Shown here in pieces: positions 1 to 64,000 of a DNA stretch of 64,000 bases. Each line of letters opens with the position of its first letter. Position 1 is the first letter of the stretch. The DNA comes from Alphaproteobacteria bacterium. GTDB lineage: Bacteria > Myxococcota_A > UBA796 > GCA-2862545. The position numbers and the translations under genes are program-made. The notes beneath the pieces were generated by a model. That model ran no database searches and was not told where the DNA came from. It was given only the letters and a program-made list of their open reading frames with translations. Location of the stretch: positions 403,348-467,347 of the forward strand of contig JACKEO010000001.1 of assembly GCA_020632955.1 (NCBI GenBank). The letters run 5' to 3'.

Positions 1-425
1 AGGGCTGGGCCGAGTACGTCGCCCTCCTGGTCGACCCGGGCAAGACCGGGTTCTCGCTCTTCGGCTTCGACGAGGACGTGGTGGTGGGCCACTGGCTGAC
101 GCAGGGGGGGCCCACGCTGGCCGCGTACCGTGAGCGGCACGAGGAGCTGAACCTGCGCTGCCAGGGGCAGGCCTACATCCTGCGGGCGTCGTGGTTCCGC
201 TACGTGGACGAGGTGCTGGGCCGCGAGGTCGTGCTGGACCTGGCGGCCGCACGCGAGGGCCTGGACCCCGACGCCGTGGAGCGCATGCTGGGGGCTCCCC
301 TGGAGGAGGTCGACGCCGACTGGGAGGCCTGGGCGAGGGCCCGGTACGACGCACACCCCGACGCCGAGGCGCAGGCAGCGGCCTACGAGGGGCGGATGGG
401 CTGGTACGAGCCCTGCCTCGACTGA
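1..425 (+). CDS. hypothetical protein, C-terminal fragment (5' end lies left of the window)
   Basis: Frame 3 is open from base 3 (GWAEYVALLVDPGKTGF...) through the listed 78..425 ORF to TGA at 423-425. Composition is balanced, unlike the shadow ORFs. No family recognised. Confidence 0.5.
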   Translation, partial: GWAEYVALLVDPGKTGFSLFGFDEDVVVGHWLTQGGPTLAAYRERHEELNLRCQGQAYILRASWFRYVDEVLGREVVLDLAAAREGLDPDAVERMLGAPLEEVDADWEAWARARYDAHPDAEAQAAAYEGRMGWYEPCLD

Positions 426-441
426 CCGCGCCGCCCTCCCC

Positions 442-9360
<8,919 letters not shown>

Positions 9361-9398
9361 ACGTCCTCCCGGGCGGGTTGTACCGCGGCGGGCCCGAC

Positions 9399-10832
9399 CT
9401 ACGGGTTCAGGTCGATCTTCGACCCCTTCACCGTGGTGCCCCCCGACGACGCGTACCCCCCACCGTACACGGCCTTGCTCACCGCCACGATGAAGTCCCC
9501 GGGGTCGTACAGCACCATGCCCGCCTCGGGCACGAAGCCCGGCGGCGGCTCGGGGCTCACCGCGCAGACCTGGACGGGGATGCCGCCCAGCGTGGCGGGC
9601 TTGTCGGGGGAGGCCAGGTCGTCGGCCGACCAGCAGAGCACGCCGGGGTCGTGGAACAGCGTGCCCACCTCGGCGATCGCCGCGCGGGCCTCGTCCTGGG
9701 TCCAGCCATGGCCGAAGCCCACCGCCGGCAGCAGCCCACCGGCCACCGCGCCCTCGGCGCTCGGGAGCACCTCGATCACCTGCCACCGCAGGTCCTTGGT
9801 GACCATGGTGGACACCAGCACCGGCTGCGGCGGCGCGCTCGCGGCGTCGAGCTTCGCGAGCTTGTCCTCCAGCTTGCGGATCACGTCGTCGATGCCGTCG
9901 ACACGCCGCTCCAGCGTGGCCACCGCGGCGCGGGTGCCCGAGAGCTCCTTGGCGGTCTGCGCGATCGCCGCCCCCTGGCCGACGAGCTGGGCGTCCACCT
10001 TGCCGAGGGCCTCCTGGAGGGCCTGGAGGGTGGCGTCGTGCGCCTCGTCGTTGGCCAGCAGCTTGCCGTACGAGATCTGGAACTCGCCCTTCGCGAACTC
10101 GAGGTCGCCCTTGTTCTGGGCGACCAGGCCCGCCAGGCGACCGATCTTCGTGCCCCAGGACGACACCTCGTCGCCGACCAGGTCGAGCTCGGACTGCAGC
10201 GCGCCGATCGCCAGGTCCTGCTCCGCGTCCTTCGCGCGCGACTTGTGGTACTCGAAGTCCACCTTGCCCTTGAGCTGGGCGAGCTCGTCCCCCAGGTCGG
10301 TGACCTCGCTGCCGAAGGTGGCGAGGTCGCCGCCGAGGATCTCGAGCGCGCTCCCGTGCGCGCCCACCTCGACGGCCAGCGAGGCCACCTCGTCCTGCAG
10401 CGCGCCGAGCTCGCGGCCCTGCCTGGCGGTCTGCTCGCCCAGCGCCTCGAGCTCGATCTTGCCGCTGATCTGCTCGAGCTTGTTCTGCTTCACCTGCGCC
10501 GTGAGCTCGACCACGGTGTCGCTCACCAGCGACAGGGAGTCGTGCAGGAACTCCAGCACCGACGCGGTGGCCTGGTCGACCGAGCCCCGCACGAAGTCCG
10601 ACACCTCGGCGGCGAGGGCCCGGATGCGCGCGGCGCCGGACTCCGCTCGACGCGCAGCCTCGGCCTCGAGACGACGCGCCTCGAGGGCGGCCTCCCGCTC
10701 GGCCCGGGCCTCCTCGATCCACGAGGCCCGCTGCACGGCGCCGTCGTCCACCTCGACGTCCTGGGCGAAGGCCGGGGAGAACCCGCACAACGCGATGGCC
10801 GGAAGGCCGATCCGACCCACGATCCCGTTCAT
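9399..10832 (-). CDS. secreted coiled-coil protein with non-repetitive C-terminal domain (hypothetical)
   Basis: The ATG at 10832 is preceded by GGAGGG. Signal peptide MNGIVGRIGLPAIALCGFSPAFA|QD. About 330 aa of Ala/Glu/Leu/Gln/Asp-rich heptad-like sequence is followed by about 130 aa of globular-looking sequence. No family recognised. Confidence 0.75.
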   Translation of the reverse strand: MNGIVGRIGLPAIALCGFSPAFAQDVEVDDGAVQRASWIEEARAEREAALEARRLEAEAARRAESGAARIRALAAEVSDFVRGSVDQATASVLEFLHDSLSLVSDTVVELTAQVKQNKLEQISGKIELEALGEQTARQGRELGALQDEVASLAVEVGAHGSALEILGGDLATFGSEVTDLGDELAQLKGKVDFEYHKSRAKDAEQDLAIGALQSELDLVGDEVSSWGTKIGRLAGLVAQNKGDLEFAKGEFQISYGKLLANDEAHDATLQALQEALGKVDAQLVGQGAAIAQTAKELSGTRAAVATLERRVDGIDDVIRKLEDKLAKLDAASAPPQPVLVSTMVTKDLRWQVIEVLPSAEGAVAGGLLPAVGFGHGWTQDEARAAIAEVGTLFHDPGVLCWSADDLASPDKPATLGGIPVQVCAVSPEPPPGFVPEAGMVLYDPGDFIVAVSKAVYGGGYASSGGTTVKGSKIDLNP

Positions 10833-10946
10833 GATCCCTCCACGGGGTCGGCCACGCGACGCACGCCGCGCACCACCCACCTCTCGGCCCGGCCCCTGTA
10901 CTCCGCCCCATGGGGATCGCGAAGGCGCGCGGGCTATGGGCGCAAC

Positions 10947-12386
10947 ATGCCGGAAACCCCTGCGACCGCCTACGATGCGGTGCCCTACACCTCGCACGCC
11001 TACGAGCGCACCCAGCCCACCCGGCTCGCCGCCATGGCGCGCCTGTTCGGCGTCGAGGCGCCGGATCCGCGCACGGCCCGCGTGCTCGAGATCGGGTGTG
11101 GCCGCGGCGGCAACGTCGTCCCGATGGCCTCGGCCTCCCCCGAGGCGCGATTCGTCGGGCTCGACCTGTCGCGCGTGCAGGTGGACGAGGCGCAGGCGCT
11201 GGCCCGGCGCCTCGGGCTCACGAACCTCGACCTGCGCCACGCCGACATCCTCGACGTGGACGACGCCTGGGGCTCCTTCGACTACGTCATCGCCCACGGC
11301 ATCTGGTCGTGGGTGCCCGAGGCGGTGCGCGCCGCGATCCTCCAGCTCGTCCGCGACCGCCTCACGCCGCACGGCGTCGCCTACGTCAGCTACAACGTGC
11401 TCCCCGGCTGGCGCATGCGGGGCATGGTGGCCGACCTCATGCGCTACCACACCCGGCGCCTCACGGATCCGGCGGCGCGGGTGCACCACGCGCGCACCGT
11501 GCTGGAGTTCCTGGCGAAGGTGCGCGGCCCCGAGGTCCACACGCCCTACACCGACGCGCTGCACGAGGAGTCGTCCACCCTGGCCGGCCTCCCCGACGCC
11601 TACCTGCTCCACGACCACCTGGGCGAGGTCAACCACGCCGTCTACGTCCACGACTTCGTGCAGCAGGCCCAGGAGCACGGCCTCGCCTTCCTCTCGGAGG
11701 CCTCGCTGTCCGACATGATGCCGTCGGGCCTCGGCGCCGAGGCCACGGCCTTCCTGCAGCGCATCCCCGACCAGGTCGAGCGCGAGCAGTACCTCGACTT
11801 CCTCGTGAACCGCGCCTTCCGCGCCACGCTGCTGGTGCACGGCGAACGCACGATCTCCCGCAGGCTGGGGCCCACCTCCCTCGGGGGCCTCCACCTGCAG
11901 TGCGCCGGCACCTTCACCACCGAGGGTCCCCTGGCCGACCCCACGGTGGCAGGCACCCTGGAGCTGGCCGGCCGCACCTCTCGGACCTCCGCGCCCATCG
12001 CCAAGGCGGCGATGCACCACCTCTGCGCACGGTGGCCCGCCTCGGTGCCGTTCGAGGAGCTGGTCGACGTCGCGCGCGCCGAGGTGGGCAGCACGCGCCC
12101 CGTGGCCGACGACCGCGCCGACGTGGGCGGCGTGCTCCTCCAGGGCGTCCTGCACAGGCTGTTCCTGCTGCGCGCCGACCCCTCGCCGGCAGTGGCCGAC
12201 ACAGTGCCCGGCCGCCTGTTCCCTCCCGCCCGCCTGCAGATCGAGGACGGCGCCGACCTGGTGGTGAGCGCGCTCCACACCCACGTCCGCGTCGACCCCG
12301 ACGACGCCCGCACCCTGCTCGACCTCGACCGCATCTCGCCCGCAGCCCGGGCTCGCGTGGCGCGGATGGGGCTGCTGGTGGCGTAG
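10947..12386 (+). CDS. class I SAM-dependent methyltransferase with C-terminal methyltransferase regulatory domain
   Basis: ATG 10947 lies in the frame of ORF 9276..12386. SAM motif I is VLEIGCGRGGN. HGIWSWVPE and YVSYNVLPGW match the pattern I remember for the methyltransferase-regulatory-domain family. There is a long C-terminal extension. Confidence 0.85.
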   Translation: MPETPATAYDAVPYTSHAYERTQPTRLAAMARLFGVEAPDPRTARVLEIGCGRGGNVVPMASASPEARFVGLDLSRVQVDEAQALARRLGLTNLDLRHADILDVDDAWGSFDYVIAHGIWSWVPEAVRAAILQLVRDRLTPHGVAYVSYNVLPGWRMRGMVADLMRYHTRRLTDPAARVHHARTVLEFLAKVRGPEVHTPYTDALHEESSTLAGLPDAYLLHDHLGEVNHAVYVHDFVQQAQEHGLAFLSEASLSDMMPSGLGAEATAFLQRIPDQVEREQYLDFLVNRAFRATLLVHGERTISRRLGPTSLGGLHLQCAGTFTTEGPLADPTVAGTLELAGRTSRTSAPIAKAAMHHLCARWPASVPFEELVDVARAEVGSTRPVADDRADVGGVLLQGVLHRLFLLRADPSPAVADTVPGRLFPPARLQIEDGADLVVSALHTHVRVDPDDARTLLDLDRISPAARARVARMGLLVA

Positions 12387-12418
12387 ACACGCCGACGCGC
12401 CAGACCTCATCCACCACA

Positions 12419-12445
12419 CGAAACTAAACCATCGGTTAAGTTTCG
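12419..12445 (+). promoter_or_regulatory. imperfect inverted repeat in an A/T-richer leader directly upstream of abiEi (candidate operator/promoter)
   Basis: The sequence is CGAAACTAAACCATCGGTTAAGTTTCG. The outer arms CGAAACT / AGTTTCG are complementary. It ends 4 nt before the ATG at 12449 and sits in the only A/T-rich stretch of this intergenic region. AbiEi antitoxins are known to autoregulate through promoter inverted repeats. Confidence 0.35.
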
Positions 12446-12448
12446 CGC

Positions 12449-13015
12449 ATGACCCTCTCCGCCCCATCCTGGACCGCGCTGTACCAGACGGCCGACCTGC
12501 AGGCTGGCCACGTCACCACCCGCCAGGCCGCCGACGCGGGCTATTCGCCGCAGCTGATCCACAAGCACCTCGCGTCAGGTCGGCTCGTGCGCGTCCACCG
12601 CGGCATCTACCGCCTGGTCCACTACCCTTCGTCCGATCTCGAGGACCTCGTGGTCCACTGGCTCTGGAGCGGCCACGAGGGGGTGCTGAGCCACGAGACG
12701 GCGCTGTTCCTGCACGAGCTGTCCGACGTGCTCCCTGACACCGTCACCATGACGGTCCCCACGTCCTGGCGCCGACGTCGCCTCTCGGTCCCCGAGGGGC
12801 TTCGCCTTGAGTACGCCGACCTCGACGGGGTCGACCGCGCATGGCACGGACCGATCCCGGTCACCACGCCGCTGCGCACGCTCGTCGATGTCCACGCTGC
12901 CTCGATCTCCCCCGAGCACGTCGAGCGCGCGGCTGCCGACGGCGTCGCACGCGGACTGTTCACCGAAGGCGAGGTCGGCGCCATCCTCGCCGCCGACCAT
13001 GGGGCGCCGCGATGA
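12449..13015 (+). CDS. type IV toxin-antitoxin system AbiEi-family antitoxin
   Basis: The N-terminal wHTH pattern GHVTTRQAADAGYSPQLIHKHLASGRLVRVHRGIYRL is characteristic of the AbiEi N-domain. The stop overlaps the start of the downstream AbiEii gene (ATGA at 13012-13015). Confidence 0.8.
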   Translation: MTLSAPSWTALYQTADLQAGHVTTRQAADAGYSPQLIHKHLASGRLVRVHRGIYRLVHYPSSDLEDLVVHWLWSGHEGVLSHETALFLHELSDVLPDTVTMTVPTSWRRRRLSVPEGLRLEYADLDGVDRAWHGPIPVTTPLRTLVDVHAASISPEHVERAAADGVARGLFTEGEVGAILAADHGAPR

Positions 13016-13938
13016 GCAGGTACGCGCGTCCCCAGGCCTTCCGTGCAGCACTCGAGGAACGAATCCGGTCGCACACCCGCGTCACCGGTCGCAGCCACAA
13101 CCGGTTCCGACTGCGCCTCGTGATGGACAGGTTCGCCGCACGGGTGGTCCAGGTGTTCGGCGACCACGTCGTGCTCAAGGGGGGCATGGTTCTCGAGCTT
13201 CGCCTGCAGGGGGCTCGATCCACCCGCGACCTCGATCTCCACCTGACAGCACCGTCCGCCGAGACGCTCGCGCACCTCCAGGAGGCCGGACGCAGGGACC
13301 TCGGGGACCACCTGACCTTCGAGGTGGTCCCCGACCCGCGCCACCCCACGATCGACGCGGAGGGAATGCGGTACGAGGGACTCCGCTTCCGGGTGCAGGC
13401 GAGACTCGGGGGCCTTCGCTACAGCGACCCGTTCGGCGTCGATGCCGCCTTCGCAGAGCCGATGACGGGCGATCCCGACGAGATCCGCGGGTCGGACTTC
13501 CTCGGCTTCGCCGGCATCGACGCGCCATCCCTGCGCGTGTACCCGGTCGAGACCCACATCGCGGAGAAGCTCCACGCCTACACGATGCCGCGCTCCCGAC
13601 CGAACTCCCGAGTCAAGGACCTCCCCGACATCGCACTGCTGGCACGAGCCCGCGCACTCGACGCGAGCGAGCTGCGCTACGCGCTCCGCCAGACGTTCGA
13701 CCACCGAGGGATCCACCCGGTGCCTTCCCAGGTCCCCCCACCGGCGGAGGCGTGGCGCGTCCCGTACCGCCGCATGGCCGAGCAGGACCGGCTCCCCTGG
13801 TCCGACCTGGACGCCGTGCATCAGGCCGTCGCCAGCTTCCTGGACCCCGTGCTCGGCGGGGGGCGGGGGCGATGGACCGTCGAGACCTGGTCCTGGGACG
13901 ACGAAGGAGACCGCGCGCGCCACGATGGCACGGCCTAG
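13012..13938 (+). CDS. AbiEii/AbiGii-family nucleotidyltransferase toxin
   Basis: ATG 13012 lies in the frame of ORF 12841..13938. The NTase motif is LKGGMVLELRLQGARSTRDLDLHL (hGG...R.T.DhD). Size is about 308 aa. It is translationally coupled to AbiEi. Confidence 0.85.
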   Translation: MSRYARPQAFRAALEERIRSHTRVTGRSHNRFRLRLVMDRFAARVVQVFGDHVVLKGGMVLELRLQGARSTRDLDLHLTAPSAETLAHLQEAGRRDLGDHLTFEVVPDPRHPTIDAEGMRYEGLRFRVQARLGGLRYSDPFGVDAAFAEPMTGDPDEIRGSDFLGFAGIDAPSLRVYPVETHIAEKLHAYTMPRSRPNSRVKDLPDIALLARARALDASELRYALRQTFDHRGIHPVPSQVPPPAEAWRVPYRRMAEQDRLPWSDLDAVHQAVASFLDPVLGGGRGRWTVETWSWDDEGDRARHDGTA

Positions 13939-14006
13939 GAAGGCGAAGCCCGACCACCCCGCCGTCCAGTCCACATCCGCTCCCCCACTCCACCCCGGAC
14001 CTCCCC

Positions 14007-15422
14007 ATGCCCCCCGACGACTGGTCCCGCCGCGACGTCCACCGCGCGCTGCTCGGCACCCTGGTCGCCGGGTGCGCCCCCCGGGGCAGCGCCACCGGCG
14101 ACACCGACGTCCTCACCGACACCGACGGCCCCGCCGCCTCCGGCCGCCCCCGGGCCGTGATCCTCATCACCGCCGACGACCTGGGCTGGAAGGACGTGGG
14201 CGCCTACGGCCTCGACCTCGTGGCCACCCCGGCGCTCGACCGCCTCGTCGCCGAGGGCGCCACCTTCGACAGGGCCTTCGACGTCACGTCCACCTGCAGC
14301 TCCAGCCGCGCCACCTACGCCACCGGCCAGTACCCCCACACCCACGGCGTCACCGGCCTCGTCCACCGCCACCCCGAGCTGTCGCTGCCCTCCTCGCGTC
14401 CCCACCTCGCCCGCAGCTTCCAGGACGCCGGCTGGGCCACGGCCCTGCAGGGCAAGTGGCACCTGTCGCAGACCGAGCAGCCCCAGGCCTTCGGCTACGA
14501 CGAGCACCTCCCCACCGAGGTCGACCAGCTCATCCGCACCTCCGACGCCGCGCGGGCCTTCCTCGAGCAGCACCGCGACGGCGGCTTCTTCCTCGAGCTG
14601 AACTTCATGCAGACCCACCGCATCCCGCTGGTGGAGACGCTGCCGCAGGAGCCCGGCTTCGAGGTGGACGAAGGCATCGCCTCGCCCCCGGCGTGGTGGG
14701 GCCTGCCCGACCTGCCCGCCGTGCGCACCGAGGTGGCCGGGTACATGAGTCGCCTGGCCTGGATGGACGCCCTCATCGGCGAGGTGCTCGACGCGCTCGA
14801 CGACCTCGGCCTCGCCGACGACACCCTCGTCGCCTTCGTCTCCGACAACGGCCCGCCCTTCGCGGGGCTGAAGCTCACGCTCTACGACCGGGGCACGGGC
14901 ACGCCGCTGATGTTCCGCTGGCCCGCCGGCCTCACGCCCCAGCGCACCGACGCCCTCTGGAGCTCGGTGGACCTCGCCCCCACCCTCCTCGACCTGGCCG
15001 GCCTGCCCCCGCTGGAGGGTGCCCAGGGCCGGTCGTGGCGGCCCTTCCTCGAGGAGGGCGGCCCGTTCGCGCTGCCCGAGGCGATCTTCTCCGAGATGGA
15101 GCAGCACGGCGGTCCCCTCCCCGCCCGGGCGGTGCGCACCGCCACCCACAAGTACGTGGTGAACCTGTCCGACAAGCCCTGGGGAGGCGCGGGCCAGGGC
15201 TGGAAGGACGAGGTGATGGACCTGCCCGGCCAGACCTGGGACGAGCCCCGACCGCGCGAGGAGCTCTACGACCTCACGGCCGACCCGCTGGAGCGCACCA
15301 ACCTCGTGGACGATCCGGGGAGCTCCGCCGTGCTGGCCGACCTGCGGGCGCGGCTGGCGGCGCACCTGGCGGCCAGCGAGGACCCGCGGGCGGGTGACGT
15401 GGCGGCCCGGCAGGCGGGGTGA
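14007..15422 (+). CDS. sulfatase-family lipoprotein (arylsulfatase-like) with twin-arginine-like leader
   Basis: ATG 14007 lies in the frame of ORF 12807..15422. The leader SRRDVHRALLGTLVAGC is an RR motif plus lipobox. Family motifs include ILITADDLGW, TSTCSSSRATYATGQYPHTHG (sulfatase signature position), GKWHL and FVSDNGP. Confidence 0.85.
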   Translation: MPPDDWSRRDVHRALLGTLVAGCAPRGSATGDTDVLTDTDGPAASGRPRAVILITADDLGWKDVGAYGLDLVATPALDRLVAEGATFDRAFDVTSTCSSSRATYATGQYPHTHGVTGLVHRHPELSLPSSRPHLARSFQDAGWATALQGKWHLSQTEQPQAFGYDEHLPTEVDQLIRTSDAARAFLEQHRDGGFFLELNFMQTHRIPLVETLPQEPGFEVDEGIASPPAWWGLPDLPAVRTEVAGYMSRLAWMDALIGEVLDALDDLGLADDTLVAFVSDNGPPFAGLKLTLYDRGTGTPLMFRWPAGLTPQRTDALWSSVDLAPTLLDLAGLPPLEGAQGRSWRPFLEEGGPFALPEAIFSEMEQHGGPLPARAVRTATHKYVVNLSDKPWGGAGQGWKDEVMDLPGQTWDEPRPREELYDLTADPLERTNLVDDPGSSAVLADLRARLAAHLAASEDPRAGDVAARQAG

Positions 15423-15430
15423 GCTGCGTT

Positions 15431-15452
15431 CGCGCGGCACCTCGACCGCGCG
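15431..15452. terminator. GC hairpin between convergent genes (possible bidirectional terminator)
   Basis: CGCGCGG-cacctcga-CCGCGCG lies between the sulfatase stop (15422) and the methyltransferase stop (15457). There is no U-tract. Confidence 0.25.
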
Positions 15453-15456
15453 CGCC

Positions 15457-16050
15457 TCACGCCGCGGCCTTCCTGCCGTGGAGGGTGTAGGCCCAGCGCC
15501 ACCCCAGCGGCGCGGACGGCACGAAGCCGTGGGCGCGCAGCTTGTCGGCCACCGCCTCCGCCGACTCGAAGTCCGGGTCGGGGTGGTGCTCGGTGATCGC
15601 GATCACGCCGTCGTCCTTCAGCACCCGGTGGGCTTCCTCGAGGAAGGCCGCCTGGTCCGCGATCTCGCCGAAGACCGTCACGAGGAAGACGGCGTCGAGA
15701 CAGGCATCGTCGAACGGGAGCGCGGTGCCTGCCGCCACCTGCAGGCGGGCGTTGTCGATGCCCGCCGCCTCCAGCCGACGGGCGCACTTCGCGAGCATCT
15801 CGGGCTGCAGGTCGAGCAGGGTCAACGTGCCCTGCGGCACCTTCCTGGCGGCGGCCACGCTGTAGTGCCCCGAGCCCGGACCGACCTCGAGCACGTGCGC
15901 GTCCGGCCCCACCGGCAGCCGCTCGGCGACCGTGCTCGGCGGCATGATCCATCCCCGACCGGGCAGGTCGAGGATCCAGCTCATCTCGTGGGGGAAGACC
16001 CCCACCCCGAAGGCGCGACGCAGGATGCCGACGTGGCGGGAGAGGTCCAT
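15457..16050 (-). CDS. class I SAM-dependent methyltransferase (small, about 197 aa)
   Basis: The ATG at 16050 is preceded by CAGGAG. Motif I is VLEVGPGSGHY. The post-I acidic residue is in LLDLQPEM, and FDDACLDAVFLVTVFGEI follows. Confidence 0.8.
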   Translation of the reverse strand: MDLSRHVGILRRAFGVGVFPHEMSWILDLPGRGWIMPPSTVAERLPVGPDAHVLEVGPGSGHYSVAAARKVPQGTLTLLDLQPEMLAKCARRLEAAGIDNARLQVAAGTALPFDDACLDAVFLVTVFGEIADQAAFLEEAHRVLKDDGVIAITEHHPDPDFESAEAVADKLRAHGFVPSAPLGWRWAYTLHGRKAAA

Positions 16051-16088
16051 GGCGCGCTCCTGGGGGCCCCCGGAAGGCCGCGTCGGCT

Positions 16089-17747
16089 TCACCGCTCCAG
16101 CCACCACACCAGGGACTCGTAGCCCCCCTGGTAGGGCGTGGCCGTGCCCTCCACGGCGCCGCCGGGGCCGCGCACCGTGGCCACGTCGCCGATCGACCCG
16201 CGCACCAGGATGCGGCCGTCCGGAGACTCGCTCGCCGACAGGTCGAAGACCTCCTCGGTGGGCGTGGTGACCGTGCGCACCCACTCCAGCGCGCCGTCGT
16301 CGGGCCGGTGGCGCGCGAGGACGCCGATCGACCGCGCGGCGTCTCCCGCCACGGTGACCGCGACGCTGCCGTCCCGATCGAGGATCGACGTGCCGTACTG
16401 CCAGGAGCTGCCTGCGTAGAAGGCGCCGTCCGGCCCGAAGGACGGGTACGACAGCAGGATCTCCTGGTCGGAGGCGTGCGGCCTCACCCACATCAGGTCG
16501 CCGTCGAACGACCACACCGACGCCCAGCTCATCTCGCCCTCGTTGGGCATGGGCGTGGCGGCGATCACGGTCTCGTGGGCGCCACCGAGGTCCCAGGTGG
16601 TGGGGGTGTTCGGGCCGAAGGTGAGGAAGCCCACGCGCCCGGGCCCCTTCGCGAGGGCCCCCACCGACGTCCAGCGGTCGGTGGTGACCTCACGCGCCCA
16701 CGTGAGGCTGCCGTCGGCGGCGAAGCGGGCCAGGAGCGTGCCCCAGGTGGCAGCGGTGGCGGTGGCGGCGTCGCCCGGCGAGGCCTCCATCCCGTCGGCG
16801 GCGTTGAACAGCGCGATGCACGAGCCGTCCTCGAGGGCGGCCACGCCGTACAGGCCACGGATGGGCGAGTTCCCGCTCGCGATCGCGAAGGTGAGCGTGC
16901 GCGTCAGCGCGCCGTCGCGGTCCACCCAGCCCAGCCAGGAGCCGTTCGACACCGCGGGCAGCGTCTGGGTGCCCCCGGGGCCCGTGAGCACCGCGTCGTC
17001 GACGTAGTAGGCGCCCACGCAGCCCGACCCGTCCGCACGCAGGTCGGCCACGGGCGAGCCCTCGAAGGTGCTGGTGCTGTCCTGCACCAGGGCCCACAGG
17101 GGCTTCAGGTCGGCATCCAGGGCGATGATCGCGCCGGCGCGCCCGTCGCTGGTGGCGTCGATCACCAGCTCGTCCTTGCCGCCCGGCGCCACGACGAGGC
17201 GGTCGTCGTTGAACCAGGTGGTGAGCAGCAGGCGGTCGCCGTTCCCGGCCAGGGTGGTGGTGTAGCCGCGCGCACCGAAGTCGATCACGAGCTCGCCGAC
17301 CACCGCACCCTTGGCGTCGAGCTTGAGCACGTGGCCGCCGTAGCCGCTGGTGGGCGTGGTGAAGACCCCGCTCGTGAGGCCCAGATCGGCGTTGCGGTGG
17401 GTGCCGGCCACGAAGGCCGTCTCGCCCAGGAACACCGCGTTGCCCGGGCCCGAGGCGATCGTGTCCGGCACCGTGGACACCGACGTGGTGCGGGTGTTCG
17501 TGGGCGGCTGGTAGACGCAGTCCTCGCCCACGGCCTGGTGGTAGGGCAGGCACGCGGGGCCCACGTCGGTGTCGGGGTCGGTGTCGACCGCCGTCTCCGT
17601 GTCGTCCCCGCGCGCGGTGTCGTCGTCCGACGTGCCGTCGGTGTCCCCGTCGGTGTCGTCGGGGCCGTCCTTGGCCTCGTCCACCCCCGTGGCGCGGCTG
17701 CAGGCGACGGCGAACAGGATGGGCCAGAGCAGTCGGGACATCGGCAC
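16089..17747 (-). CDS. lipoprotein, probable beta-propeller/beta-rich fold (hypothetical)
   Basis: MPMSRLLWPILFAVAC is a signal peptide plus lipobox. An acidic D/T/G-rich tether follows (DGPDDTDGDTDGTSDDDTARGDDTETAVDTDPDTD), then about 450 aa of Gly/Asp/Thr/Val-rich beta-like sequence. Confidence 0.75.
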   Translation of the reverse strand: MPMSRLLWPILFAVACSRATGVDEAKDGPDDTDGDTDGTSDDDTARGDDTETAVDTDPDTDVGPACLPYHQAVGEDCVYQPPTNTRTTSVSTVPDTIASGPGNAVFLGETAFVAGTHRNADLGLTSGVFTTPTSGYGGHVLKLDAKGAVVGELVIDFGARGYTTTLAGNGDRLLLTTWFNDDRLVVAPGGKDELVIDATSDGRAGAIIALDADLKPLWALVQDSTSTFEGSPVADLRADGSGCVGAYYVDDAVLTGPGGTQTLPAVSNGSWLGWVDRDGALTRTLTFAIASGNSPIRGLYGVAALEDGSCIALFNAADGMEASPGDAATATAATWGTLLARFAADGSLTWAREVTTDRWTSVGALAKGPGRVGFLTFGPNTPTTWDLGGAHETVIAATPMPNEGEMSWASVWSFDGDLMWVRPHASDQEILLSYPSFGPDGAFYAGSSWQYGTSILDRDGSVAVTVAGDAARSIGVLARHRPDDGALEWVRTVTTPTEEVFDLSASESPDGRILVRGSIGDVATVRGPGGAVEGTATPYQGGYESLVWWLER

Positions 17748-17786
17748 CTCGTGCCCCCCTACCGTCGCGTTCGCCCCACGGCCCCC

Positions 17787-18653
17787 TCACCCTTCCAGCG
17801 GATTCTCCTCCAGGAAGGCCAGCACCGCATCGCGGAACACCTCCAGCTTCGGAGGCAGCACCCGCGCCGACGAGAACACGAGGTGCAGCGCGCCCCGCCC
17901 GAACTCGTGGTCGGGCAGCAGCCGCACCAGCTCTCCCGACGCCACCGCCTCCCGCGCCAGGTGGGTGGGCAGCGCGGCGAGGCCCACGCCGTGGCGGGCC
18001 AGCGCGGCCGCCAGCAGCATGTCGTTGGCGGCCACGGCCGTGGCCCGGCGCCAGGCCTCCGGGAGGCTGTCGGATCCGCCCACGATCACGTGGTGGGCCA
18101 GGTCGTCGAGGCTCGACGGCGGCGGGCGGCGCGCCAGGTAGGACGGCGCGCCGAACAGGCCCATCACCAGCGGGCCCAGGCGGCGGGCGCGCAGCCGGCT
18201 CTCGCCGGGCGGGCCCATGTGCACCCGCAGCGCCACGTCGAAGCCCTCGCGCTCGAGGTCCACCACGCGGTTGCCCACCACCACCACGGGGTGCAGCGCC
18301 GGGTACCGCGCCACCAGCCCGCCGAGCACGGACGGCAGCATCCACTGCGCCAGATCGGCGGGAGCCGTGATGCGCAGCTCGCCCGCCGGCTCCAGCGCCG
18401 CCTCGGGCAGCCCGTCCACCGCCGCCTCCACCGCCGACAGGAGCGGCCCCACCTCCCCGAGCAGGCGCCGGCCCGCGGTGGTGGTGTCCACGTGGCGGGT
18501 GCTCCGCAGCAGCAGCTGCACGCCCAGCTCCTCCTCCAGCGACGACACCCGGCGGCTCGCCACGGAGCGCGACACCCCCAGGGCCTCGGCCGCCGCCGTG
18601 AAGCTGCGCCGCTCGGCCACCGCGACGAAGGCCTCCAGGGCCGTCCAGTCCAT
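17787..18653 (-). CDS. LysR-family transcriptional regulator
   Basis: The N-terminal wHTH is LEAFVAVAERRSFTAAAEALGVSRSVASRRVSSLEEELGVQLLLR. Length is 288 aa. It is divergent from the qorB-like gene, the classic LysR arrangement. Confidence 0.88.
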   Translation of the reverse strand: MDWTALEAFVAVAERRSFTAAAEALGVSRSVASRRVSSLEEELGVQLLLRSTRHVDTTTAGRRLLGEVGPLLSAVEAAVDGLPEAALEPAGELRITAPADLAQWMLPSVLGGLVARYPALHPVVVVGNRVVDLEREGFDVALRVHMGPPGESRLRARRLGPLVMGLFGAPSYLARRPPPSSLDDLAHHVIVGGSDSLPEAWRRATAVAANDMLLAAALARHGVGLAALPTHLAREAVASGELVRLLPDHEFGRGALHLVFSSARVLPPKLEVFRDAVLAFLEENPLEG

Positions 18654-18744
18654 TGTTGCGTCCTACGCACGAGTGATGACGAGTTCCACGCCATAGTGCG
18701 CCTTGTGCACGGTGACTACGCTGCCCATCCACCGAGGAGCTGTC

Positions 18745-19599
18745 ATGATCGCCGTCACCGGAGCCACCGGAAAGCTGGGGACCCACGTCCTCTCCCTGCT
18801 GCTGGAGCGCGTGCCCGCAGCGCAGATCCGCGCCGTCGTGCGCACGCCGTCGAAGGCCGCCGCCTGGTCGGCGCGGGGCGTGGAGGTGGTCGCCGCCGAC
18901 TACGACGACCCCGAACGTCTCGAGGCTGCCTTCCGCGGCGCCGACAAGGTGCTGCTCATCTCGTCGAGCGCCGTGGGGCAGCGGGCGCGCCAGCACCGGG
19001 CCGCCATCGACGCCGCCACCCGGGCCGGGGTGCCCCTGCTGGTGTACACGAGCATGCTGCACGCCGACACCAGCCACACCCTCCTCGCCGAGGAGCACCG
19101 GGCCACCGAGGCCGCGCTGAAGGAGGCACCGTTGTCCACGATCGTCCTGCGCAACGGCTGGTACGTCGAGAACTACACCGAGAACCTGGGCGCCAACCTC
19201 GGCATGGGCCTGTTCCCCGGCGCCGCGAAGGACGGCCGCATCGCCGCCGCCACCCGCGAGGACCTCGCCGCCGCGGCCGTGGCCGTGCTCACCGAGGAGG
19301 GCCACGCCGGCCACACCTACGAGCTGGCCGGCCCGTCCTTCACGATGACCGAGCTCGCCCGCACCGTGTCGGAGGTCGCCGGCCGCAGCCTGCCCTACGT
19401 CGACATGGAGGAGGCCGCCTACCGCGCCGCCCTCGTCGAGGCGGGCGTGCCCGCGGGCATGGCGCACGTGCTGGCCGACGCCGACGCCGCCATCGCCCGC
19501 GGCGAGCTGGACGCGCCCTCCGACGATCTGGTGGGCCTCATCGGCCGGGCGCCCACGCCCCTGCGCGCCGTGGTGGAGGCCCGGCTTGGCCACGGATGA
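18745..19599 (+). CDS. qorB: NAD(P)H:quinone oxidoreductase, NmrA/SDR-type (YtfG/QorB-like)
   Basis: The ATG at 18745 is preceded by GAGGAG with 5-nt spacing. MIAVTGATGKLGTHV..., KVLLISSSAVGQRARQHRAAIDAA..., YTSMLHADTS and LRNGWYVENY align by eye along the whole length with E. coli YtfG (QorB). Confidence 0.85.
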   Translation: MIAVTGATGKLGTHVLSLLLERVPAAQIRAVVRTPSKAAAWSARGVEVVAADYDDPERLEAAFRGADKVLLISSSAVGQRARQHRAAIDAATRAGVPLLVYTSMLHADTSHTLLAEEHRATEAALKEAPLSTIVLRNGWYVENYTENLGANLGMGLFPGAAKDGRIAAATREDLAAAAVAVLTEEGHAGHTYELAGPSFTMTELARTVSEVAGRSLPYVDMEEAAYRAALVEAGVPAGMAHVLADADAAIARGELDAPSDDLVGLIGRAPTPLRAVVEARLGHG

Positions 19600-20521
19600 C
19601 CGCCCCCCGGGTCCTTCCCTGTCCCGTCGCACCGTGATGGCGGGCGCGTCGGCGGTGGCGGGCCTCGCCGGCCTCCGCTCGCTCGCCGCCCCCTCCTCCA
19701 CCGAGGTCCCCATGCGCTCGATGCCCGCGATCTACCTCCCCCACGGCGGCGGCCCCTGGCCCTGGCTGCCGGCGGACTTCGGCACCCCCCAGGGCCACAC
19801 CGCCCTGCGCACCTGGCTCGAGGCCCTGCCCTCCCAGGTGCCACGGCCGCGCGCCATCCTCTGCGTCACGGCCCACTGGGAGGCGCCGGTGGCCACGGTG
19901 TCCACCCAGGCCGCCCCGGGCCTCCTCTTCGACTACGGCGGCTTCCCCGCCCACACCTACCAGCTCAGCTGGCCTGCGCCCGGTGCACCCGACGTGGCCG
20001 CGCGCGTGGTGCAGCTGCTCGAGGCCGCCCACATCCCCCACGCGGTGGACGCCGAGCGTGGCCTCGACCACGGCACCTTCGTGCCCCTGTCGGTGGCCTG
20101 GCCCGAGGCCGACGTGCCGGTGGTGCAGATGTCGCTGGTGAAGGGGCTCGACCCCGCGCACCACCTCGCCATCGGCCGCGCGCTCCGTCCGCTCCGCGAC
20201 GAGGGCGTGCTGATCGTGGGCAGCGGCATGAGCTACCACGACATGCGCGGCTTCGGCGGCCAGGGTCGCGCCGACGCCGCCACCTTCGACGGCTGGCTGG
20301 GCGAGGCGATGGCCTCCCCCGCCCACCGCGCCGACGCCCTCACCGCCTGGAGCCAGGCCCCCGCAGGGCGGCGCAGCCACCCCCGCGAGGAGCACCTGCT
20401 GCCGCTGATGGTGGTGGCCGGTGCGGCCGAGGGCGACGCCGGCAGCCTGCCCTTCCGGGACGACGTGCTGGGCGTGCGCGTCAGCGCCGTCCGCTTCGAC
20501 GCGCAGGACGCGCCCGCCTGA
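19586..20521 (+). CDS. class III extradiol dioxygenase, 4,5-DOPA-dioxygenase-like (YgiD family), possibly Tat-exported
   Basis: MPAIYLPHGGGP..., ILCVTAHWE, FDYGGFP, YPAPG, LDHGTFVPL, VVQMSL, GSGMSYHD and EEHLLPLMVVAG match the YgiD/LigB pattern. The TTG at 19586 would add an SRRTVMAGASAVAGLAGLRSLA leader. Alternative ATG starts are at 19637 and 19712. Confidence 0.8.
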   Translation: MATDDRPPGPSLSRRTVMAGASAVAGLAGLRSLAAPSSTEVPMRSMPAIYLPHGGGPWPWLPADFGTPQGHTALRTWLEALPSQVPRPRAILCVTAHWEAPVATVSTQAAPGLLFDYGGFPAHTYQLSWPAPGAPDVAARVVQLLEAAHIPHAVDAERGLDHGTFVPLSVAWPEADVPVVQMSLVKGLDPAHHLAIGRALRPLRDEGVLIVGSGMSYHDMRGFGGQGRADAATFDGWLGEAMASPAHRADALTAWSQAPAGRRSHPREEHLLPLMVVAGAAEGDAGSLPFRDDVLGVRVSAVRFDAQDAPA

Positions 20522-20601
20522 GTCCCGCGGCCGCACACCGAGGCGCATCCCAGACCATCGGTGACGGGATCCCGCGTGCCGGCCCGTCCCACACTCTATA
20601 G

Positions 20602-20615
20602 ATTCATACATGAAT
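20602..20615. promoter_or_regulatory. perfect 6-2-6 palindrome ATTCATACATGAAT inside an A/T-rich island at the doxX 5' end
   Basis: ctctatagATTCATacATGAATgatttcatgg is the only A/T-rich stretch between the dioxygenase and DoxX genes. Candidate operator and/or -10 region. Confidence 0.3.
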
Positions 20616-21077
20616 GATTTCATGGAGACGCCGATGTCGAACGCCGCTGCCACCTCCCCTGCCGCCCCCGCCACCCTCGCCCTCGACGACGCCACCGTAC
20701 GCGACGCCGGCCTGCTGCTGCTCCGCGTGGTGCCGGCGGTCTTCATGCTGACGCTGCACGGCTGGGGCAAGCTCCAGGCCCTGCTCGCGGGCGCCGAGGG
20801 CTTCCCCGACCCGCTCGGCGTCGGCAGCCTGGCGAGCGCCACGCTGGCCGTGGGTGCGGAGGTCGGCGCGTCGGCCTTCGTGGCCGTCGGGCTCTTCACG
20901 CGCCTCGCCACGGTCCCGCTGGTGATCACGATGGCCGTGGCCGCCTTCGTGCTGCACGCCGGCGACGACCTCGCCACGCGCGAGTCCGCGCTCGTGTACC
21001 TCACGCTCTTCCTCACGGTCGCGGCCCTCGGCCCCGGCCGGTGGTCCCTGGATGGACTGCGGGCGCCCCGTGCGTGA
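20610..21077 (+). CDS. DoxX-family membrane protein
   Basis: It has four hydrophobic segments. LLLLRVVPAVFMLTLHGWGKL and the overall size (about 150 aa) fit the DoxX family. The true start may be ATG 20622 or 20634, because 20610 lies inside the palindrome/promoter-like island. Confidence 0.72.
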   Translation: MNDFMETPMSNAAATSPAAPATLALDDATVRDAGLLLLRVVPAVFMLTLHGWGKLQALLAGAEGFPDPLGVGSLASATLAVGAEVGASAFVAVGLFTRLATVPLVITMAVAAFVLHAGDDLATRESALVYLTLFLTVAALGPGRWSLDGLRAPRA

Positions 21078-22302
21078 GTCCGACCCCGCCCCCGCGGTGG
21101 TGCGCCTGCCCCGGGGGCTGATGGTGCTCATGGGCGCCCTCGCGGCCCTGGGGCCGTTCAGCATCGACCTGTACCTGCCCGCCTTCGGCGCCATCGCCGG
21201 CGAGCTCCGCGCGCGTCCGGACCAGGTGCAGGCCACGCTGTCGACCTACTTCGCGGGGCTCGCCGCGGGGCAGCTGCTGGTGGGGCCGCTCTCGGACCGG
21301 ATCGGCAGGCGGGGTCCCCTGCTCGCGGGGCTGGCGCTGTACGTGCTGGCCTCGCTGGCCTGCGCCCTCGCCCCCGACGTGGAGGCCCTGGCGGGCTGGC
21401 GCGCCGTGCAGGCCTTCGGCGCCTGCGCAGGGCTCGTGACCTCCCGAGCGGTGCTGCGGGACCTCTTCTCGCCCCGCGACATGGCGCGGGCACTGTCGGC
21501 CGTGATGCTGGTGATGGGACTCGCGCCCATCGTGGCGCCGATGGTGGGGGCCACCGTGTCCGAGGTGCTCGGCTGGCGCGCCCTCTTCGTCGGCCTCGCA
21601 GCCTACGGGGCCGTCGTGCTCGTCGCCGTGGCCGCCTCCCTGCCGGAGACGCGCGGCGAGGCCCCGGGGCGCTCGGCAGCCCAGGTGGTCGGCGCCTTCG
21701 TCGAGGTGCTGCGCACCCGCCACTTCACCGGTCACGCGGTGGCCGGGAGCCTCGCGATGGCGGCGATGTTCGCGTACATCGCGTCGTCCTCCTTCGTGTT
21801 CACGCAGGCCTACGGGCTGTCCACCGGGGGCTTCGCGCTGGTGTTCGGGGGCACCGCCGCCAGCTTCATCGCCGCCACGCAGGTCAACGAGCGCTGGCTG
21901 CGCCGCCGCAGCCCCGAGAGCACGCTGCCCGCGGTGCTGGGCGTGCAGGCCGTGGCGTCGCTCGGCGTGCTGCTCGCGGCCACCACCGGTCTCGGGGGGT
22001 GGGTGGGCCTGTCGATCCCGCTCGTGGTGTGCATCGCGAGCCTGGGCTTCTCGTTGCCCAACACCACCGCCGCGGCGATGGCGCCCGTGGGCCACCACGC
22101 CGGCATCGCCGCCGCGCTGCTCGGGGTGATCCAGTACGGCGTCGCGGGCCTGGCCACCTGGGCCGTCGGCGGGCTCTACGATGGCACCGCGCTGCCGATG
22201 GCCACGGCGATCGCGGTACTCAGCGTCAGCGCGAGCGTGGTGCTGTTCGCCAGCACCGGCGACAGGACCCGGGTGGCCCCGGAGCTCGCGAGGAGTCGCT
22301 GA
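21052..22302 (+). CDS. MFS transporter, Bcr/CflA (DHA1) drug-resistance family
   Basis: GPFSIDLYLPAFGAIAGEL...ATLSTYFAGLAAGQLLVGPLSDRIGRRGP aligns by eye with E. coli Bcr. About 12 TM segments. An alternative GTG start lies at 21070. Confidence 0.85.
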   Translation: MDCGRPVRESDPAPAVVRLPRGLMVLMGALAALGPFSIDLYLPAFGAIAGELRARPDQVQATLSTYFAGLAAGQLLVGPLSDRIGRRGPLLAGLALYVLASLACALAPDVEALAGWRAVQAFGACAGLVTSRAVLRDLFSPRDMARALSAVMLVMGLAPIVAPMVGATVSEVLGWRALFVGLAAYGAVVLVAVAASLPETRGEAPGRSAAQVVGAFVEVLRTRHFTGHAVAGSLAMAAMFAYIASSSFVFTQAYGLSTGGFALVFGGTAASFIAATQVNERWLRRRSPESTLPAVLGVQAVASLGVLLAATTGLGGWVGLSIPLVVCIASLGFSLPNTTAAAMAPVGHHAGIAAALLGVIQYGVAGLATWAVGGLYDGTALPMATAIAVLSVSASVVLFASTGDRTRVAPELARSR

Positions 22303-22925
22303 TGGCACGCGTCACCGCCGAGGAAGCCGCCCGGACCCGCGAGAGGCTCCTCGACGCGGCCCTCGAGGTGTTCTGGGAGCACGGCGTGGCGCGGCCCAGC
22401 CTCACGAAGGTGGCAGAGCGGGCAGGCATGACCCGCGGCGCGATCTACGGTCACTTCGACAACAAGGAGGACGTGTTCAGCGCGCTCTGCGACCGCTTCC
22501 TGCTGCCGGCCGCCGTGCTGGAGCAGCTGCGGCAGGACGGCGCCGACGATCCCCTCGGCACGCTGGTCGCCTGGGTCCAGAGCATCCTCCGCGACGCCCG
22601 CGCCGATCCGTGCCGACGCAGGTTCTTCGAGATCCTGCTGCTGAAGTGCGAAGCCGTGGAGGGCGACGACATCCGCGGACGCATGCGGCGCGACTTCGAG
22701 CGCGCGCGCCTGCACGAGGAGGCCCTGCTCTGCGCCGCCGTGCGCCAGGGGCAGGTGCCGGCCGACCTGGACGTCCCCCTCGCCGCCCTGATCCTCCACG
22801 CCACGATCGGCGGCCTGCTGCGCCACCTCGCCCTGCATCCCGAGGCCGAGGCCGACCTGCTCGTGGAGCGCATCGGGGGCCTGGTGTGCGACATGCTCCG
22901 AGGCGAGGCGCTGCGACGGGCGTAG
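22302..22925 (+). CDS. TetR/AcrR-family transcriptional regulator
   Basis: The ATG at 22302 overlaps the MFS stop (TGATG). The HTH is RERLLDAALEVFWEHGVARPSLTKVAERAGMTRGAIYGHFDNKEDVF. Confidence 0.88.
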   Translation: MARVTAEEAARTRERLLDAALEVFWEHGVARPSLTKVAERAGMTRGAIYGHFDNKEDVFSALCDRFLLPAAVLEQLRQDGADDPLGTLVAWVQSILRDARADPCRRRFFEILLLKCEAVEGDDIRGRMRRDFERARLHEEALLCAAVRQGQVPADLDVPLAALILHATIGGLLRHLALHPEAEADLLVERIGGLVCDMLRGEALRRA

Positions 22926-23041
22926 GCCGGGGTCCGACGCATCGGGAGACCCGTCGCACGCGCGTGTCGGACGGTCGGGGCCGCCTTGTCCCGGCCTGCC
23001 CCCTGGCGTACGCTGGACCCACTGGGACCAGGGAGGTCGGG

Positions 23042-24355
23042 ATGACGACGCGCCACCGGGGATGGCTGCTGGGGGCGGGCTTCGCCCTCGTGACGGGATG
23101 TGTGGGCGTGCCCGAGGGCAGCCTCGCGCCGGGCCTGCAGGCCGAGCAGACGCAGCGCTGGCGACCGGCCGCGAACGCATGCCGGGTCTTCGGACGACGC
23201 GACCTCGCGCCCGGCCAGCCGGGGCGCTTCGCCCGCCCGGAGTGTCCCGAGGGCCGCTTCCAGGACGGCACGCTCTGCTACGTCGAGCCCGACCCGATCC
23301 CGGCCGAGTGCCCGCCCGGGCGCTTCTCCGACGGCACGGCCTGCGCCGTGGAGCCCGACCCGATCCCGGCCGAGTGCCCCGAGGGCCGCTTCGCCGTGGG
23401 CGAGCTCTGCGACCAGGACCCGGGCCCCTTCGAGCCCACCTGCCCGCCGGGCCGCTTCTCCGACGCCAAGGGCTGCCTCGACCCCGACGACGGCCGCTAC
23501 ACCACCGCCGAGTGCTCGCCCGGGCGCTTCTCCGACGGCACCCTCTGCGTGGCCGACCCGGGACCCGTGGAGGCCGAGTGCCCCAAGGGCCGCTTCTCCG
23601 ACGGCACCCTGTGCGTGGTGGACCTGTCGCCCACCGAGCCCACCTGCCCGCCGGGTCGCTTCGCCGACGTCCAGGGCTGCCTCGACCCCGACGACGGCCG
23701 CTTCACCCAGCCCGCCTGCGAGCCCGGCCGCTTCGCCGACGCCGACCTGTGCCAGGTCGACACCGCGCCCACCGAGCCCACGTGCCCGCCGGGTCGCTTC
23801 GCCGACGCCCGCGGGTGCGTCGACCCCGACGACGGCCGCTTCAGCCAGCCCGAGTGCGAGCCCGGCCGCTTCGCCGATGCCGATCTGTGCGCACTCGACC
23901 TCGAGCCCGGCGAGGCCGAGTGTCCGCCCGGCCGCTTCGCGTCCGTGGACCTCTGCACCCTCGATCCCGACGCGTCGGACCCCACCTGCCCCGAGGGCCG
24001 CTTCGCCACGCAGGATGCCTGCGCGCTCGACCCCGATCCCATCGCGGCCGAGTGTCCCCCCGGCCGCTTCTCCGACGGCCAGGCCTGCGTCGTCGACGGC
24101 GATCCGGTGCCCCCCACCTGCCCGCCCGGCCGCTTCTCGGTCCTCGATCGCGCGTGCGTGGGCGGCAGGGGTCGCTTCTCCGACGCCTCGTCCACCTCCA
24201 GCGGCGTCTTCCACGGGGTGGGCCTGCGCCTGCCCGAGCGCGGCAGCTGGCCCCCCGCCTTCGGCACCCTGGTGCCCGGCAGCGAGGACCTGCGCGTGGG
24301 CGAGCCCTGCACCTGCGTCACCGACGCCACGGGCGCGCTCCTCTGCAGTGGCTGA
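23042..24355 (+). CDS. lipoprotein built from about 14 tandem two-cysteine CP-x-GRF modules (hypothetical)
   Basis: The ATG at 23042 is preceded by GGGAGG. MTTRHRGWLLGAGFALVTGC is a signal peptide plus lipobox. Repeated units of the form ECPPGRFSDGT-x-C-x-x-DP-x-P follow. Confidence 0.8.
   Translation: MTTRHRGWLLGAGFALVTGCVGVPEGSLAPGLQAEQTQRWRPAANACRVFGRRDLAPGQPGRFARPECPEGRFQDGTLCYVEPDPIPAECPPGRFSDGTACAVEPDPIPAECPEGRFAVGELCDQDPGPFEPTCPPGRFSDAKGCLDPDDGRYTTAECSPGRFSDGTLCVADPGPVEAECPKGRFSDGTLCVVDLSPTEPTCPPGRFADVQGCLDPDDGRFTQPACEPGRFADADLCQVDTAPTEPTCPPGRFADARGCVDPDDGRFSQPECEPGRFADADLCALDLEPGEAECPPGRFASVDLCTLDPDASDPTCPEGRFATQDACALDPDPIAAECPPGRFSDGQACVVDGDPVPPTCPPGRFSVLDRACVGGRGRFSDASSTSSGVFHGVGLRLPERGSWPPAFGTLVPGSEDLRVGEPCTCVTDATGALLCSG
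23243..24185 (+). repeat. tandem coding repeat, period about 66-72 bp (22-24 aa), about 14 copies
   Basis: Copies in order: CPEGRFQDGTLC, CPPGRFSDGTAC, CPEGRFAVGELC, CPPGRFSDAKGC, CSPGRFSDGTLC, CPKGRFSDGTLC, CPPGRFADVQGC, CEPGRFADADLC, CPPGRFADARGC, CEPGRFADADLC, CPPGRFASVDLC, CPEGRFATQDAC, CPPGRFSDGQAC, CPPGRFSVLDRAC. Confidence 0.9.
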
Positions 24356-26159
24356 CGCGCGGCACGCGGTGGTCGCCGGCCTGGGGGCGATCGCCGTGGC
24401 CGGCCTGGCGGTGCAGGTGCCCTGGCGGCCCTCCGACGCCGCCGAGGCGTCCCACCCGCCACCGACGGCCTCGCCCGGCGCCTTCGTGGGCAGCCAGGCC
24501 TGCGGGAGCTGCCACCCGGGTCCCCACGCCTCCTGGCAGCAGAGCTTCCACCGCACGATGACGCAGGTGGCCACGCCCGCCAAGGCGCTGGCGCCCTTCG
24601 CCGGCGAGGTGCTGTCCGACCGCGGACGCACGCTGCGCATGTCGCAGGACGAGGGCCGCCTGCGGGTGGAGGAGGCCGCCGACGGCACCTTCGGCGCGCC
24701 CCGGGCCGTCGAGATCAGCACCGGCTCCCACCACCTGCAGGTCTACTGGGTGCGGGCCGACGACGGCACGCTCACGCAGCTGCCCTTCGCCTGGCGGGTG
24801 GCGGAGGCGCGGTGGATCCCCAACGCCGACTCCTTCCTCGTGGACCCCGACCTCGCGGCCCGCGGCAGCGGCGGCCGCTGGGACACCACCTGCTTCCGCT
24901 GCCACGCCACCGGCTGGTCCACGGACGACCCCGCCACCGGGGCCCACGACCAGGTGGCCGTCCGGGACCTCGGCATCGCGTGCGAGGCCTGCCACGGCCC
25001 TGCGGCCCACCACGTGGCGCACAACCGCAACCCGCTGCGCCGATGGGGCCTGTGGCTGCAGGGCGAGGGCGACCCCACCGTGGTGCACCCCCACCGCCTC
25101 GACGCCGCGCGCGCCAACGCCGTGTGCGCCCAGTGCCACAGCGAGGCCATGCCCCGGGTGCTCCCGGGCGACGACCGGTCGCGTGAGCCCTTCCTGGCGG
25201 GCGGCCGCCACGAGGACCACTTCTCGCCCGACGCCCCCGAGCGCCTGCACCAGGCGCTGCACGAGCGCGGCGTGCTGTCGGGACCGCGCGTGGCCGACGG
25301 GTTCTGGCCCGACGGCACCGGGCGCGTGGCCGGACGCGAGCACACCGCGATGCGACGCTCGGCCTGCGCCGAACAGGGCGAGCTCGCCTGCACGGACTGC
25401 CACCAGCTCCACGGCGCCGACCCCGACCAGCAGCTCGCCCCCGCGGCGCGCACCGACGCCATGTGCACCGGCTGCCACCCGGACGTGGCCGCAGCCGGCC
25501 GCGACCACACCCACCACGCGCCCGACGGGGAGGCCAGCCGCTGCGTGAGCTGCCACATGCCGCGCGTGACCTACGGGCTCTTCGCGGCGCGCCGCTCCCA
25601 CCGCATCTCGAGCCCCACGGCGTCAGGCGCGGACGCCCACGCGCGGCCCAATGCCTGCAACCTCTGCCACCTCGACCAGACGCTGGCCTGGACCGCCGAG
25701 GCGCTGGCGGCCTGGCACGACCAGCCCCGACCCGAGCTCCCCCCGGTGCACACGGAGGTGGCCGCCTCGCTGGTGTGGGCGCTCACCGGTGATGCCGTGC
25801 AGCGCGCCCTGATCGCCTGGCACCTGGGCGACGCCGCCGCGCGGGAGGCCTCGGGCGACGACTGGCAGGTGCCGGTGCTCAGCCACCTCCTCGACGACCG
25901 CTACGCCATCGTCCGGGCGCTGGCCGGAGAGGCCCTGTTCGGGCGGTGGGCGACGCCCGAGGACTTCGACTACGTGGCCCCCGCCGAGGCACGTCGCGCC
26001 TTCGCGCGGCGCGCCCTCGACGCCTGGCCGGGCGGCAGGCCACGCGCCCCCGCCGAGGCACGTCAGCGCCTGCTGCAGCCCGACGGACAGGTGGATCTGC
26101 AGCGCTTCTCCGAGCTGGCCGCCCAGCGCGACGACACGCCCGTGGGGGTGACCGAGTGA
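24348..26159 (+). CDS. membrane-anchored multihaem c-type cytochrome (8 CxxCH) with helical-repeat C-terminal region
   Basis: The GTG at 24348 overlaps the upstream stop by 8 nt. The N-terminal anchor is AVVAGLGAIAVAGLAVQV. Haem motifs are CGSCH, CFRCH, CEACH, CAQCH, CTDCH, CTGCH, CVSCH and CNLCH. The last about 170 aa are Ala/Leu-rich and HEAT-like. Confidence 0.85.
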   Translation: MADARHAVVAGLGAIAVAGLAVQVPWRPSDAAEASHPPPTASPGAFVGSQACGSCHPGPHASWQQSFHRTMTQVATPAKALAPFAGEVLSDRGRTLRMSQDEGRLRVEEAADGTFGAPRAVEISTGSHHLQVYWVRADDGTLTQLPFAWRVAEARWIPNADSFLVDPDLAARGSGGRWDTTCFRCHATGWSTDDPATGAHDQVAVRDLGIACEACHGPAAHHVAHNRNPLRRWGLWLQGEGDPTVVHPHRLDAARANAVCAQCHSEAMPRVLPGDDRSREPFLAGGRHEDHFSPDAPERLHQALHERGVLSGPRVADGFWPDGTGRVAGREHTAMRRSACAEQGELACTDCHQLHGADPDQQLAPAARTDAMCTGCHPDVAAAGRDHTHHAPDGEASRCVSCHMPRVTYGLFAARRSHRISSPTASGADAHARPNACNLCHLDQTLAWTAEALAAWHDQPRPELPPVHTEVAASLVWALTGDAVQRALIAWHLGDAAAREASGDDWQVPVLSHLLDDRYAIVRALAGEALFGRWATPEDFDYVAPAEARRAFARRALDAWPGGRPRAPAEARQRLLQPDGQVDLQRFSELAAQRDDTPVGVTE

Positions 26160-26563
26160 CCGACCTGCAGCACGAGCGCCTGGGCTGGTGGTGGATCTGC
26201 GTGTTCGCGGCCCTGGGGCTCGTGCTCGAGACGCTCCACGGCCTGAAGCTGCCGGTCTACCTGGATCCGGCGGCCGGGCCGCGCCGCCTGCTCTGGACCC
26301 TCGCGCATGCCCACGGCGTGCTGCTGGGCCTGGTGCACCTGGGCTTCGCCGCCACCCTGCGCGCGCGTCCCGCCTGGGAGGGACGAGGCAGGATCCTGGC
26401 CTCGCGTCTGCTGGTCGCCGCCGCCGTGCTGCTGCCCGCGGGCTTCTTCCTGGGCGGCCTCGTCATCCACGGCGGCGACCCGAACGCCCTGGTGCTGCTC
26501 ACGCCCGTGGGCGGGCTGGCCCTGGTGGGCGCGGCCGCGCTCACGGCGCGCGCCACCCCGTGA
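26156..26563 (+). CDS. small integral membrane protein, 4 predicted TM segments with intramembrane His residues (hypothetical)
   Basis: The GTG at 26156 overlaps the cytochrome stop (GTGA). Hydrophobic segments are WWWICVFAALGLVL, LLWTLAHAHGVLLGLVHLGF, LLVAAAVLLPAGFFLGGLV and LVLLTPVGGLALVGAAAL. Confidence 0.7.
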   Translation: MTDLQHERLGWWWICVFAALGLVLETLHGLKLPVYLDPAAGPRRLLWTLAHAHGVLLGLVHLGFAATLRARPAWEGRGRILASRLLVAAAVLLPAGFFLGGLVIHGGDPNALVLLTPVGGLALVGAAALTARATP

Positions 26564-26598
26564 GGCGTGAGGCGTGAGGACTCACGGTGCCGCCGACC

Positions 26599-27228
26599 TC
26601 AGGCAGGCGCGGTGAGCACGGAGCCCATGCGGGCCAGGCAGGCCTCGAAGACCGTCAGAGGCTCCTGACCCGACCCGGCAGCACCCTGCAGGGCCAGGCG
26701 TCCTGCGGCCACCACCGTCGCGGCCGCCAGGGCCACCGCGTGGCTGTCGGCCGGCACGCCCCAGCGCGCCGCGATGACGGCACCCAGCGCGGCCTCCGCG
26801 TCCACGGAGACCTGGATCCACACGGCCCGCAGCCGCTCCGTGCCCGTCAGCACGTCGAGGAGGACCGCCGCGTCCTGGGCGTGGACGAGGCCCAGCACCT
26901 CGGCGTGCGCCTGCCTCACCGCGTCGGTCAGGCTGCCCTCGCCACACAGCGCGTCCACCCGCGCCACCACGTGGTCGAGCCCCGCCGTGAGGTAGGGCCT
27001 CACGGCATCCTCCTTCCGCGGGAAGTAGCGGTAGAAGGTCCGCTCCGACACCCCCGCGTGTTCGGCGAGCTCCCGGATGGTGAAGTCGCTGCGTCCGTGC
27101 TGCAGGAGGAGGGCCACCACCGCCTGGGAGGCCGCGAGCACGGCCTGGTCCCGGCTGCTCGGGGCGTCGAACCGCGGCAGGGGGGTCCCTTGGGAGGCGT
27201 CGGGCGTGGGCTCGGGGTGCGTGGGCAT
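26599..27228 (-). CDS. TetR-family transcriptional regulator
   Basis: The ATG at 27228 is preceded by GGGGAGAGG. The HTH is FTIRELAEHAGVSERTFYRYFPRKEDAV. Confidence 0.88.
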   Translation of the reverse strand: MPTHPEPTPDASQGTPLPRFDAPSSRDQAVLAASQAVVALLLQHGRSDFTIRELAEHAGVSERTFYRYFPRKEDAVRPYLTAGLDHVVARVDALCGEGSLTDAVRQAHAEVLGLVHAQDAAVLLDVLTGTERLRAVWIQVSVDAEAALGAVIAARWGVPADSHAVALAAATVVAAGRLALQGAAGSGQEPLTVFEACLARMGSVLTAPA

Positions 27229-27260
27229 CGACCTCTCCCCGGCTCCGTCCACGGCAGATG

Positions 27261-27275
27261 TGGCAGTTTCTGCCA
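27261..27275. promoter_or_regulatory. perfect palindrome TGGCAGtttCTGCCA in the TetR/di-iron divergent intergenic region (candidate TetR operator)
   Basis: 6-3-6 inverted repeat located 33 nt from the TetR start and 32 nt from the divergent ATG at 27307. Confidence 0.45.
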
Positions 27276-27306
27276 GTGCGTGGCATGGAGGCCGGAGGAG
27301 GTCCCC

Positions 27307-28161
27307 ATGTCGACGGCCCTGCGGGCGATGGCGCCCGCGCAGCGGATCCGGTTCCGCGCAGCCTACCTCACCCACCTGCGCGCACGCGACGGCGTGCCCG
27401 ACCTTCGCGAGCGCAGCTTCGACGTGCGCGAGCGCTTCTTCGAGCGCATCGACGCGGAGCCGGTGCGGTGGGAGGGCGCCTCTCCCGTGGATCCGGACGT
27501 GTTCGCCCGCAACCACGTGGCACCGGCACCCGAGCCGGGGCTCGACGCGGCCACGCTCTGGGCCCTGGCCACCGCCAAGGTCAACCGCGCCGAGCAGTTC
27601 GGCGTGGAGATGAAGATCGACCACGTGGGCGACGAGGTCACGAACGTGGACGACCCCTACACCTACATCCAGGTGGAGGAGACCTACCACACCCGCATCC
27701 TGCGGGACGTGCTGGCCACCCTGGGCCTGCAGATGGAGGTGGCCACCCCCCAGGCGGGCACGCGCCTGCTCATCCGCGGCATGGTCCACATGCCCGAGGG
27801 CCTGGCCAACGTGGCCATCCTCTGCGGCGAGATCTTCGGCGTGGCCGTCTTCTCCCTGCTGCTCGACAAGGCCCGCGAGCTCTTCGCGGCCCAGCCCGTG
27901 GTCCTCGAGCGGATGGAGGAGCTCTTCGCCCAGATCCTCGTGGACGAGGTGGGCCACGTCCACTTCGTGCGCAGCACCCTGGGCCCCGCGGGCATCCGCC
28001 TCGCCCGCTGGATGCTGCCGGTGGTCGCGAACGCCACGCTGCGCGACATCCCCGAGCTGGTGGCGCTCTTCGGCCGTGAGGCGATCCTCACGCGGGTGCT
28101 GGCGGCCGACGTGGATGGCGCGGCGGCGGGGTACGAAGACCGGATGGTGGTGGAGGGGTGA
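27307..28161 (+). CDS. ferritin-like/di-iron-carboxylate-type protein (possible AurF-like oxygenase)
   Basis: The ATG at 27307 is preceded by GGAGGAGG. Two E-x-x-H motifs about 90 aa apart (VEETYHTRIL and VDEVGHVHF) lie in helical-looking sequence. Divergent from a TetR gene. Family assignment is tentative. Confidence 0.7.
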   Translation: MSTALRAMAPAQRIRFRAAYLTHLRARDGVPDLRERSFDVRERFFERIDAEPVRWEGASPVDPDVFARNHVAPAPEPGLDAATLWALATAKVNRAEQFGVEMKIDHVGDEVTNVDDPYTYIQVEETYHTRILRDVLATLGLQMEVATPQAGTRLLIRGMVHMPEGLANVAILCGEIFGVAVFSLLLDKARELFAAQPVVLERMEELFAQILVDEVGHVHFVRSTLGPAGIRLARWMLPVVANATLRDIPELVALFGREAILTRVLAADVDGAAAGYEDRMVVEG

Positions 28162-28194
28162 GGCTGGGCGTGGGGGCTCGCGGACTGGCGAGCC

Positions 28195-30090
28195 TCACCG
28201 TTTGCGGGTGGGGATGCGGGCGAGGAGGCCGATGCTCGCACCAACGCCCGCGGCGAACCTCCACTCGACGGGTGCGGAGTTGAGCGCAGCCGGCGCATCG
28301 AACAAGCCACCTGCGGGGTAGAACGTGGTGAACTCGTCCTGACGAACGAAGGGGCCGGAGGACAGGCCCGTCCAGTTCTGGAAAGACTGCCCCGCCACGG
28401 GGACGTCGATATCGACGCGCGCGAACACGGAAAGGTAGCGCCACACATCGGCCTCCAACCCAGCTCCGGCGCGAAGAACGACGAGGTTGTTGCCCGCCAT
28501 CCACGCGGCAACGTAGCTGTCCGGGAGCGGTGAGATCACCGAAGCGATGCTCCGGCCATCCCAGTATGCCCACCCGATACTTGCGGTGGGACGTACCAGC
28601 TTCGCCGGGAGCGGTGCGAAGGTCACGCGGTTGCCGACGTACCAGCTGGGGTCGCTGATGACCTGATCGAGGGAGGCCGGGTCGGGAATCTCGCGTTGCG
28701 GCGCTCCATCGATTTCGGAGAAGAACTGCCATCGGAAGGGAGAGGCAAGCACCCCCACGACAAAGGTCACGTCGAGCCATGGCAGGACGCCGTACCCGAG
28801 CTCGAACTCACCCGCGGCCACGAGATCGTTCACGTTCAGCTGGAGCGCGCTCTGCTGCAGGATGTCCCCACTACGCGGGCTTTGCTGGAACTCCTTGGGG
28901 GTCCCATCCCGCAGGAGCAGGCCCGTATGGTGCGCCTGTCCCCAGGGGCCCTGGCTGAATCGGAACGCGGCGCGCACCAGCACCTGCGCACGCCTTCCTT
29001 GGTCCGGCCGGTGCGCGGCCGCAGCGGATGCGGTCTCTCGCATCGGGGATGACCTAGGCGCGTCCAGGCTCGCGCCCGCGAGCGGCCGGACCTCGGTGCG
29101 CGCGAGGACGACCTCGTTACTGACGAGCACGAGGTCCAGGCTCCATCGCTCGGACGCGTGCGCGGGGAGCTGCTCGACCAGCGTCCACGTGCTGTCGTCC
29201 ACGCGCGACATCCAGCCGAGGTGCCGCCCGCCCTCCTCTACCGCCACGCGTGCTGTCGACGGGACCTCCGAGGACCGCGCCGTGAGCGTGTACGGCTCCC
29301 CGACGCGCGCCGCCTCCAGCTCGACCTCGACGGTGAGGGTCACGCCCTCGAGCGCCACCTCCACTTCCACCTCGGCCTGGTCGGCCTGCACCAGCCGCGC
29401 CCGCGCGAACCGCGTGGTCTCGGCGTCCACCTGCCGCACCTCGAAGACCACGTTCCCCGGGTGGCGTGAGGACCAGTGGAGCACCACGAGCTCGCGGAAG
29501 CCCATGCGCTCCACGCGCGCCACGGCCTCGTCGCGGTGGGCCGGATCGAGCAGCAGGAGCCCGTCGTCGCCCAGCACCGAGGGATCCTCGGCGGCCTGGC
29601 TGCCCTCGGGGAGCGCGCCCAGGAGAGCCGACAGGATCCGGTCCTGGCGCTCCCAGATCCACCCGGGCGCCGACGTCTCCGGGTCCACGAGGAAGAGCAC
29701 CGGGCGCTCGCGTGCCAGCCGCAGCCGCACGATCTGCGCCAGTCGGTCGCCGGCCAGCTCGGGCCAGGTCTCCTCGGAGGGCTCCACCACCACCACATCG
29801 CCCGGCACGACCGGCTCGCCGTCCAGGCGCGCCTCCACCGCCTCCACGAGCGCGGCAGGCGCCTCACGGCGCGTGAGGCAGCCCAGCAGCTTCTCGTCCA
29901 CCTCGTTCGTCTCCACGAGGAGGAGGAGTTGCGCCATTGGCGTGCGGTCCACGAGGTCCATCAGCGTGCCGCACCGCAGGGTGTCGGCGGCGCTCGCCAC
30001 CGTGGACGTGAGGAGCCCCACCAGGACGCCGACGCTGCGCCCCCGCAGCACGAGCCGTCCCCCCACGCTCGACCGTGCCCCCGTCGACAT
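28195..30090 (-). CDS. secreted hypothetical protein with beta-barrel-like C-terminal third
   Basis: The ATG at 30090 gives MSTGARSSVGGRLVLRGRSVGVLVGLLTSTVASAAD, a signal peptide. The C-terminal about 280 aa show alternating hydrophobic and aromatic residues (WYVGNRVTFAP, IGWAYWDG, LVVLRAGAGLEADVWRYLSVFARVDIDV). Confidence 0.68.
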   Translation of the reverse strand: MSTGARSSVGGRLVLRGRSVGVLVGLLTSTVASAADTLRCGTLMDLVDRTPMAQLLLLVETNEVDEKLLGCLTRREAPAALVEAVEARLDGEPVVPGDVVVVEPSEETWPELAGDRLAQIVRLRLARERPVLFLVDPETSAPGWIWERQDRILSALLGALPEGSQAAEDPSVLGDDGLLLLDPAHRDEAVARVERMGFRELVVLHWSSRHPGNVVFEVRQVDAETTRFARARLVQADQAEVEVEVALEGVTLTVEVELEAARVGEPYTLTARSSEVPSTARVAVEEGGRHLGWMSRVDDSTWTLVEQLPAHASERWSLDLVLVSNEVVLARTEVRPLAGASLDAPRSSPMRETASAAAAHRPDQGRRAQVLVRAAFRFSQGPWGQAHHTGLLLRDGTPKEFQQSPRSGDILQQSALQLNVNDLVAAGEFELGYGVLPWLDVTFVVGVLASPFRWQFFSEIDGAPQREIPDPASLDQVISDPSWYVGNRVTFAPLPAKLVRPTASIGWAYWDGRSIASVISPLPDSYVAAWMAGNNLVVLRAGAGLEADVWRYLSVFARVDIDVPVAGQSFQNWTGLSSGPFVRQDEFTTFYPAGGLFDAPAALNSAPVEWRFAAGVGASIGLLARIPTRKR

Positions 30091-30329
30091 GGATGGTGTC
30101 CCCCGCCGCCAGCGCCTCGCGCCGCCTCGGCCATCCGGCCGACGCCACGAGGATAGTCGGCCGGAGGCCACGAGGCCCGCCATCGGCGCTGGCACGGCCC
30201 GACCCCCTCGGGCAGGCTCGGCGGAGCTGTCAGATCGACGCCCGCTCGTCGTCCCAGACAGCATCGACCGGAGCCCACCTGCCCTCCCCCTTCCGCCCCA
30301 CCCCCTTCGCCCGCACCCTCCTCCGCCGG

Positions 30330-31265
30330 ATGCTCCGCGCCCGCGCCACGGAGCTCCACGGCGACCCCGACGCCCGCGTCTCCCCGCTGCTCCCGCAGTG
30401 GCAGGAGGGGCTGCACCCCGCGGTGCGCGCTGAGGCCGAGACCCTCGTGGCGTCGGGCGCCCTCCCCCTGCACGACCACGTCCACGCCCTGCACAGCTCC
30501 CAGGCCTTCGCGCTGAACCTCTTCTTGCCGGCGCGCGTGGGCGATCGCACGGCACTCTCGGCCTTCGTGTCCGACGCCCTGGGCCGGGCGGTGTCGATCG
30601 TCGACGTGGAGCTGGAGTTCATCGGCTCGGGCGACCTCCTCGCCGAGATCCCCGGCGCTGTGCCGGGACCCGACGACCGCGTCACGCAGGCCGACGTGGC
30701 CCTGCACCTGCAGGACGAGGCCGGGCGCCGCGGCCTGCTGCTCGTGGAGGTGAAGCTGTCGGAGGGGGGCTTCACCGCCTGCGGCGGCGCAGGCAGTCGG
30801 GGCAACCGCGACAGGGCCCCCTGCGAGGACGCCGCGATCTTCCTGGCCGACCCGGCACGATGCTACCTCCGCCGTCCCCGCCACGCGGCACGCGACCGTC
30901 GCTACTGGACCCTCTTCGCCGCGCACCACGGCAGCGTCGCCGCCGCCTTCCCGGGCGCGGCCCCGACCGGTCCCTGCCCCTTCGCCGGAGACTGGCAGCA
31001 GCCCATGCGCAACCACGCACTGGCGCTGGCCGCCGTGGAGGCGGGCCTCGCGGACTTCGCCGCCGTGGCCCTGGTGCACCACGACCACAACCCCGACGTG
31101 CCGGGCCCGTGGGACGCCTACCGTGAGGCGGTGGCCGCACCCGAGCTGCTCCAGCGCTGGCCCGCCTCACGCCTCCTCACGGCGCTCGACGCCACGCTCC
31201 CGGCCGCACCCTTCCCGGTCGGGGCGTGGCTGCGCGAGCGGTACCACCTCCCGGAGACCCCATGA
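30330..31265 (+). CDS. predicted PD-(D/E)xK-fold nuclease-like protein (hypothetical)
   Basis: ATG 30330 lies in the frame of ORF 30075..31265. Motifs are HALHSSQAFALNLF, QADVALHLQDEAGRRGLLLVEVKLSEGGF (D...E-x-K) and QQPMRNHALA. The stop overlaps the next start (ATGA). Confidence 0.62.
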   Translation: MLRARATELHGDPDARVSPLLPQWQEGLHPAVRAEAETLVASGALPLHDHVHALHSSQAFALNLFLPARVGDRTALSAFVSDALGRAVSIVDVELEFIGSGDLLAEIPGAVPGPDDRVTQADVALHLQDEAGRRGLLLVEVKLSEGGFTACGGAGSRGNRDRAPCEDAAIFLADPARCYLRRPRHAARDRRYWTLFAAHHGSVAAAFPGAAPTGPCPFAGDWQQPMRNHALALAAVEAGLADFAAVALVHHDHNPDVPGPWDAYREAVAAPELLQRWPASRLLTALDATLPAAPFPVGAWLRERYHLPETP

Positions 31266-32266
31266 CCCAGGACTTCGACCGCCTGGTGTGCGCGCCCGTC
31301 CGCGCCCACCTCGGCCGCCCCGTGCGTCTTCCCTCGGCGGGGGACTGGCGGGTGGACACGGTGCGCGGCGTGCCCACCCTCACGCTCACGCTGCCTCACG
31401 CCACCCTCGGTCGGAACCTCCAGACCACCCACGCCGCCGCACCGGCCTTCCTCGCCTGCTTCGGCTGGTGGCACGGCCGGCTCACGGGCACCGACCCGGC
31501 CCTCCACCTCGACATCGTGGGCGACGAGCCCGCCGACCCCTCCGCGCGACGTCACGCGCGCCGTGCCCGCATCGCCCTGGAGGCCCTCACGGTCGCCCTC
31601 GGCGACCGGCTCACCACCACCGGCCTCGAGGCCGACCCCTGGCCGCGCGTCCCCGTCTTCAACGCTCCGAAGGAGGCCCGAGGCAGCGAGCTCGGCGGGG
31701 GCGGACGGGAGCACCAGGTGGAGGTGCAGCTCGCCGACGAGCCGGAGCACGCGCGCACCCTGCCCGTCGACGACGTGCGCATCGACGGCTTCCAGCGCCA
31801 GCTCCCGCTGGGGCTCTTCGAGGGCACGGTGGCCCACGACGCCCGGTGGACCCCGGGGAACAAGGCCCAGGCCGACCTGTGGGCCACCTCGCCGGACGGC
31901 CGCGTCTTCCACCTCTTCGAGCTGAAGGTGGCCGACAACGACGGACTGGGGATCCTGCCCGAGCTGCTCTGCTACCTGTGGCTGGTGCACCGGGCCCGCG
32001 TGGGGCTGCCCGACGGTCGCCGGCTCACGGGGGGAGGCGCGGGCCTGGACGCCGCGCGCCGCGCCGAGCGTCTCGTGGGATGGACGCTGGCGCCCGACCT
32101 CCACCCCCTGCTCGGCACCCCCGACGCCACGCCGCTCTCGTGGATCGCCGAGGGGCTGCGTCCCCACATGGACCTCGGGATGCTCGGCTTCCACGACCCC
32201 GGCGGGCCGCGAGGCTTCGGCGGCTGGCGGCCCGAGCGCACCTGGCGGTCGTGGGCCGCGGCCTAG
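31262..32266 (+). CDS. hypothetical protein: unknown N-terminal half plus C-terminal PD-(D/E)xK-like nuclease domain
   Basis: ATG 31262 lies in the frame of ORF 31226..32266. EHQVEVQL...FQRQLPLGLFEG...KAQADLWATSPDGRVFHLFELKVADNDGLGILPELLCY fits the E...D...E-x-K...Q/Y layout of restriction-endonuclease-fold domains. Confidence 0.62.
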   Translation: MTQDFDRLVCAPVRAHLGRPVRLPSAGDWRVDTVRGVPTLTLTLPHATLGRNLQTTHAAAPAFLACFGWWHGRLTGTDPALHLDIVGDEPADPSARRHARRARIALEALTVALGDRLTTTGLEADPWPRVPVFNAPKEARGSELGGGGREHQVEVQLADEPEHARTLPVDDVRIDGFQRQLPLGLFEGTVAHDARWTPGNKAQADLWATSPDGRVFHLFELKVADNDGLGILPELLCYLWLVHRARVGLPDGRRLTGGGAGLDAARRAERLVGWTLAPDLHPLLGTPDATPLSWIAEGLRPHMDLGMLGFHDPGGPRGFGGWRPERTWRSWAAA

Positions 32267-35200
32267 GCGACGGCCCGGCCCTTCGACATCACCCAGGCGG
32301 GCACGGGGCGTTCCAGCGTCCACACGATCTGCATGGGACGCGCGCCGCCGTGACGCTCGTAGTGGGCCCACCCGAGGCAGGTGAAGGGCAGGGTCTCGCC
32401 GCGCTCGTCCTTGGGGCGCTCCCGCACCAGGAGCAGCACCCGGCTGCCGCGGGCGTCGTGCTCCACGTACCGTCGGCCCACGGGGGTGCCGTCGTGCGTG
32501 TGGTTCTGGGACTCCCAGTGGAAGCGCGTGGGCGAGATCGGGTAGTCCGCGTAGCGGATCGAGGGGGTGAAGGCGTCGTCGCTCTTGTCGAGCGTGACGA
32601 AGAAGGCGTCGGTGGCGGCCTCCTCCACCCACACCGGGCCCTCACGCGACTCACGCAGCCGTCCCTTCGCCGTGGCGCCGAAGGCCGCCACCAGCTCGGC
32701 GCGGGTGTACGTGGCGTGGCTGCACATGGGCAGGGCGGGATCGCCCAGGTCCCGCGGCGTGTGCCGCACACGGTCGCGGAGCACGCCCAGCAGCTCGGCC
32801 AGCTCCTCGCGGGCCACGTCGTGGGACCAGAAGGCGTCGAGCTCCTCCTGGAGCTCCACCAGCGGTCGCCGCCGATCGCCCACCGACACCCAGAGCATGC
32901 GCGCCAGCGCGAGGTCTCGGGGCGTGAGGCGGTCGACGCGCGGTGCGTTGGACGCCATGAGCCAGCGCCGCCACGTGGTGAGGCGGGGCTCGTCGTCCAC
33001 GTGGCGCAGGCGGCCCACCCGCTTGCGGAGCGCCAGATCCTCGGCCGTGGACTCGCGACGCTCGAAGCCCGCGTCCCGCCGTAGCAGCGACCAGGAGCGT
33101 CCGGTCCCCGTCTGGGGCTGGAAGACGTCGTCGAGGTCCGCGTCGGTGTGCCGCAGCAGGTCGGCCAGACCCGTCCGCGGTCCGAGCCGCTGCAGGTCGT
33201 GCACCAGCAGGCGCCAACCCGCCGAGCCCACCACCTTCTGGATGCCGTCGAGCACGAGCCGCTCGGCCTGCTCCTCCAGCTGGATGGCACACCCCGGCGG
33301 CAGTCGGGGGAAGCCCCGCTCCACCTGGTCGCGCACCTGCTTGCGCGTGCCCCCGAGCAGCGCGCGGTACCGCACCTCGTAGCGGTAGTCCTGGTGCACC
33401 TGCCCCACGAGGTCGAGCACCACGAGCTGGCTCTTGCCCGGGTGCCGCCGCAGGCCACGCCCGAGCTGCTGCAGGAAGACCGTGGCGCTCTCGGTGGGAC
33501 GGAGGAAGAGCACCGTGTCGACCTCGGGGAGGTCCACGCCCTCGTTGAACAGATCCACCGTGAACACCAGCTGCAGGGCGCCGGACCGCAGATCCCGGAT
33601 CGCCGCGCGACGGTCCTCACGCGGGGTGCCTCCGTGCAGCGCCACCGCGGCCAGGCCGTGCTCACGGCTCACGCGGGCCATGAGCTCGGCGTGCCCCACG
33701 CCCACGCAGAAGCCCAGCGCGCGCATGCGCCGGGGGTCGGCCACGTGGCGCTCCACGGCCTGGAGCACCTGCCGCGCGCGGAGGTGGTCGCCCGTGTAGA
33801 GCCGATCCAGCTCGCCCACGTCGAGACGACCGCGACGCCATGCGACCGCCGCCGAGCCGGGGTCGTGCACGCCGAAGTAGTGGAAGGGCGCCAGCAGGCC
33901 CTCCTCCAGCGCGTCCCAGAGGCGGATCTCGGCGGCGATGCGGTGGTCGAACCAGTGGAGCACCGAGCGGCCGTCCGCACGCTCGGGGGTGGCCGTGAGG
34001 CCCAGCAGGATCGTGGGGGCCAGCCGCTGCAGCAGCGCGTCGTAGGTGGGGGCGGCCGCGTGGTGGAACTCGTCCACCACCACCATGTCGAAGGCCGCGG
34101 CGTCGAGGGCGGCCACCGCGTCGGCGCCCAGGCTCTGGATCGAGGCGAAGACGTGCCGCCCCCGCTCGGGACGCGCGCCGTCCACCAGCAGCTCGCCGAA
34201 GCCGGGGTCCTTGAGCACGGTGCGGAAGACCAGCAGCGCCTGCTCGAGGATCTCCTTGCGGTGGGCCACGAAGAGCAGGCTGTCCACCGTGCCCTCGGCC
34301 CGCAGCCGGCGGTAGTCGAAGGCCGAGACCCAGGTCTTGCCCGTGCCGGTGGCCGCCACGACGAGGTTGTGGGCGTGGCCGTGGGCGCGCTCGGCCTCCA
34401 GCGCGTCCAGCACGCGCTCCTGGTGGCGCTTGGGTGACGCATCGATCACCAGGAAGGCCTGGTCGAGCGCCCCCGACTCGCCGCGAGCCCGCGACAGCGA
34501 GCGCTGCAGCCGCTCGGCGTGGGCCTCGGGGTGGTGGTCCTCGGGCCCCAGGGCCTCCCAGAACTGGGTGAAGGCCTGGTCGAAGCGCTCCAGCAGCGCG
34601 GGCGTGGCCACCTCGGTCACCCGCACGTTCCACTCGGCGCCGTCGGTGAGCGCCGACCGGGAGAGGTTCGACGAGCCGATGTAGGCCGTGGACAGGCCGC
34701 TGGCGCGGTGGAAGAGCCAGGCCTTGGCGTGCAGGCGGGTGCCGTCCTCCTCGTACGCGAGGCGCACCCGGGCCCCCAGGCGGCAGAGCTCCTTCACGGC
34801 ACGGGCGTCGGTGGCGCCCACGTAGGTGGAGGCCACGAGGCGCAGCTCCCCCCCGCGCTCGACGAAGCGCCGAAGTGCCTGCTCCAGCAGCTTGAACCCG
34901 GAGAACTTCAGGAAGGCGACGATGGCGTCGACCCGGTCGGCGCTGGCGATCTCGCGCTCCAGCTCGTGGAAGAGCGAGACGTCCTGGGCCCCGTTGAAGA
35001 GCAGCGCCGGGTGCACCAGCCCGTGCTCGGGCCGCGGCGGCGGCACCGGCGTGGCGAGCCCTGGGTTCTCGGGTGCCACCCAGAGCAGGGCGTCCCGGGT
35101 CGCGGCGGGCGTGTCGGCCGCGAGGTCGACCACCTCGGCGGGCAGCGTCTCGAGGACCCGGCGCACGAGGTCCACGCGCGCGTCGATGCCACCCTCCGCG

Positions 35201-35385
35201 GGGAGCCCGGCCAGCGCCGCCCTCAGGAGCCCCGTGACGTGCCGGGCGAGGGCCTCGTCCAGCCAGTCGAGCTGCTGCGCCTTGCGCTCCACCTTCCGCC
35301 CGGCCGCCGCGAGGCGCGCCAGCGCCTCCTCCACCGCCTGCGTGATGAGCCGCTCGTGCAGACCCGCCGCGAGCGTGTGGCGCAT
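32263..35385 (-). CDS. SauUSI-type restriction enzyme homologue: PLD-family nuclease + SF2 helicase/ATPase + DUF3427-like C-terminal domain
   Basis: The ATG at 35385 is preceded by GAGGGGGA. PLD (HKD) motif: LHAKAWLFHRASGLSTAYIGSSNLS. Walker A: VAATGTGKT. Motif II: VVDEFHH. Motif III: GLTATPER. Motif VI: FLQQLGRGLRR. The about 300-aa C-terminal region (YTRAELVAAFG...FFVTLDKS...RFHWESQ...) is like DUF3427. Confidence 0.9.
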   Translation of the reverse strand: MRHTLAAGLHERLITQAVEEALARLAAAGRKVERKAQQLDWLDEALARHVTGLLRAALAGLPAEGGIDARVDLVRRVLETLPAEVVDLAADTPAATRDALLWVAPENPGLATPVPPPRPEHGLVHPALLFNGAQDVSLFHELEREIASADRVDAIVAFLKFSGFKLLEQALRRFVERGGELRLVASTYVGATDARAVKELCRLGARVRLAYEEDGTRLHAKAWLFHRASGLSTAYIGSSNLSRSALTDGAEWNVRVTEVATPALLERFDQAFTQFWEALGPEDHHPEAHAERLQRSLSRARGESGALDQAFLVIDASPKRHQERVLDALEAERAHGHAHNLVVAATGTGKTWVSAFDYRRLRAEGTVDSLLFVAHRKEILEQALLVFRTVLKDPGFGELLVDGARPERGRHVFASIQSLGADAVAALDAAAFDMVVVDEFHHAAAPTYDALLQRLAPTILLGLTATPERADGRSVLHWFDHRIAAEIRLWDALEEGLLAPFHYFGVHDPGSAAVAWRRGRLDVGELDRLYTGDHLRARQVLQAVERHVADPRRMRALGFCVGVGHAELMARVSREHGLAAVALHGGTPREDRRAAIRDLRSGALQLVFTVDLFNEGVDLPEVDTVLFLRPTESATVFLQQLGRGLRRHPGKSQLVVLDLVGQVHQDYRYEVRYRALLGGTRKQVRDQVERGFPRLPPGCAIQLEEQAERLVLDGIQKVVGSAGWRLLVHDLQRLGPRTGLADLLRHTDADLDDVFQPQTGTGRSWSLLRRDAGFERRESTAEDLALRKRVGRLRHVDDEPRLTTWRRWLMASNAPRVDRLTPRDLALARMLWVSVGDRRRPLVELQEELDAFWSHDVAREELAELLGVLRDRVRHTPRDLGDPALPMCSHATYTRAELVAAFGATAKGRLRESREGPVWVEEAATDAFFVTLDKSDDAFTPSIRYADYPISPTRFHWESQNHTHDGTPVGRRYVEHDARGSRVLLLVRERPKDERGETLPFTCLGWAHYERHGGARPMQIVWTLERPVPAWVMSKGRAVA

Positions 35386-35455
35386 GCGCGATCCCCCTCG
35401 CGCACCTGGTAGCGCCGAGATCGGCCGCGCGGCCACCCGCGGCGAACCGCTCGCC

Positions 35456-36538
35456 CTACTCGCCCGCCCACCGCGCCCGGTTGCGCGCGATGGCCGCCTC
35501 CACCAGATCGGTGTCCTCGTAGAAGGCGCCGGCGAGCACGTTCAGGTTCGCCATGCCGTCGTGCGCCGCGATGAGCCGGCTCGGGAGGTCGCCGGCGAAG
35601 CCCAGGGCGAGGCTGGCCTCGCGCACCCCGGCGTAGGTGCCGATGAAGGAGGCCTGCTCCACCACCGACGCCGAGCCGTCGAGCGAGAAGGCGAAGTCGT
35701 TCACCAGGAGGTGGTCGGGGTCGCGGCTGTCGACGGATCCCGCGAGGGCCGCGTCCACCCCCTCCGGCGTGGTGGTGATCGACCAGGTGCGATCGAGGGT
35801 GACCGTGGACGGCGTGCAGCCCTCCCGGGCGAGCAGCAGCTCGCGCAGCCGGCCGCCCGGCGCCCACACCAGCGGACGCCCGGCCGCCTGCAGCGCACCG
35901 AGCGCCACGGTGGCCGCCGGCGCTTCGCCGTCGTGGAGCAGGGAACACACCGAGGTCCCGTCCCGCGGTGCAGCCATCAGGTCCACGAGCTGCGGCAGGT
36001 CCTCCTCCTCCAGATCCAGCCCGAAGGTGAGCACCACGATCTCGTCGGGCCAGGCCTGCGCGAAGGCCACGAGCTCGTCGAGCACCTCGTCCAGCGGCAG
36101 GCCGTACACGCTGTGCCAGGTGGTGATCACGCCGTCCTTGATCGTGACGTTGATCTCGAGGAAGCGGATGCCGTCCTCGAGCTGCCGACCCAGCGAGCGG
36201 TCCTGGGTGCGGGCCCAGTCCACCACGCGCTGACGGTTCGGGTCGTCGTCGGGTGTCGTCTCGTCGCCCCAGAGGGTGCGCACCACCGCCGGCGCGTGCG
36301 GAGAGATGCCGAGCCGCGCCTCGCACGCGTACGACGAGGAGTTGAAGGCACCCGGCAGCAGCACGCGCCCCAGGGGCACCTCGGGGTGGTCGGCGAAGAC
36401 GTCGGCCATCCAGTGGGCGGTGGCGGGGACCGGGAGGTCGGTGTCGTCGCCGCCGTCCGTGCCGGCGGCGTCGGGCTGCGCGGGCGCTGCGCACCCGAGG
36501 ACGGCCAAGCAGAGGCTGCACGGGATCGGGCGGCGCAT
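35456..36538 (-). CDS. PLC-like phosphodiesterase (PI-PLC X-domain-like) lipoprotein
   Basis: The ATG at 36538 is preceded by GGAGG. MRRPIPCSLCLAVLGC is a lipobox. LLPGAFNSSSY and LEDGIRFLEINVT resemble the PI-PLC X-box pattern (PGTHDS / GIRYLDLR). Confidence 0.65.
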   Translation of the reverse strand: MRRPIPCSLCLAVLGCAAPAQPDAAGTDGGDDTDLPVPATAHWMADVFADHPEVPLGRVLLPGAFNSSSYACEARLGISPHAPAVVRTLWGDETTPDDDPNRQRVVDWARTQDRSLGRQLEDGIRFLEINVTIKDGVITTWHSVYGLPLDEVLDELVAFAQAWPDEIVVLTFGLDLEEEDLPQLVDLMAAPRDGTSVCSLLHDGEAPAATVALGALQAAGRPLVWAPGGRLRELLLAREGCTPSTVTLDRTWSITTTPEGVDAALAGSVDSRDPDHLLVNDFAFSLDGSASVVEQASFIGTYAGVREASLALGFAGDLPSRLIAAHDGMANLNVLAGAFYEDTDLVEAAIARNRARWAGE

Positions 36539-36698
36539 CGGGGCCTCCGGGGGGCGCGTCCCCCTCCCTGTCGCCCGTCCGGGAGCGGGCCACCACCCGC
36601 GTGCCGCGCGCGTCACGGGCCCGTCCGGGGATCGCCCGCCGACCGGACAGGCGGGACGAGCGGGATACACAAGCGCCCCCCCCCACCAGCGAGGTCCC

Positions 36699-36914
36699 AT
36701 GGCGAAGGTCCGTCCCAGCGTCCAGAAGCGACTCAAGGAAGCCCGAGCGATCGAGAAGAAGCAGGCCAAGGCCGCCCGTCAGGCGGCGCGCGCCGAGGCC
36801 AAGGCCAGCCGGCCCGACGTCGACGACGGTGTCGATCCCGATCTCGTGGGTCTCACGGTCGGCCCGCGGGCCGAGGAGCCCTGGTACATGCGCGAGGCCC
36901 TGCAGGACGAGTAG
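36699..36914 (+). CDS. small basic/acidic bipartite protein, 71 aa (hypothetical)
   Basis: The ATG at 36699 is preceded by GAGG. The Lys-rich N-half (MAKVRPSVQKRLKEARAIEKKQAKAARQAARAEAKA) is unusual for shadow ORFs in this GC context. The C-half is acidic. Confidence 0.45.
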   Translation: MAKVRPSVQKRLKEARAIEKKQAKAARQAARAEAKASRPDVDDGVDPDLVGLTVGPRAEEPWYMREALQDE

Positions 36915-36943
36915 GCGTCGCGCAGCCCGCGCGCCGCCGCACC

Positions 36944-39127
36944 TCAGTCCGTGTAGCCCAGCTCCCGCAAGGCCTCCCCGACGCGCCCCCCGCGTGGCGC
37001 CTCGTCGGGCACCAGCGTGGTGCCCCTGCCGTGCTCTGCCGTCCACCAGGCGGCCTGCGCGTGGGCGCCGAGCACCTGCCCCAGCAGCAGGCGCGCCCGC
37101 CAGGCGCCCAGCCCCTGACGCGCCGCGTCGACGGGCTGCTGCTCGCCCGGGTCCACGCGCAGGTCGTGCACCTCCGCCACGCCGTCGGCGCCCGCGATCA
37201 CCTTCCACCCCGCGCTCGTGAGCGCGTGACGACGATCGCCATTGGCGCTGAGGGCGCCCGGCGGTGCCGGGCCCGGCAGGCCCATCGCCCGACCCACCAA
37301 CGAGGCGGCGGCGGCGCCCGGCAGCGGCGGCACCGCCAGCAGCTCGGTGAGGGTGCTGGGCACCGCCACGGTGCTCACCACCTCCTCCACCCGCCCACCC
37401 GCCGGCAGCCGACCCGGCAGCCGCAGCAGGAGGGGCACGTGCAGCACCTCGTCGTAGAGCGTGGTGCCGTGGCGCCAGCCGCCGTGCTCCCCGAACTCCT
37501 CGCCGTGGTCGGCGGTGAGCACCACGAGGGTGTCGTCGGCGAGACCGAGCGCCTCCAGTCGTGCCAGGAAGCGCCCCAGCTCGCCGTCGTGCTGCGTGAT
37601 CTCGCCGTCGTGCAGCGCCTCCAGGCGGCGCGCATCACGCGCCGAGAAGGTGAAGGCCGGCGGACGCTCCTCGGCCTGCGTGAGCAGGCGGCTGGTGGCC
37701 TCGGGCGTGACGGGGCCGTCGTAGGGGTCCGCGTCGTAGAGCGCCAGGGAGGCCTCGTCGGGCGCGTAGGGGTCGTGCGGATCCATGGGCTGCACGTAGA
37801 GGAAGAAGCGCTGCTGCGCGTGGGCCTCCAGCCAGTCGCCCGCCGCCTCGTACAGGGTGGCCGCGTCGGTCTTCTGCTCGCCGCTGGGGAAGGCCTGGAA
37901 GGTGTCCCAGCCCTGGTCGAAGCCGAAGCGCTCCGTGAGCCACGGGTTGGCGGTGAGCGCGGCCGTCGCGAAGCCCTGCGCCTGGAGGTGTTCGGCCAGG
38001 AGCAGCGCCTCGGGCGGGAGCGCCGCCTCGGGCGTGGTCTGCCCGTGGGCGTCGGGGTGCAGACCGGTGAGCAGCGAGGCCACCGCCGGCTTCGTCCAGC
38101 TCTCGGGGGAGCGGGCCTGCGCGAACAGCACCCCGCCGGCCGCGAGAGCGTCGAGGGCTGGGGTGCGCACCCGCGTGGCAGGCCGAACGGCGTGCACCCG
38201 CGCCGCCCCCAGTGTGTCGACCACCACCAGCACCACCCCGCGTGCAGGAGCCAGGTCAGGCGCCGGTCGGGGCGCCACGACGATGCAGGGCGCCTCCCAG
38301 CGGATCGAGGACGACGGGTCGCCCAGGGCCTCGAGCTCCAGGCGCACGGTGGTGCCCGACGGTGCCCCCAGCGACAGGTCGAGGGATGCGACCTCCCCGT
38401 CGGCCACGCCCTCGTGCAGGGTGCGCGCCTCGCCCCCATCCGGGGTGAGCCGCACCCGGAAGGGCACGCTGCCGTCCACCGCCCTCACGCCCACCTGGAG
38501 CCGGGCCTCGGGAGGCAGCACGAGGTGCACGCGCAGGGTGGAGCGCCCCGCGAGCTGCAGCGCGCCGGGAACGCGCCCCAACCGGTCGTGGGTGGTGGGC
38601 ACCTCGGGTGCGGGCGCCGCGCCACGCCGCAGCCACAGCCAGTCCACGGCCAGCGGAACTGCGGCCGCGGAGGCGTCCTCGCCCCCCACCCGAAGCGCGG
38701 TGAAGGGAGCGCGGAGGCGTCCCTCGGGGAGCGGCACCTCGACCACGACCGGCGCTCCCCCCGGCGTGACGGGCACCGGCGGCAGCACCACCTCGTCCAG
38801 CTGCACCCGCACGGCGCGCGCCGCGCCGGGATGCACGCGCAGGCGCAGGGAGGTGGGCACCTCGGAGGCGTCCACCGGGATCACCAGATCCCGGGAGGGA
38901 TCCGCCAACGCCCAGGTGCCGTCCCCGAGATCGGGCCGTCGGGTCCAGCCGCCCAGGGTGTGCTTGGGACCCGCCGGAGACCCCACGTCCACCACCCAGC
39001 CCCCCTCGTCCACCTCCGCCAGGTGGCGCAGGGCGACGAGGTCGCGGAGCACGTGCGCTGCGGGCTCGGCCGGCGACGGAGCACCACCGCACCCCACCCC
39101 GAGGGCGAGGAGGAGGCCGATCACCAC
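36944..39127 (-). CDS. lipoprotein with N-terminal beta-rich domain and C-terminal sulfatase/alkaline-phosphatase-superfamily domain
   Basis: The GTG at 39127 gives (M)[12 protein letters not shown], a lipobox. Family motifs are [53 protein letters not shown] and [16 protein letters not shown]. Confidence 0.8.
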
Positions 39128-39546
39128 GTGCCGGTGCTCGGCATCGAGGCCCAGGGCTCCTGCGGCGTCAACGCCTCACCCGCCTGCAGCAGCTCCACGC
39201 TGATCCCGTCGGGGCTGCGCACGAAGGCCATGCGGCCGTCGCGGGGAGGCCGGAGGATCGTGACGCCGCCCGCCTGCAGGCGCGCGCAGGCCGCGTGGAT
39301 GTCGTGGGTGGCGAAGGCCAGGTGACCGAAGTTCCGGCCTCCGTCGTAGGGCTCCTCCTGGTCCCAGTTCCAGGTGAGCTCGATCTCGGCGGCGTCGCCG
39401 TCCGCACCCGTCGACAGGAAGACCAGGGTGAAGCGACCGGCCTCGACGGCGCGGCGACGCACCTCCACCAGGCCGAGCAGGTCGCAGAAGAAGTGCAGGG
39501 CCGCGTCGAGGTCGCGCACCCGGACCATGGCGTGCAGGAAGCGCAT
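39121..39546 (-). CDS. gloA: lactoylglutathione lyase (glyoxalase I)
   Basis: The ATG at 39546 is preceded by [32 protein letters not shown]...EIELTWNW...FGHLAF...PDGISVELL aligns by eye with E. coli GloA. Confidence 0.82.
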
Positions 39547-39638
39547 CGGTCCTCCGGGAGTCGTCGGAGGTATCCCCCCGGACGCCCGCCCGGTCCCTCC
39601 GCGCACCTGCGTGCTAGGGTCGCGCCGACCTCGCGAGC

Positions 39639-40400
39639 GTGCGCATGCGCCTGTCCCCCCGCGTCCTCGGCGCCGCCTTCCTGGCCCTGTCGTGCGTGCA
39701 GCTCGCCGCCGAGCTGGCGGCCTGGCCCGAGGCCATCTTCCTGGTCAAGCCGCTGCTGCTCCCGCTGCTGGGTGCCTGGTACCTGGCCTCGGTGCCCACC
39801 CCGCGTACGCGCGTCGACCGTCGGATGGGCGTGGCCTTCGCCACCTCGTGGGTGGGCGACGTGGCGCTGATGCTCGCGCCGGCACATCCCGACGACACCG
39901 CGATCCTGGGCATCCCGAAGCACGACGCCTGGTTCCTCGTGGGCGTGGGCGCCTTCTTCGTCTGCCACCTGGCCTTCATCGCGGTCTTCCGCGCCGTGGA
40001 CCGTCCCGAGGTGCCCGGTCCGTTCCCCTCGCGCTGGGCGTGGTTCCTGCCCCTGGCGGCCTACGGCCTGGGCATCATCAGCTACGTGGTGCCCCGGGTG
40101 GCGGCCGACCCCGTGCGCGGCGACGCCGCCGGACCCGTGGCGGTGTACGCCGTGGTCCTCTGCCTGATGGCCGCCTTCGCGCTGCAGCGCCACGGTCGCG
40201 TCTCGACGAGGAGCTTCACGGCGGTCGCGGTGGGGGCGCACGTCTTCGTGGCGTCGGACTCCCTCATCGCCCTCGCCCACCTCGTCCACCTGCCGATCCC
40301 CTTCTCGGGCTTCCTCATCATGTCCACCTACCTGGTGGCCGAAGCCCTCATCGCCTGGGGGGTGCTCGCGCAGCGCCGGGACCAGGCCGACGGAGCCTAG
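39639..40400 (+). CDS. YhhN-family membrane protein (lysoplasmalogenase-like)
   Basis: About 8 TM segments. [40 protein letters not shown] and [10 protein letters not shown] match the YhhN pattern. An alternative ATG lies at 39645. Confidence 0.8.
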
Positions 40401-40404
40401 ACCG

Positions 40405-42804
40405 ATGCGCTGCTCGCCCTGCCTGCTGCTCGCCCTGCTGGCCTGCACCGACGCCCCCGAGGACGCCGAGGACACCGACACCGGGGAGCTCGCTCCCGAT
40501 CCCTTCTGGACCGACCTGGGCGAGGGCCCGCCCGCGATCCCGCCAGCCCTGGGCCTGCCCGCCGACGCGCCCGCCCCGTCCGGGCTCTGGAGCGCGCCCG
40601 ACCCGGCGCGCACGTCTGCCGAGGGCACCTCCCACCTGGGCTACTTCGCCGTGGGCAACGGCTCGCTTTTCGGCGTCGTCGGCGTCGGCATCCCCGCGAA
40701 CACGCTCCACGGGGTCACGGGTCCCGACTACGACAAGGCCCAGGATGCCTACTGGCCCGACGTGGGCCTGCAGCTGGTGCGCGGCGGGGTGCCGCTCACG
40801 CCCACCCGCGAAGCGGTGTTCCGCCTGGAGGGCACGGCGGTGGTGCTCACCCGCCTCGAGGCCGAGGGCCTCGCACTGTGGACCCTGGACGCCGCGGTGT
40901 GGTCGGGCGCCTGGCCGGCACCTCCCGACGCCGACGTGCCGCTCGGCCATCGCTGGATCGTGCGCCGCGTGCTCGTGGAGGACCTCGACGGCCAGGGTGT
41001 GCCGCCCGACGTGGAGGTGCGCACGACCACGGGTTCCGCCTTCGCGGCCGAGGGCGCCTGGCTCCGACGGGACCAGCCCGGTCGCACCCTCTGGGTGGGC
41101 GAGCGCGACGAAGGCGCCCCACGGGGCACGGTGGCCGACGGGGCATGGCGGGCGCCGGCGGGCGACCTCGGGACGCCGGTCGAGCTGCTCGTGGGTGCCA
41201 CCTACGACGGCGAGACGCTCGCGGACCTGCCGCGCCCCGCGCCCGACGCCCTGGGGGCGACAGTGGAGCGGTGGCGGACGTGGTCGGCGCAGGGGATGCA
41301 GCTCACCGAGGGACCCGCCCGCCTGCGCGCCCTGCTCGACGCCAACAAGGTGGCCATCCGCACCCAGCTCGCGGCGCGCGGCGAGCCCTGCCCGATGGTC
41401 TTCTACACCCGCATGTGGAACCGCGATCTCATCGGCCCGGTGCGCCTCTTCCTCGCGCTCGGGCTGGAGGACGACGCCACGGCCATGCTCGACGCCCACT
41501 GGACGGCCGTGCGGCAGGCGGGCGACCTCGCCAACTCCTACGCGAGCCACCGTGATCCGCGCGACGTGACCACCACCCCCGACTTCGAGGCGAGGACCAC
41601 GCCCTACGACGGTCGCAGCCGCGCCGAGGGTCCGAGCTACACCCCCCTGGCCTACCAGGCCCTGTGGCGCGCCACCGGTCGGGCCGACCGCGGCCTCGAG
41701 CGCCTCGGCCTGCTCGTGCGGGCCGTGCGGGGGCAGGAGCGCGCCAACGGCCTGCTCCCCTTCAGCGGCGACGAGACCTTCCGTCCCCAGATGGCCACCT
41801 CCTTCGGCCTGCCGATCACCTTCCTCTTCGAGGAGGAGACGTGGTCGGCGAACTCGGGCCTGCTCTGGGTGGCGGCGGCCGAGGCCGTGCAGGCGCTGGC
41901 CACCGAGGCAGGGCGCACCGACCTCGTCGACGAGCTCGGGCCGGCCGTCACGCAGGTCCGGGAAGCCACCGAGACCACCTTCCGCCAGGCCGACGGCAGC
42001 CTGCTCCCCTTCGTCTTCCAGGACGGGACCCCGCCGCCGCCCTCGCCCTACCCGGACGTGGCGCTCAAGGAGGCCTGGTCGGGCTACCGTGCCCCGCTCG
42101 ACCCGGCCCACCTGCGGGCCGTCGACGCCACGGTCGACGCGATCTGGGACCCCGAGGGCCTCTTCCTCGCCCCGCTCGACCCCAGCTACGTGGGCTTCGC
42201 GGGTCTCGACATCGAGCGCGGCATCATGGCCGGGATGAGCCCCGGCTACGGCACCTGGACCCTGGCCCGCACCTTCCGACCGGAGCTGGCGGACGCGGCG
42301 CGCTTCCTCGCCAGCGCCGTCGACCCCGGCGGCACCTGGCCCGAGGTGCTGGTGGTGGACGACCGCTCGGGGCTCACCCCCTTCTACCTGGGCACCGGCT
42401 TCACCGAGACCTGGGCCCGCTACCGTCCGTGGGAGGGCGGCATCGACATGGAGGCCCTGCTGGTGGCCGCCCTCGGTCTCGAGGCCGACGCGCGCACGGG
42501 CACGCTGCGCCTCTCGCCCGGCCTCCCGGGGATGGGTCCGTTGAGGGCGGAGGGCGTGCCGGTGGGCGCGGTCCGCGTGGACGTGCACCACCTGCCCGGC
42601 CCCACGCGCCACGCCCTCGAGGTGCGCGCGACCGCGCCCGTCACCGTGCGGCTCGAGGTGTGCGCACGCGGCGAGGTCACCGCCGACGGCGAGCCCCTCG
42701 CCACCGAGGTGCTCGTGGACGACGCCGTGCGCCACGTGGTGGCCGCCGAGCTCGCGCTCGACGACACCCCCGTCACCCTCGCCTGGCCCGCCGCCTGCCG
42801 GTAG
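40405..42804 (+). CDS. lipoprotein with glucoamylase-like (GH15-type, alpha/alpha-barrel) region
   Basis: MRCSPCLLLALLAC is a lipobox, followed by an acidic tether. YTRMWNRDLIGPVRLFLALG resembles the GH15 W-x-RD motif. Assignment is tentative. Confidence 0.7.
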   Translation: MRCSPCLLLALLACTDAPEDAEDTDTGELAPDPFWTDLGEGPPAIPPALGLPADAPAPSGLWSAPDPARTSAEGTSHLGYFAVGNGSLFGVVGVGIPANTLHGVTGPDYDKAQDAYWPDVGLQLVRGGVPLTPTREAVFRLEGTAVVLTRLEAEGLALWTLDAAVWSGAWPAPPDADVPLGHRWIVRRVLVEDLDGQGVPPDVEVRTTTGSAFAAEGAWLRRDQPGRTLWVGERDEGAPRGTVADGAWRAPAGDLGTPVELLVGATYDGETLADLPRPAPDALGATVERWRTWSAQGMQLTEGPARLRALLDANKVAIRTQLAARGEPCPMVFYTRMWNRDLIGPVRLFLALGLEDDATAMLDAHWTAVRQAGDLANSYASHRDPRDVTTTPDFEARTTPYDGRSRAEGPSYTPLAYQALWRATGRADRGLERLGLLVRAVRGQERANGLLPFSGDETFRPQMATSFGLPITFLFEEETWSANSGLLWVAAAEAVQALATEAGRTDLVDELGPAVTQVREATETTFRQADGSLLPFVFQDGTPPPPSPYPDVALKEAWSGYRAPLDPAHLRAVDATVDAIWDPEGLFLAPLDPSYVGFAGLDIERGIMAGMSPGYGTWTLARTFRPELADAARFLASAVDPGGTWPEVLVVDDRSGLTPFYLGTGFTETWARYRPWEGGIDMEALLVAALGLEADARTGTLRLSPGLPGMGPLRAEGVPVGAVRVDVHHLPGPTRHALEVRATAPVTVRLEVCARGEVTADGEPLATEVLVDDAVRHVVAAELALDDTPVTLAWPAACR

Positions 42805-42852
42805 CGCGGGGCAGGCAGGTCGACGGGCCGACGGGGGCGCGCGCGTCGGGAG

Positions 42853-45891
<3,039 letters not shown>

Positions 45892-46116
45892 TGGACCCCC
45901 AGAGCCCGTTTCGCGCAGTCTACCCCGCGCGCACCAGCCTACCAAGCACGCGATCCCCTCCCCGAGCCGATCCGCGGGCTCTGCCGCCCGCGACCGGGAG
46001 GTCTCGTCGGGGTCTCCGGCGATCGGCGCACGTCCCGCTGCGCGCGCAGGACCGCCTCCGGTGTAGCGTTTCGTACGTGCCCATCGCCCCGACGCGGGCA
46101 GGGATAGGGACCCGCC

Positions 46117-46797
46117 ATGGCCGCCAGGATCCTCCTCGTCGAAGACGATCGCGAGCTCGCGCAGCTCACCGCCGAGTACCTCACGAGCCAGGGCTTCGTG
46201 GTCGACCTCGCGTACGACGGGCGCGACGTCGCCGCGCGGGTGCTCGCCTGCCCGCCCGACGCGCTGGTCCTCGACCTGGGCCTGCCGGGGCGCGACGGCC
46301 TCGAGATCTGCCGCGACGTGCGCAAGGACTACGCCGGCCCGATCGTGATGCTCACCGCGCGCGCCGACGAGCTCGACGAGATCGTCGGGCTCGAGCACGG
46401 CGCCGACGACTACATCGGCAAGCCGGCCAGCCCGCGCAAGCTGGCCCTCCGCCTGGAGGCGGTGCTGCGCCGCAACCGGCTGGCCGAGCCGCAGGAGGCC
46501 TACGAGGACGCCGACCTGTCGCTGGACCCGGCGCGACGGGCCCTCGTGGTGCGGGGCACGCAGGTGGACGTCACCGCGGCGGAGTTCGAGCTGGTCGCCC
46601 TGCTCGTGAGCCACATGGGGCGGCCCCTCTCTCGCGATGCCTACTTCCGGCACGCCACGGGCGCGCCCTACGACGGCCTCGACCGGGGCATGGACATCCG
46701 CATGAGCCACGTGCGCCGCAAGCTGCTGGCGGGCGGGCTGCCTCCCGCGCGCCTCTCCACGATCCGGGGCGTCGGGTACCAGCTCAACCTCCCGTGA
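46117..46797 (+). CDS. OmpR/PhoB-family response regulator
   Basis: The receiver domain is ILLVEDDRELA...LVLDLGLPGRDG...MLTARADE...GADDYIGKP. The winged-helix output is TAAEFELVALLVSHMGRPLSRD...IRGVGYQL. Confidence 0.92.
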   Translation: MAARILLVEDDRELAQLTAEYLTSQGFVVDLAYDGRDVAARVLACPPDALVLDLGLPGRDGLEICRDVRKDYAGPIVMLTARADELDEIVGLEHGADDYIGKPASPRKLALRLEAVLRRNRLAEPQEAYEDADLSLDPARRALVVRGTQVDVTAAEFELVALLVSHMGRPLSRDAYFRHATGAPYDGLDRGMDIRMSHVRRKLLAGGLPPARLSTIRGVGYQLNLP

Positions 46798-46807
46798 GCG
46801 GCCCTCG

Positions 46808-48067
46808 GTGACGGCGGCGATCCACCGGCTGAGCGGCGAGTTCGTCGACCCCGTGGACGAGGCGGCCTTCCTGGAGGCCACCCACGCCCACCGCCTGCTG
46901 CGCACCCGCCTCGTCTACGCCCTCGGCGCGGTCACCTGGCTGCTCTTCCTGGTGTCGGACCTGACCATCGCCGACCCGGCCACGCGCGCGCTGTGCGCCG
47001 GCCTGCGCGTGGTCGCGGTGCTCCCGGGCCTGGGACTGCTCGTGCTGCGCACCCCGGGCCCCACCACCCTCCAGACCTCCGCGGGCCTGTCGGTGGCCGC
47101 CTGGTTCGCGGTGCAGGGCGTGCTCGACCTCGTCCACCCGCACACCGACGACCGCCTCCTCGTGGCGATGGCCGGCCTCGCCTCGGTGAACGTGCTGTGC
47201 ACGGTGCACAGCTTCCGGTGGCTGGTGGGCTCCACCCTGCTGCTGGTGCTGCCCCTCGTGCCGCTCTGGGCTACCGCCACGCAGGCCGACGACGCCGCGA
47301 TCGTGAGCGCCGTGCTGCTGTCGGCGGCGATGATCGCGGCCAGCCTCTACTTCCACGGCACCTTCAACACCGTGATGCGGCAGCGCCAGCGTGCGCTCTG
47401 GCAGGTGGAGGCCCAGGTGGGCGCCCGCGAGCGCCTGCTGTCGGCGCTGGCCCACGAGCTGCGCACGCCGATGGCCAAGGCACGCATGCGCGTGGCGCTG
47501 GCCCAGGACGCCCCGCAGCGACGGGAGGAGCACCTCACCCGGATCGACGCCGACCTCGAGCACCTCACCGACCTCGTCGACGGGGTCTTCCGGCTGGGCA
47601 AGCTCGACGAGAGCGCGCGCACCTCGGTGCGGGAGCCCGTGTCCTGCCGCGCGCTGGTGCGCGCCGCGGCGGAGTCCCTCGGCGGCCTGTCCCCCGACGT
47701 GGAGGTGGAGGTGGGCGACCTCCCCCCCACCCCTCTGCTCGTCGACCACCAGCTCCTGCGCGCCGCCCTGCAGAGCCTGGGCTCGAACGCGGTACGGCAC
47801 GCGCGCGGCCACGTGCGGCTGGAGGCCCACCCCGTGGATCAGGGCATGGCCTTCGACGTGAGCGACGACGGGCCGGGCGTGCCCGCCGAGGACCGGGAGC
47901 GCATCTTCGACCCCTTCGTGCAGGCCGGCGCAGAGGGCGAGGCGGGTCACCTGGGCCTGGGGCTCGCCATCGCCCGACGCATCGCAGAGGCGCACGGCGG
48001 CACGCTCACCGTGGACGACGGCCCGCTCGGCGGCGCGCGCTTCCGGCTCGTGGTGGCCACGGGGTGA
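46808..48067 (+). CDS. membrane sensor histidine kinase
   Basis: GTG start at 46808. About 6 TM segments. H-box LSALAHELRTPM, N-box LGSNAVRHA, G1 DDGPGVP, F-box FDPF and G2 GLGLAIARRI are all present. Confidence 0.87.
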   Translation: MTAAIHRLSGEFVDPVDEAAFLEATHAHRLLRTRLVYALGAVTWLLFLVSDLTIADPATRALCAGLRVVAVLPGLGLLVLRTPGPTTLQTSAGLSVAAWFAVQGVLDLVHPHTDDRLLVAMAGLASVNVLCTVHSFRWLVGSTLLLVLPLVPLWATATQADDAAIVSAVLLSAAMIAASLYFHGTFNTVMRQRQRALWQVEAQVGARERLLSALAHELRTPMAKARMRVALAQDAPQRREEHLTRIDADLEHLTDLVDGVFRLGKLDESARTSVREPVSCRALVRAAAESLGGLSPDVEVEVGDLPPTPLLVDHQLLRAALQSLGSNAVRHARGHVRLEAHPVDQGMAFDVSDDGPGVPAEDRERIFDPFVQAGAEGEAGHLGLGLAIARRIAEAHGGTLTVDDGPLGGARFRLVVATG

Positions 48068-49305
48068 GCACCGCGCCTGCCATCGACCCGTGGACCGGTG
48101 CCTTCGTCGATGCGGCGAAGGAGGACGCCTACCTGAGGGAGACGGCCTCGGCGCGCGAGGCGCGGGCCCGCTCGGGCGTGGCCCTCTTCGCCGCGGTGTG
48201 GCTGGCCTGGATCGCCAAGGACGTCATCTCCGCGCCGCAGGCCTGGGGCTGGATCGCGCTCCTCCGCGCGGTGGCGTTGCTCCCCGCGTTGCGTCTGTGG
48301 CGGGTGCCCGCGCACGAGGACCCGCGCATCCTCCAGCGGCAGCTCGCGTGGAACGCCGCCTTCGTCGCCCTCGTCGTGAACGTGCCCACCCTGCTCTACA
48401 CCCACCTCGACGGCCAGGTGATCGCCACCCGCCTGGGTCTCGTGTTCGCGATGACCGCGTGGCTCACCCTGGGTGCGGGCGCGCTGCTCGCCGTGGACCT
48501 GCTCATCGTGATCCCCGGCCTGCTCATCTGGGCCGCGCGGAGCCACCCCACGCCGGGCTCCCTCCTCGCCACGATGCTGGTGCTCCTCGGCACCGTGGCG
48601 GCCTCGGCCCTCTTCCACGCGCTCGCGAACGCCCTCATGCGCGATCACCAGGCGGCCCTCTGGTCGGCCGAGGAGCAGGTGCGTGCGCGGGAGCAGCTCG
48701 TCGAGGCCCTCGCCCACGAGCTGCACCGCCCCCTGGGCACGGCCCGGATGCACGTCCGCCTCGCCCGGGAGCGCCCCGACGCCGCCCCACGCTTCCTCAA
48801 GCACGTCGACAAGGACCTCGAGCGCCTCACCGAGCGCATCTCGAGCGTGCTCCGGCTGGGCCGGGTGCAGCGCGGGGCCCAGGGCACCACCGAGGTGCTG
48901 CTGTCCGACCTGTGTCGTGCCGTGGAGTCCGAGCTGTCCGAGCGCACCCAGCCGGTGCGCCTCGACGTGGTGCTGCAGGCCGACGGCACGGTGCGCGCCG
49001 ACTTCCTGCTCCTCCGCGACGCGGTGGTGAGCCTGGTGGTGCAGGCCCTGGAGCGCGCCACCGAGGGGGTGCGCCTCGAGCTGTCGGCCGGCCACCCGCA
49101 GGCCGCCGTGGTGATCGACGACGACGGCGACCCGCCCGACGCGGAGGCCGACCCGAAGCGCGCGGGCCCCCAGGCGAAGCGCGACTTCAGCGTGGCCATG
49201 GCGCGCCGCATCGCCCAGGCCCACGGCGGCGACCTGCGCATCTCGCGCAGCGCGCTCGGCGGCACCTGCGTCACCCTCACCCTCGCCTCGGCCCTCGGCG
49301 AGTAG
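48064..49305 (+). CDS. paralogous histidine-kinase-like protein with degenerate ATP-binding domain
   Basis: The GTG at 48064 overlaps the upstream stop (GTGA). It has the same N-terminal membrane architecture and an H-box (VEALAHELHRPL). The N-box Asn position reads VVQALERA, and the G2 GxGLGL box is replaced by DFSVAMARRI. Confidence 0.8.
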   Translation: MSTAPAIDPWTGAFVDAAKEDAYLRETASAREARARSGVALFAAVWLAWIAKDVISAPQAWGWIALLRAVALLPALRLWRVPAHEDPRILQRQLAWNAAFVALVVNVPTLLYTHLDGQVIATRLGLVFAMTAWLTLGAGALLAVDLLIVIPGLLIWAARSHPTPGSLLATMLVLLGTVAASALFHALANALMRDHQAALWSAEEQVRAREQLVEALAHELHRPLGTARMHVRLARERPDAAPRFLKHVDKDLERLTERISSVLRLGRVQRGAQGTTEVLLSDLCRAVESELSERTQPVRLDVVLQADGTVRADFLLLRDAVVSLVVQALERATEGVRLELSAGHPQAAVVIDDDGDPPDAEADPKRAGPQAKRDFSVAMARRIAQAHGGDLRISRSALGGTCVTLTLASALGE

Positions 49306-49314
49306 TCCTCCTGC

Positions 49315-50766
49315 TCAGGGCTCCTCGGGACAGCGGTCGTCGACGATGCGGTGGAAGGCGATGCCGCGCGGGGGCAGGTCGACGAAGCGCTGCTCCTGGC
49401 CCGCCAGATCGGGCAGGCGGCCGTCCTCGCCTGCGGTGAGCACCCGGTCGTTGAGGCGCACCACGTCGCCCTGCAGCTCGTCCGACGCGAGGTTCCAGGT
49501 GAAGCCGTACCCCTCCACGGCCAGCGGCACGTCGGCCAGGTTGATCAGCGCGAGCGACAGCCCTCCCTCCGGGTGGCAGTGCGCGTAGGCGCGCAGCTCG
49601 GGGTCGGCGCTCTGCACGTCGACCACCACGGACCCCATCACCCGCTTCCAGATCAGGCTCGCCCAGGCGTCCGGCCGCAGGGCCAGCGTGTCGTCGTCGA
49701 GCAGGCCGTAGTCGCTGCCCGACAGGTTCTGGCGCACCGCCAGACGGTGACCGCGCCGCGCGAGCAGGCCCAGCTGGTCGACCCACCAGGCGGTGCTCGC
49801 CCAGGTGTCGCTCACGCCGGGCTCCCCGCCACACTGGGCGTTGCCGGACTCCCCCAGCCACACCTCGGCCTCCGGCAGGTGCAGGTCGCGCAGGCGCTCC
49901 ACCTCGGCCGCCCACACCGCCGCCTCGTCCAGGGCCTCGGGTTCCTGCAGCAGCTCGGGCGTGGCGGCCCGGGTGGCCACCGGACACCGCCGCCCCTGCT
50001 GCGGGTAGTAGTGCCAGGTGATCGCGTCGAGACCGCCGCCCATCGCGGCGAGCGTGGGCTCCAGGTAGGGCACGATCTCGCCGGCCTCGGGCCAGAAGGC
50101 GACGGACGCCCCCACCAGCGGCACGCCCGGCGTGAGCTCGTCCCGCACGGCCACCGCCACGGGCACGTCGGCCGCATAGGCCTCGGGCGGGTGGCCGAAG
50201 CCCAGCTGCAGCCGGAAGCCGTTCGGCTCGTTGCCGAGCTCCCAGGCGTGCAGGGGGTCGCCGCGGCCGGCCGCACGCGCCGCCAGCCGGCGGGCGGGCG
50301 CGGGATCCCAGCTCCCGTCGGGCAGGCGCGGACCCGGGCCGTCGTTCCAGGTGAACATCAGGTCGAGACCCGCCTCGGTGGCGAAGTCGGCGAGGTCGTC
50401 CCAGCGCGCGAGCTCGAGCACGGCGTCGTAGCCGTCGGGGAGCGGGTCGGGCGCGTCACCGTCCGCGTAGAACAGCCGGTCGGACTCGGTGCCCCCCACC
50501 CGCAGCACGCCGGGCGCGAGCGCTGCGGCGAAGGCCTTCAGGCCGGGCCGCGACAGGTCGTAGGGGGCCACGGGCACCTCGGTCTCCTCGGCGTCGGCGT
50601 CCGGATTCCAGAAGCGCGACCCCACCACCTGGCCCAGATCGACGGCCACGGAGAGGAACCGGGGGTCGACCTCGCCCACCCGGTCGCCGATCCGGAGGTC
50701 GACCACGGTGCCGAGCGGTTCGGGCGCGCAGCCGGTGGCCAGGAGCAGCAGCAGACCGGAGATCAC
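49315..50766 (-). CDS. glycoside hydrolase family 79-like (heparanase/beta-glucuronidase-like) lipoprotein
   Basis: The GTG at 50766 gives (M)ISGLLLLLATGC, a lipobox. WELGNEPN is the acid/base motif, and WLGESGNAQCGG is the nucleophile-region pattern of GH79/clan GH-A. Confidence 0.72.
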   Translation of the reverse strand: MISGLLLLLATGCAPEPLGTVVDLRIGDRVGEVDPRFLSVAVDLGQVVGSRFWNPDADAEETEVPVAPYDLSRPGLKAFAAALAPGVLRVGGTESDRLFYADGDAPDPLPDGYDAVLELARWDDLADFATEAGLDLMFTWNDGPGPRLPDGSWDPAPARRLAARAAGRGDPLHAWELGNEPNGFRLQLGFGHPPEAYAADVPVAVAVRDELTPGVPLVGASVAFWPEAGEIVPYLEPTLAAMGGGLDAITWHYYPQQGRRCPVATRAATPELLQEPEALDEAAVWAAEVERLRDLHLPEAEVWLGESGNAQCGGEPGVSDTWASTAWWVDQLGLLARRGHRLAVRQNLSGSDYGLLDDDTLALRPDAWASLIWKRVMGSVVVDVQSADPELRAYAHCHPEGGLSLALINLADVPLAVEGYGFTWNLASDELQGDVVRLNDRVLTAGEDGRLPDLAGQEQRFVDLPPRGIAFHRIVDDRCPEEP

Positions 50767-50918
50767 GCGACGACCGTCCCCCGCGCCGTGGTGCGCAGCC
50801 CGTCCATGGTTCCCTCCTTCGTGGCCTGCCCGGAGGCTACCCTCTCCTGTCGCCGCGCGCCGAGGGCTTCCACGCCCGGTCAGCGCGCGTCACGCCGCTT
50901 CACGGCTTGGCGAGACCT

Positions 50919-50942
50919 GCCGTCGGCACGCGCCGTCGGCAC
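50919..50942. promoter_or_regulatory. 11-bp direct repeat GCCGTCGGCAC x2 (2-bp spacer) upstream of the OMP-like gene
   Basis: The sequence is gccgtcggcac-gc-gccgtcggcac, 47 nt upstream of ATG 50989. The function is unknown. Confidence 0.2.
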
Positions 50943-50988
50943 CGGCGTCGCTAGGAGCCGCCCGGACTCCAGCCCCGGGACCGGACCC

Positions 50989-51825
50989 ATGCTCCTCGGC
51001 AGCCTCCTCCTCGCCACGGCCCACGCGGGCACCCCCGACGCCGACGACAGCCTGTTCAACCTCGACGACAAGCCCGTGGGCGTCGTGCTCCAGGCCGAGG
51101 TGGGCTTCCTGGCCACGCTGGACCACACCCTGCAGTTCGGCAAGGACGGCACGCGGGTGGACGTGCCCGACGAGCTCGGCCAGAGCACCCTCGCTCCCTT
51201 CCTGCGCTTCCAGGCCGACCTCGACATCGGCACGCGCCGCCGCAACACGATCAGCCTGCTGTACCAGCCGCTCGATCTCACCAGCCAGGTGGCGCCCGAG
51301 CGTGATCTGGTGGTGGGCGACGTCACCTTCCCCGCGGGTCGGGGTCTCGACTTCCGCTACGGCTTCAGCTTCTTCCGCGGCACCTGGCTCTACGACCTGC
51401 TCCCGGCCCGCGACAAGGAGGTGGCGCTCGGCCTCGGGCTGCAGATCCGCAACGCCGACATCGTCTACGCGGCCCGCGACGGCAGCGCGGTGGTGGCCAG
51501 CCGCGACGTGGGGCCGGTGCCGCTGCTCGCCTTCCGCGGCAGGGGCACCCTCACCCGTCGCCTCTGGATGGCGGGCGAGGTGCAGGGCTTCTATGCGCCG
51601 ATCAAGTACCTCAACGGTACCGGCGCCGACGTGGAGGGGGCCATCGCCGACGCGAGCGTCAAGCTCGGGCTGGCCGCACCCAAGGGCACCGACGCCTTCC
51701 TGGCCGTGCGCTACGTCGGTGGCGGTGCGAGCGGCACCTCCAGCGCACCCGACCCGTTCACGGACGGCTTCGTCGACAACTGGGTCCACTTCCTGAGCGT
51801 GAGCCTCGGGGTCCTCCTCCACTGA
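50989..51825 (+). CDS. outer-membrane beta-barrel-like protein (hypothetical)
   Basis: ATG 50989 gives MLLGSLLLATAHA, a short signal peptide. Alternating amphipathic strands follow (GVVLQAEVGFLATL, ISLLYQPLDL, FRYGFSFFRGTWLYDL, VALGLGLQIRN, AFLAVRYVGG). The start is uncertain. Confidence 0.6.
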   Translation: MLLGSLLLATAHAGTPDADDSLFNLDDKPVGVVLQAEVGFLATLDHTLQFGKDGTRVDVPDELGQSTLAPFLRFQADLDIGTRRRNTISLLYQPLDLTSQVAPERDLVVGDVTFPAGRGLDFRYGFSFFRGTWLYDLLPARDKEVALGLGLQIRNADIVYAARDGSAVVASRDVGPVPLLAFRGRGTLTRRLWMAGEVQGFYAPIKYLNGTGADVEGAIADASVKLGLAAPKGTDAFLAVRYVGGGASGTSSAPDPFTDGFVDNWVHFLSVSLGVLLH

Positions 51826-52000
51826 CCGCGCCGCGAAACACGCGCTCGATCGTACGTTTCCGGTACCCACGCAGGGGCGCGGCCCGATCTCGACGGGGAT
51901 CGCCGCGCCTCTCGACCTTTCGTCATGGACCTGTCATGCTGCGAGCGACACGCGTCCTCCCGCTGGGGTGGGCGGTCGCGGCATGCAGGAAGGTCCCGTC

Positions 52001-55000
52001 ATGACGGCACGCGCCACTCCCCGTCCTCCGTCCGGCGTCTCTCCGCTGCTGGGCGCGCTGCTGGTCGCCCTCGTCGGCTGTGCCCCGGGCGATCCGCCAC
52101 AGGACGCCGACACCGCCTCGCCCTCCCAGGACGACACCGTCGCCCTGCCCGTGGACCAGGCCCCCCCGCCCGTGGACTGCGGCAACGGCGTGCTGGACGG
52201 CCTCGAGGAGTGCGACGACGGCAACACCACCTCCGGCGATGGCTGTTCGGCGGCCTGCCGCTTCGACGCCGGCACGCTCACCGTCTGCTCGCTCGCCCGC
52301 GACGGCTCCCCCACCTTCGCCACGCCCACCGTGGTCAACCGCTACTTCCCGGGCACCGCGAGCCAGGCCGTGGGCGATCGGCTGCTCTCGGTGGGCACGG
52401 CCGCAGGCCACGCCACCCCCGTGAAGGCCGGTGACCGCCTCCTCGTCCTGCAGGTCCAGGGGGTGCAGATCAACACGGGCTCCGACGCGAACGCGAACGA
52501 TCCCTACGGCGACGGCGCGGGCGGCAACGACCGCGCCGGCTACCTCGACAACGGCTCGCTCGTGGCGGGCACCTACGAGATCGTGATCGCCACCGGCCCC
52601 GAGAGCGCCGGCAGCCTCCCCGTGCGGGGCGGCGGCCCCGGGGACGGCCTGCGCAACGCCTACGTGTCCGTGGGCACGGTGAACGGGGGCACCGGCGTGC
52701 GTGCCTGGCAGGTGGTGCGCATCCCCCAGTTCGACGACGTGGAGCTCGACGCAGGCGGGTCGATGCTGGCCCTGCCCTGGAACGGCGCGGTGGGCGGCGT
52801 GGTGGCGGCCGACGTGGCCGGCACGCTCACCTTCGACGGCGGCAGCGTCAGCGCGGCGGGCCGAGGCTTCCGCGGCGGGCGCGCGATCACCGCGAACAAC
52901 GACGGTGCAGGCCAGTCGGGCTGGCCCGCGTGGAAGGGCGAGGGCATCGCCGGCCCCCCGGCACAGATGTACGTCTCGGCCACGAACACGTTCGTGAACC
53001 GCGGGAGCACCGGTGTGCCCCTGGCCAGCGGCGAGGGCACGGGCGCTCCGGGCAACGGCGGCGGCAACGCCCGCCTCACCGACGACAGCGGCGGCGGCGG
53101 CGGCGGGCACTTCGGCGCGGGCGGCGTGGGCGGCTCGGGCCAGGACAACCTCGCCAACCGCAACCGCGCGGGCCGTGGCGGCGCGCCGGTGAACGGCCCC
53201 GGCTACTTCGCCATGTCCCCGGCCCGCCTCTTCCTCGGCGGCGGCGGCGGCGGCGCGTCGGGCGACGACCCCATCCCCAACGAGGCGGCGGGGTCCGGTC
53301 AGTCGGGCGGCGGCCTCGTCTTCCTCCGGGCCGCCGACGTGGCGGTGACCGGGGCGGGCGGCACGGTCACGGCGGCCGGCGCGGGCGGCCTCGTGGCTCC
53401 CTCCGAGGGCGGCGGCGGCGGCGGCGCCGGCGGCACCGTGCTCCTCTTCACCGACAGCGACAGCGCGGCGCTGCTCACCATCACGGTGCGCGGCGGCAAC
53501 GGCAACACCTCCACCGAGACCAACGACGGCGGCGGCGGCGGCGGCGGTGGCGGCGTGGTGTACCTGGTCGACACCACGGCCGGCGTGGTCACCACCACGG
53601 GCGGCACCGGCGGCACCTCCAACGGCACCAACCGCGTGGGCGGCGGCGGCACCGGCGGCACCCTGTCGGCGCCCGCGCCACTCCTCGACCTGTACGACTG
53701 CGACTTCGGCCCGGTGGACTCCGACAACGACGGGCTCTTCGACCACGAAGAGGAGCTGCTCGGCACCGACCCCCTCGATCCCGACACCGACGGCGACGGC
53801 CTCACCGACTTCGAGGAGGACCAGGGCGTCACCGATCCCCTCGACGCCGACACCGACGACGACGGCCTCGGCGACGGCGTGGAGGCCGCGGGGCCCACCG
53901 AGCCCGACGACTTCGACTCGGACGACGACGGCCTCGGCGACGGCCTCGAGCTCGGGGTCACCACGGGCGTGCCCGGCGGGGTGAGCGACGGGGAGGAGAT
54001 CCCCTACGCAGGCACCGCCCCCGGCTTCCAGGGCGACACCGATCCCGGGTCCACCACCTTCCCCACGAACGACGACTCCGACGGCGACGGCGTGCTCGAC
54101 GGCGACGAGGACGTGGACGGCGACGGCGCCTTCGACGGTGACCAGCCGGGCCTGGCCAGCGACGAGACCGACCCCCGCAACGCGAACACCGACGGCCAGG
54201 GCGGGAACGACGGCCAGGAGGGCGGCGCGGGCGCCGGCGCGCCCGACACCGACGGCGACCAGATCATCGACGCCCTCGACATCTGCACGGGCACCGACAG
54301 CAGCGGTGACACCGACGGGGACGGCACCTGCGACACCGAGGACCTCTGTCCGCTCGACCCTGCCAAGCTCGCCCCCGGTGCGTGCGGGTGCGGCACCGCC
54401 GACACCGACGGCGACAGCGATGGCCAGCCCGACTGCGTCGACCCCTGCCCGCTGGACAACCCGGACGACTCCGACCTCGACGGCACCTGCGACACCGACG
54501 ACGGCTGCCCCCTCGACATCGGGAAGACGGCCCCGGGCACCTGCGGCTGCGGCACCCCCGACACCGACGGCGACGGCGACGGCACGCCCGACTGCATCGA
54601 CACCTGTCCGTTCGACAACCCCGACGACTCCGATCTCGACGGCACCTGCGACAGCGACGACGGCTGCCCCGCCGACCCGGCCAAGGTGGCCCCCGGCACC
54701 TGCGGCTGCGGCGTGAGCGAGGTCGACGGCGACGGCGACGGCGTGCCGAACTGCATCGACCCCTGCCCCCTCGACAACCCCGACGACGCCGACCTCGACG
54801 GCACCTGCGACAGCGACGACGCCTGCCCCCTCGACATCGGCAAGACGACCCCCGGCCAGTGCGGCTGCGGCACCCCCGACACCGACGGCGACGGCGACGG
54901 CACGGCCGACTGCGTCGACCTCTGCCCGGCCGACGGGGGCAAGACGGTGCCGGGCACCTGCGGCTGCGGCACCCCCGACACCGACAGCGACGGCGACGGC

Positions 55001-58000
55001 GTCCCCGACTGCCTCGACCCCTGCCCGCTGGACGACCCGAACGACTCCGACGGCGACGGCACCTGCGACGCCGACGACGCCTGTCCCGACGACTTCTTCA
55101 AGACCGCGCCCGGCACCTGCGGCTGCGGCCTGTCGGACGTGGACGGCGACGGCGACGGCGTCCCGAACTGCATCGACCCGTGCCCCCTCGACAACCCCGA
55201 CGACGCCGACAACGACCAGGTGTGCGACAGCGGCGACCTCTGCCCGACCGACCCCGACAAGTCCGCACCCGGCATCTGCGGCTGCGGGGTGCCCGACACC
55301 GACGGCGACGGCGACGGCCAGGCCGACTGCGTCGACCCCTGCCCCCTCGACGACCCCGACGACTCCGATCACGACCAGGTGTGCGACAGCCTCGACGACT
55401 GCCCCCTGGATCCCTTCAAGGCGGCCCCCGGCGCCTGCGGCTGCGGCGTCAGCGACGCCGACGGCGACGGCGACGGCATCCCGAACTGCCTGGATCCCTG
55501 CCCCCTCGACGACCCCGACGACTCCGACCTCGACGGCACCTGCGACAGCAGCGACGCCTGCCCGCTCGACATCGCCAAGGTGCTCCCCGGCGTCTGCGGC
55601 TGCGGCGTGCCCGACGACGACGGGGATGGCGACGGCAAGGCCGACTGCATCGATCCCTGCCCGCTCGACGACCCCGACGACTCCGACCTCGACGGCACCT
55701 GCGACACCGACGACGCCTGCCCCCTCGACAGCTTCAAGACCGCCCCCGGCGCCTGCGGCTGCGGCGTGAGCGAGGCCGACACCGACGGCGACGGCACCCC
55801 CAACTGCCTCGACCCCTGCCCGCTCGACGACCCCGGCGACTCCGACGCCGACGGCACCTGCGACAGCGACGACTTCTGCGACGCCGATCCCGGCAAGGTG
55901 ACGCCCGGCGTGTGCGGCTGCGGCGTGGCCGACACCGACGGCGACGGCGACGGGACGGCCGACTGCATCGACACCTGCCCGCTCGACAACCCCGACGATC
56001 CTGACGGCGACGGCACGTGCAGCAGCGCCGACGGCTGCCCCGACGACGGCACGAAGCTGGCGCCCGGCCAGTGCGGCTGCGGCGTCCCCGACACCGACGG
56101 CGATGGCGACGGGAAGGCCGACTGCGTCGACCCCTGTCCGCTCGACAACCCCGACGACACCGACGGCGACGGCGTCTGCGAGTCGGTCGACGCCTGCTTC
56201 GGCGACGACGCCAGCGGCGACGACGACGGCGACGGCGTGTGCGACGACACCGACCCCTGCTTCGGCGACAACCTCACCGGCGACGCCGACCAGGACGGCG
56301 TGTGCGACTCCGACGACGCCTGCTTCGGCGACGACCTCGTGGGCGATGCCGACCTCGACGGCGTCTGCGACGACGAGGACCGGTGCGTCGGCGACGACGC
56401 CACCGGCGACCTCGACAAGGACGGGGTGTGCGACTCCGACGACGCCTGCCTGGGCGACGACGCGCTGGGCGATGGCGACGGCGACGGCCTGTGCGACGGT
56501 CGCGACCGCTGCATCGGCGACGACGCCACGGGCGACACCGACGTGGACGGGGTGTGCGACGACCGGGACGCCTGCTTCGGCGACGACAGCTTCGGCGACA
56601 CCGACGGCGACGACGTCTGCGACGACCTGGACGACTGCATCGGCGACGACGCCACCGGCGACGTCGACCGTGACGGGGTGTGCGCCGACCTCGACCCCTG
56701 CCCGCTCGACAGCCCCAACGACACCGACGGCGACGGCGTCTGCGACAGCGACGACCCCTGTCCCCTCGACAACCCCGACGACACCGACGGCGACGGCCTC
56801 TGCGACAGCCGCGACCCCTGCCCCCTCGACAACCCGGACGACTCGGACGGCGATGGCGTCTGCGACTCCGACGATCCCTGCCCCCTGGATCGGCCGGACG
56901 ACATCGACGGCGACGGGGTGTGCGAGTCGGTCGACCCCTGCTTCGGCGACAACAGCACCGGCGACTCCGACAACGACGGCATCTGCGACGACGTCGACAT
57001 CTGCGACGGCGCCTTCTCGGCCGACGCCGACGCCGACGGGCTCTGCGACGACATCGATCCGTGCCCCCTGGATGCCGACAACGACCTCGACAGCGACGGC
57101 GTGTGCGGCAACCTCGACCCCTGCCCCGAGGACAAGCCGGACGACACCGACAGCGACGGCGTCTGCGACTCCGACGACCCGTGTCCCCTCGATCGGCTCG
57201 ACGACCAGGACGGCGACGGCCTCTGCGACTCCGACGATGCCTGCCCCCTCGACAACCCCGACGACACCGACAGCGACGGGGTCTGCGACAGCGACGACCC
57301 GTGCCCCATCGACCCGCTCGACGACCAGGACGGCGACGGCCTCTGCGACCGCGACGACCCGTGTCCGGTCGACAACCCCGACGACCTCGACGGCGACGGC
57401 GTGTGCGAGTCGGTCGACCCCTGCTTCGGCGACAACGCCACCGGCGACTCCGACGGCGACGGCGTCTGCGACTCCGACGACCTCTGTCTGGGCGACGACG
57501 CCACGGGCGATCCCGACGGCGACCGTCTGTGCAACGACACCGAGAACACCGAGCAGACCGACCCGGGCGACGCCGATACCGACGACGACGGGCTGTCCGA
57601 CGGCGACGAGGTGCTCGGCGCGGGCCTCCTGGCGCCCTTCGGGCCCACGAACCCCCGCGATCCCGACACCGACGCCGACGGCCTCCTCGACGGCACCGAG
57701 GTGGGCGTGGAGCTGCCGCTGCCCGACACCGACCTGTCGGTCTTCGAGCCCGACGCCGATCCGCGGAACACCACCGATCCCACCGACGACGACACCGACG
57801 ACGACTGCCTGGTGGACGGGTCGGAGGACGCCGACCTCGACGGGGCCGTGGCCTTCGACGAGACCGACCCGGGCGACCCCGACACCGACGGCGACGGCGT
57901 GCAGGACGGCACGGAGCTCGGCCTGACCGGGCCCGAGGGCACGGGCACCGACGGCACGATCTGCGTGGTGGACGTCGATCCCACCACCACCACCGACGCG

Positions 58001-59257
58001 CTCGACGACGACACCGACGACGACGGCCTGATGGACGGCGAGGAGGACCTCGACGGCGACGGCAGCTACACCAGCCAGCTCGGCGGCACCGGCACGTCCA
58101 GCAGCGGCGGCGAGACCGACCCGGCCGACGCCGACTCCGACGACGACGGCCTGCTCGACGGCACCGAGCGGGGCGTGTGCACGCCGGCGGGCCTCGACAC
58201 CTCGCGCAGCTTCGTGCCCGACGGCGACTGCGGCGCCACCACCACCGACCCGCTCGACAGCGACACCGACGACGGCACGGTGCCCGACGGCCTCGAGGAT
58301 CTGGACCTCGACGGGGTGATCGACCCCGGCGAGACCGACCCGAACGACGGCAGCGACGACGTGCCCGACGCCGACGGCGACGGCATCCCCGACAGCGAGG
58401 AGGACCTCGACGACGACGGCGTGGTCGATCCGGGCGAGACCGACCCGAACGACGCCGACTCCGACGACGACGGCCTGCTCGACGGCGAGGAGGTCCTCGG
58501 CACGGGCCCGCTGGCGCCCTTCGGACCCACGGATCCCAACGATCCCGACACCGACGGCGACGGCGTGCAGGACGGCACCGAGGTGGGCGTCACCACGGCC
58601 CGCGACGGCACGGGTGCGGGCTTCGTGCCCGACGCCGACCCCACCACCACCACCGACCCCCTCGACGACGACTCCGACGACGACTGCCTGCTGGACGGCA
58701 CCGAGGACGCGAACGGCAACGGCGCCGTGGACGCGGGCGAGACGGATCCCAACGCCCTCGACACCGACGGCGACGGCCTGCAGGACGGCACGGAGTCCGG
58801 CGTCACCGGTCCGGAGGGCCAGGGCACCGCCGACGGCGTGTGCGTGCCCGACAGCGATCCCGACAGCACCACCGACCCCACCGATCCCGACTCCGACGAC
58901 GACGGCCTCGACGACGGGCAGGAGGATCGTGACGGCGACGGCGCCGTGGACGAGGGCGAGCCGAACCCCAACGATCCCGACTCCGACGACGACGGCCTCG
59001 TCGACGGCGACGAGGACCTGGACGGGGACGGCGAGGTGGATCCGGGCGAGTCCGACCCGCTCGACCCGGACTCCGACGACGACGGGCTCGACGACAAGAC
59101 CGAGCGCGACCTGGGCACCGATCCGCTGGTGGCCTTCAGCACCCAGGGCGGCGGCTGCCGCTGCGACACCGGGCCCGCGGGCAGCCCGGCCGGGCTCGGC
59201 GCCCTGTTCGCCCTCGCGTGGGGCGTGGCGCTCCGGAGGCGTCGGCGGGCCGCCTGA
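52001..59257 (+). CDS. giant (2418 aa) lipobox + MYXO-CTERM-like protein: Myxococcus-type Cys-rich repeat, Gly-rich beta-helix-like region, and about 60 thrombospondin-type-3-like calcium-binding repeats
   Basis: The ATG at 52001 is preceded by AGGAAGG. MTARATPRPPSGVSPLLGALLVALVGC is a lipobox. CGNGVLDGLEECDDGNTTSGDGCSAAC is the myxo Cys-rich repeat. GGGGGG-x-GG-hh-h blocks are present. D-x-D-x-DG-x-x-D-x-x-D repeats run throughout. The C-terminus GGGCRCDTGPAGSPAGLGALFALAWGVALRRRRRAA has Gly-Cys, a TM segment and an Arg cluster. Confidence 0.87.
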   Translation: MTARATPRPPSGVSPLLGALLVALVGCAPGDPPQDADTASPSQDDTVALPVDQAPPPVDCGNGVLDGLEECDDGNTTSGDGCSAACRFDAGTLTVCSLARDGSPTFATPTVVNRYFPGTASQAVGDRLLSVGTAAGHATPVKAGDRLLVLQVQGVQINTGSDANANDPYGDGAGGNDRAGYLDNGSLVAGTYEIVIATGPESAGSLPVRGGGPGDGLRNAYVSVGTVNGGTGVRAWQVVRIPQFDDVELDAGGSMLALPWNGAVGGVVAADVAGTLTFDGGSVSAAGRGFRGGRAITANNDGAGQSGWPAWKGEGIAGPPAQMYVSATNTFVNRGSTGVPLASGEGTGAPGNGGGNARLTDDSGGGGGGHFGAGGVGGSGQDNLANRNRAGRGGAPVNGPGYFAMSPARLFLGGGGGGASGDDPIPNEAAGSGQSGGGLVFLRAADVAVTGAGGTVTAAGAGGLVAPSEGGGGGGAGGTVLLFTDSDSAALLTITVRGGNGNTSTETNDGGGGGGGGGVVYLVDTTAGVVTTTGGTGGTSNGTNRVGGGGTGGTLSAPAPLLDLYDCDFGPVDSDNDGLFDHEEELLGTDPLDPDTDGDGLTDFEEDQGVTDPLDADTDDDGLGDGVEAAGPTEPDDFDSDDDGLGDGLELGVTTGVPGGVSDGEEIPYAGTAPGFQGDTDPGSTTFPTNDDSDGDGVLDGDEDVDGDGAFDGDQPGLASDETDPRNANTDGQGGNDGQEGGAGAGAPDTDGDQIIDALDICTGTDSSGDTDGDGTCDTEDLCPLDPAKLAPGACGCGTADTDGDSDGQPDCVDPCPLDNPDDSDLDGTCDTDDGCPLDIGKTAPGTCGCGTPDTDGDGDGTPDCIDTCPFDNPDDSDLDGTCDSDDGCPADPAKVAPGTCGCGVSEVDGDGDGVPNCIDPCPLDNPDDADLDGTCDSDDACPLDIGKTTPGQCGCGTPDTDGDGDGTADCVDLCPADGGKTVPGTCGCGTPDTDSDGDGVPDCLDPCPLDDPNDSDGDGTCDADDACPDDFFKTAPGTCGCGLSDVDGDGDGVPNCIDPCPLDNPDDADNDQVCDSGDLCPTDPDKSAPGICGCGVPDTDGDGDGQADCVDPCPLDDPDDSDHDQVCDSLDDCPLDPFKAAPGACGCGVSDADGDGDGIPNCLDPCPLDDPDDSDLDGTCDSSDACPLDIAKVLPGVCGCGVPDDDGDGDGKADCIDPCPLDDPDDSDLDGTCDTDDACPLDSFKTAPGACGCGVSEADTDGDGTPNCLDPCPLDDPGDSDADGTCDSDDFCDADPGKVTPGVCGCGVADTDGDGDGTADCIDTCPLDNPDDPDGDGTCSSADGCPDDGTKLAPGQCGCGVPDTDGDGDGKADCVDPCPLDNPDDTDGDGVCESVDACFGDDASGDDDGDGVCDDTDPCFGDNLTGDADQDGVCDSDDACFGDDLVGDADLDGVCDDEDRCVGDDATGDLDKDGVCDSDDACLGDDALGDGDGDGLCDGRDRCIGDDATGDTDVDGVCDDRDACFGDDSFGDTDGDDVCDDLDDCIGDDATGDVDRDGVCADLDPCPLDSPNDTDGDGVCDSDDPCPLDNPDDTDGDGLCDSRDPCPLDNPDDSDGDGVCDSDDPCPLDRPDDIDGDGVCESVDPCFGDNSTGDSDNDGICDDVDICDGAFSADADADGLCDDIDPCPLDADNDLDSDGVCGNLDPCPEDKPDDTDSDGVCDSDDPCPLDRLDDQDGDGLCDSDDACPLDNPDDTDSDGVCDSDDPCPIDPLDDQDGDGLCDRDDPCPVDNPDDLDGDGVCESVDPCFGDNATGDSDGDGVCDSDDLCLGDDATGDPDGDRLCNDTENTEQTDPGDADTDDDGLSDGDEVLGAGLLAPFGPTNPRDPDTDADGLLDGTEVGVELPLPDTDLSVFEPDADPRNTTDPTDDDTDDDCLVDGSEDADLDGAVAFDETDPGDPDTDGDGVQDGTELGLTGPEGTGTDGTICVVDVDPTTTTDALDDDTDDDGLMDGEEDLDGDGSYTSQLGGTGTSSSGGETDPADADSDDDGLLDGTERGVCTPAGLDTSRSFVPDGDCGATTTDPLDSDTDDGTVPDGLEDLDLDGVIDPGETDPNDGSDDVPDADGDGIPDSEEDLDDDGVVDPGETDPNDADSDDDGLLDGEEVLGTGPLAPFGPTDPNDPDTDGDGVQDGTEVGVTTARDGTGAGFVPDADPTTTTDPLDDDSDDDCLLDGTEDANGNGAVDAGETDPNALDTDGDGLQDGTESGVTGPEGQGTADGVCVPDSDPDSTTDPTDPDSDDDGLDDGQEDRDGDGAVDEGEPNPNDPDSDDDGLVDGDEDLDGDGEVDPGESDPLDPDSDDDGLDDKTERDLGTDPLVAFSTQGGGCRCDTGPAGSPAGLGALFALAWGVALRRRRRAA
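54360..56200 (+). repeat. 159-bp (53-aa) tandem coding repeat, 11 full copies plus one 99-bp short copy
   Basis: TGCGG(C/G)TGCGG (Cys-Gly-Cys-Gly) recurs at 54383, 54542, 54701, 54860, 54959, 55118, 55277, 55436, 55595, 55754, 55913 and 56072. All spacings are 159 except one of 99. The unit is PG-x-CGCG-x-x-DTDGDGDG-x-x-DC-x-DPCPLDNPDDSDLDGTCD-x-DD-x-CP-x-D. Confidence 0.92.
56170..57540 (+). repeat. 60-63-bp (20-21-aa) tandem coding repeat, about 22 copies
   Basis: Units are of the form C-(F/P)-(G/L)-D-(D/N)-x-x-GD-x-D-x-DG-(V/L)-CD-x-x-D-x. TGC of the CFGD motif is at 56195, 56258 and 56321 (63-bp steps), then CPLDNPDD-type 60-bp units follow. Confidence 0.85.
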
Positions 59258-59313
59258 GCCCGGCTCCGGGTCCCCTCGCGCCGCAGTAGGGCGTGGGGGG
59301 CACCCGCGTCGGA

Positions 59314-59826
59314 TCAGCGCTCCAGGCGCGCCCGGAAGGCCCAGGTGAAGGTCCAGCGCGAGACCTGCTCCCCGCCGGCGTCGTAGCCCACCACCTCGGT
59401 GTCGCAGGTGAGCGCCCGCCCGGTGGCGAGGGTCTCCTCGATGCGCGCGCGCACCGCGTCCCCCTGCGTGAAGTGGAAGGTGCCGCGGCCCTTGCACATG
59501 CGGGTGAACTCGCCCTGGCAGCCCGACAGGATCATCCGCACCGGCACGGGTGCGGCCTGGGTGAGCACGTAGCCGTGGACGCCCGTGGCCATCTCGGCGG
59601 CCATGCCCTGGGCGGCCCAGTACATCGAGCCGAAGGGGTTCTGGGTGCGCCAGCCGCCCGGGAGCGAGACGACGCACGCCTGCGCGTCGATCCGGTCCAC
59701 CCGCAGACCGGCGGCCACGCCCAGCGGCATCTTCGCCAGGTTGAAGCCCCAGACGGCGAGGGGGCGCCCGAGGGTGCGCAGGCCGCGCTCGATCTTCGCC
59801 GGGTCCAGACGGGGTGCTGCGTTCAC
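59314..59826 (-). CDS. hotdog-fold thioesterase-like protein (DUF4442-like)
   Basis: The GTG at 59826 is preceded by GGAGG with 5-nt spacing. FNLAKMPLGVAAGLRVDRIDAQACVVSLPGGWRTQNPFGSMYWAAQGMAAEMATG resembles the DUF4442/PaaI-like pattern. Confidence 0.65.
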   Translation of the reverse strand: MNAAPRLDPAKIERGLRTLGRPLAVWGFNLAKMPLGVAAGLRVDRIDAQACVVSLPGGWRTQNPFGSMYWAAQGMAAEMATGVHGYVLTQAAPVPVRMILSGCQGEFTRMCKGRGTFHFTQGDAVRARIEETLATGRALTCDTEVVGYDAGGEQVSRWTFTWAFRARLER

Positions 59827-59918
59827 GGGACCTCCAGGGGGCGTGCGATATCCCACGCGGGCCGCGCAGGGTCGCGCGCTCCCCCACCGCCCGGCCGGGC
59901 GGCCGGCACCTCGTGGGC

Positions 59919-59934
59919 TGGCACCCGACGTGCA
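59919..59934 (+). promoter_or_regulatory. sigma-54-type promoter-like element TGGCAC-N5-GTGCA upstream of ppsA
   Basis: cTGGCACccgacGTGCAgg matches the TGGCAC-N5-TTGCW consensus at 10 of 11 specified positions with correct -24/-12 spacing. It ends 28 nt before ATG 59963. Confidence 0.3.
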
Positions 59935-59962
59935 GGTGGGGATGGGTTCCCCGGAGCCCGCC

Positions 59963-62371
59963 ATGTCCGCACCTTCCCGCTGGGTCCTCCCCTTCGCCCG
60001 CATCGGCCACGAGGACCTGCCGCGCGTGGGCGGCAAGACGGCCTCCCTGGGCGAGCTCATCCGGGCGCTCGGGCCGCAGGGCGTGGCGGTGCCCGACGGC
60101 TTCGCCGTCACCGCGGCCGCGTACCGGGACTTCCTCGACCACAACGGGCTGGTGCCGGTGCTGCACGACCTTCTCGACGGGCTCGACGTCGACGACGTGG
60201 CGCGCCTCCAGGAGCGGTCGGCGGCCGCACGGGAGGCCCTGCGCGGCGGCTCGATGCCGCCTGCGCTCGCCGCGGAGATCCGCGCCGCCTACGCCCGCCT
60301 CGACCCCGGCGGTCGCCTGTCGGTGGCGGTGCGCTCCTCCGCCACGGCGGAGGACCTGCCCACCGCGAGCTTCGCCGGCCAGCAGGAGACCTTCCTGCAC
60401 GTGCGGGGCGCCGACGACGTGCTGCGTCGCGTGCAGGACTGCTTCGCCAGCCTCTTCCTCGCCCGCGCGGTGGCCTACCGGGCCCACCGCGGCTTCGGCC
60501 AGCTGGACGTGGCGCTGTCGGTGGCCGTGCAGCGCATGGTGCGCACCGACACGGGCGCGGCCGGGGTGGCCTTCACCCTCGACCCCGACACCGGCCACCG
60601 GGGCTTCGTCTACCTCTCGGGGGCCTGGGGCCTCGGCGAGAACGTGGTGCAGGGCCGCGTGGTGCCCGACGCCTGGTACGTGCACAGGTCCACGCTGGAG
60701 GCCGGCCACGACGGCGTCGTGCGCCGCGTGCTGGGCACCAAGGCCACGGCGCTGCGCTGGGATCCCCAGGGCGGGGCACTGGCCGACACGCCGGTGCCGC
60801 AGGCGGATCGCGACCGCTTCTGCCTGGACGACGAGGAGGTCCGCCAGCTCGCGCGGTGGGCCCTGGCCGTGGAGGCGCAGTTCACCCAGGTGCGCGGCGA
60901 GCCCACCCCCATGGACCTCGAGTGGGGGCGCGACGGCGAGACCGGCGAGCTCTTCCTGCTGCAGGCCCGCCCCGAGACCGTGCACGGCCAGCGTCGCACC
61001 GGCCTGCTGCGCACCTGGCGGCTCGATGCCACCGGCCACGCGCCGCTGGTGGAGGGCCTGGCGGTGGGCGGTGCGGTGGGCACCGGCACGGCCCGGGTGT
61101 GCGAGTCGGCCGAGGACCTGGCGGCCGTGCAGCCCGGCGACGTGCTGGTGGCGCGCACCACCGACCCCGACTGGGAGCCCGTGATGAAGGTGGCGGCGGC
61201 GATCGTCACCGAGGAGGGCGGACGCACGAGCCACGCCGCCATCGTGAGCCGCGAGCACGGCATCCCCGCCGTCGTGGCGGCCACGGGCGCGCGCAGTCTG
61301 CTCCACGCGGGCCAGCAGATCACGGTGTCGTGTGCCGAGGGCAGCATCGGACGGGTGTACGCCGGGGCCCTCGCCGCCGAGGTGGAGGAGGTGGACCTCA
61401 CCACCCTGCCCGCGCCGCGCACCCACATCCTGGTGAACGTGGGCGACCCCGAGCGGGCGCTGCAGGCCAGCCTGCTGCCCGTGGACGGCGTGGGGCTCGC
61501 GCGCATGGAGTTCGTCTTCGCCGGGTGGGTGGGCGTGCACCCCCTCGCCCTGCTCCACCCCGAGCGCACCTCCCCGGAGGTGCAGGCGGAGCTCGCCCGC
61601 CGCTGCGCAGGCCACGCCACGCCGCAGGCCTGGTTCGTCGACCGCCTGGCCCAGGGCATCGGGATGCTCGCCGCCGCCTTCCACCCACGGCCCGTGATCC
61701 TGCGCTTCAGCGACTTCAAGTCGAACGAGTACGCCCACCTCCTCGGCGGGGAGGCCTTCGAGCCCCAGGAGGAGAACCCGATGATCGGGTGGCGTGGGGC
61801 CAGCCGCTACCACCACCCCGCCTTCCGTGAGGCCTTCGCCCTGGAGGTGGCGGCGGTGCGGCAGGTGCGCGAGGCGCTCGGGCTCACGAACCTGCACCTG
61901 ATGATCCCCTTCTGCCGCACCCCCGAGGAGGGGCGGCAGGTGATCGCCGAGCTGGCACGGGGTGGGCTCCGTCGCGGCGACGGGGGCCTCGAGCTGTACG
62001 TGATGGCCGAGATCCCCTCGAACGTGCTGCTGGCCGAGGAGTTCGCGAAGGACTTCGACGGCTTCTCCATCGGGTCCAACGACCTCACCCAGCTCGTCTA
62101 CGGGGTGGACCGCGACAGCGCGATGGTGGCCGATCTCTTCGACGACGACGGACCCGCGCTGCAGCGCGCCTGCGCGATGCTGCTCGAGGCCGCCCACGGT
62201 GCAGGCCGGAAGGTGGGCATCTGCGGGCAGGCACCGTCGGACCACCCCGCCTTCGCCGCCTTCCTCGTGGAGCACGGCATCGACAGCATCAGCCTGGCGA
62301 CCGACGCCGTCCTGGCGACGCGTCAGGCCGTGGTGGAGGCAGAGCAGCGACTGGAGCGCGCGCGCACCTGA
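59963..62371 (+). CDS. ppsA: phosphoenolpyruvate synthase (pyruvate, water dikinase)
   Basis: LPRVGGKTASLGEL, VAVRSSATAEDLPTASFAGQQETFL, the phosphohistidine loop EEGGRTSHAAIVSREHGIPAVV, and the C-terminal PEP-utilising domain GWRGASRY...FSIGSNDLTQL...ICGQAPSD are all present. Length is 802 aa. Confidence 0.93.
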   Translation: MSAPSRWVLPFARIGHEDLPRVGGKTASLGELIRALGPQGVAVPDGFAVTAAAYRDFLDHNGLVPVLHDLLDGLDVDDVARLQERSAAAREALRGGSMPPALAAEIRAAYARLDPGGRLSVAVRSSATAEDLPTASFAGQQETFLHVRGADDVLRRVQDCFASLFLARAVAYRAHRGFGQLDVALSVAVQRMVRTDTGAAGVAFTLDPDTGHRGFVYLSGAWGLGENVVQGRVVPDAWYVHRSTLEAGHDGVVRRVLGTKATALRWDPQGGALADTPVPQADRDRFCLDDEEVRQLARWALAVEAQFTQVRGEPTPMDLEWGRDGETGELFLLQARPETVHGQRRTGLLRTWRLDATGHAPLVEGLAVGGAVGTGTARVCESAEDLAAVQPGDVLVARTTDPDWEPVMKVAAAIVTEEGGRTSHAAIVSREHGIPAVVAATGARSLLHAGQQITVSCAEGSIGRVYAGALAAEVEEVDLTTLPAPRTHILVNVGDPERALQASLLPVDGVGLARMEFVFAGWVGVHPLALLHPERTSPEVQAELARRCAGHATPQAWFVDRLAQGIGMLAAAFHPRPVILRFSDFKSNEYAHLLGGEAFEPQEENPMIGWRGASRYHHPAFREAFALEVAAVRQVREALGLTNLHLMIPFCRTPEEGRQVIAELARGGLRRGDGGLELYVMAEIPSNVLLAEEFAKDFDGFSIGSNDLTQLVYGVDRDSAMVADLFDDDGPALQRACAMLLEAAHGAGRKVGICGQAPSDHPAFAAFLVEHGIDSISLATDAVLATRQAVVEAEQRLERART

Positions 62372-62388
62372 CCGCCGACGCACGCCAC

Positions 62389-62422
62389 GTTCCGTCCGGG
62401 TTGCACCACCAACGGACGAAGC
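62389..62422 (+). terminator. weak hairpin after ppsA (possible terminator)
   Basis: gttCCGTCCG-(14-nt loop)-CGGACGaagc is followed by gtgtttcgc. The long loop and one mismatch keep confidence low. Confidence 0.2.
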
Positions 62423-62532
62423 ACGTGTTTCGCAGAATTCGCGCCGGAGATGCAGGGAGAAGCGAACCGGAGGTCACGCGGCGTCACGTGGGAGGCGGAC
62501 GGGGCAGACGCCCCCCACACCAGGAGCCTCCG

Positions 62533-63573
62533 ATGACCATCCGCACCACCTCCACCGTCCTGCTCTTCGCCCTCGCCGCCTGCACCCCCGCGTCGCAGGT
62601 CGACGACGACACGCAGGTGGACGACACCCTCGACGAGGACACCGGCAGCGGCACCGAGGACACCAGTGTCGACGACACCGGCGCCGACGACACCGGCACC
62701 GACGACACCGCCGCCCCGGCCAAGGCCCCCGAGATCGCCGACACGGCGCCCGCGGACGGCGAGCGGGGCGTGATGCCCAACCGCCTCATCGTGGTGCACT
62801 TCACCGAGCCGATGGACCACGCCAGCGTCGAGGCCGCCCTGTCCTCGAAGGCGCTCGGCGAGGACGGCTTCACCGTGGCCTGGGGCAGCGACACCAGCCT
62901 GTCGATCATCCCGAAGGCCAAGATGGAGGTGCTGGCCGCCAACGACTCCGACAAGGGCGAGGAGATCGACATCCGCATCGGCACGGGCGCCCGCTCGCAA
63001 GCCGGTCTGGCCCTGGCCGAGGAGTTCTCGTCCAGCTTCCAGGTGGCCCGTTCGTACACGGTCTCCTTCGGGTACGAGCCCACGCTGACCGGACGCCTCG
63101 GCAGCTCCGGCCCCGCGACCGTCGGCTCCTTCCACGTGGGCGACGCCGCGAACGGCACCGCCTACCAGTCGGTGGCCACGTTCGACCTGGAGGAGGTCCC
63201 CACGGTGGTGGAGGTGGACCAGGCGGTCCTGCGCATCGAGGTGAGCCAGGTGAAGGGCAACCCCTTCGACACGCTCGGCGACCTCGGCGTGGACCTCGTC
63301 GACATCCCGGTGCTCAAGGAGAGCGCCTACGACGCCCCTGCGCTGACGGCCACCGTGGTGGGCCCCGACAGCATCAGCGAGCTCGGCACCTGGAGCGTCG
63401 ACGTCACCTCGCTCGTCGCCTACGCGATGAAGGACCGCGTGGCCCTCGACGACCTGGTCCAGCTGCGCCTGGCCTTCGAGGAGGCCACCAGCGCCAACGA
63501 CAAGTCCGACGTGGTGATGTTCTACCGCGAGCCCGGCACGCCCAAGCTCACCGTCTCGCTCTTCGTGGAGTGA
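62533..63573 (+). CDS. lipoprotein with acidic tether and Ig-like (SbsA/Big_5-like) domain (hypothetical)
   Basis: The ATG at 62533 is preceded by CAGGAG. MTIRTTSTVLLFALAAC is a lipobox. The tether is QVDDDTQVDDTLDEDTGSGTEDTSVDDTGADDTGTDDT. PEIADTAPADGERGVMPNRLIVVHFTEPMD resembles SbsA-type Ig-like domains. Confidence 0.75.
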   Translation: MTIRTTSTVLLFALAACTPASQVDDDTQVDDTLDEDTGSGTEDTSVDDTGADDTGTDDTAAPAKAPEIADTAPADGERGVMPNRLIVVHFTEPMDHASVEAALSSKALGEDGFTVAWGSDTSLSIIPKAKMEVLAANDSDKGEEIDIRIGTGARSQAGLALAEEFSSSFQVARSYTVSFGYEPTLTGRLGSSGPATVGSFHVGDAANGTAYQSVATFDLEEVPTVVEVDQAVLRIEVSQVKGNPFDTLGDLGVDLVDIPVLKESAYDAPALTATVVGPDSISELGTWSVDVTSLVAYAMKDRVALDDLVQLRLAFEEATSANDKSDVVMFYREPGTPKLTVSLFVE

Positions 63574-63598
63574 CCTCGCCCCCCCGGGTCACGCCACG

Positions 63599-63628
63599 GC
63601 GGCGTCGGCACCTCGGTGCCGGCGCCGC
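63599..63628. terminator. 13-bp GC-rich hairpin between convergent genes (candidate bidirectional terminator)
   Basis: GCGGCGTCGGCAC-ctcg-GTGCCGGCGCCGC has 12 Watson-Crick pairs plus one T-G wobble. It lies between stops at 63573 (+) and 63643 (-). There is no clear U-tract. Confidence 0.4.
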
Positions 63629-63642
63629 TCCTGCGTGGGGGG

Positions 63643-64000
63643 TCAGCGCGGCGGCCGCAGGGGCACCTCGAGGTAGGTGCCGAACTCGCCCACGAAGTCC
63701 ACCGACACGCAGGCGTGCACACGGCCCTGCTTGTCGTCGAAGACCTGCGCGTCGCCGGCAGGGAACATCGGCTGGTGCCACACCTCGGGCAGGATCTGCA
63801 CCCCCAGAGGCCCGTCGAACCAGAAGGCGACGAAGTGCTCGGGCCGGACGTCGTCACGAGGCAGGGCCAGCAGGGCGACGAAGGGGCGCTGGTCGCGCGC
63901 GGCGAAGACCTGCCCCCCGTCGGGGTGGTGGTTGGCCTCGTGCGTCAGCACCCGGCCGAGGTCGGCGGGCTCGACGGCGGCGGAGGCGGTGGCGGGGTCG
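63643..64000 (-). CDS. ureidoglycolate-lyase-like protein, C-terminal part (5' end probably right of the window)
   Basis: HEANHHPDGGQVFAA...PFVALLAL...HFVAFWFDGPLGVQILPEVWHQPMFP matches the E-x-HP-x-x-x-Q-x-F...h-h-V-V-A...AF...G-h-x-h-x-x-x-x-WH-x-P-h-F pattern of AllA-type proteins. The frame stays open to base 64000. Confidence 0.6.
   Translation of the reverse strand, partial: DPATASAAVEPADLGRVLTHEANHHPDGGQVFAARDQRPFVALLALPRDDVRPEHFVAFWFDGPLGVQILPEVWHQPMFPAGDAQVFDDKQGRVHACVSVDFVGEFGTYLEVPLRPPR

What the first reader, a model, noticed from the sequence alone, without database searches (positions are those of the whole stretch)
23042..26563. Tightly coupled three-gene operon: cysteine-repeat lipoprotein, octahaem c-type cytochrome and His-containing 4-TM protein
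Seen in sequence: the three ORFs overlap (24348-24355 by 8 nt, 26156-26159 by GTGA). Gene 1 is a lipoprotein with 14 two-Cys modules. Gene 2 has an N-terminal membrane anchor, eight CxxCH haem-binding motifs and a helical-repeat tail. Gene 3 is a 135-aa 4-TM protein with His residues inside predicted helices (LETLHG, LAHAHGVLLGLVHLGF). Inference: this is an extracytoplasmic electron-transfer module. Gene 3 could bind haem b or connect to the quinone pool. The disulfide-rich lipoprotein could be a scaffold, substrate-binding partner or redox partner. I do not recognise this gene combination as a described system.
Basis: partly seen in the sequence, partly recalled or inferred. Interest (0 to 1): 0.62.

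Follow-up and report, generated by a model that had tools for sequence, protein, structure and literature searches.

The report
Octahaem cytochrome, unknown membrane partner, lipoprotein
The three overlapping genes are real, but the conserved unit is two genes: a membrane-anchored eight-haem cytochrome and a small four-helix membrane protein from an undescribed family, found side by side in bacteria of at least five phyla and never studied; the cysteine-repeat lipoprotein occurs only in this organism's close relatives.

Summary
Observation confirmed. All three ORFs, the GTGA overlap, 14 two-Cys modules, eight CxxCH motifs and the 4-TM protein are as described.

- **Gene 2:** a new, large branch (over 2,000 clusters) of the c554/MccA/OcwA multihaem clade. 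The best solved relative is OcwA (profile E 3.6e-23; Foldseek E 8e-11). It has eight invariant CxxCH motifs but only seven other conserved His. By homology, haem 2 is therefore probably open, as in an enzyme.
- **Gene 3:** a family of 618 clusters (50% identity), found in at least 486 species genomes. It has no Pfam, NCBIfam, PDB sequence or fold match. Its invariant E25, K31, Y35, R43, R44, H51, H53 and D108 lie on the predicted periplasmic side.
- **Linkage of genes 2 and 3:** of 80 genome loci picked by gene 3 alone, 63 have the cytochrome directly adjacent on the same strand. Of 10 loci picked by the cytochrome, 8 have gene 3 or a gene of its size.
- **Gene 1:** present only in one fully supported cytochrome subclade. 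It is seen in the window, two sequenced relatives, and probably a fourth contig for which no DNA was served.

Best reading (about 0.4): a membrane complex in which the 4-TM protein links the octahaem enzyme to the quinone pool. The substrate is unknown. This is an undescribed variant of a known kind of module.

The parts
23030..23036 (+). Shine-Dalgarno-like AGGGAGG, 5 nt before the gene 1 ATG
   Evidence: read directly from the sequence
23042..24355 (+). gene 1: cysteine-repeat lipoprotein, 437 aa
   Evidence: Homologues sit in the same position in L002 (41% identity, E 3e-93) and L001/L086 (E 6e-37). Metatranscriptome contigs match 23195-23428, 23941-24113 and 24160-24346.
23042..23101 (+). 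signal peptide with lipobox LVTG-C20
   Evidence: Lipoboxes are also present in the L001 (LVAGC) and L002 (LAAAC) homologues.
23243..24157 (+). 14 tandem modules C-x-x-G-R-F-(5-6 residues)-C with Pro/Asp-rich linkers, period 22-24 aa
24158..24352 (+). non-repeat C-terminal domain of gene 1, ending in the conserved G-[DE]-x-C-x-C-V-x-D...LLCSG
   Evidence: alignment of the three homologues
24348..26159 (+). gene 2: membrane-anchored octahaem cytochrome c, 603 aa (alternative start GTG 24369)
24363..24422 (+). N-terminal hydrophobic helix (residues 6-25); signal-anchor or signal peptide
   Evidence: About half of the relatives have two such helices.
24501..24515 (+). haem 1 motif CGSCH
   Evidence: invariant in 65 sequences
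24609..24821 (+). predicted beta-sheet domain (residues 88-158) between haems 1 and 2, as in OcwA and MccA
   Evidence: AF2 secondary structure; OcwA beta domain at residues 75-156 (PMC6703420)
24891..25139 (+). haems 2-4 (CFRCH, CEACH, CAQCH); haem 2 is the candidate open or catalytic haem
   Evidence: aligned with OcwA haems 2-4; counting argument
25389..25670 (+). haems 5-8 (CTDCH, CTGCH, CVSCH, CNLCH)
25683..26156 (+). C-terminal helical-repeat (HEAT-like) tail, ending in R-D-x-x-P-x-x-x-x-E-COOH (R594 and the last residue E603 invariant)
26156..26563 (+). gene 3: 4-TM protein of an undescribed family, 135 aa; its start overlaps the gene 2 stop (GTGA)
26228..26239 (+). E25-T-L-H28 at the periplasmic end of TM1
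   Evidence: E25 invariant, H28 at least 90%; topology
26282..26317 (+). signature RRLLWTLAHAHG (R43, R44, H51, H53 invariant) at the start of TM2
   Evidence: used successfully as a search pattern
26429..26482 (+). TM3 motif LLPAGFFLGG, then the GDP hairpin (L92, P94, G96, F97, G100, G101, D108, P109 invariant)

Best explanation
The window carries a three-gene operon whose conserved core is genes 2 and 3.

Gene 2 is a membrane-anchored, periplasm-facing octahaem cytochrome c. It belongs to a large uncharacterised branch of the c554/MccA/OcwA clade. Its haem layout corresponds to OcwA haems 1-4 and 6-9, which is the MccA layout. Haem 2 probably lacks a distal histidine. The protein is therefore more likely an enzyme acting on a small periplasmic substrate than a passive wire.

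Gene 3 is an obligate 4-TM partner. Its invariant polar residues (E25, H28, K31, Y35, R43, R44, H51, H53, D108) face the periplasmic leaflet next to the haem domain. I infer that the two proteins form one membrane complex. In it, the 4-TM subunit would provide the site where electrons pass between the quinone pool and the haem chain, with Glu and His taking the protons. This is the role that NrfH, cM552 or NrfD-type subunits play for related cytochromes.

Gene 1 is a lipid-anchored, disulfide-stapled repeat protein. It was added once in this lineage as an accessory, either a scaffold, spacer or partner.

Shown: the genes, their families, the linkage, the conservation pattern and the predicted topology. 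Inferred: complex formation, quinone coupling, the open haem 2 and the direction of electron flow. The substrate is unknown.
For: **Family of gene 2**
- More than 2,000 related clusters.
- OcwA is the best PDB hit by sequence (E 7.6e-15 single sequence, 3.6e-23 profile) and by fold (E 8e-11). MccA is next (E 2.7e-5).
- The beta domain lies between haems 1 and 2, as in OcwA and MccA.
- Eight invariant CxxCH motifs, but only seven other conserved His. Three are in the N-terminal module (H68, H128, H222) for four haems. Four are in the C-terminal module (H355, H387, H390, H418) for four haems.
- c554, MccA and OcwA all have a five-coordinate haem 2.

**Gene 3**
- 1,179 clusters at 90% identity, 618 at 50%, and at least 486 species genomes.
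- 50-60% identity across phyla, against 36-44% for the cytochrome.
- K+R count is 8.4 on the N-terminus/loop 2/C-terminus side and 3.3 on the loop 1/loop 3 side. This places the conserved residues in the periplasmic half.

**Linkage**
- Of 80 loci picked by gene 3 alone: 59 have the cytochrome directly upstream, 4 directly downstream and 3 nearby on the other strand.
- Of 10 loci picked by the cytochrome: 7 have gene 3 by sequence, and one more has an overlapping 130-aa gene for which no DNA was served.
- Gene order varies, but 4-nt overlaps are common.

**Other**
- Half of the cytochromes have two N-terminal TM helices, so they are true membrane proteins.
- A metatranscriptome contig spans the gene 1/gene 2 junction (24203-24451).
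Against: - No cofactor, quinone site or complex has been shown.
- The 4-TM protein resembles no known quinone-interacting subunit.
- Nine of the 80 gene 3 loci have room for a cytochrome within 6 kb but none is there. Two of 10 cytochrome loci lack gene 3. Adjacency is therefore not obligatory.
- The open haem 2 rests on counting conserved His. The invariant M71 or M404 could be the eighth distal ligand.
- No neighbouring gene points to a substrate.
Confidence: 0.4

Rival explanations
1. The 4-TM protein is itself a redox or catalytic centre. E25, H28, H51 and H53 would hold a haem b or a non-haem metal (Fe or Cu), perhaps in an oligomer. The HxH on TM2 would ligate cofactors on opposite faces, as helix X does in haem-copper oxidases. 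The octahaem protein would then be its electron donor or acceptor.
For: Three conserved His plus one Glu lie at similar depth in the periplasmic half, with R43, R44 and K31 placed where haem propionates could bind. TM3 has an invariant Gly/Pro-rich motif that could open a pocket. Gene 3 is more conserved than the cytochrome. Faint hints: Pfam COX1 in 2 of 40 members (E 0.039) and b561 in 1 (E 0.006), and a cbb3 CcoN chain at Foldseek rank 4 (E 0.9).
Against: None of these hits is significant. A profile of the family finds nothing in the PDB even at E 10, although the PDB holds many oxidase subunits. There is no conserved His on TM3 or TM4, unlike known 4-TM dihaem cytochromes b. AF2 predicts a compact bundle (pLDDT 96).
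Confidence: 0.2
2. The 4-TM protein is not redox-active. It would be a membrane anchor, an assembly or stability factor, or a substrate or proton channel for the cytochrome. The cytochrome would exchange electrons with soluble periplasmic carriers or bc1-type complexes.
For: No cofactor motif is recognisable and no homology to quinone-binding proteins was found. Some cytochromes occur without it, and some copies of it occur without the cytochrome.
Against: Nine or more invariant polar or charged residues in a 135-aa protein, at 50-60% identity across phyla, is more than a passive anchor normally keeps. The cytochrome already has its own one or two TM anchors.
Confidence: 0.2
3. The three genes form an extracellular electron-transfer conduit. 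The lipoprotein would be the outer-membrane or surface component, and the cytochrome would be an OcwA-like terminal metal reductase.
For: OcwA, the closest solved relative, is a surface terminal reductase (PMC6703420). Gene 1 has no Asp at position +2 after the lipid-modified Cys, which in E. coli would send a lipoprotein to the outer membrane (knowledge of the Lol pathway; untested here).
Against: There is no porin or outer-membrane cytochrome gene in the operon or its flanks. Gene 1 has no haem motif and is absent from almost all carriers of the pair. The cytochrome is anchored by N-terminal TM helices, so it sits at the inner membrane. The carrier MAGs in this sample come from soil, groundwater, lakes, sea water and sludge, and are labelled with phyla whose cultured members are mostly aerobes (background knowledge, not tested here).
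Confidence: 0.07
4. In this lineage the lipoprotein is a client rather than a partner. The haem enzyme, with its HEAT-like protein-binding tail, would oxidise the lipoprotein's 28 repeat cysteines to 14 disulfides and pass the electrons to quinone through the 4-TM protein. This would be functionally parallel to DsbA/DsbB.
For: Tight translational coupling of a 33-Cys protein to the cytochrome in all sequenced triad lineages. A helical-repeat tail. An extra, mostly conserved Cys (C340, 58 of 65) outside the haem motifs.
Against: The pair exists without any such client in at least 80 other genomes, so this cannot be its general function. No thioredoxin-like element is present. This reading is pure inference.
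Confidence: 0.05

Closest known systems
OcwA of Thermincola potens (PDB 6I5B) and OmhA (6QVM), nonahaem and undecahaem cell-surface cytochromes
   Same: Best sequence and fold match. The haem 1, 2-4 and last-two-haem motifs align. The beta-sheet domain lies between haems 1 and 2. The W-x-x-S-x-H and CxxCHGP signatures are shared.
   Different: Eight haems rather than nine: the NrfA-type haem 5 of OcwA has no counterpart. The protein has N-terminal TM anchor(s) in diderm bacteria rather than a Gram-positive wall location. The C-terminal three-helix bundle is replaced by a helical-repeat tail. It has an obligate 4-TM partner that OcwA lacks.
MccA octahaem sulfite reductase of Wolinella succinogenes (PDB 4RKM/4RKN)
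   Same: Second-best fold match. The eight-haem layout is equivalent to OcwA haems 1-4 and 6-9. It shares the beta domain and has a catalytic haem 2.
   Different: All eight motifs here are CxxCH, with no CX15CH. There are no mccB, mccC or mccD genes nearby. The MccA catalytic residues and Cu-binding Cys pair were not identified here.
Quinol-dehydrogenase partners of multihaem enzymes: NrfH, cM552/NapC family and NrfD/PsrC family
   Same: The proposed role is the same: a small membrane subunit, encoded next to the periplasmic multihaem protein, that connects it to the quinone pool.
   Different: There is no haem c motif (unlike NrfH/NapC). It has 4 TM helices rather than 8-10 (unlike NrfD). 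No sequence or fold similarity was found.
Octahaem-HEAT/TPR cytochromes noted earlier in this scan (e1-896409, e1-1228446, e1-720720)
   Same: OcwA-related octahaem core followed by a helical-repeat tail. Large, unstudied families.
   Different: This branch has no TPR array. It is paired with the 4-TM protein instead of a pentahaem partner or sulfatases. A strict sulfatase-signature ORF was found in only 1 of 85 loci, and Pfam marks a sulfatase in one more.

Membership tests
c554/MccA/OcwA clade of the NrfA multihaem superfamily (gene 2) | significant sequence and fold similarity to the clade's haem core | tested here: met
   OcwA at E 3.6e-23 (profile) and Foldseek E 8e-11. MccA at 2.7e-5. 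c554 at 1.7e-6.
c554/MccA/OcwA clade of the NrfA multihaem superfamily (gene 2) | five-coordinate (catalytic) haem 2 in the N-terminal module | tested here: inconclusive
   Only three conserved non-motif His (H68, H128, H222) are available for haems 1-4. The invariant M71 could be a ligand. No coordinates or spectroscopy were available.
OcwA proper | nine haems with two open haems, each under an HH motif | tested here: not met
   Eight CxxCH motifs. OcwA haem 5 has no aligned counterpart.
MccA sulfite reductase | eighth haem bound by CX15CH, and mccBCD partner genes | tested here: not met
   All motifs are CxxCH. The neighbours are TetR, MFS, DoxX and LigB genes.
NrfA nitrite reductase | CxxCK catalytic haem motif; reaches the Pfam Cytochrom_C552 threshold | tested here: not met
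   No CxxCK. PF02335 scores 12.5 bits against a cutoff of 24.1.
4-TM dihaem cytochrome b (FdnI/HydC, PF01292) (gene 3) | haem-ligating His on TM1, TM2 and TM4; profile match | tested here: not met
   No conserved His on TM3 or TM4. No Pfam hit at E 1 for P0003 or for 40 relatives.
NrfD/PsrC or NapC/NrfH quinol dehydrogenases (gene 3) | 8-10 TM NrfD fold, or a tetrahaem c with one TM helix | tested here: not met
   4 TM helices, no CxxCH and no profile match.
Haem-copper oxidase subunit I-like four-helix unit (gene 3) | detectable sequence or fold similarity beyond an HxH motif in a TM helix | tested here: not met
   The family profile against the PDB gave no hit at E 10. The best oxidase chain in Foldseek has E 0.9 and TM 0.39. 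COX1 was hit in 2 of 40 members at E 0.039. Only the HxH motif itself is shared.
DoxX (gene 3) | profile similarity to PF07681 | tested here: not met
   hhalign against the window's own DoxX gives probability 0.1%. No Pfam hit.
DsbB/VKOR (gene 3) | conserved redox-active Cys pairs in periplasmic loops | tested here: not met
   No conserved Cys in the family alignment.
Bacterial lipoprotein (gene 1) | signal peptide ending in the lipobox [LVI][ASTVI][GAS]C | tested here: met
   LVTG-C20 here; LVAG-C and LAAA-C in the two homologues. Lipidation itself is not testable here.
TNFR/ELAPOR-like or Myxococcus cysteine-rich repeats (gene 1) | reaches the family threshold (PF23091; TIGR02232) | tested here: not met
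   PF23091 scores 23.3 bits against a cutoff of 33.2. No NCBIfam hit at E 1. No PDB hit at E 1.

The most novel reading that the evidence does not exclude
The 4-TM protein is a new kind of minimal membrane redox subunit. Its Glu-His...His-x-His constellation at the periplasmic leaflet would hold a haem b or a non-haem metal, possibly at an oligomer or cytochrome interface. The pair would then be a previously unrecognised, widespread quinol-linked oxidoreductase of largely aerobic soil and water phyla. In the window's clade, the disulfide-rich lipoprotein would be its dedicated partner or client.
Probability: 0.18. Interest if true: 0.85.

Novelty: new variant of a known kind. Interest (0 to 1): 0.58.

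Why it matters
Multihaem cytochromes of the NrfA/MccA/OcwA superfamily carry out key steps of the nitrogen, sulfur and iron cycles. The published survey I read describes OcwA-type proteins as very poorly represented.

This work shows a branch with thousands of members in Verrucomicrobiota, Planctomycetota, Acidobacteriota, Gemmatimonadota and Myxococcota. These groups are abundant in soil, water and sludge, and their respiratory chains are little studied. The branch is always membrane-anchored and is usually encoded with a highly conserved membrane protein that no database describes.

If the pair is a quinone-linked enzyme, it is an unaccounted electron sink or source in these ecosystems. The 4-TM protein would then be a new solution to coupling a haem chain to the membrane. 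The lineage-specific lipoprotein gives a handle for finding a physical partner.

Tried and rejected
- **Gene 1 homologues:** The search for homologous proteins with gene 1 returned nothing, not even the query itself, probably because of repeat composition. I found homologues through synteny and a metagenome pattern scan instead. Five other weak Cys-repeat hits (L087-L091) have no cytochrome beside them and were set aside.
- **Apparent fusion:** P0305 looks like a cytochrome fused to the 4-TM protein. It has lost the universal R-D...E tail and enters the partner's own N-terminus. I read it as a frameshift artefact across the 4-nt overlap, not as a Rosetta-stone fusion.
- **Relationships tested and not found:** DoxX, haem-copper oxidase, and the sulfatase association reported for sister families.
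- **Third conserved gene:** none was found around the pair. The largest extra ORF clusters cover 11 of 85 loci.
- **Signals:** no sigma-70 promoter match. The only terminator-like site lies inside gene 3. The 3' heptamer repeat does not fold better than shuffled sequence.
- **Look-up of the window's own protein:** P0004 was not on record.
- **C-terminal tail:** the conserved tail is also present in cytochromes without an adjacent 4-TM gene, so it does not mark the partnership.
- **Literature:** five full-text searches found no paper on this pair.

Full report
**1. Observation**

The window has about 75% G+C and comes from an activated-sludge metagenome. Long spurious ORFs are therefore common in it.

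They translate cleanly.
- **Gene 1 (23042-24355).** It has an AGGGAGG Shine-Dalgarno-like sequence 5 nt upstream, a lipobox (LVTG-C20), and exactly 14 modules C-x-x-G-R-F-(5-6 residues)-C with a 22-24 residue period. This motif occurs nowhere else in the 64 kb in any frame. The DNA is a diverged tandem array.
- **Gene 2 (24348-26159).** It has eight CxxCH motifs.
- **Gene 3 (26156-26563).** Its GTG overlaps the gene 2 stop as GTGA.

The 8-nt overlap of genes 1 and 2 depends on using GTG 24348. The public gene call uses GTG 24369, which gives a 13-nt gap. In L002 the homologous pair is called with the same 8-nt overlap.

**2. Gene 2**

Pfam and NCBIfam give only generic multihaem hits, all far below family thresholds. 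The protein belongs to a large family. More than 2,000 clusters scored E <= 0.001 among the 8,000 candidates examined. Most are 610-660 aa and are labelled at best "cytochrome c3 family" or "C cytochrome precursor".

The closest solved relative is OcwA of Thermincola potens (6I5B):
- phmmer E 7.6e-15;
- family profile E 3.6e-23;
- Foldseek on an AF2 model with pLDDT 88.6 gives E 8e-11, followed by the octahaem sulfite reductase MccA at 2.7e-5.

The profile alignment pairs haems 1-4 with OcwA haems 1-4, and the last two haems with OcwA haems 8-9. The model has a beta-sheet domain at residues 88-158 between haems 1 and 2. OcwA and MccA alone share this feature (PMC6703420). The layout is therefore the MccA-type eight-haem core, equivalent to OcwA without its NrfA-type haem 5. 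This places the protein in "clade 3" (c554, MccA, OcwA, OmhA) of Soares et al. (10.1101/2022.02.24.481543).

In 65 aligned relatives all eight CxxCH motifs are invariant. Only seven further His are conserved: H68, H128 and H222 in the N-terminal module, and H355, H387, H390 and H418 in the C-terminal module. c554, MccA and OcwA all have a five-coordinate haem 2. I therefore infer that haem 2 (C182-FRCH) is open here too. This rests on counting and homology, not on measurement. The invariant M71 or M404 could be the eighth ligand.

The defining features of MccA (CX15CH, mccBCD genes), NrfA (CxxCK) and OcwA proper (nine haems) are not met.

The C-terminal third (residues 446-591) is a run of short helices rather than the three long helices of the superfamily. 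It ends in a universal R-D-x-x-P-x-x-x-x-E-COOH. About half of the relatives have two N-terminal TM helices and half have one. The family is therefore membrane-anchored.

**3. Gene 3**

The 135-aa product has no Pfam or NCBIfam match at E 1, and neither do 40 relatives scanned one by one. A family profile finds nothing in the PDB at E 10. A very confident AF2 model (pLDDT 96; four TM helices plus a short hairpin) has no Foldseek match better than E 0.5. It is not DoxX-like.

The family is nevertheless large: 1,179 clusters at 90% identity, 618 at 50%, and at least 486 species genomes. It is unusually conserved, at 50-60% identity across phyla.

Invariant residues are G21, E25, K31, Y35, R43, R44, L45, L49, H51, H53, G54, L92, P94, G96, F97, G100, G101, D108, P109, P117 and G119. 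H28 is nearly invariant.

The positive-inside rule gives K+R of 8.4 on the N-terminus/loop 2/C-terminus side against 3.3 on the other side. The termini are therefore predicted to be cytoplasmic, and every conserved polar residue lies in the periplasmic half, facing the haem domain.

**4.

Genes 2 and 3 pass this test.
- **Loci picked by gene 3 alone (80 genome loci).** 59 have the cytochrome immediately upstream on the same strand, 4 immediately downstream and 3 nearby on the other strand. Of the 14 without it, 5 lack the room to show it.
- **Loci picked by the cytochrome (10).** Seven carry gene 3 by sequence. One of these, in a Pirellulaceae MAG, is split by a frameshift. One more contig, for which no DNA was served, has an overlapping 130-aa gene. 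Two lack it.

The carriers are Verrucomicrobiota, Planctomycetota, Acidobacteriota (mostly Vicinamibacteria), Gemmatimonadota and Myxococcota. There are single records labelled Methylomirabilota and Acidimicrobiia. All 80 are metagenome-assembled genomes. No third gene is widely conserved around the pair.

Gene 1 fails the test as a general partner. There is no homologue in any of the 80 loci. It was seen only in the window, in L002 (cytochrome 66% identical) and in L001/L086 (one organism, 51% identical). A further JGI contig, for which no DNA was served, has an unannotated 540-aa gene in the same upstream position.

In a maximum-likelihood tree the cytochromes of the three sequenced triads form a 100/100-supported clade on a long branch. 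This clade sits weakly beside a Polyangiaceae sequence. The lipoprotein gene was therefore added once in this lineage.

**5. Expression**

Two wastewater metatranscriptomes hold short contigs that match the region at 99-100% identity.
- Three lie within gene 1: 23195-23428, 23941-24113 and 24160-24346.
- One spans the gene 1/gene 2 junction: 24203-24451.

This is weak evidence of transcription and co-transcription in situ. Depths are 2-4, and contaminating DNA cannot be excluded.

**6. Mechanism**

The best-supported reading is a membrane complex of the octahaem protein and the 4-TM protein. The latter would supply the contact with the quinone pool, through a cofactor-free site built from E25, H28, H51, H53, Y35, K31 and the two Arg. 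This is functionally what NrfH, cM552 or NrfD-type subunits do for related enzymes. The cytochrome would turn over an unknown small periplasmic substrate at haem 2.

Shown:
- family relationships;
- linkage;
- conservation pattern;
- predicted topology.

Inferred:
- physical complex;
- quinone coupling;
- open haem;
- direction of electron flow.

I put this reading at about 0.4. The rivals are:
- a cofactor-bearing 4-TM subunit holding haem b or a metal (0.2);
- a non-redox anchor, assembly factor or channel (0.2);
- an extracellular electron-transfer conduit (0.07);
- the lipoprotein as a thiol-oxidation client (0.05).

For the first rival, the HxH on TM2 recalls helix X of haem-copper oxidases, but every similarity test was non-significant.

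**7. Relation to earlier notes of this scan**

An earlier follow-up on another genome (e1-1407040) described the same two-gene unit and named the same closest relatives. I reached this independently before reading it. It is an AI note and not independent evidence.

Its boldest reading, a haem-copper-oxidase-like unit, is the idea I tested and could not support. Notes on sister octahaem-HEAT/TPR families reported sulfatase neighbours. In this branch a strict sulfatase signature appears in 1 of 85 loci, and Pfam marks a sulfatase in one more.

**8. Novelty and limits**

The cytochrome is a new, very large branch of a known superfamily. The 4-TM partner is an undescribed family. The kind of module, a multihaem protein plus a small membrane partner, is known. 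I therefore rate the finding as a new variant of a known kind, with moderately high interest. Function and substrate remain open.

Noticed in passing
window 26559-26579: Three tandem copies of the heptamer CGTGAGG start inside the gene 3 stop codon. A DNA contig from the source sample (X1) carries one extra copy, so the copy number is polymorphic. The region does not fold better than shuffled sequence.
   Followed up: partly
L071 1717-5756: A Pirellulales MAG has two tandem paralogues of the cytochrome (677 and 663 aa), followed by a single 4-TM gene. The two copies are each other's closest relatives in the tree.
   Followed up: partly
L003 7955-8250: In a Pirellulaceae MAG the 4-TM gene downstream of the cytochrome is split between two frames and was not called as a gene. 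This is either a pseudogene or an assembly error.
   Followed up: partly
P0305 (protein): A 687-aa 'cytochrome + 4-TM' fusion. It lacks the universal C-terminal R-D...E tail and runs into the partner's own start. It is probably a frameshift across the 4-nt gene overlap rather than a true fusion.
   Followed up: partly
L015 1698-3497 and L072 1698-3986: Two Myxococcota MAGs share a homologous ~600-aa secreted protein just upstream of the cytochrome and 4-TM pair. This may be another lineage-specific third gene, unrelated to the window's lipoprotein.
   Followed up: no
window 19586-22925: Upstream on the same strand lie genes for a LigB-type extradiol dioxygenase, DoxX, an MFS transporter and a TetR regulator. 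A DoxX gene also lies about 3.8 kb downstream of the triad in the JGI contig. This may be coincidence.
   Followed up: partly
window 26587-28161 (+) and 28195-30555 (-): The TetR-linked 'di-iron-like' ORF and the 786-aa secreted protein downstream have no Pfam match at E 0.001.
   Followed up: no
L092 681-2294: One cytochrome without an adjacent 4-TM gene has an HTTM/vitamin-K-carboxylase-like membrane protein gene about 700 nt upstream on the same strand.
   Followed up: no
L082 2032-5859: One orphan 4-TM gene lies directly downstream of a 1,275-aa protein with two CxxCH motifs and a Planctomycete-cytochrome-like N-terminus. This hints that the 4-TM protein may pair with other cytochromes.
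   Followed up: no

Follow-up and report, generated by a model that had tools for sequence, protein, structure and literature searches.

Heterodimeric restriction endonucleases such as BbvCI (R1/R2), BtsI and BsrDI are built from two different catalytic subunits and are accompanied by cognate methyltransferases. Shedu (SduA, DUF4263) is a methylase-less defence nuclease of another kind, a single-gene homo-oligomer with a variable N-terminal domain and a C-terminal PD-(D/E)xK domain, and SauUSI-type restriction enzymes also act as single proteins. The REase-ARP domain was first noted in predicted conflict systems centred on ARG, an ADP-ribosylglycohydrolase (Iyer et al. 2022, PMC9503650); the section of that paper devoted to the domain proposes it as a rapidly evolving effector of conflict systems that targets nucleic acids, and does not describe a pairing of the kind considered here. 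Nor did a description of the pair turn up in our searches of the literature on REase-ARP, PF22558/PF20796, iREase and beta-CASP proteins in defence.

The locus studied here lies in a window of 64,000 nucleotides (the whole stretch of DNA that was analysed) and encodes two proteins, ORF1 and ORF2. As in the heterodimeric endonucleases, two different subunits of predicted PD-(D/E)xK type are encoded side by side, each with a catalytic centre of its own and presumably cutting one strand, but the pair has no methyltransferase, and we found no sequence relationship to those enzymes: searching PDB sequences with the family profiles gave no match for ORF1 and a single, insignificant match for ORF2 (E=0.85).

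The gene pair and its junction

ORF1 (30330-31265, + strand, 311 aa plus stop) and ORF2 (31262-32266, + strand, 334 aa plus stop) overlap by the four letters ATGA at 31262-31265, which hold both the start codon of ORF2 and the stop codon of ORF1. The original prediction had described two + strand reading frames of these lengths with this overlap, and inspection of the sequence confirmed the coordinates; the peptides quoted at that time (HALHSSQAFALNLF, QADVALHLQDEAGRRGLLLVEVKLSEGGF and QQPMRNHALA in ORF1, EHQVEVQL and KAQADLWATSPDGRVFHLFELKVADNDGLGILPELLCY in ORF2) are all present in the translations. Both are genes, and not chance reading frames in a sequence of 74% GC, because GC is high at the third codon position (0.90 in ORF1 and 0.91 in ORF2, with the second position low), because the products are identical to the annotated proteins H6732_01895 and H6732_01900, respectively, of an NCBI MAG, and because conserved homologues exist for each (ORF2 has 33, ORF1 at least 128). 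At the junction (31253-31265, + strand) a GGAG at 31253-31256 lies within the 3' end of ORF1, and the 4-bp ATGA-type overlap is found again in related loci, which supports the translational coupling that had been proposed for the two genes.

The operon consists of these two genes only, and no methyltransferase, specificity subunit or ATPase is encoded in it, just as had been stated originally. The pair is thus without the cognate subunits by which restriction-modification systems of types I-III are defined.

Families, folds and conserved residues

The original prediction regarded both proteins as nuclease-fold proteins that could not be placed in any named family. ORF1 can be placed, as it matches PF22558 REase-ARP with 67.7 bits (E=1.6e-18) and PF20796 PDDEXK_13 with 54.5 bits (E=1.5e-14), the Pfam gathering cut-off being 27 bits for both. 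On these scores, which also bear out its proposed nuclease fold, ORF1 is a clear member of PF22558/PF20796. Every one of the 120 ORF1 homologues listed has a precomputed match to PF22558 or PF20796, and almost all match both. In an alignment of 111 sequences (A2), no variation is seen at S56, S57, E96, E106, D122, E145, C151, C165 and C216, and very little at E140, K142 and C178. Three of these conserved columns make up the predicted catalytic signature (30693-30755, + strand), with D122 at 30693-30695, E140 at 30747-30749 and K142 at 30753-30755. The AlphaFold model of ORF1 (pLDDT 97.3) has the core alpha(57-70)-beta(88-97)-beta(121-129)-beta(134-142)-alpha(223-237)-beta(243-250), and the three signature residues map to strands 121-129 and 134-142. 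The alignment and the model support ORF1 as a PD-(D/E)xK nuclease-fold protein, with activity predicted.

Between the E-x-K strand and the next core helix, ORF1 has a cysteine-rich insert (30780-30977, + strand) that is modelled at pLDDT >95. Its four cysteines (C151, C165, C178 and C216), conserved as described above, are retained in the fusion proteins discussed below, and the insert may bind a metal. A Foldseek search of the PDB with the ORF1 model gave nothing at E<=1e-3; the weak matches (AdnA nuclease, PaqCI, MspI, EcoO109I, the Cas4-like ACE1 and MspJI) agree with a PD-(D/E)xK fold, although none is significant.

Because ORF1 falls in PF22558, we considered the possibility that the pair is the effector arm of an ARG-centred anti-ADP-ribosylation system, in which an ADP-ribosylglycohydrolase is joined by a rhodanese-phosphatase. 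ORF1 clears the family threshold by a wide margin and has retained the D...E-x-K residues, and actinobacterial members of the family are fused to TY-Chap2 chaperone domains, as in the portion of PMC9503650 that covers such proteins. These fusions, however, are seen only in distant actinobacterial REase-ARP members. The nine ORFs neighbouring our pair gave Pfam matches to TetR, a type IV REase, sulfatase and YhhN only, and no linked ARG, rhodanese-phosphatase, Nudix/WYL regulator, Macro/NADAR or TY-Chap domain was found in the Pfam scans of neighbours. ORF1 homologues of the proteobacterial, myxococcal and chloroflexal clade are paired instead with D..ExK proteins of ~300 aa, and in this clade REase-ARP forms a protein by itself, coupled to another that is nuclease-like. 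An ARG-centred role for the pair is, in our judgement, barely credible.

For ORF2, a nuclease-fold C-terminal half behind a variable N-terminal domain had been proposed, and the two halves of this proposal fared differently. The conserved signature of the C-terminal half is D-x14-E-x-K (D205, E220 and K222). In an alignment of 31 sequences (A1), D205 and E220 never vary and K222 hardly does; all three are invariant or nearly so in 107 representatives with identities down to ~20%, and the same can be said of E150, E154 and E234 in both sets. The predicted active site (31709-31963, + strand) comprises E150 (31709-31711), E154 (31721-31723), D205 (31874-31876), E220 (31919-31921), K222 (31925-31927) and E234 (31961-31963). 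In the AlphaFold model (pLDDT 94.1, pTM 0.93), DSSP assigns a helix at 149-159 (with E150 and E154), strands at 178-187, 203-209 (with D205) and 215-221 (with E220 and K222), a helix at 231-247 (with E234) and a strand at 270-277. Read from this secondary-structure string alone, the modelled C-terminal half has the canonical alpha-beta-beta-beta-alpha-beta topology of a PD-(D/E)xK core.

Database searches with ORF2 gave little. Its only Pfam matches are two weak and unrelated ones, to NA-iREase3 in the N-terminal half (E=0.012) and to Deltaretro_Tax (E=0.16); neither ORF1 nor ORF2 matched any family of PADLOC-DB v2.0.0 at E<=1, and NCBIfam gave nothing useful for either protein. With Foldseek, the ORF2 model had no PDB match at E<=1e-3, and in BFVD the best match was an unnamed viral protein of borderline score (E=1.3e-3), the next several being annotated PD-(D/E)xK proteins at E>0.01. 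The weak Foldseek lists of both proteins are dominated by PD-(D/E)xK enzymes. The nuclease fold of the ORF2 C-terminal half stands as a prediction, carried by a conserved triad on a canonical model core, although no profile or solved structure matched it significantly.

The N-terminal half of ORF2 (approximately residues 1-135), on the other hand, proved not to be variable: across the 107 distant representatives there is almost no change at Q54, H98, R101 and N134, and this half is conserved along with the C-terminal one. Nor did the suggestion of a Shedu/NucS-like protein hold, since ORF2 has no match at E<=1 in Pfam or PADLOC beyond the two unrelated ones just mentioned, and both libraries presumably contain Shedu and NucS models. 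What ORF2 has in common with Shedu is a methylase-less setting and the placement of a predicted PD-(D/E)xK domain behind an N-terminal region; it differs in the conservation of that region and in being obligatorily paired. A search for internal duplication in ORF2 found none, and no homology between ORF1 and ORF2 is detectable beyond the motif.

Co-inheritance and exchange of partners

We found 79 REase-ARP loci among 185,579 species genomes, of which 10 have an ORF2 homologue, and in all 10 it lies directly downstream of the ORF1 homologue. Pairwise identities of ORF1 and of ORF2 across 11 loci are strongly correlated (r=0.93, Mantel p ~2e-4), and the ORF1 homologues group by type of partner, the nearest neighbour being of the same type in 40 of 41 cases. 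There are also two natural fusions, P0163 (680 aa) and P0168 (705 aa), in which an N-terminal REase-ARP portion is followed by an ORF2-like C-terminal portion; they are 43% identical over their full length, and the cluster of P0163 has four members from JGI, ENA and NCBI sources. Co-conservation had been put forward originally as a check on the pairing, and the result is favourable: because the overlap recurs, the two genes are always adjacent in these genomes, their divergence is correlated, homologues cluster by partner type and fusions occur, ORF1 and ORF2 appear to behave as one unit.

A tight two-gene operon with a 4-bp overlap, showing strict co-evolution and partner-specific ORF1 subclades, in a host genome without a protecting methylase and with a mobile, sporadic distribution, might also be a toxin-antitoxin-like or addiction module, in which a toxic nuclease is restrained by its co-translated partner until stress or infection and acts by abortive infection, not direct restriction. 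We think this quite improbable, as both proteins are large (311 and 334 aa) and retain full catalytic signatures across deep divergence, which would be unusual for a pure inhibitor. The ORF1-ORF2 fusions, moreover, are stable, and since they exist, a holoenzyme fits better than a releasable toxin-antitoxin pair.

ORF2 belongs to what appears to be a large family undescribed in databases, with ~809 representative clusters (50% identity clusters) at E<=1e-3; close homologues number 33 among 5.8 billion proteins. In a distant ORF2-like clade, a gene for a beta-CASP MBL nuclease, whose nearest solved relatives are RNase J and TTHA0252, adjoins the ORF2-like gene in 56 of 80 loci. These modules have an equally tight two-gene layout (gaps of ~-4 to +17 bp), and their ORF2-like members give full-length HMM matches and have the same conserved residues as ORF2. 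They differ from our pair in the MBL/beta-CASP fold of the partner, in a gene order that varies and in being far more numerous, with at least 492 metagenome matches, the largest clade sampled. At one sampled locus (L090) an ORF2-type protein is encoded beside a NERD-SF1 helicase, inside a type I R-M island. The ORF2-superfamily members examined are mostly linked to a nuclease partner of varying fold, and from these loci the ORF2-type protein looks to be the constant component, with an interchangeable nuclease partner (REase-ARP, beta-CASP MBL or NERD-helicase).

The alternative REase-ARP partners of types A and C were considered as remote ORF2 homologues and rejected; because hhalign overlap with ORF2 is confined to the D...E-x-K strand region (E ~2e-4, probability <=49%) or is absent, we treat them as families distinct from ORF2. 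The MBL domain of another fusion, P0298, was rejected as a beta-CASP partner because it is not of that type. At E<=0.01, PADLOC matched neither the distant ORF2-like proteins nor the MBL partners of these, nor the partners of types C and D; for the type A partner it gave only two borderline matches to PDC-S11 (E ~0.008-0.01).

Families that combine a constant subunit with a swappable effector have been productive entry points to new sensing mechanisms. It is conceivable, though we offer this only tentatively and with some doubt, that ORF2-type proteins are the constant recognition or licensing subunit of modular, methylation-independent dual-nuclease immune systems, in which effectors of different folds (REase-ARP with a Cys4 metal site, beta-CASP MBL, NERD-helicase) freely replace one another and the trigger is unlike known restriction, Shedu or Hachiman logic.

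The same partners can be read in another way, as beta-CASP MBL nucleases and NERD-SF1 helicases also serve nucleic-acid repair and processing. Such partners are equally at home in repair or in RNA processing, which counts against a reading as defence, and the pair might be a DNA repair or recombination accessory that processes ends or lesions with two nucleases, one subunit making an endonucleolytic cut and the other trimming. No methylase or immunity gene accompanies the pair, which would suit such an accessory, and so would the weak UDG-like N-terminus of the ORF2-like fusion P0260 (Pfam E=0.0015, below threshold), although this match has no PDB support and we regard it as a lead only. Against a repair function we would set the very sparse and patchy spread described above, the variable, unconserved neighbourhoods, and the restriction, integrase and defence genes found close by. 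On balance, a repair accessory seems unlikely.

Genomic context, a possible mechanism and the 5' end of ORF1

The gene convergent with the pair (32263-35436, - strand) encodes a SauUSI-like type IV methyl-directed restriction enzyme, with a PADLOC match to mREase_IV at E=7.7e-241 and the Pfam domains PLDc_2, ResIII, Helicase_C and DUF3427, so the original prediction was right that the pair abuts a type IV restriction homologue. Its stop codon overlaps that of ORF2 (CTAG, 32263-32266). On the other flank of the pair is a divergent gene for a 618-aa orphan. The neighbour resembles the pair in being a methylase-less nuclease gene of defence type in the same island, but it is a single polypeptide (PLD nuclease, SF2 helicase and DUF3427) of unrelated sequence and is not co-conserved with the pair.

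The overlapping stop codons, with no terminator between the convergent genes, invite the idea that all three genes form one restriction system. At related loci, a DUF3427 helicase is encoded ~5.4 kb upstream of one pair (L086, where a HIT-helicase-S24 protein is also near), and 2 of 65 neighbour ORFs match mREase_IV. A tblastn search with the type IV protein of the window, however, matched none of the 79 genome loci, a gene of this kind is missing from most pair loci, and SauUSI-type enzymes need no additional protein; the convergent orientation also means that the pair and the type IV gene are not co-transcribed. A three-gene system is therefore very unlikely. More generally, the neighbours of the pair in the window are not conserved companions across the 79 loci.

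We also considered whether the pair might be a homing- or transposition-type endonuclease of a mobile element that promotes its own spread. An integrase is encoded ~1.8 kb upstream of one pair (L081), an rve transposase adjoins a type-A pair (L176), and the distribution is patchy, but neither an integrase nor a transposase accompanies the pair consistently, and no phage, plasmid or viral-contig copies were found in IMG/VR, INPHARED and PLSDB. The surroundings of the pair in the window gave no tRNA or flanking repeats, nor were promoters, terminators or Rfam elements found there. We give this idea very little credence.

Enrichment beside defence genes had been suggested as a further check, and the outcome is mixed. 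In the 65 neighbour ORFs of related loci, PADLOC matches other than mREase_IV were to PDC-S41, PDC-M01A, PtuA, a PD-T4-6-like kinase and a Dcm-type methylase, raw counts to be read with no background set. Several related loci lie among defence genes, while several others, L088 among them, have ordinary metabolic genes on their flanks, as has much of the window. Judged from the genomes searched, the ORF1/ORF2 pair is very rare and phyletically scattered, in neighbourhoods that are variable and often rich in defence genes.

Of the explanations considered, the most likely is that ORF1 and ORF2 together form a heteromeric nuclease, each as one subunit, and that this enzyme works in defence as a module independent of any methyltransferase; we put the chance of this at about even. 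That the proteins form a physical complex, that they act as nucleases, that they serve in defence and what would trigger them are all inferred, the role in defence from the genomic context. Made together from one transcript by way of the 4-bp overlap, the two proteins would probably form a complex in which two unlike active sites are brought together, one being the ORF1 centre of D122, E140 and K142 with its four-cysteine insert, and the other a PD-(D/E)xK-type centre in the C-terminal half of ORF2 (E150/E154, D205, E220, K222 and E234). ORF2 would be responsible for target recognition or licensing, perhaps with a cut in one strand, and the partner nuclease for further cleavage or degradation; this division of labour is suggested by the constancy of the ORF2-type protein and the interchangeability of its partner. 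As there is no self-protecting methylase, the substrate is presumably absent from the host itself, whether it is DNA that carries modifications or has aberrant ends or structures; otherwise the action of the complex would be suicidal. The lack of a methylase and the presence of a type IV neighbour hint at modification-dependent (type IV) restriction. It counts against the defence reading that neither protein nor any relative examined has a clear PADLOC model match, and a methylase-less pair of apparently active nucleases would need a mechanism of self-control.

Should the pair prove to work in defence, it would add a methylase-free nuclease complex with two active sites to the bacterial immune mechanisms, give a function to an unannotated superfamily with hundreds of clusters in environmental bacteria, and extend the REase-ARP domain beyond its original ARG-centred context. 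A heteromeric nuclease with two different catalytic centres and a specificity determinant could also lead to new enzymes that nick DNA or depend on its modification. As a repair or addiction module, the pair would be of modest interest.

A smaller observation concerns the 5' end of ORF1. Homologues of ORF1 start ~17 residues earlier than the ATG at 30330, the conserved peptide PFARTLLRR is encoded in frame 5' of that ATG, and the sole nearby in-frame start candidate upstream is a CTG at 30279, 51 nt before it. For these reasons the true start is probably CTG 30279 and not ATG 30330, in which case the 5' end of the gene (30270-30329, + strand) would include a GGAG at 30270-30273, a 5-nt spacer and 17 extra codons.

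A pair conserved as a unit

The two plus-strand genes of the pair, ORF1 (30330-31265, 311 codons plus stop) and ORF2 (31262-32266, 334 codons plus stop), have in common the ATGA at 31262-31265, which supplies both the ORF2 ATG and the ORF1 TGA, and a GGAG lies at 31253-31256, 5 nt before the ORF2 start. Sequence and translation confirmed these coordinates and the overlap as originally predicted, and every peptide cited in that prediction is present in the translations. Because the window has a GC content of 74%, long ORFs occur in every frame, but ORF1 and ORF2 are genuine genes, as established by their codon-position GC (0.90 and 0.91, respectively, at third positions, low at second positions, with a frame signal that changes exactly at the junction), by the identity of their products to H6732_01895 and H6732_01900 of the NCBI metagenome-assembled genome, and by conserved homologues of both. 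The annotated ATG of ORF1 (30330) is probably wrong: homologues start about 17 residues earlier, the conserved N-terminal peptide SPFRPTPFARTLLRR is encoded in frame upstream, and CTG 30279, with GGAG 5 nt ahead at 30270-30273, is the sole in-frame start candidate there, suggesting a true length of 328 aa.

Scanning a single genome for each species, we found 79 loci encoding ORF1 relatives, and at all 10 having an ORF2 homologue it lies immediately downstream (10/10). Independent metagenome contigs carry calls with the identical 4-bp overlap, and the pairwise identities for ORF1 and for ORF2 at 11 loci are strongly correlated (r=0.93, Mantel p ~2e-4). Natural fusions also occur: P0163 (680 aa) and P0168 (705 aa), both ORF2-like cluster representatives, join an N-terminal ORF1-type (REase-ARP) domain to a C-terminal ORF2-like domain. 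Full-length identity between them is 43%, and the P0163 cluster has four members from JGI, ENA and NCBI, so the fusion has been retained in evolution and is no artefact of assembly. The co-conservation that the original prediction had proposed to look for is thus seen in adjacency, in correlated identity and in fusion. The ten neighbour genes in the window gave zero matches at the 79 ORF1-type loci, leaving the pair alone conserved. We consider it highly likely that the two proteins make one functional unit.

One named and one undescribed nuclease-like family

Pfam assigns ORF1 to PF22558 'REase-ARP' (67.7 bits, threshold 27; E=1.6e-18) and to PF20796 PDDEXK_13 (E=1.5e-14). In an alignment of 111 sequences, S56, S57, E96, E106, D122, E145, C151, C165 and C216 are invariant and E140, K142 and C178 nearly so, giving the signature D122-x17-E140-x-K142, after which comes an insert with four cysteines. 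In the AlphaFold model (pLDDT 97.3), the conserved residues lie on a core of the order helix-strand-strand-strand-[Cys insert]-helix-strand; Foldseek against the PDB gave no significant match, and its weak list consists mostly of PD-(D/E)xK enzymes. The nuclease fold first proposed for ORF1 is borne out by the Pfam matches, the conserved D/E/K residues and the modelled core, while the statement that neither protein could be placed in a named defence family no longer holds for ORF1, a member of the Pfam family REase-ARP.

Distant actinobacterial members of the ORF1 family are fused to TY-Chap2, for which the only description found is in Iyer et al. (PMC9503650), where the systems described comprise ADP-ribosylglycohydrolase (ARG) and rhodanese-phosphatase. 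The 'ARP' of the Pfam name presumably abbreviates this context. The pair might accordingly be read as an effector of an ARG system, for which the family name speaks; around the window's pair, none of the ARG or rhodanese-phosphatase components were found. ORF1 belongs to a named, purely computational family, and occurs here outside its original context.

ORF2 has no family match in Pfam, PADLOC or NCBIfam scans, its only Pfam traces being sub-threshold (NA-iREase3 in the N-terminal half, E=0.012; the unrelated Deltaretro_Tax, E=0.16), and no significant match in a PDB sequence search. Close homologues number only 33 among 5.8 billion clustered proteins. Searching 1.84 billion representatives with a profile, however, retrieved 809 clusters at E<=1e-3, of which 543 reach E<=1e-10, and most of the matches span the full length. 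This large superfamily has no counterpart in Pfam, NCBIfam, PADLOC or the PDB, and we found no description of it in the searchable literature. Across 107 representatives, with identity down to ~20%, the (nearly) invariant residues are Q54, H98, R101 and N134 in the N-terminal half and E150, E154, Q180, P182, G184, D205, E220, K222, E234, Y238 and H281 further on. Since they are spread over both halves, the N-terminal half is conserved along with the C-terminal half, and is not the variable domain first supposed.

The ORF2 model (pLDDT 94.1, pTM 0.93) has a canonical nuclease core: a helix at residues 149-159 (E150, E154), strands at 178-187, a strand at 203-209 (D205), a strand at 215-221 (E220, K222), a helix at 231-247 (E234) and a strand at 270-277. 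Foldseek found nothing significant in the PDB; in BFVD its top match reaches only a borderline E=1.3e-3, and several entries annotated as PD-(D/E)xK, VRR-NUC or restriction proteins come next. The nuclease fold predicted for ORF2 therefore stands as to motif and modelled topology, but not as to a significant profile or structure match, and on that motif and topology we regard ORF2 as very probably a PD-(D/E)xK-type protein, divergent but competent for catalysis.

Exchange of partners

A protein of ~300-330 aa lies directly downstream in 44 of the 66 non-actinobacterial ORF1-type loci, and falls into one of four sequence clusters: type A (26 loci), type B, the ORF2 family (10 loci), type C (6 loci) or type D (2 loci). 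Each cluster has its own D...E-x-K motif, none is represented in Pfam, and PADLOC matched none except for two borderline PDC-S11 matches to type A (E ~0.008-0.01). By profile-profile comparison, the catalytic strands are the sole link between clusters. Nearest-neighbour ORF1 homologues share partner type in 40 of 41 cases. The type A, C and D partners (~310 aa; L007 8903-9835, L019 8921-9850 and L005 965-1906) have an N-terminal 'LDV.LR.d.v.vYy.G' motif in common.

ORF2-like proteins also occur with other partners. In a distant clade with at least 492 metagenome matches, a beta-CASP metallo-beta-lactamase (MBL) nuclease (~416-440 aa) is directly up- or downstream in 56 of 80 loci, and one ORF2-like member sits after a NERD-SF1 helicase within a type I R-M island. 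Together with the REase-ARP pairing, these findings indicate that an ORF2-type protein usually stands beside a nuclease of varying fold. Among solved structures, the MBL partner is closest to RNase J and TTHA0252, and a repair or processing module is a rival reading of the pair to be set beside these relatives and the NERD-SF1 helicase.

Several single loci and proteins add variety. A Myxococcales MAG (palsa_1104; L178 6695-11832, the same locus as L024 and L179) has five consecutive nuclease-type genes, encoding a beta-CASP MBL (sharing 44.6% identity with the MBL that partners an ORF2-like gene in L131), a protein of 390 aa with its own D..AEVK motif, a LEM-3-type GIY-YIG nuclease, REase-ARP and a type A partner. 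P0260 (590 aa) is an ORF2-like fusion whose N-terminus weakly resembles uracil-DNA-glycosylase (sub-threshold Pfam match, E=0.0015), a resemblance for which no PDB support was found. P0298 (770 aa, a single sequence) is an ORF2-like fusion with a C-terminal metallo-beta-lactamase domain, which is of a different MBL type from the beta-CASP partner.

Neighbourhood and possible role

The type IV restriction neighbour of the original prediction is confirmed as a convergent SauUSI-like enzyme adjoining the 3' end of the pair (PADLOC mREase_IV, E=7.7e-241). Its stop and that of ORF2 overlap in the palindrome CTAG (32263-32266), with zero intergenic space and no terminator-like site or hairpin found at the junction, so that transcription of the two genes would have to collide. 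Co-operation of the pair with this enzyme is another rival, one with adjacency here in its favour and, against it, no match to the window's ten neighbours at the 79 ORF1-type loci.

At separate related loci the pair adjoins an integrase, a duplicated three-gene helicase operon and a kinase-WD40 protein, and at another (L086) a DUF3427 helicase and a HIT-helicase-S24 protein. PADLOC matches among 65 neighbour ORFs include mREase_IV (twice), PDC-S41, PDC-M01A, PtuA, a PD-T4-6-like kinase and a cytosine methylase, raw counts that are at most suggestive of defence-gene enrichment. A mobile-element endonuclease, the reading to which the integrase is relevant, is to be weighed with the finding of no copies of the pair in viral contigs, phage genomes or plasmids, and of no tRNA, flanking repeat or Rfam element in the window.

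The best-supported reading, to which we give about an even chance, is a heteromeric nuclease with two active sites serving as a methylase-independent defence module. Nuclease chemistry is likely, and a defence role slightly favoured. Because a cognate methylase is absent, the complex would have to recognise a target absent from host DNA, such as base modifications or abnormal ends or structures, or else act abortively; an addiction module is a further rival to be considered alongside such abortive action. The overall logic of the proposed defence module is familiar, with a nuclease pair, swappable partners and variable neighbourhoods that often hold defence genes, and the pair is a well-defined, testable candidate, one among many predicted nuclease modules.

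Upstream of the pair and divergent from it is H6732_01890 (28195-30051, minus strand), a 618-aa orphan without Pfam or PADLOC matches. Among 5.8 billion proteins a single relative of it was detected, a paralogue encoded by the same MAG (52% identity, 44% of length); the 3' part of its gene has the region's lowest GC (0.68). In the region 26599-28161, a minus-strand TetR-family regulator has its N-terminal HTH within a longer spurious ORF, and from this position we place the real gene at ~26599-27150, apparently divergent to a plus-strand gene of unknown function at ~27200-28161.

The source MAG is labelled 'Alphaproteobacteria bacterium', yet the window has 74% GC. Many closer relatives of both genes come from MAGs labelled Myxococcota or Deltaproteobacteria or doubtfully labelled, some of the doubtful bins being 'Enterobacterales' with ~70% GC, and the taxonomy assigned to these bins seems unreliable.

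In the JGI contig Ga0556162_0004779 (L084 1260-17084), near-identical copies of the three-gene operon lie on either side of the pair, encoding products of 427 aa and 650 aa (no Pfam match for either) and ~860 aa (ResIII/Helicase_C), and a 100-aa REase-ARP fragment is found at 923-1225; either a duplication or a repeat created in assembly might account for the two operon copies. In L086, the minus-strand gene at 2914-7245, between the DUF3427 helicase and the pair, encodes a 1443-aa protein in which HIT/DcpS_C is joined to an SF2 helicase and, by a weak match, to Peptidase_S24; this architecture is unusual, and its neighbourhood is defence-like.
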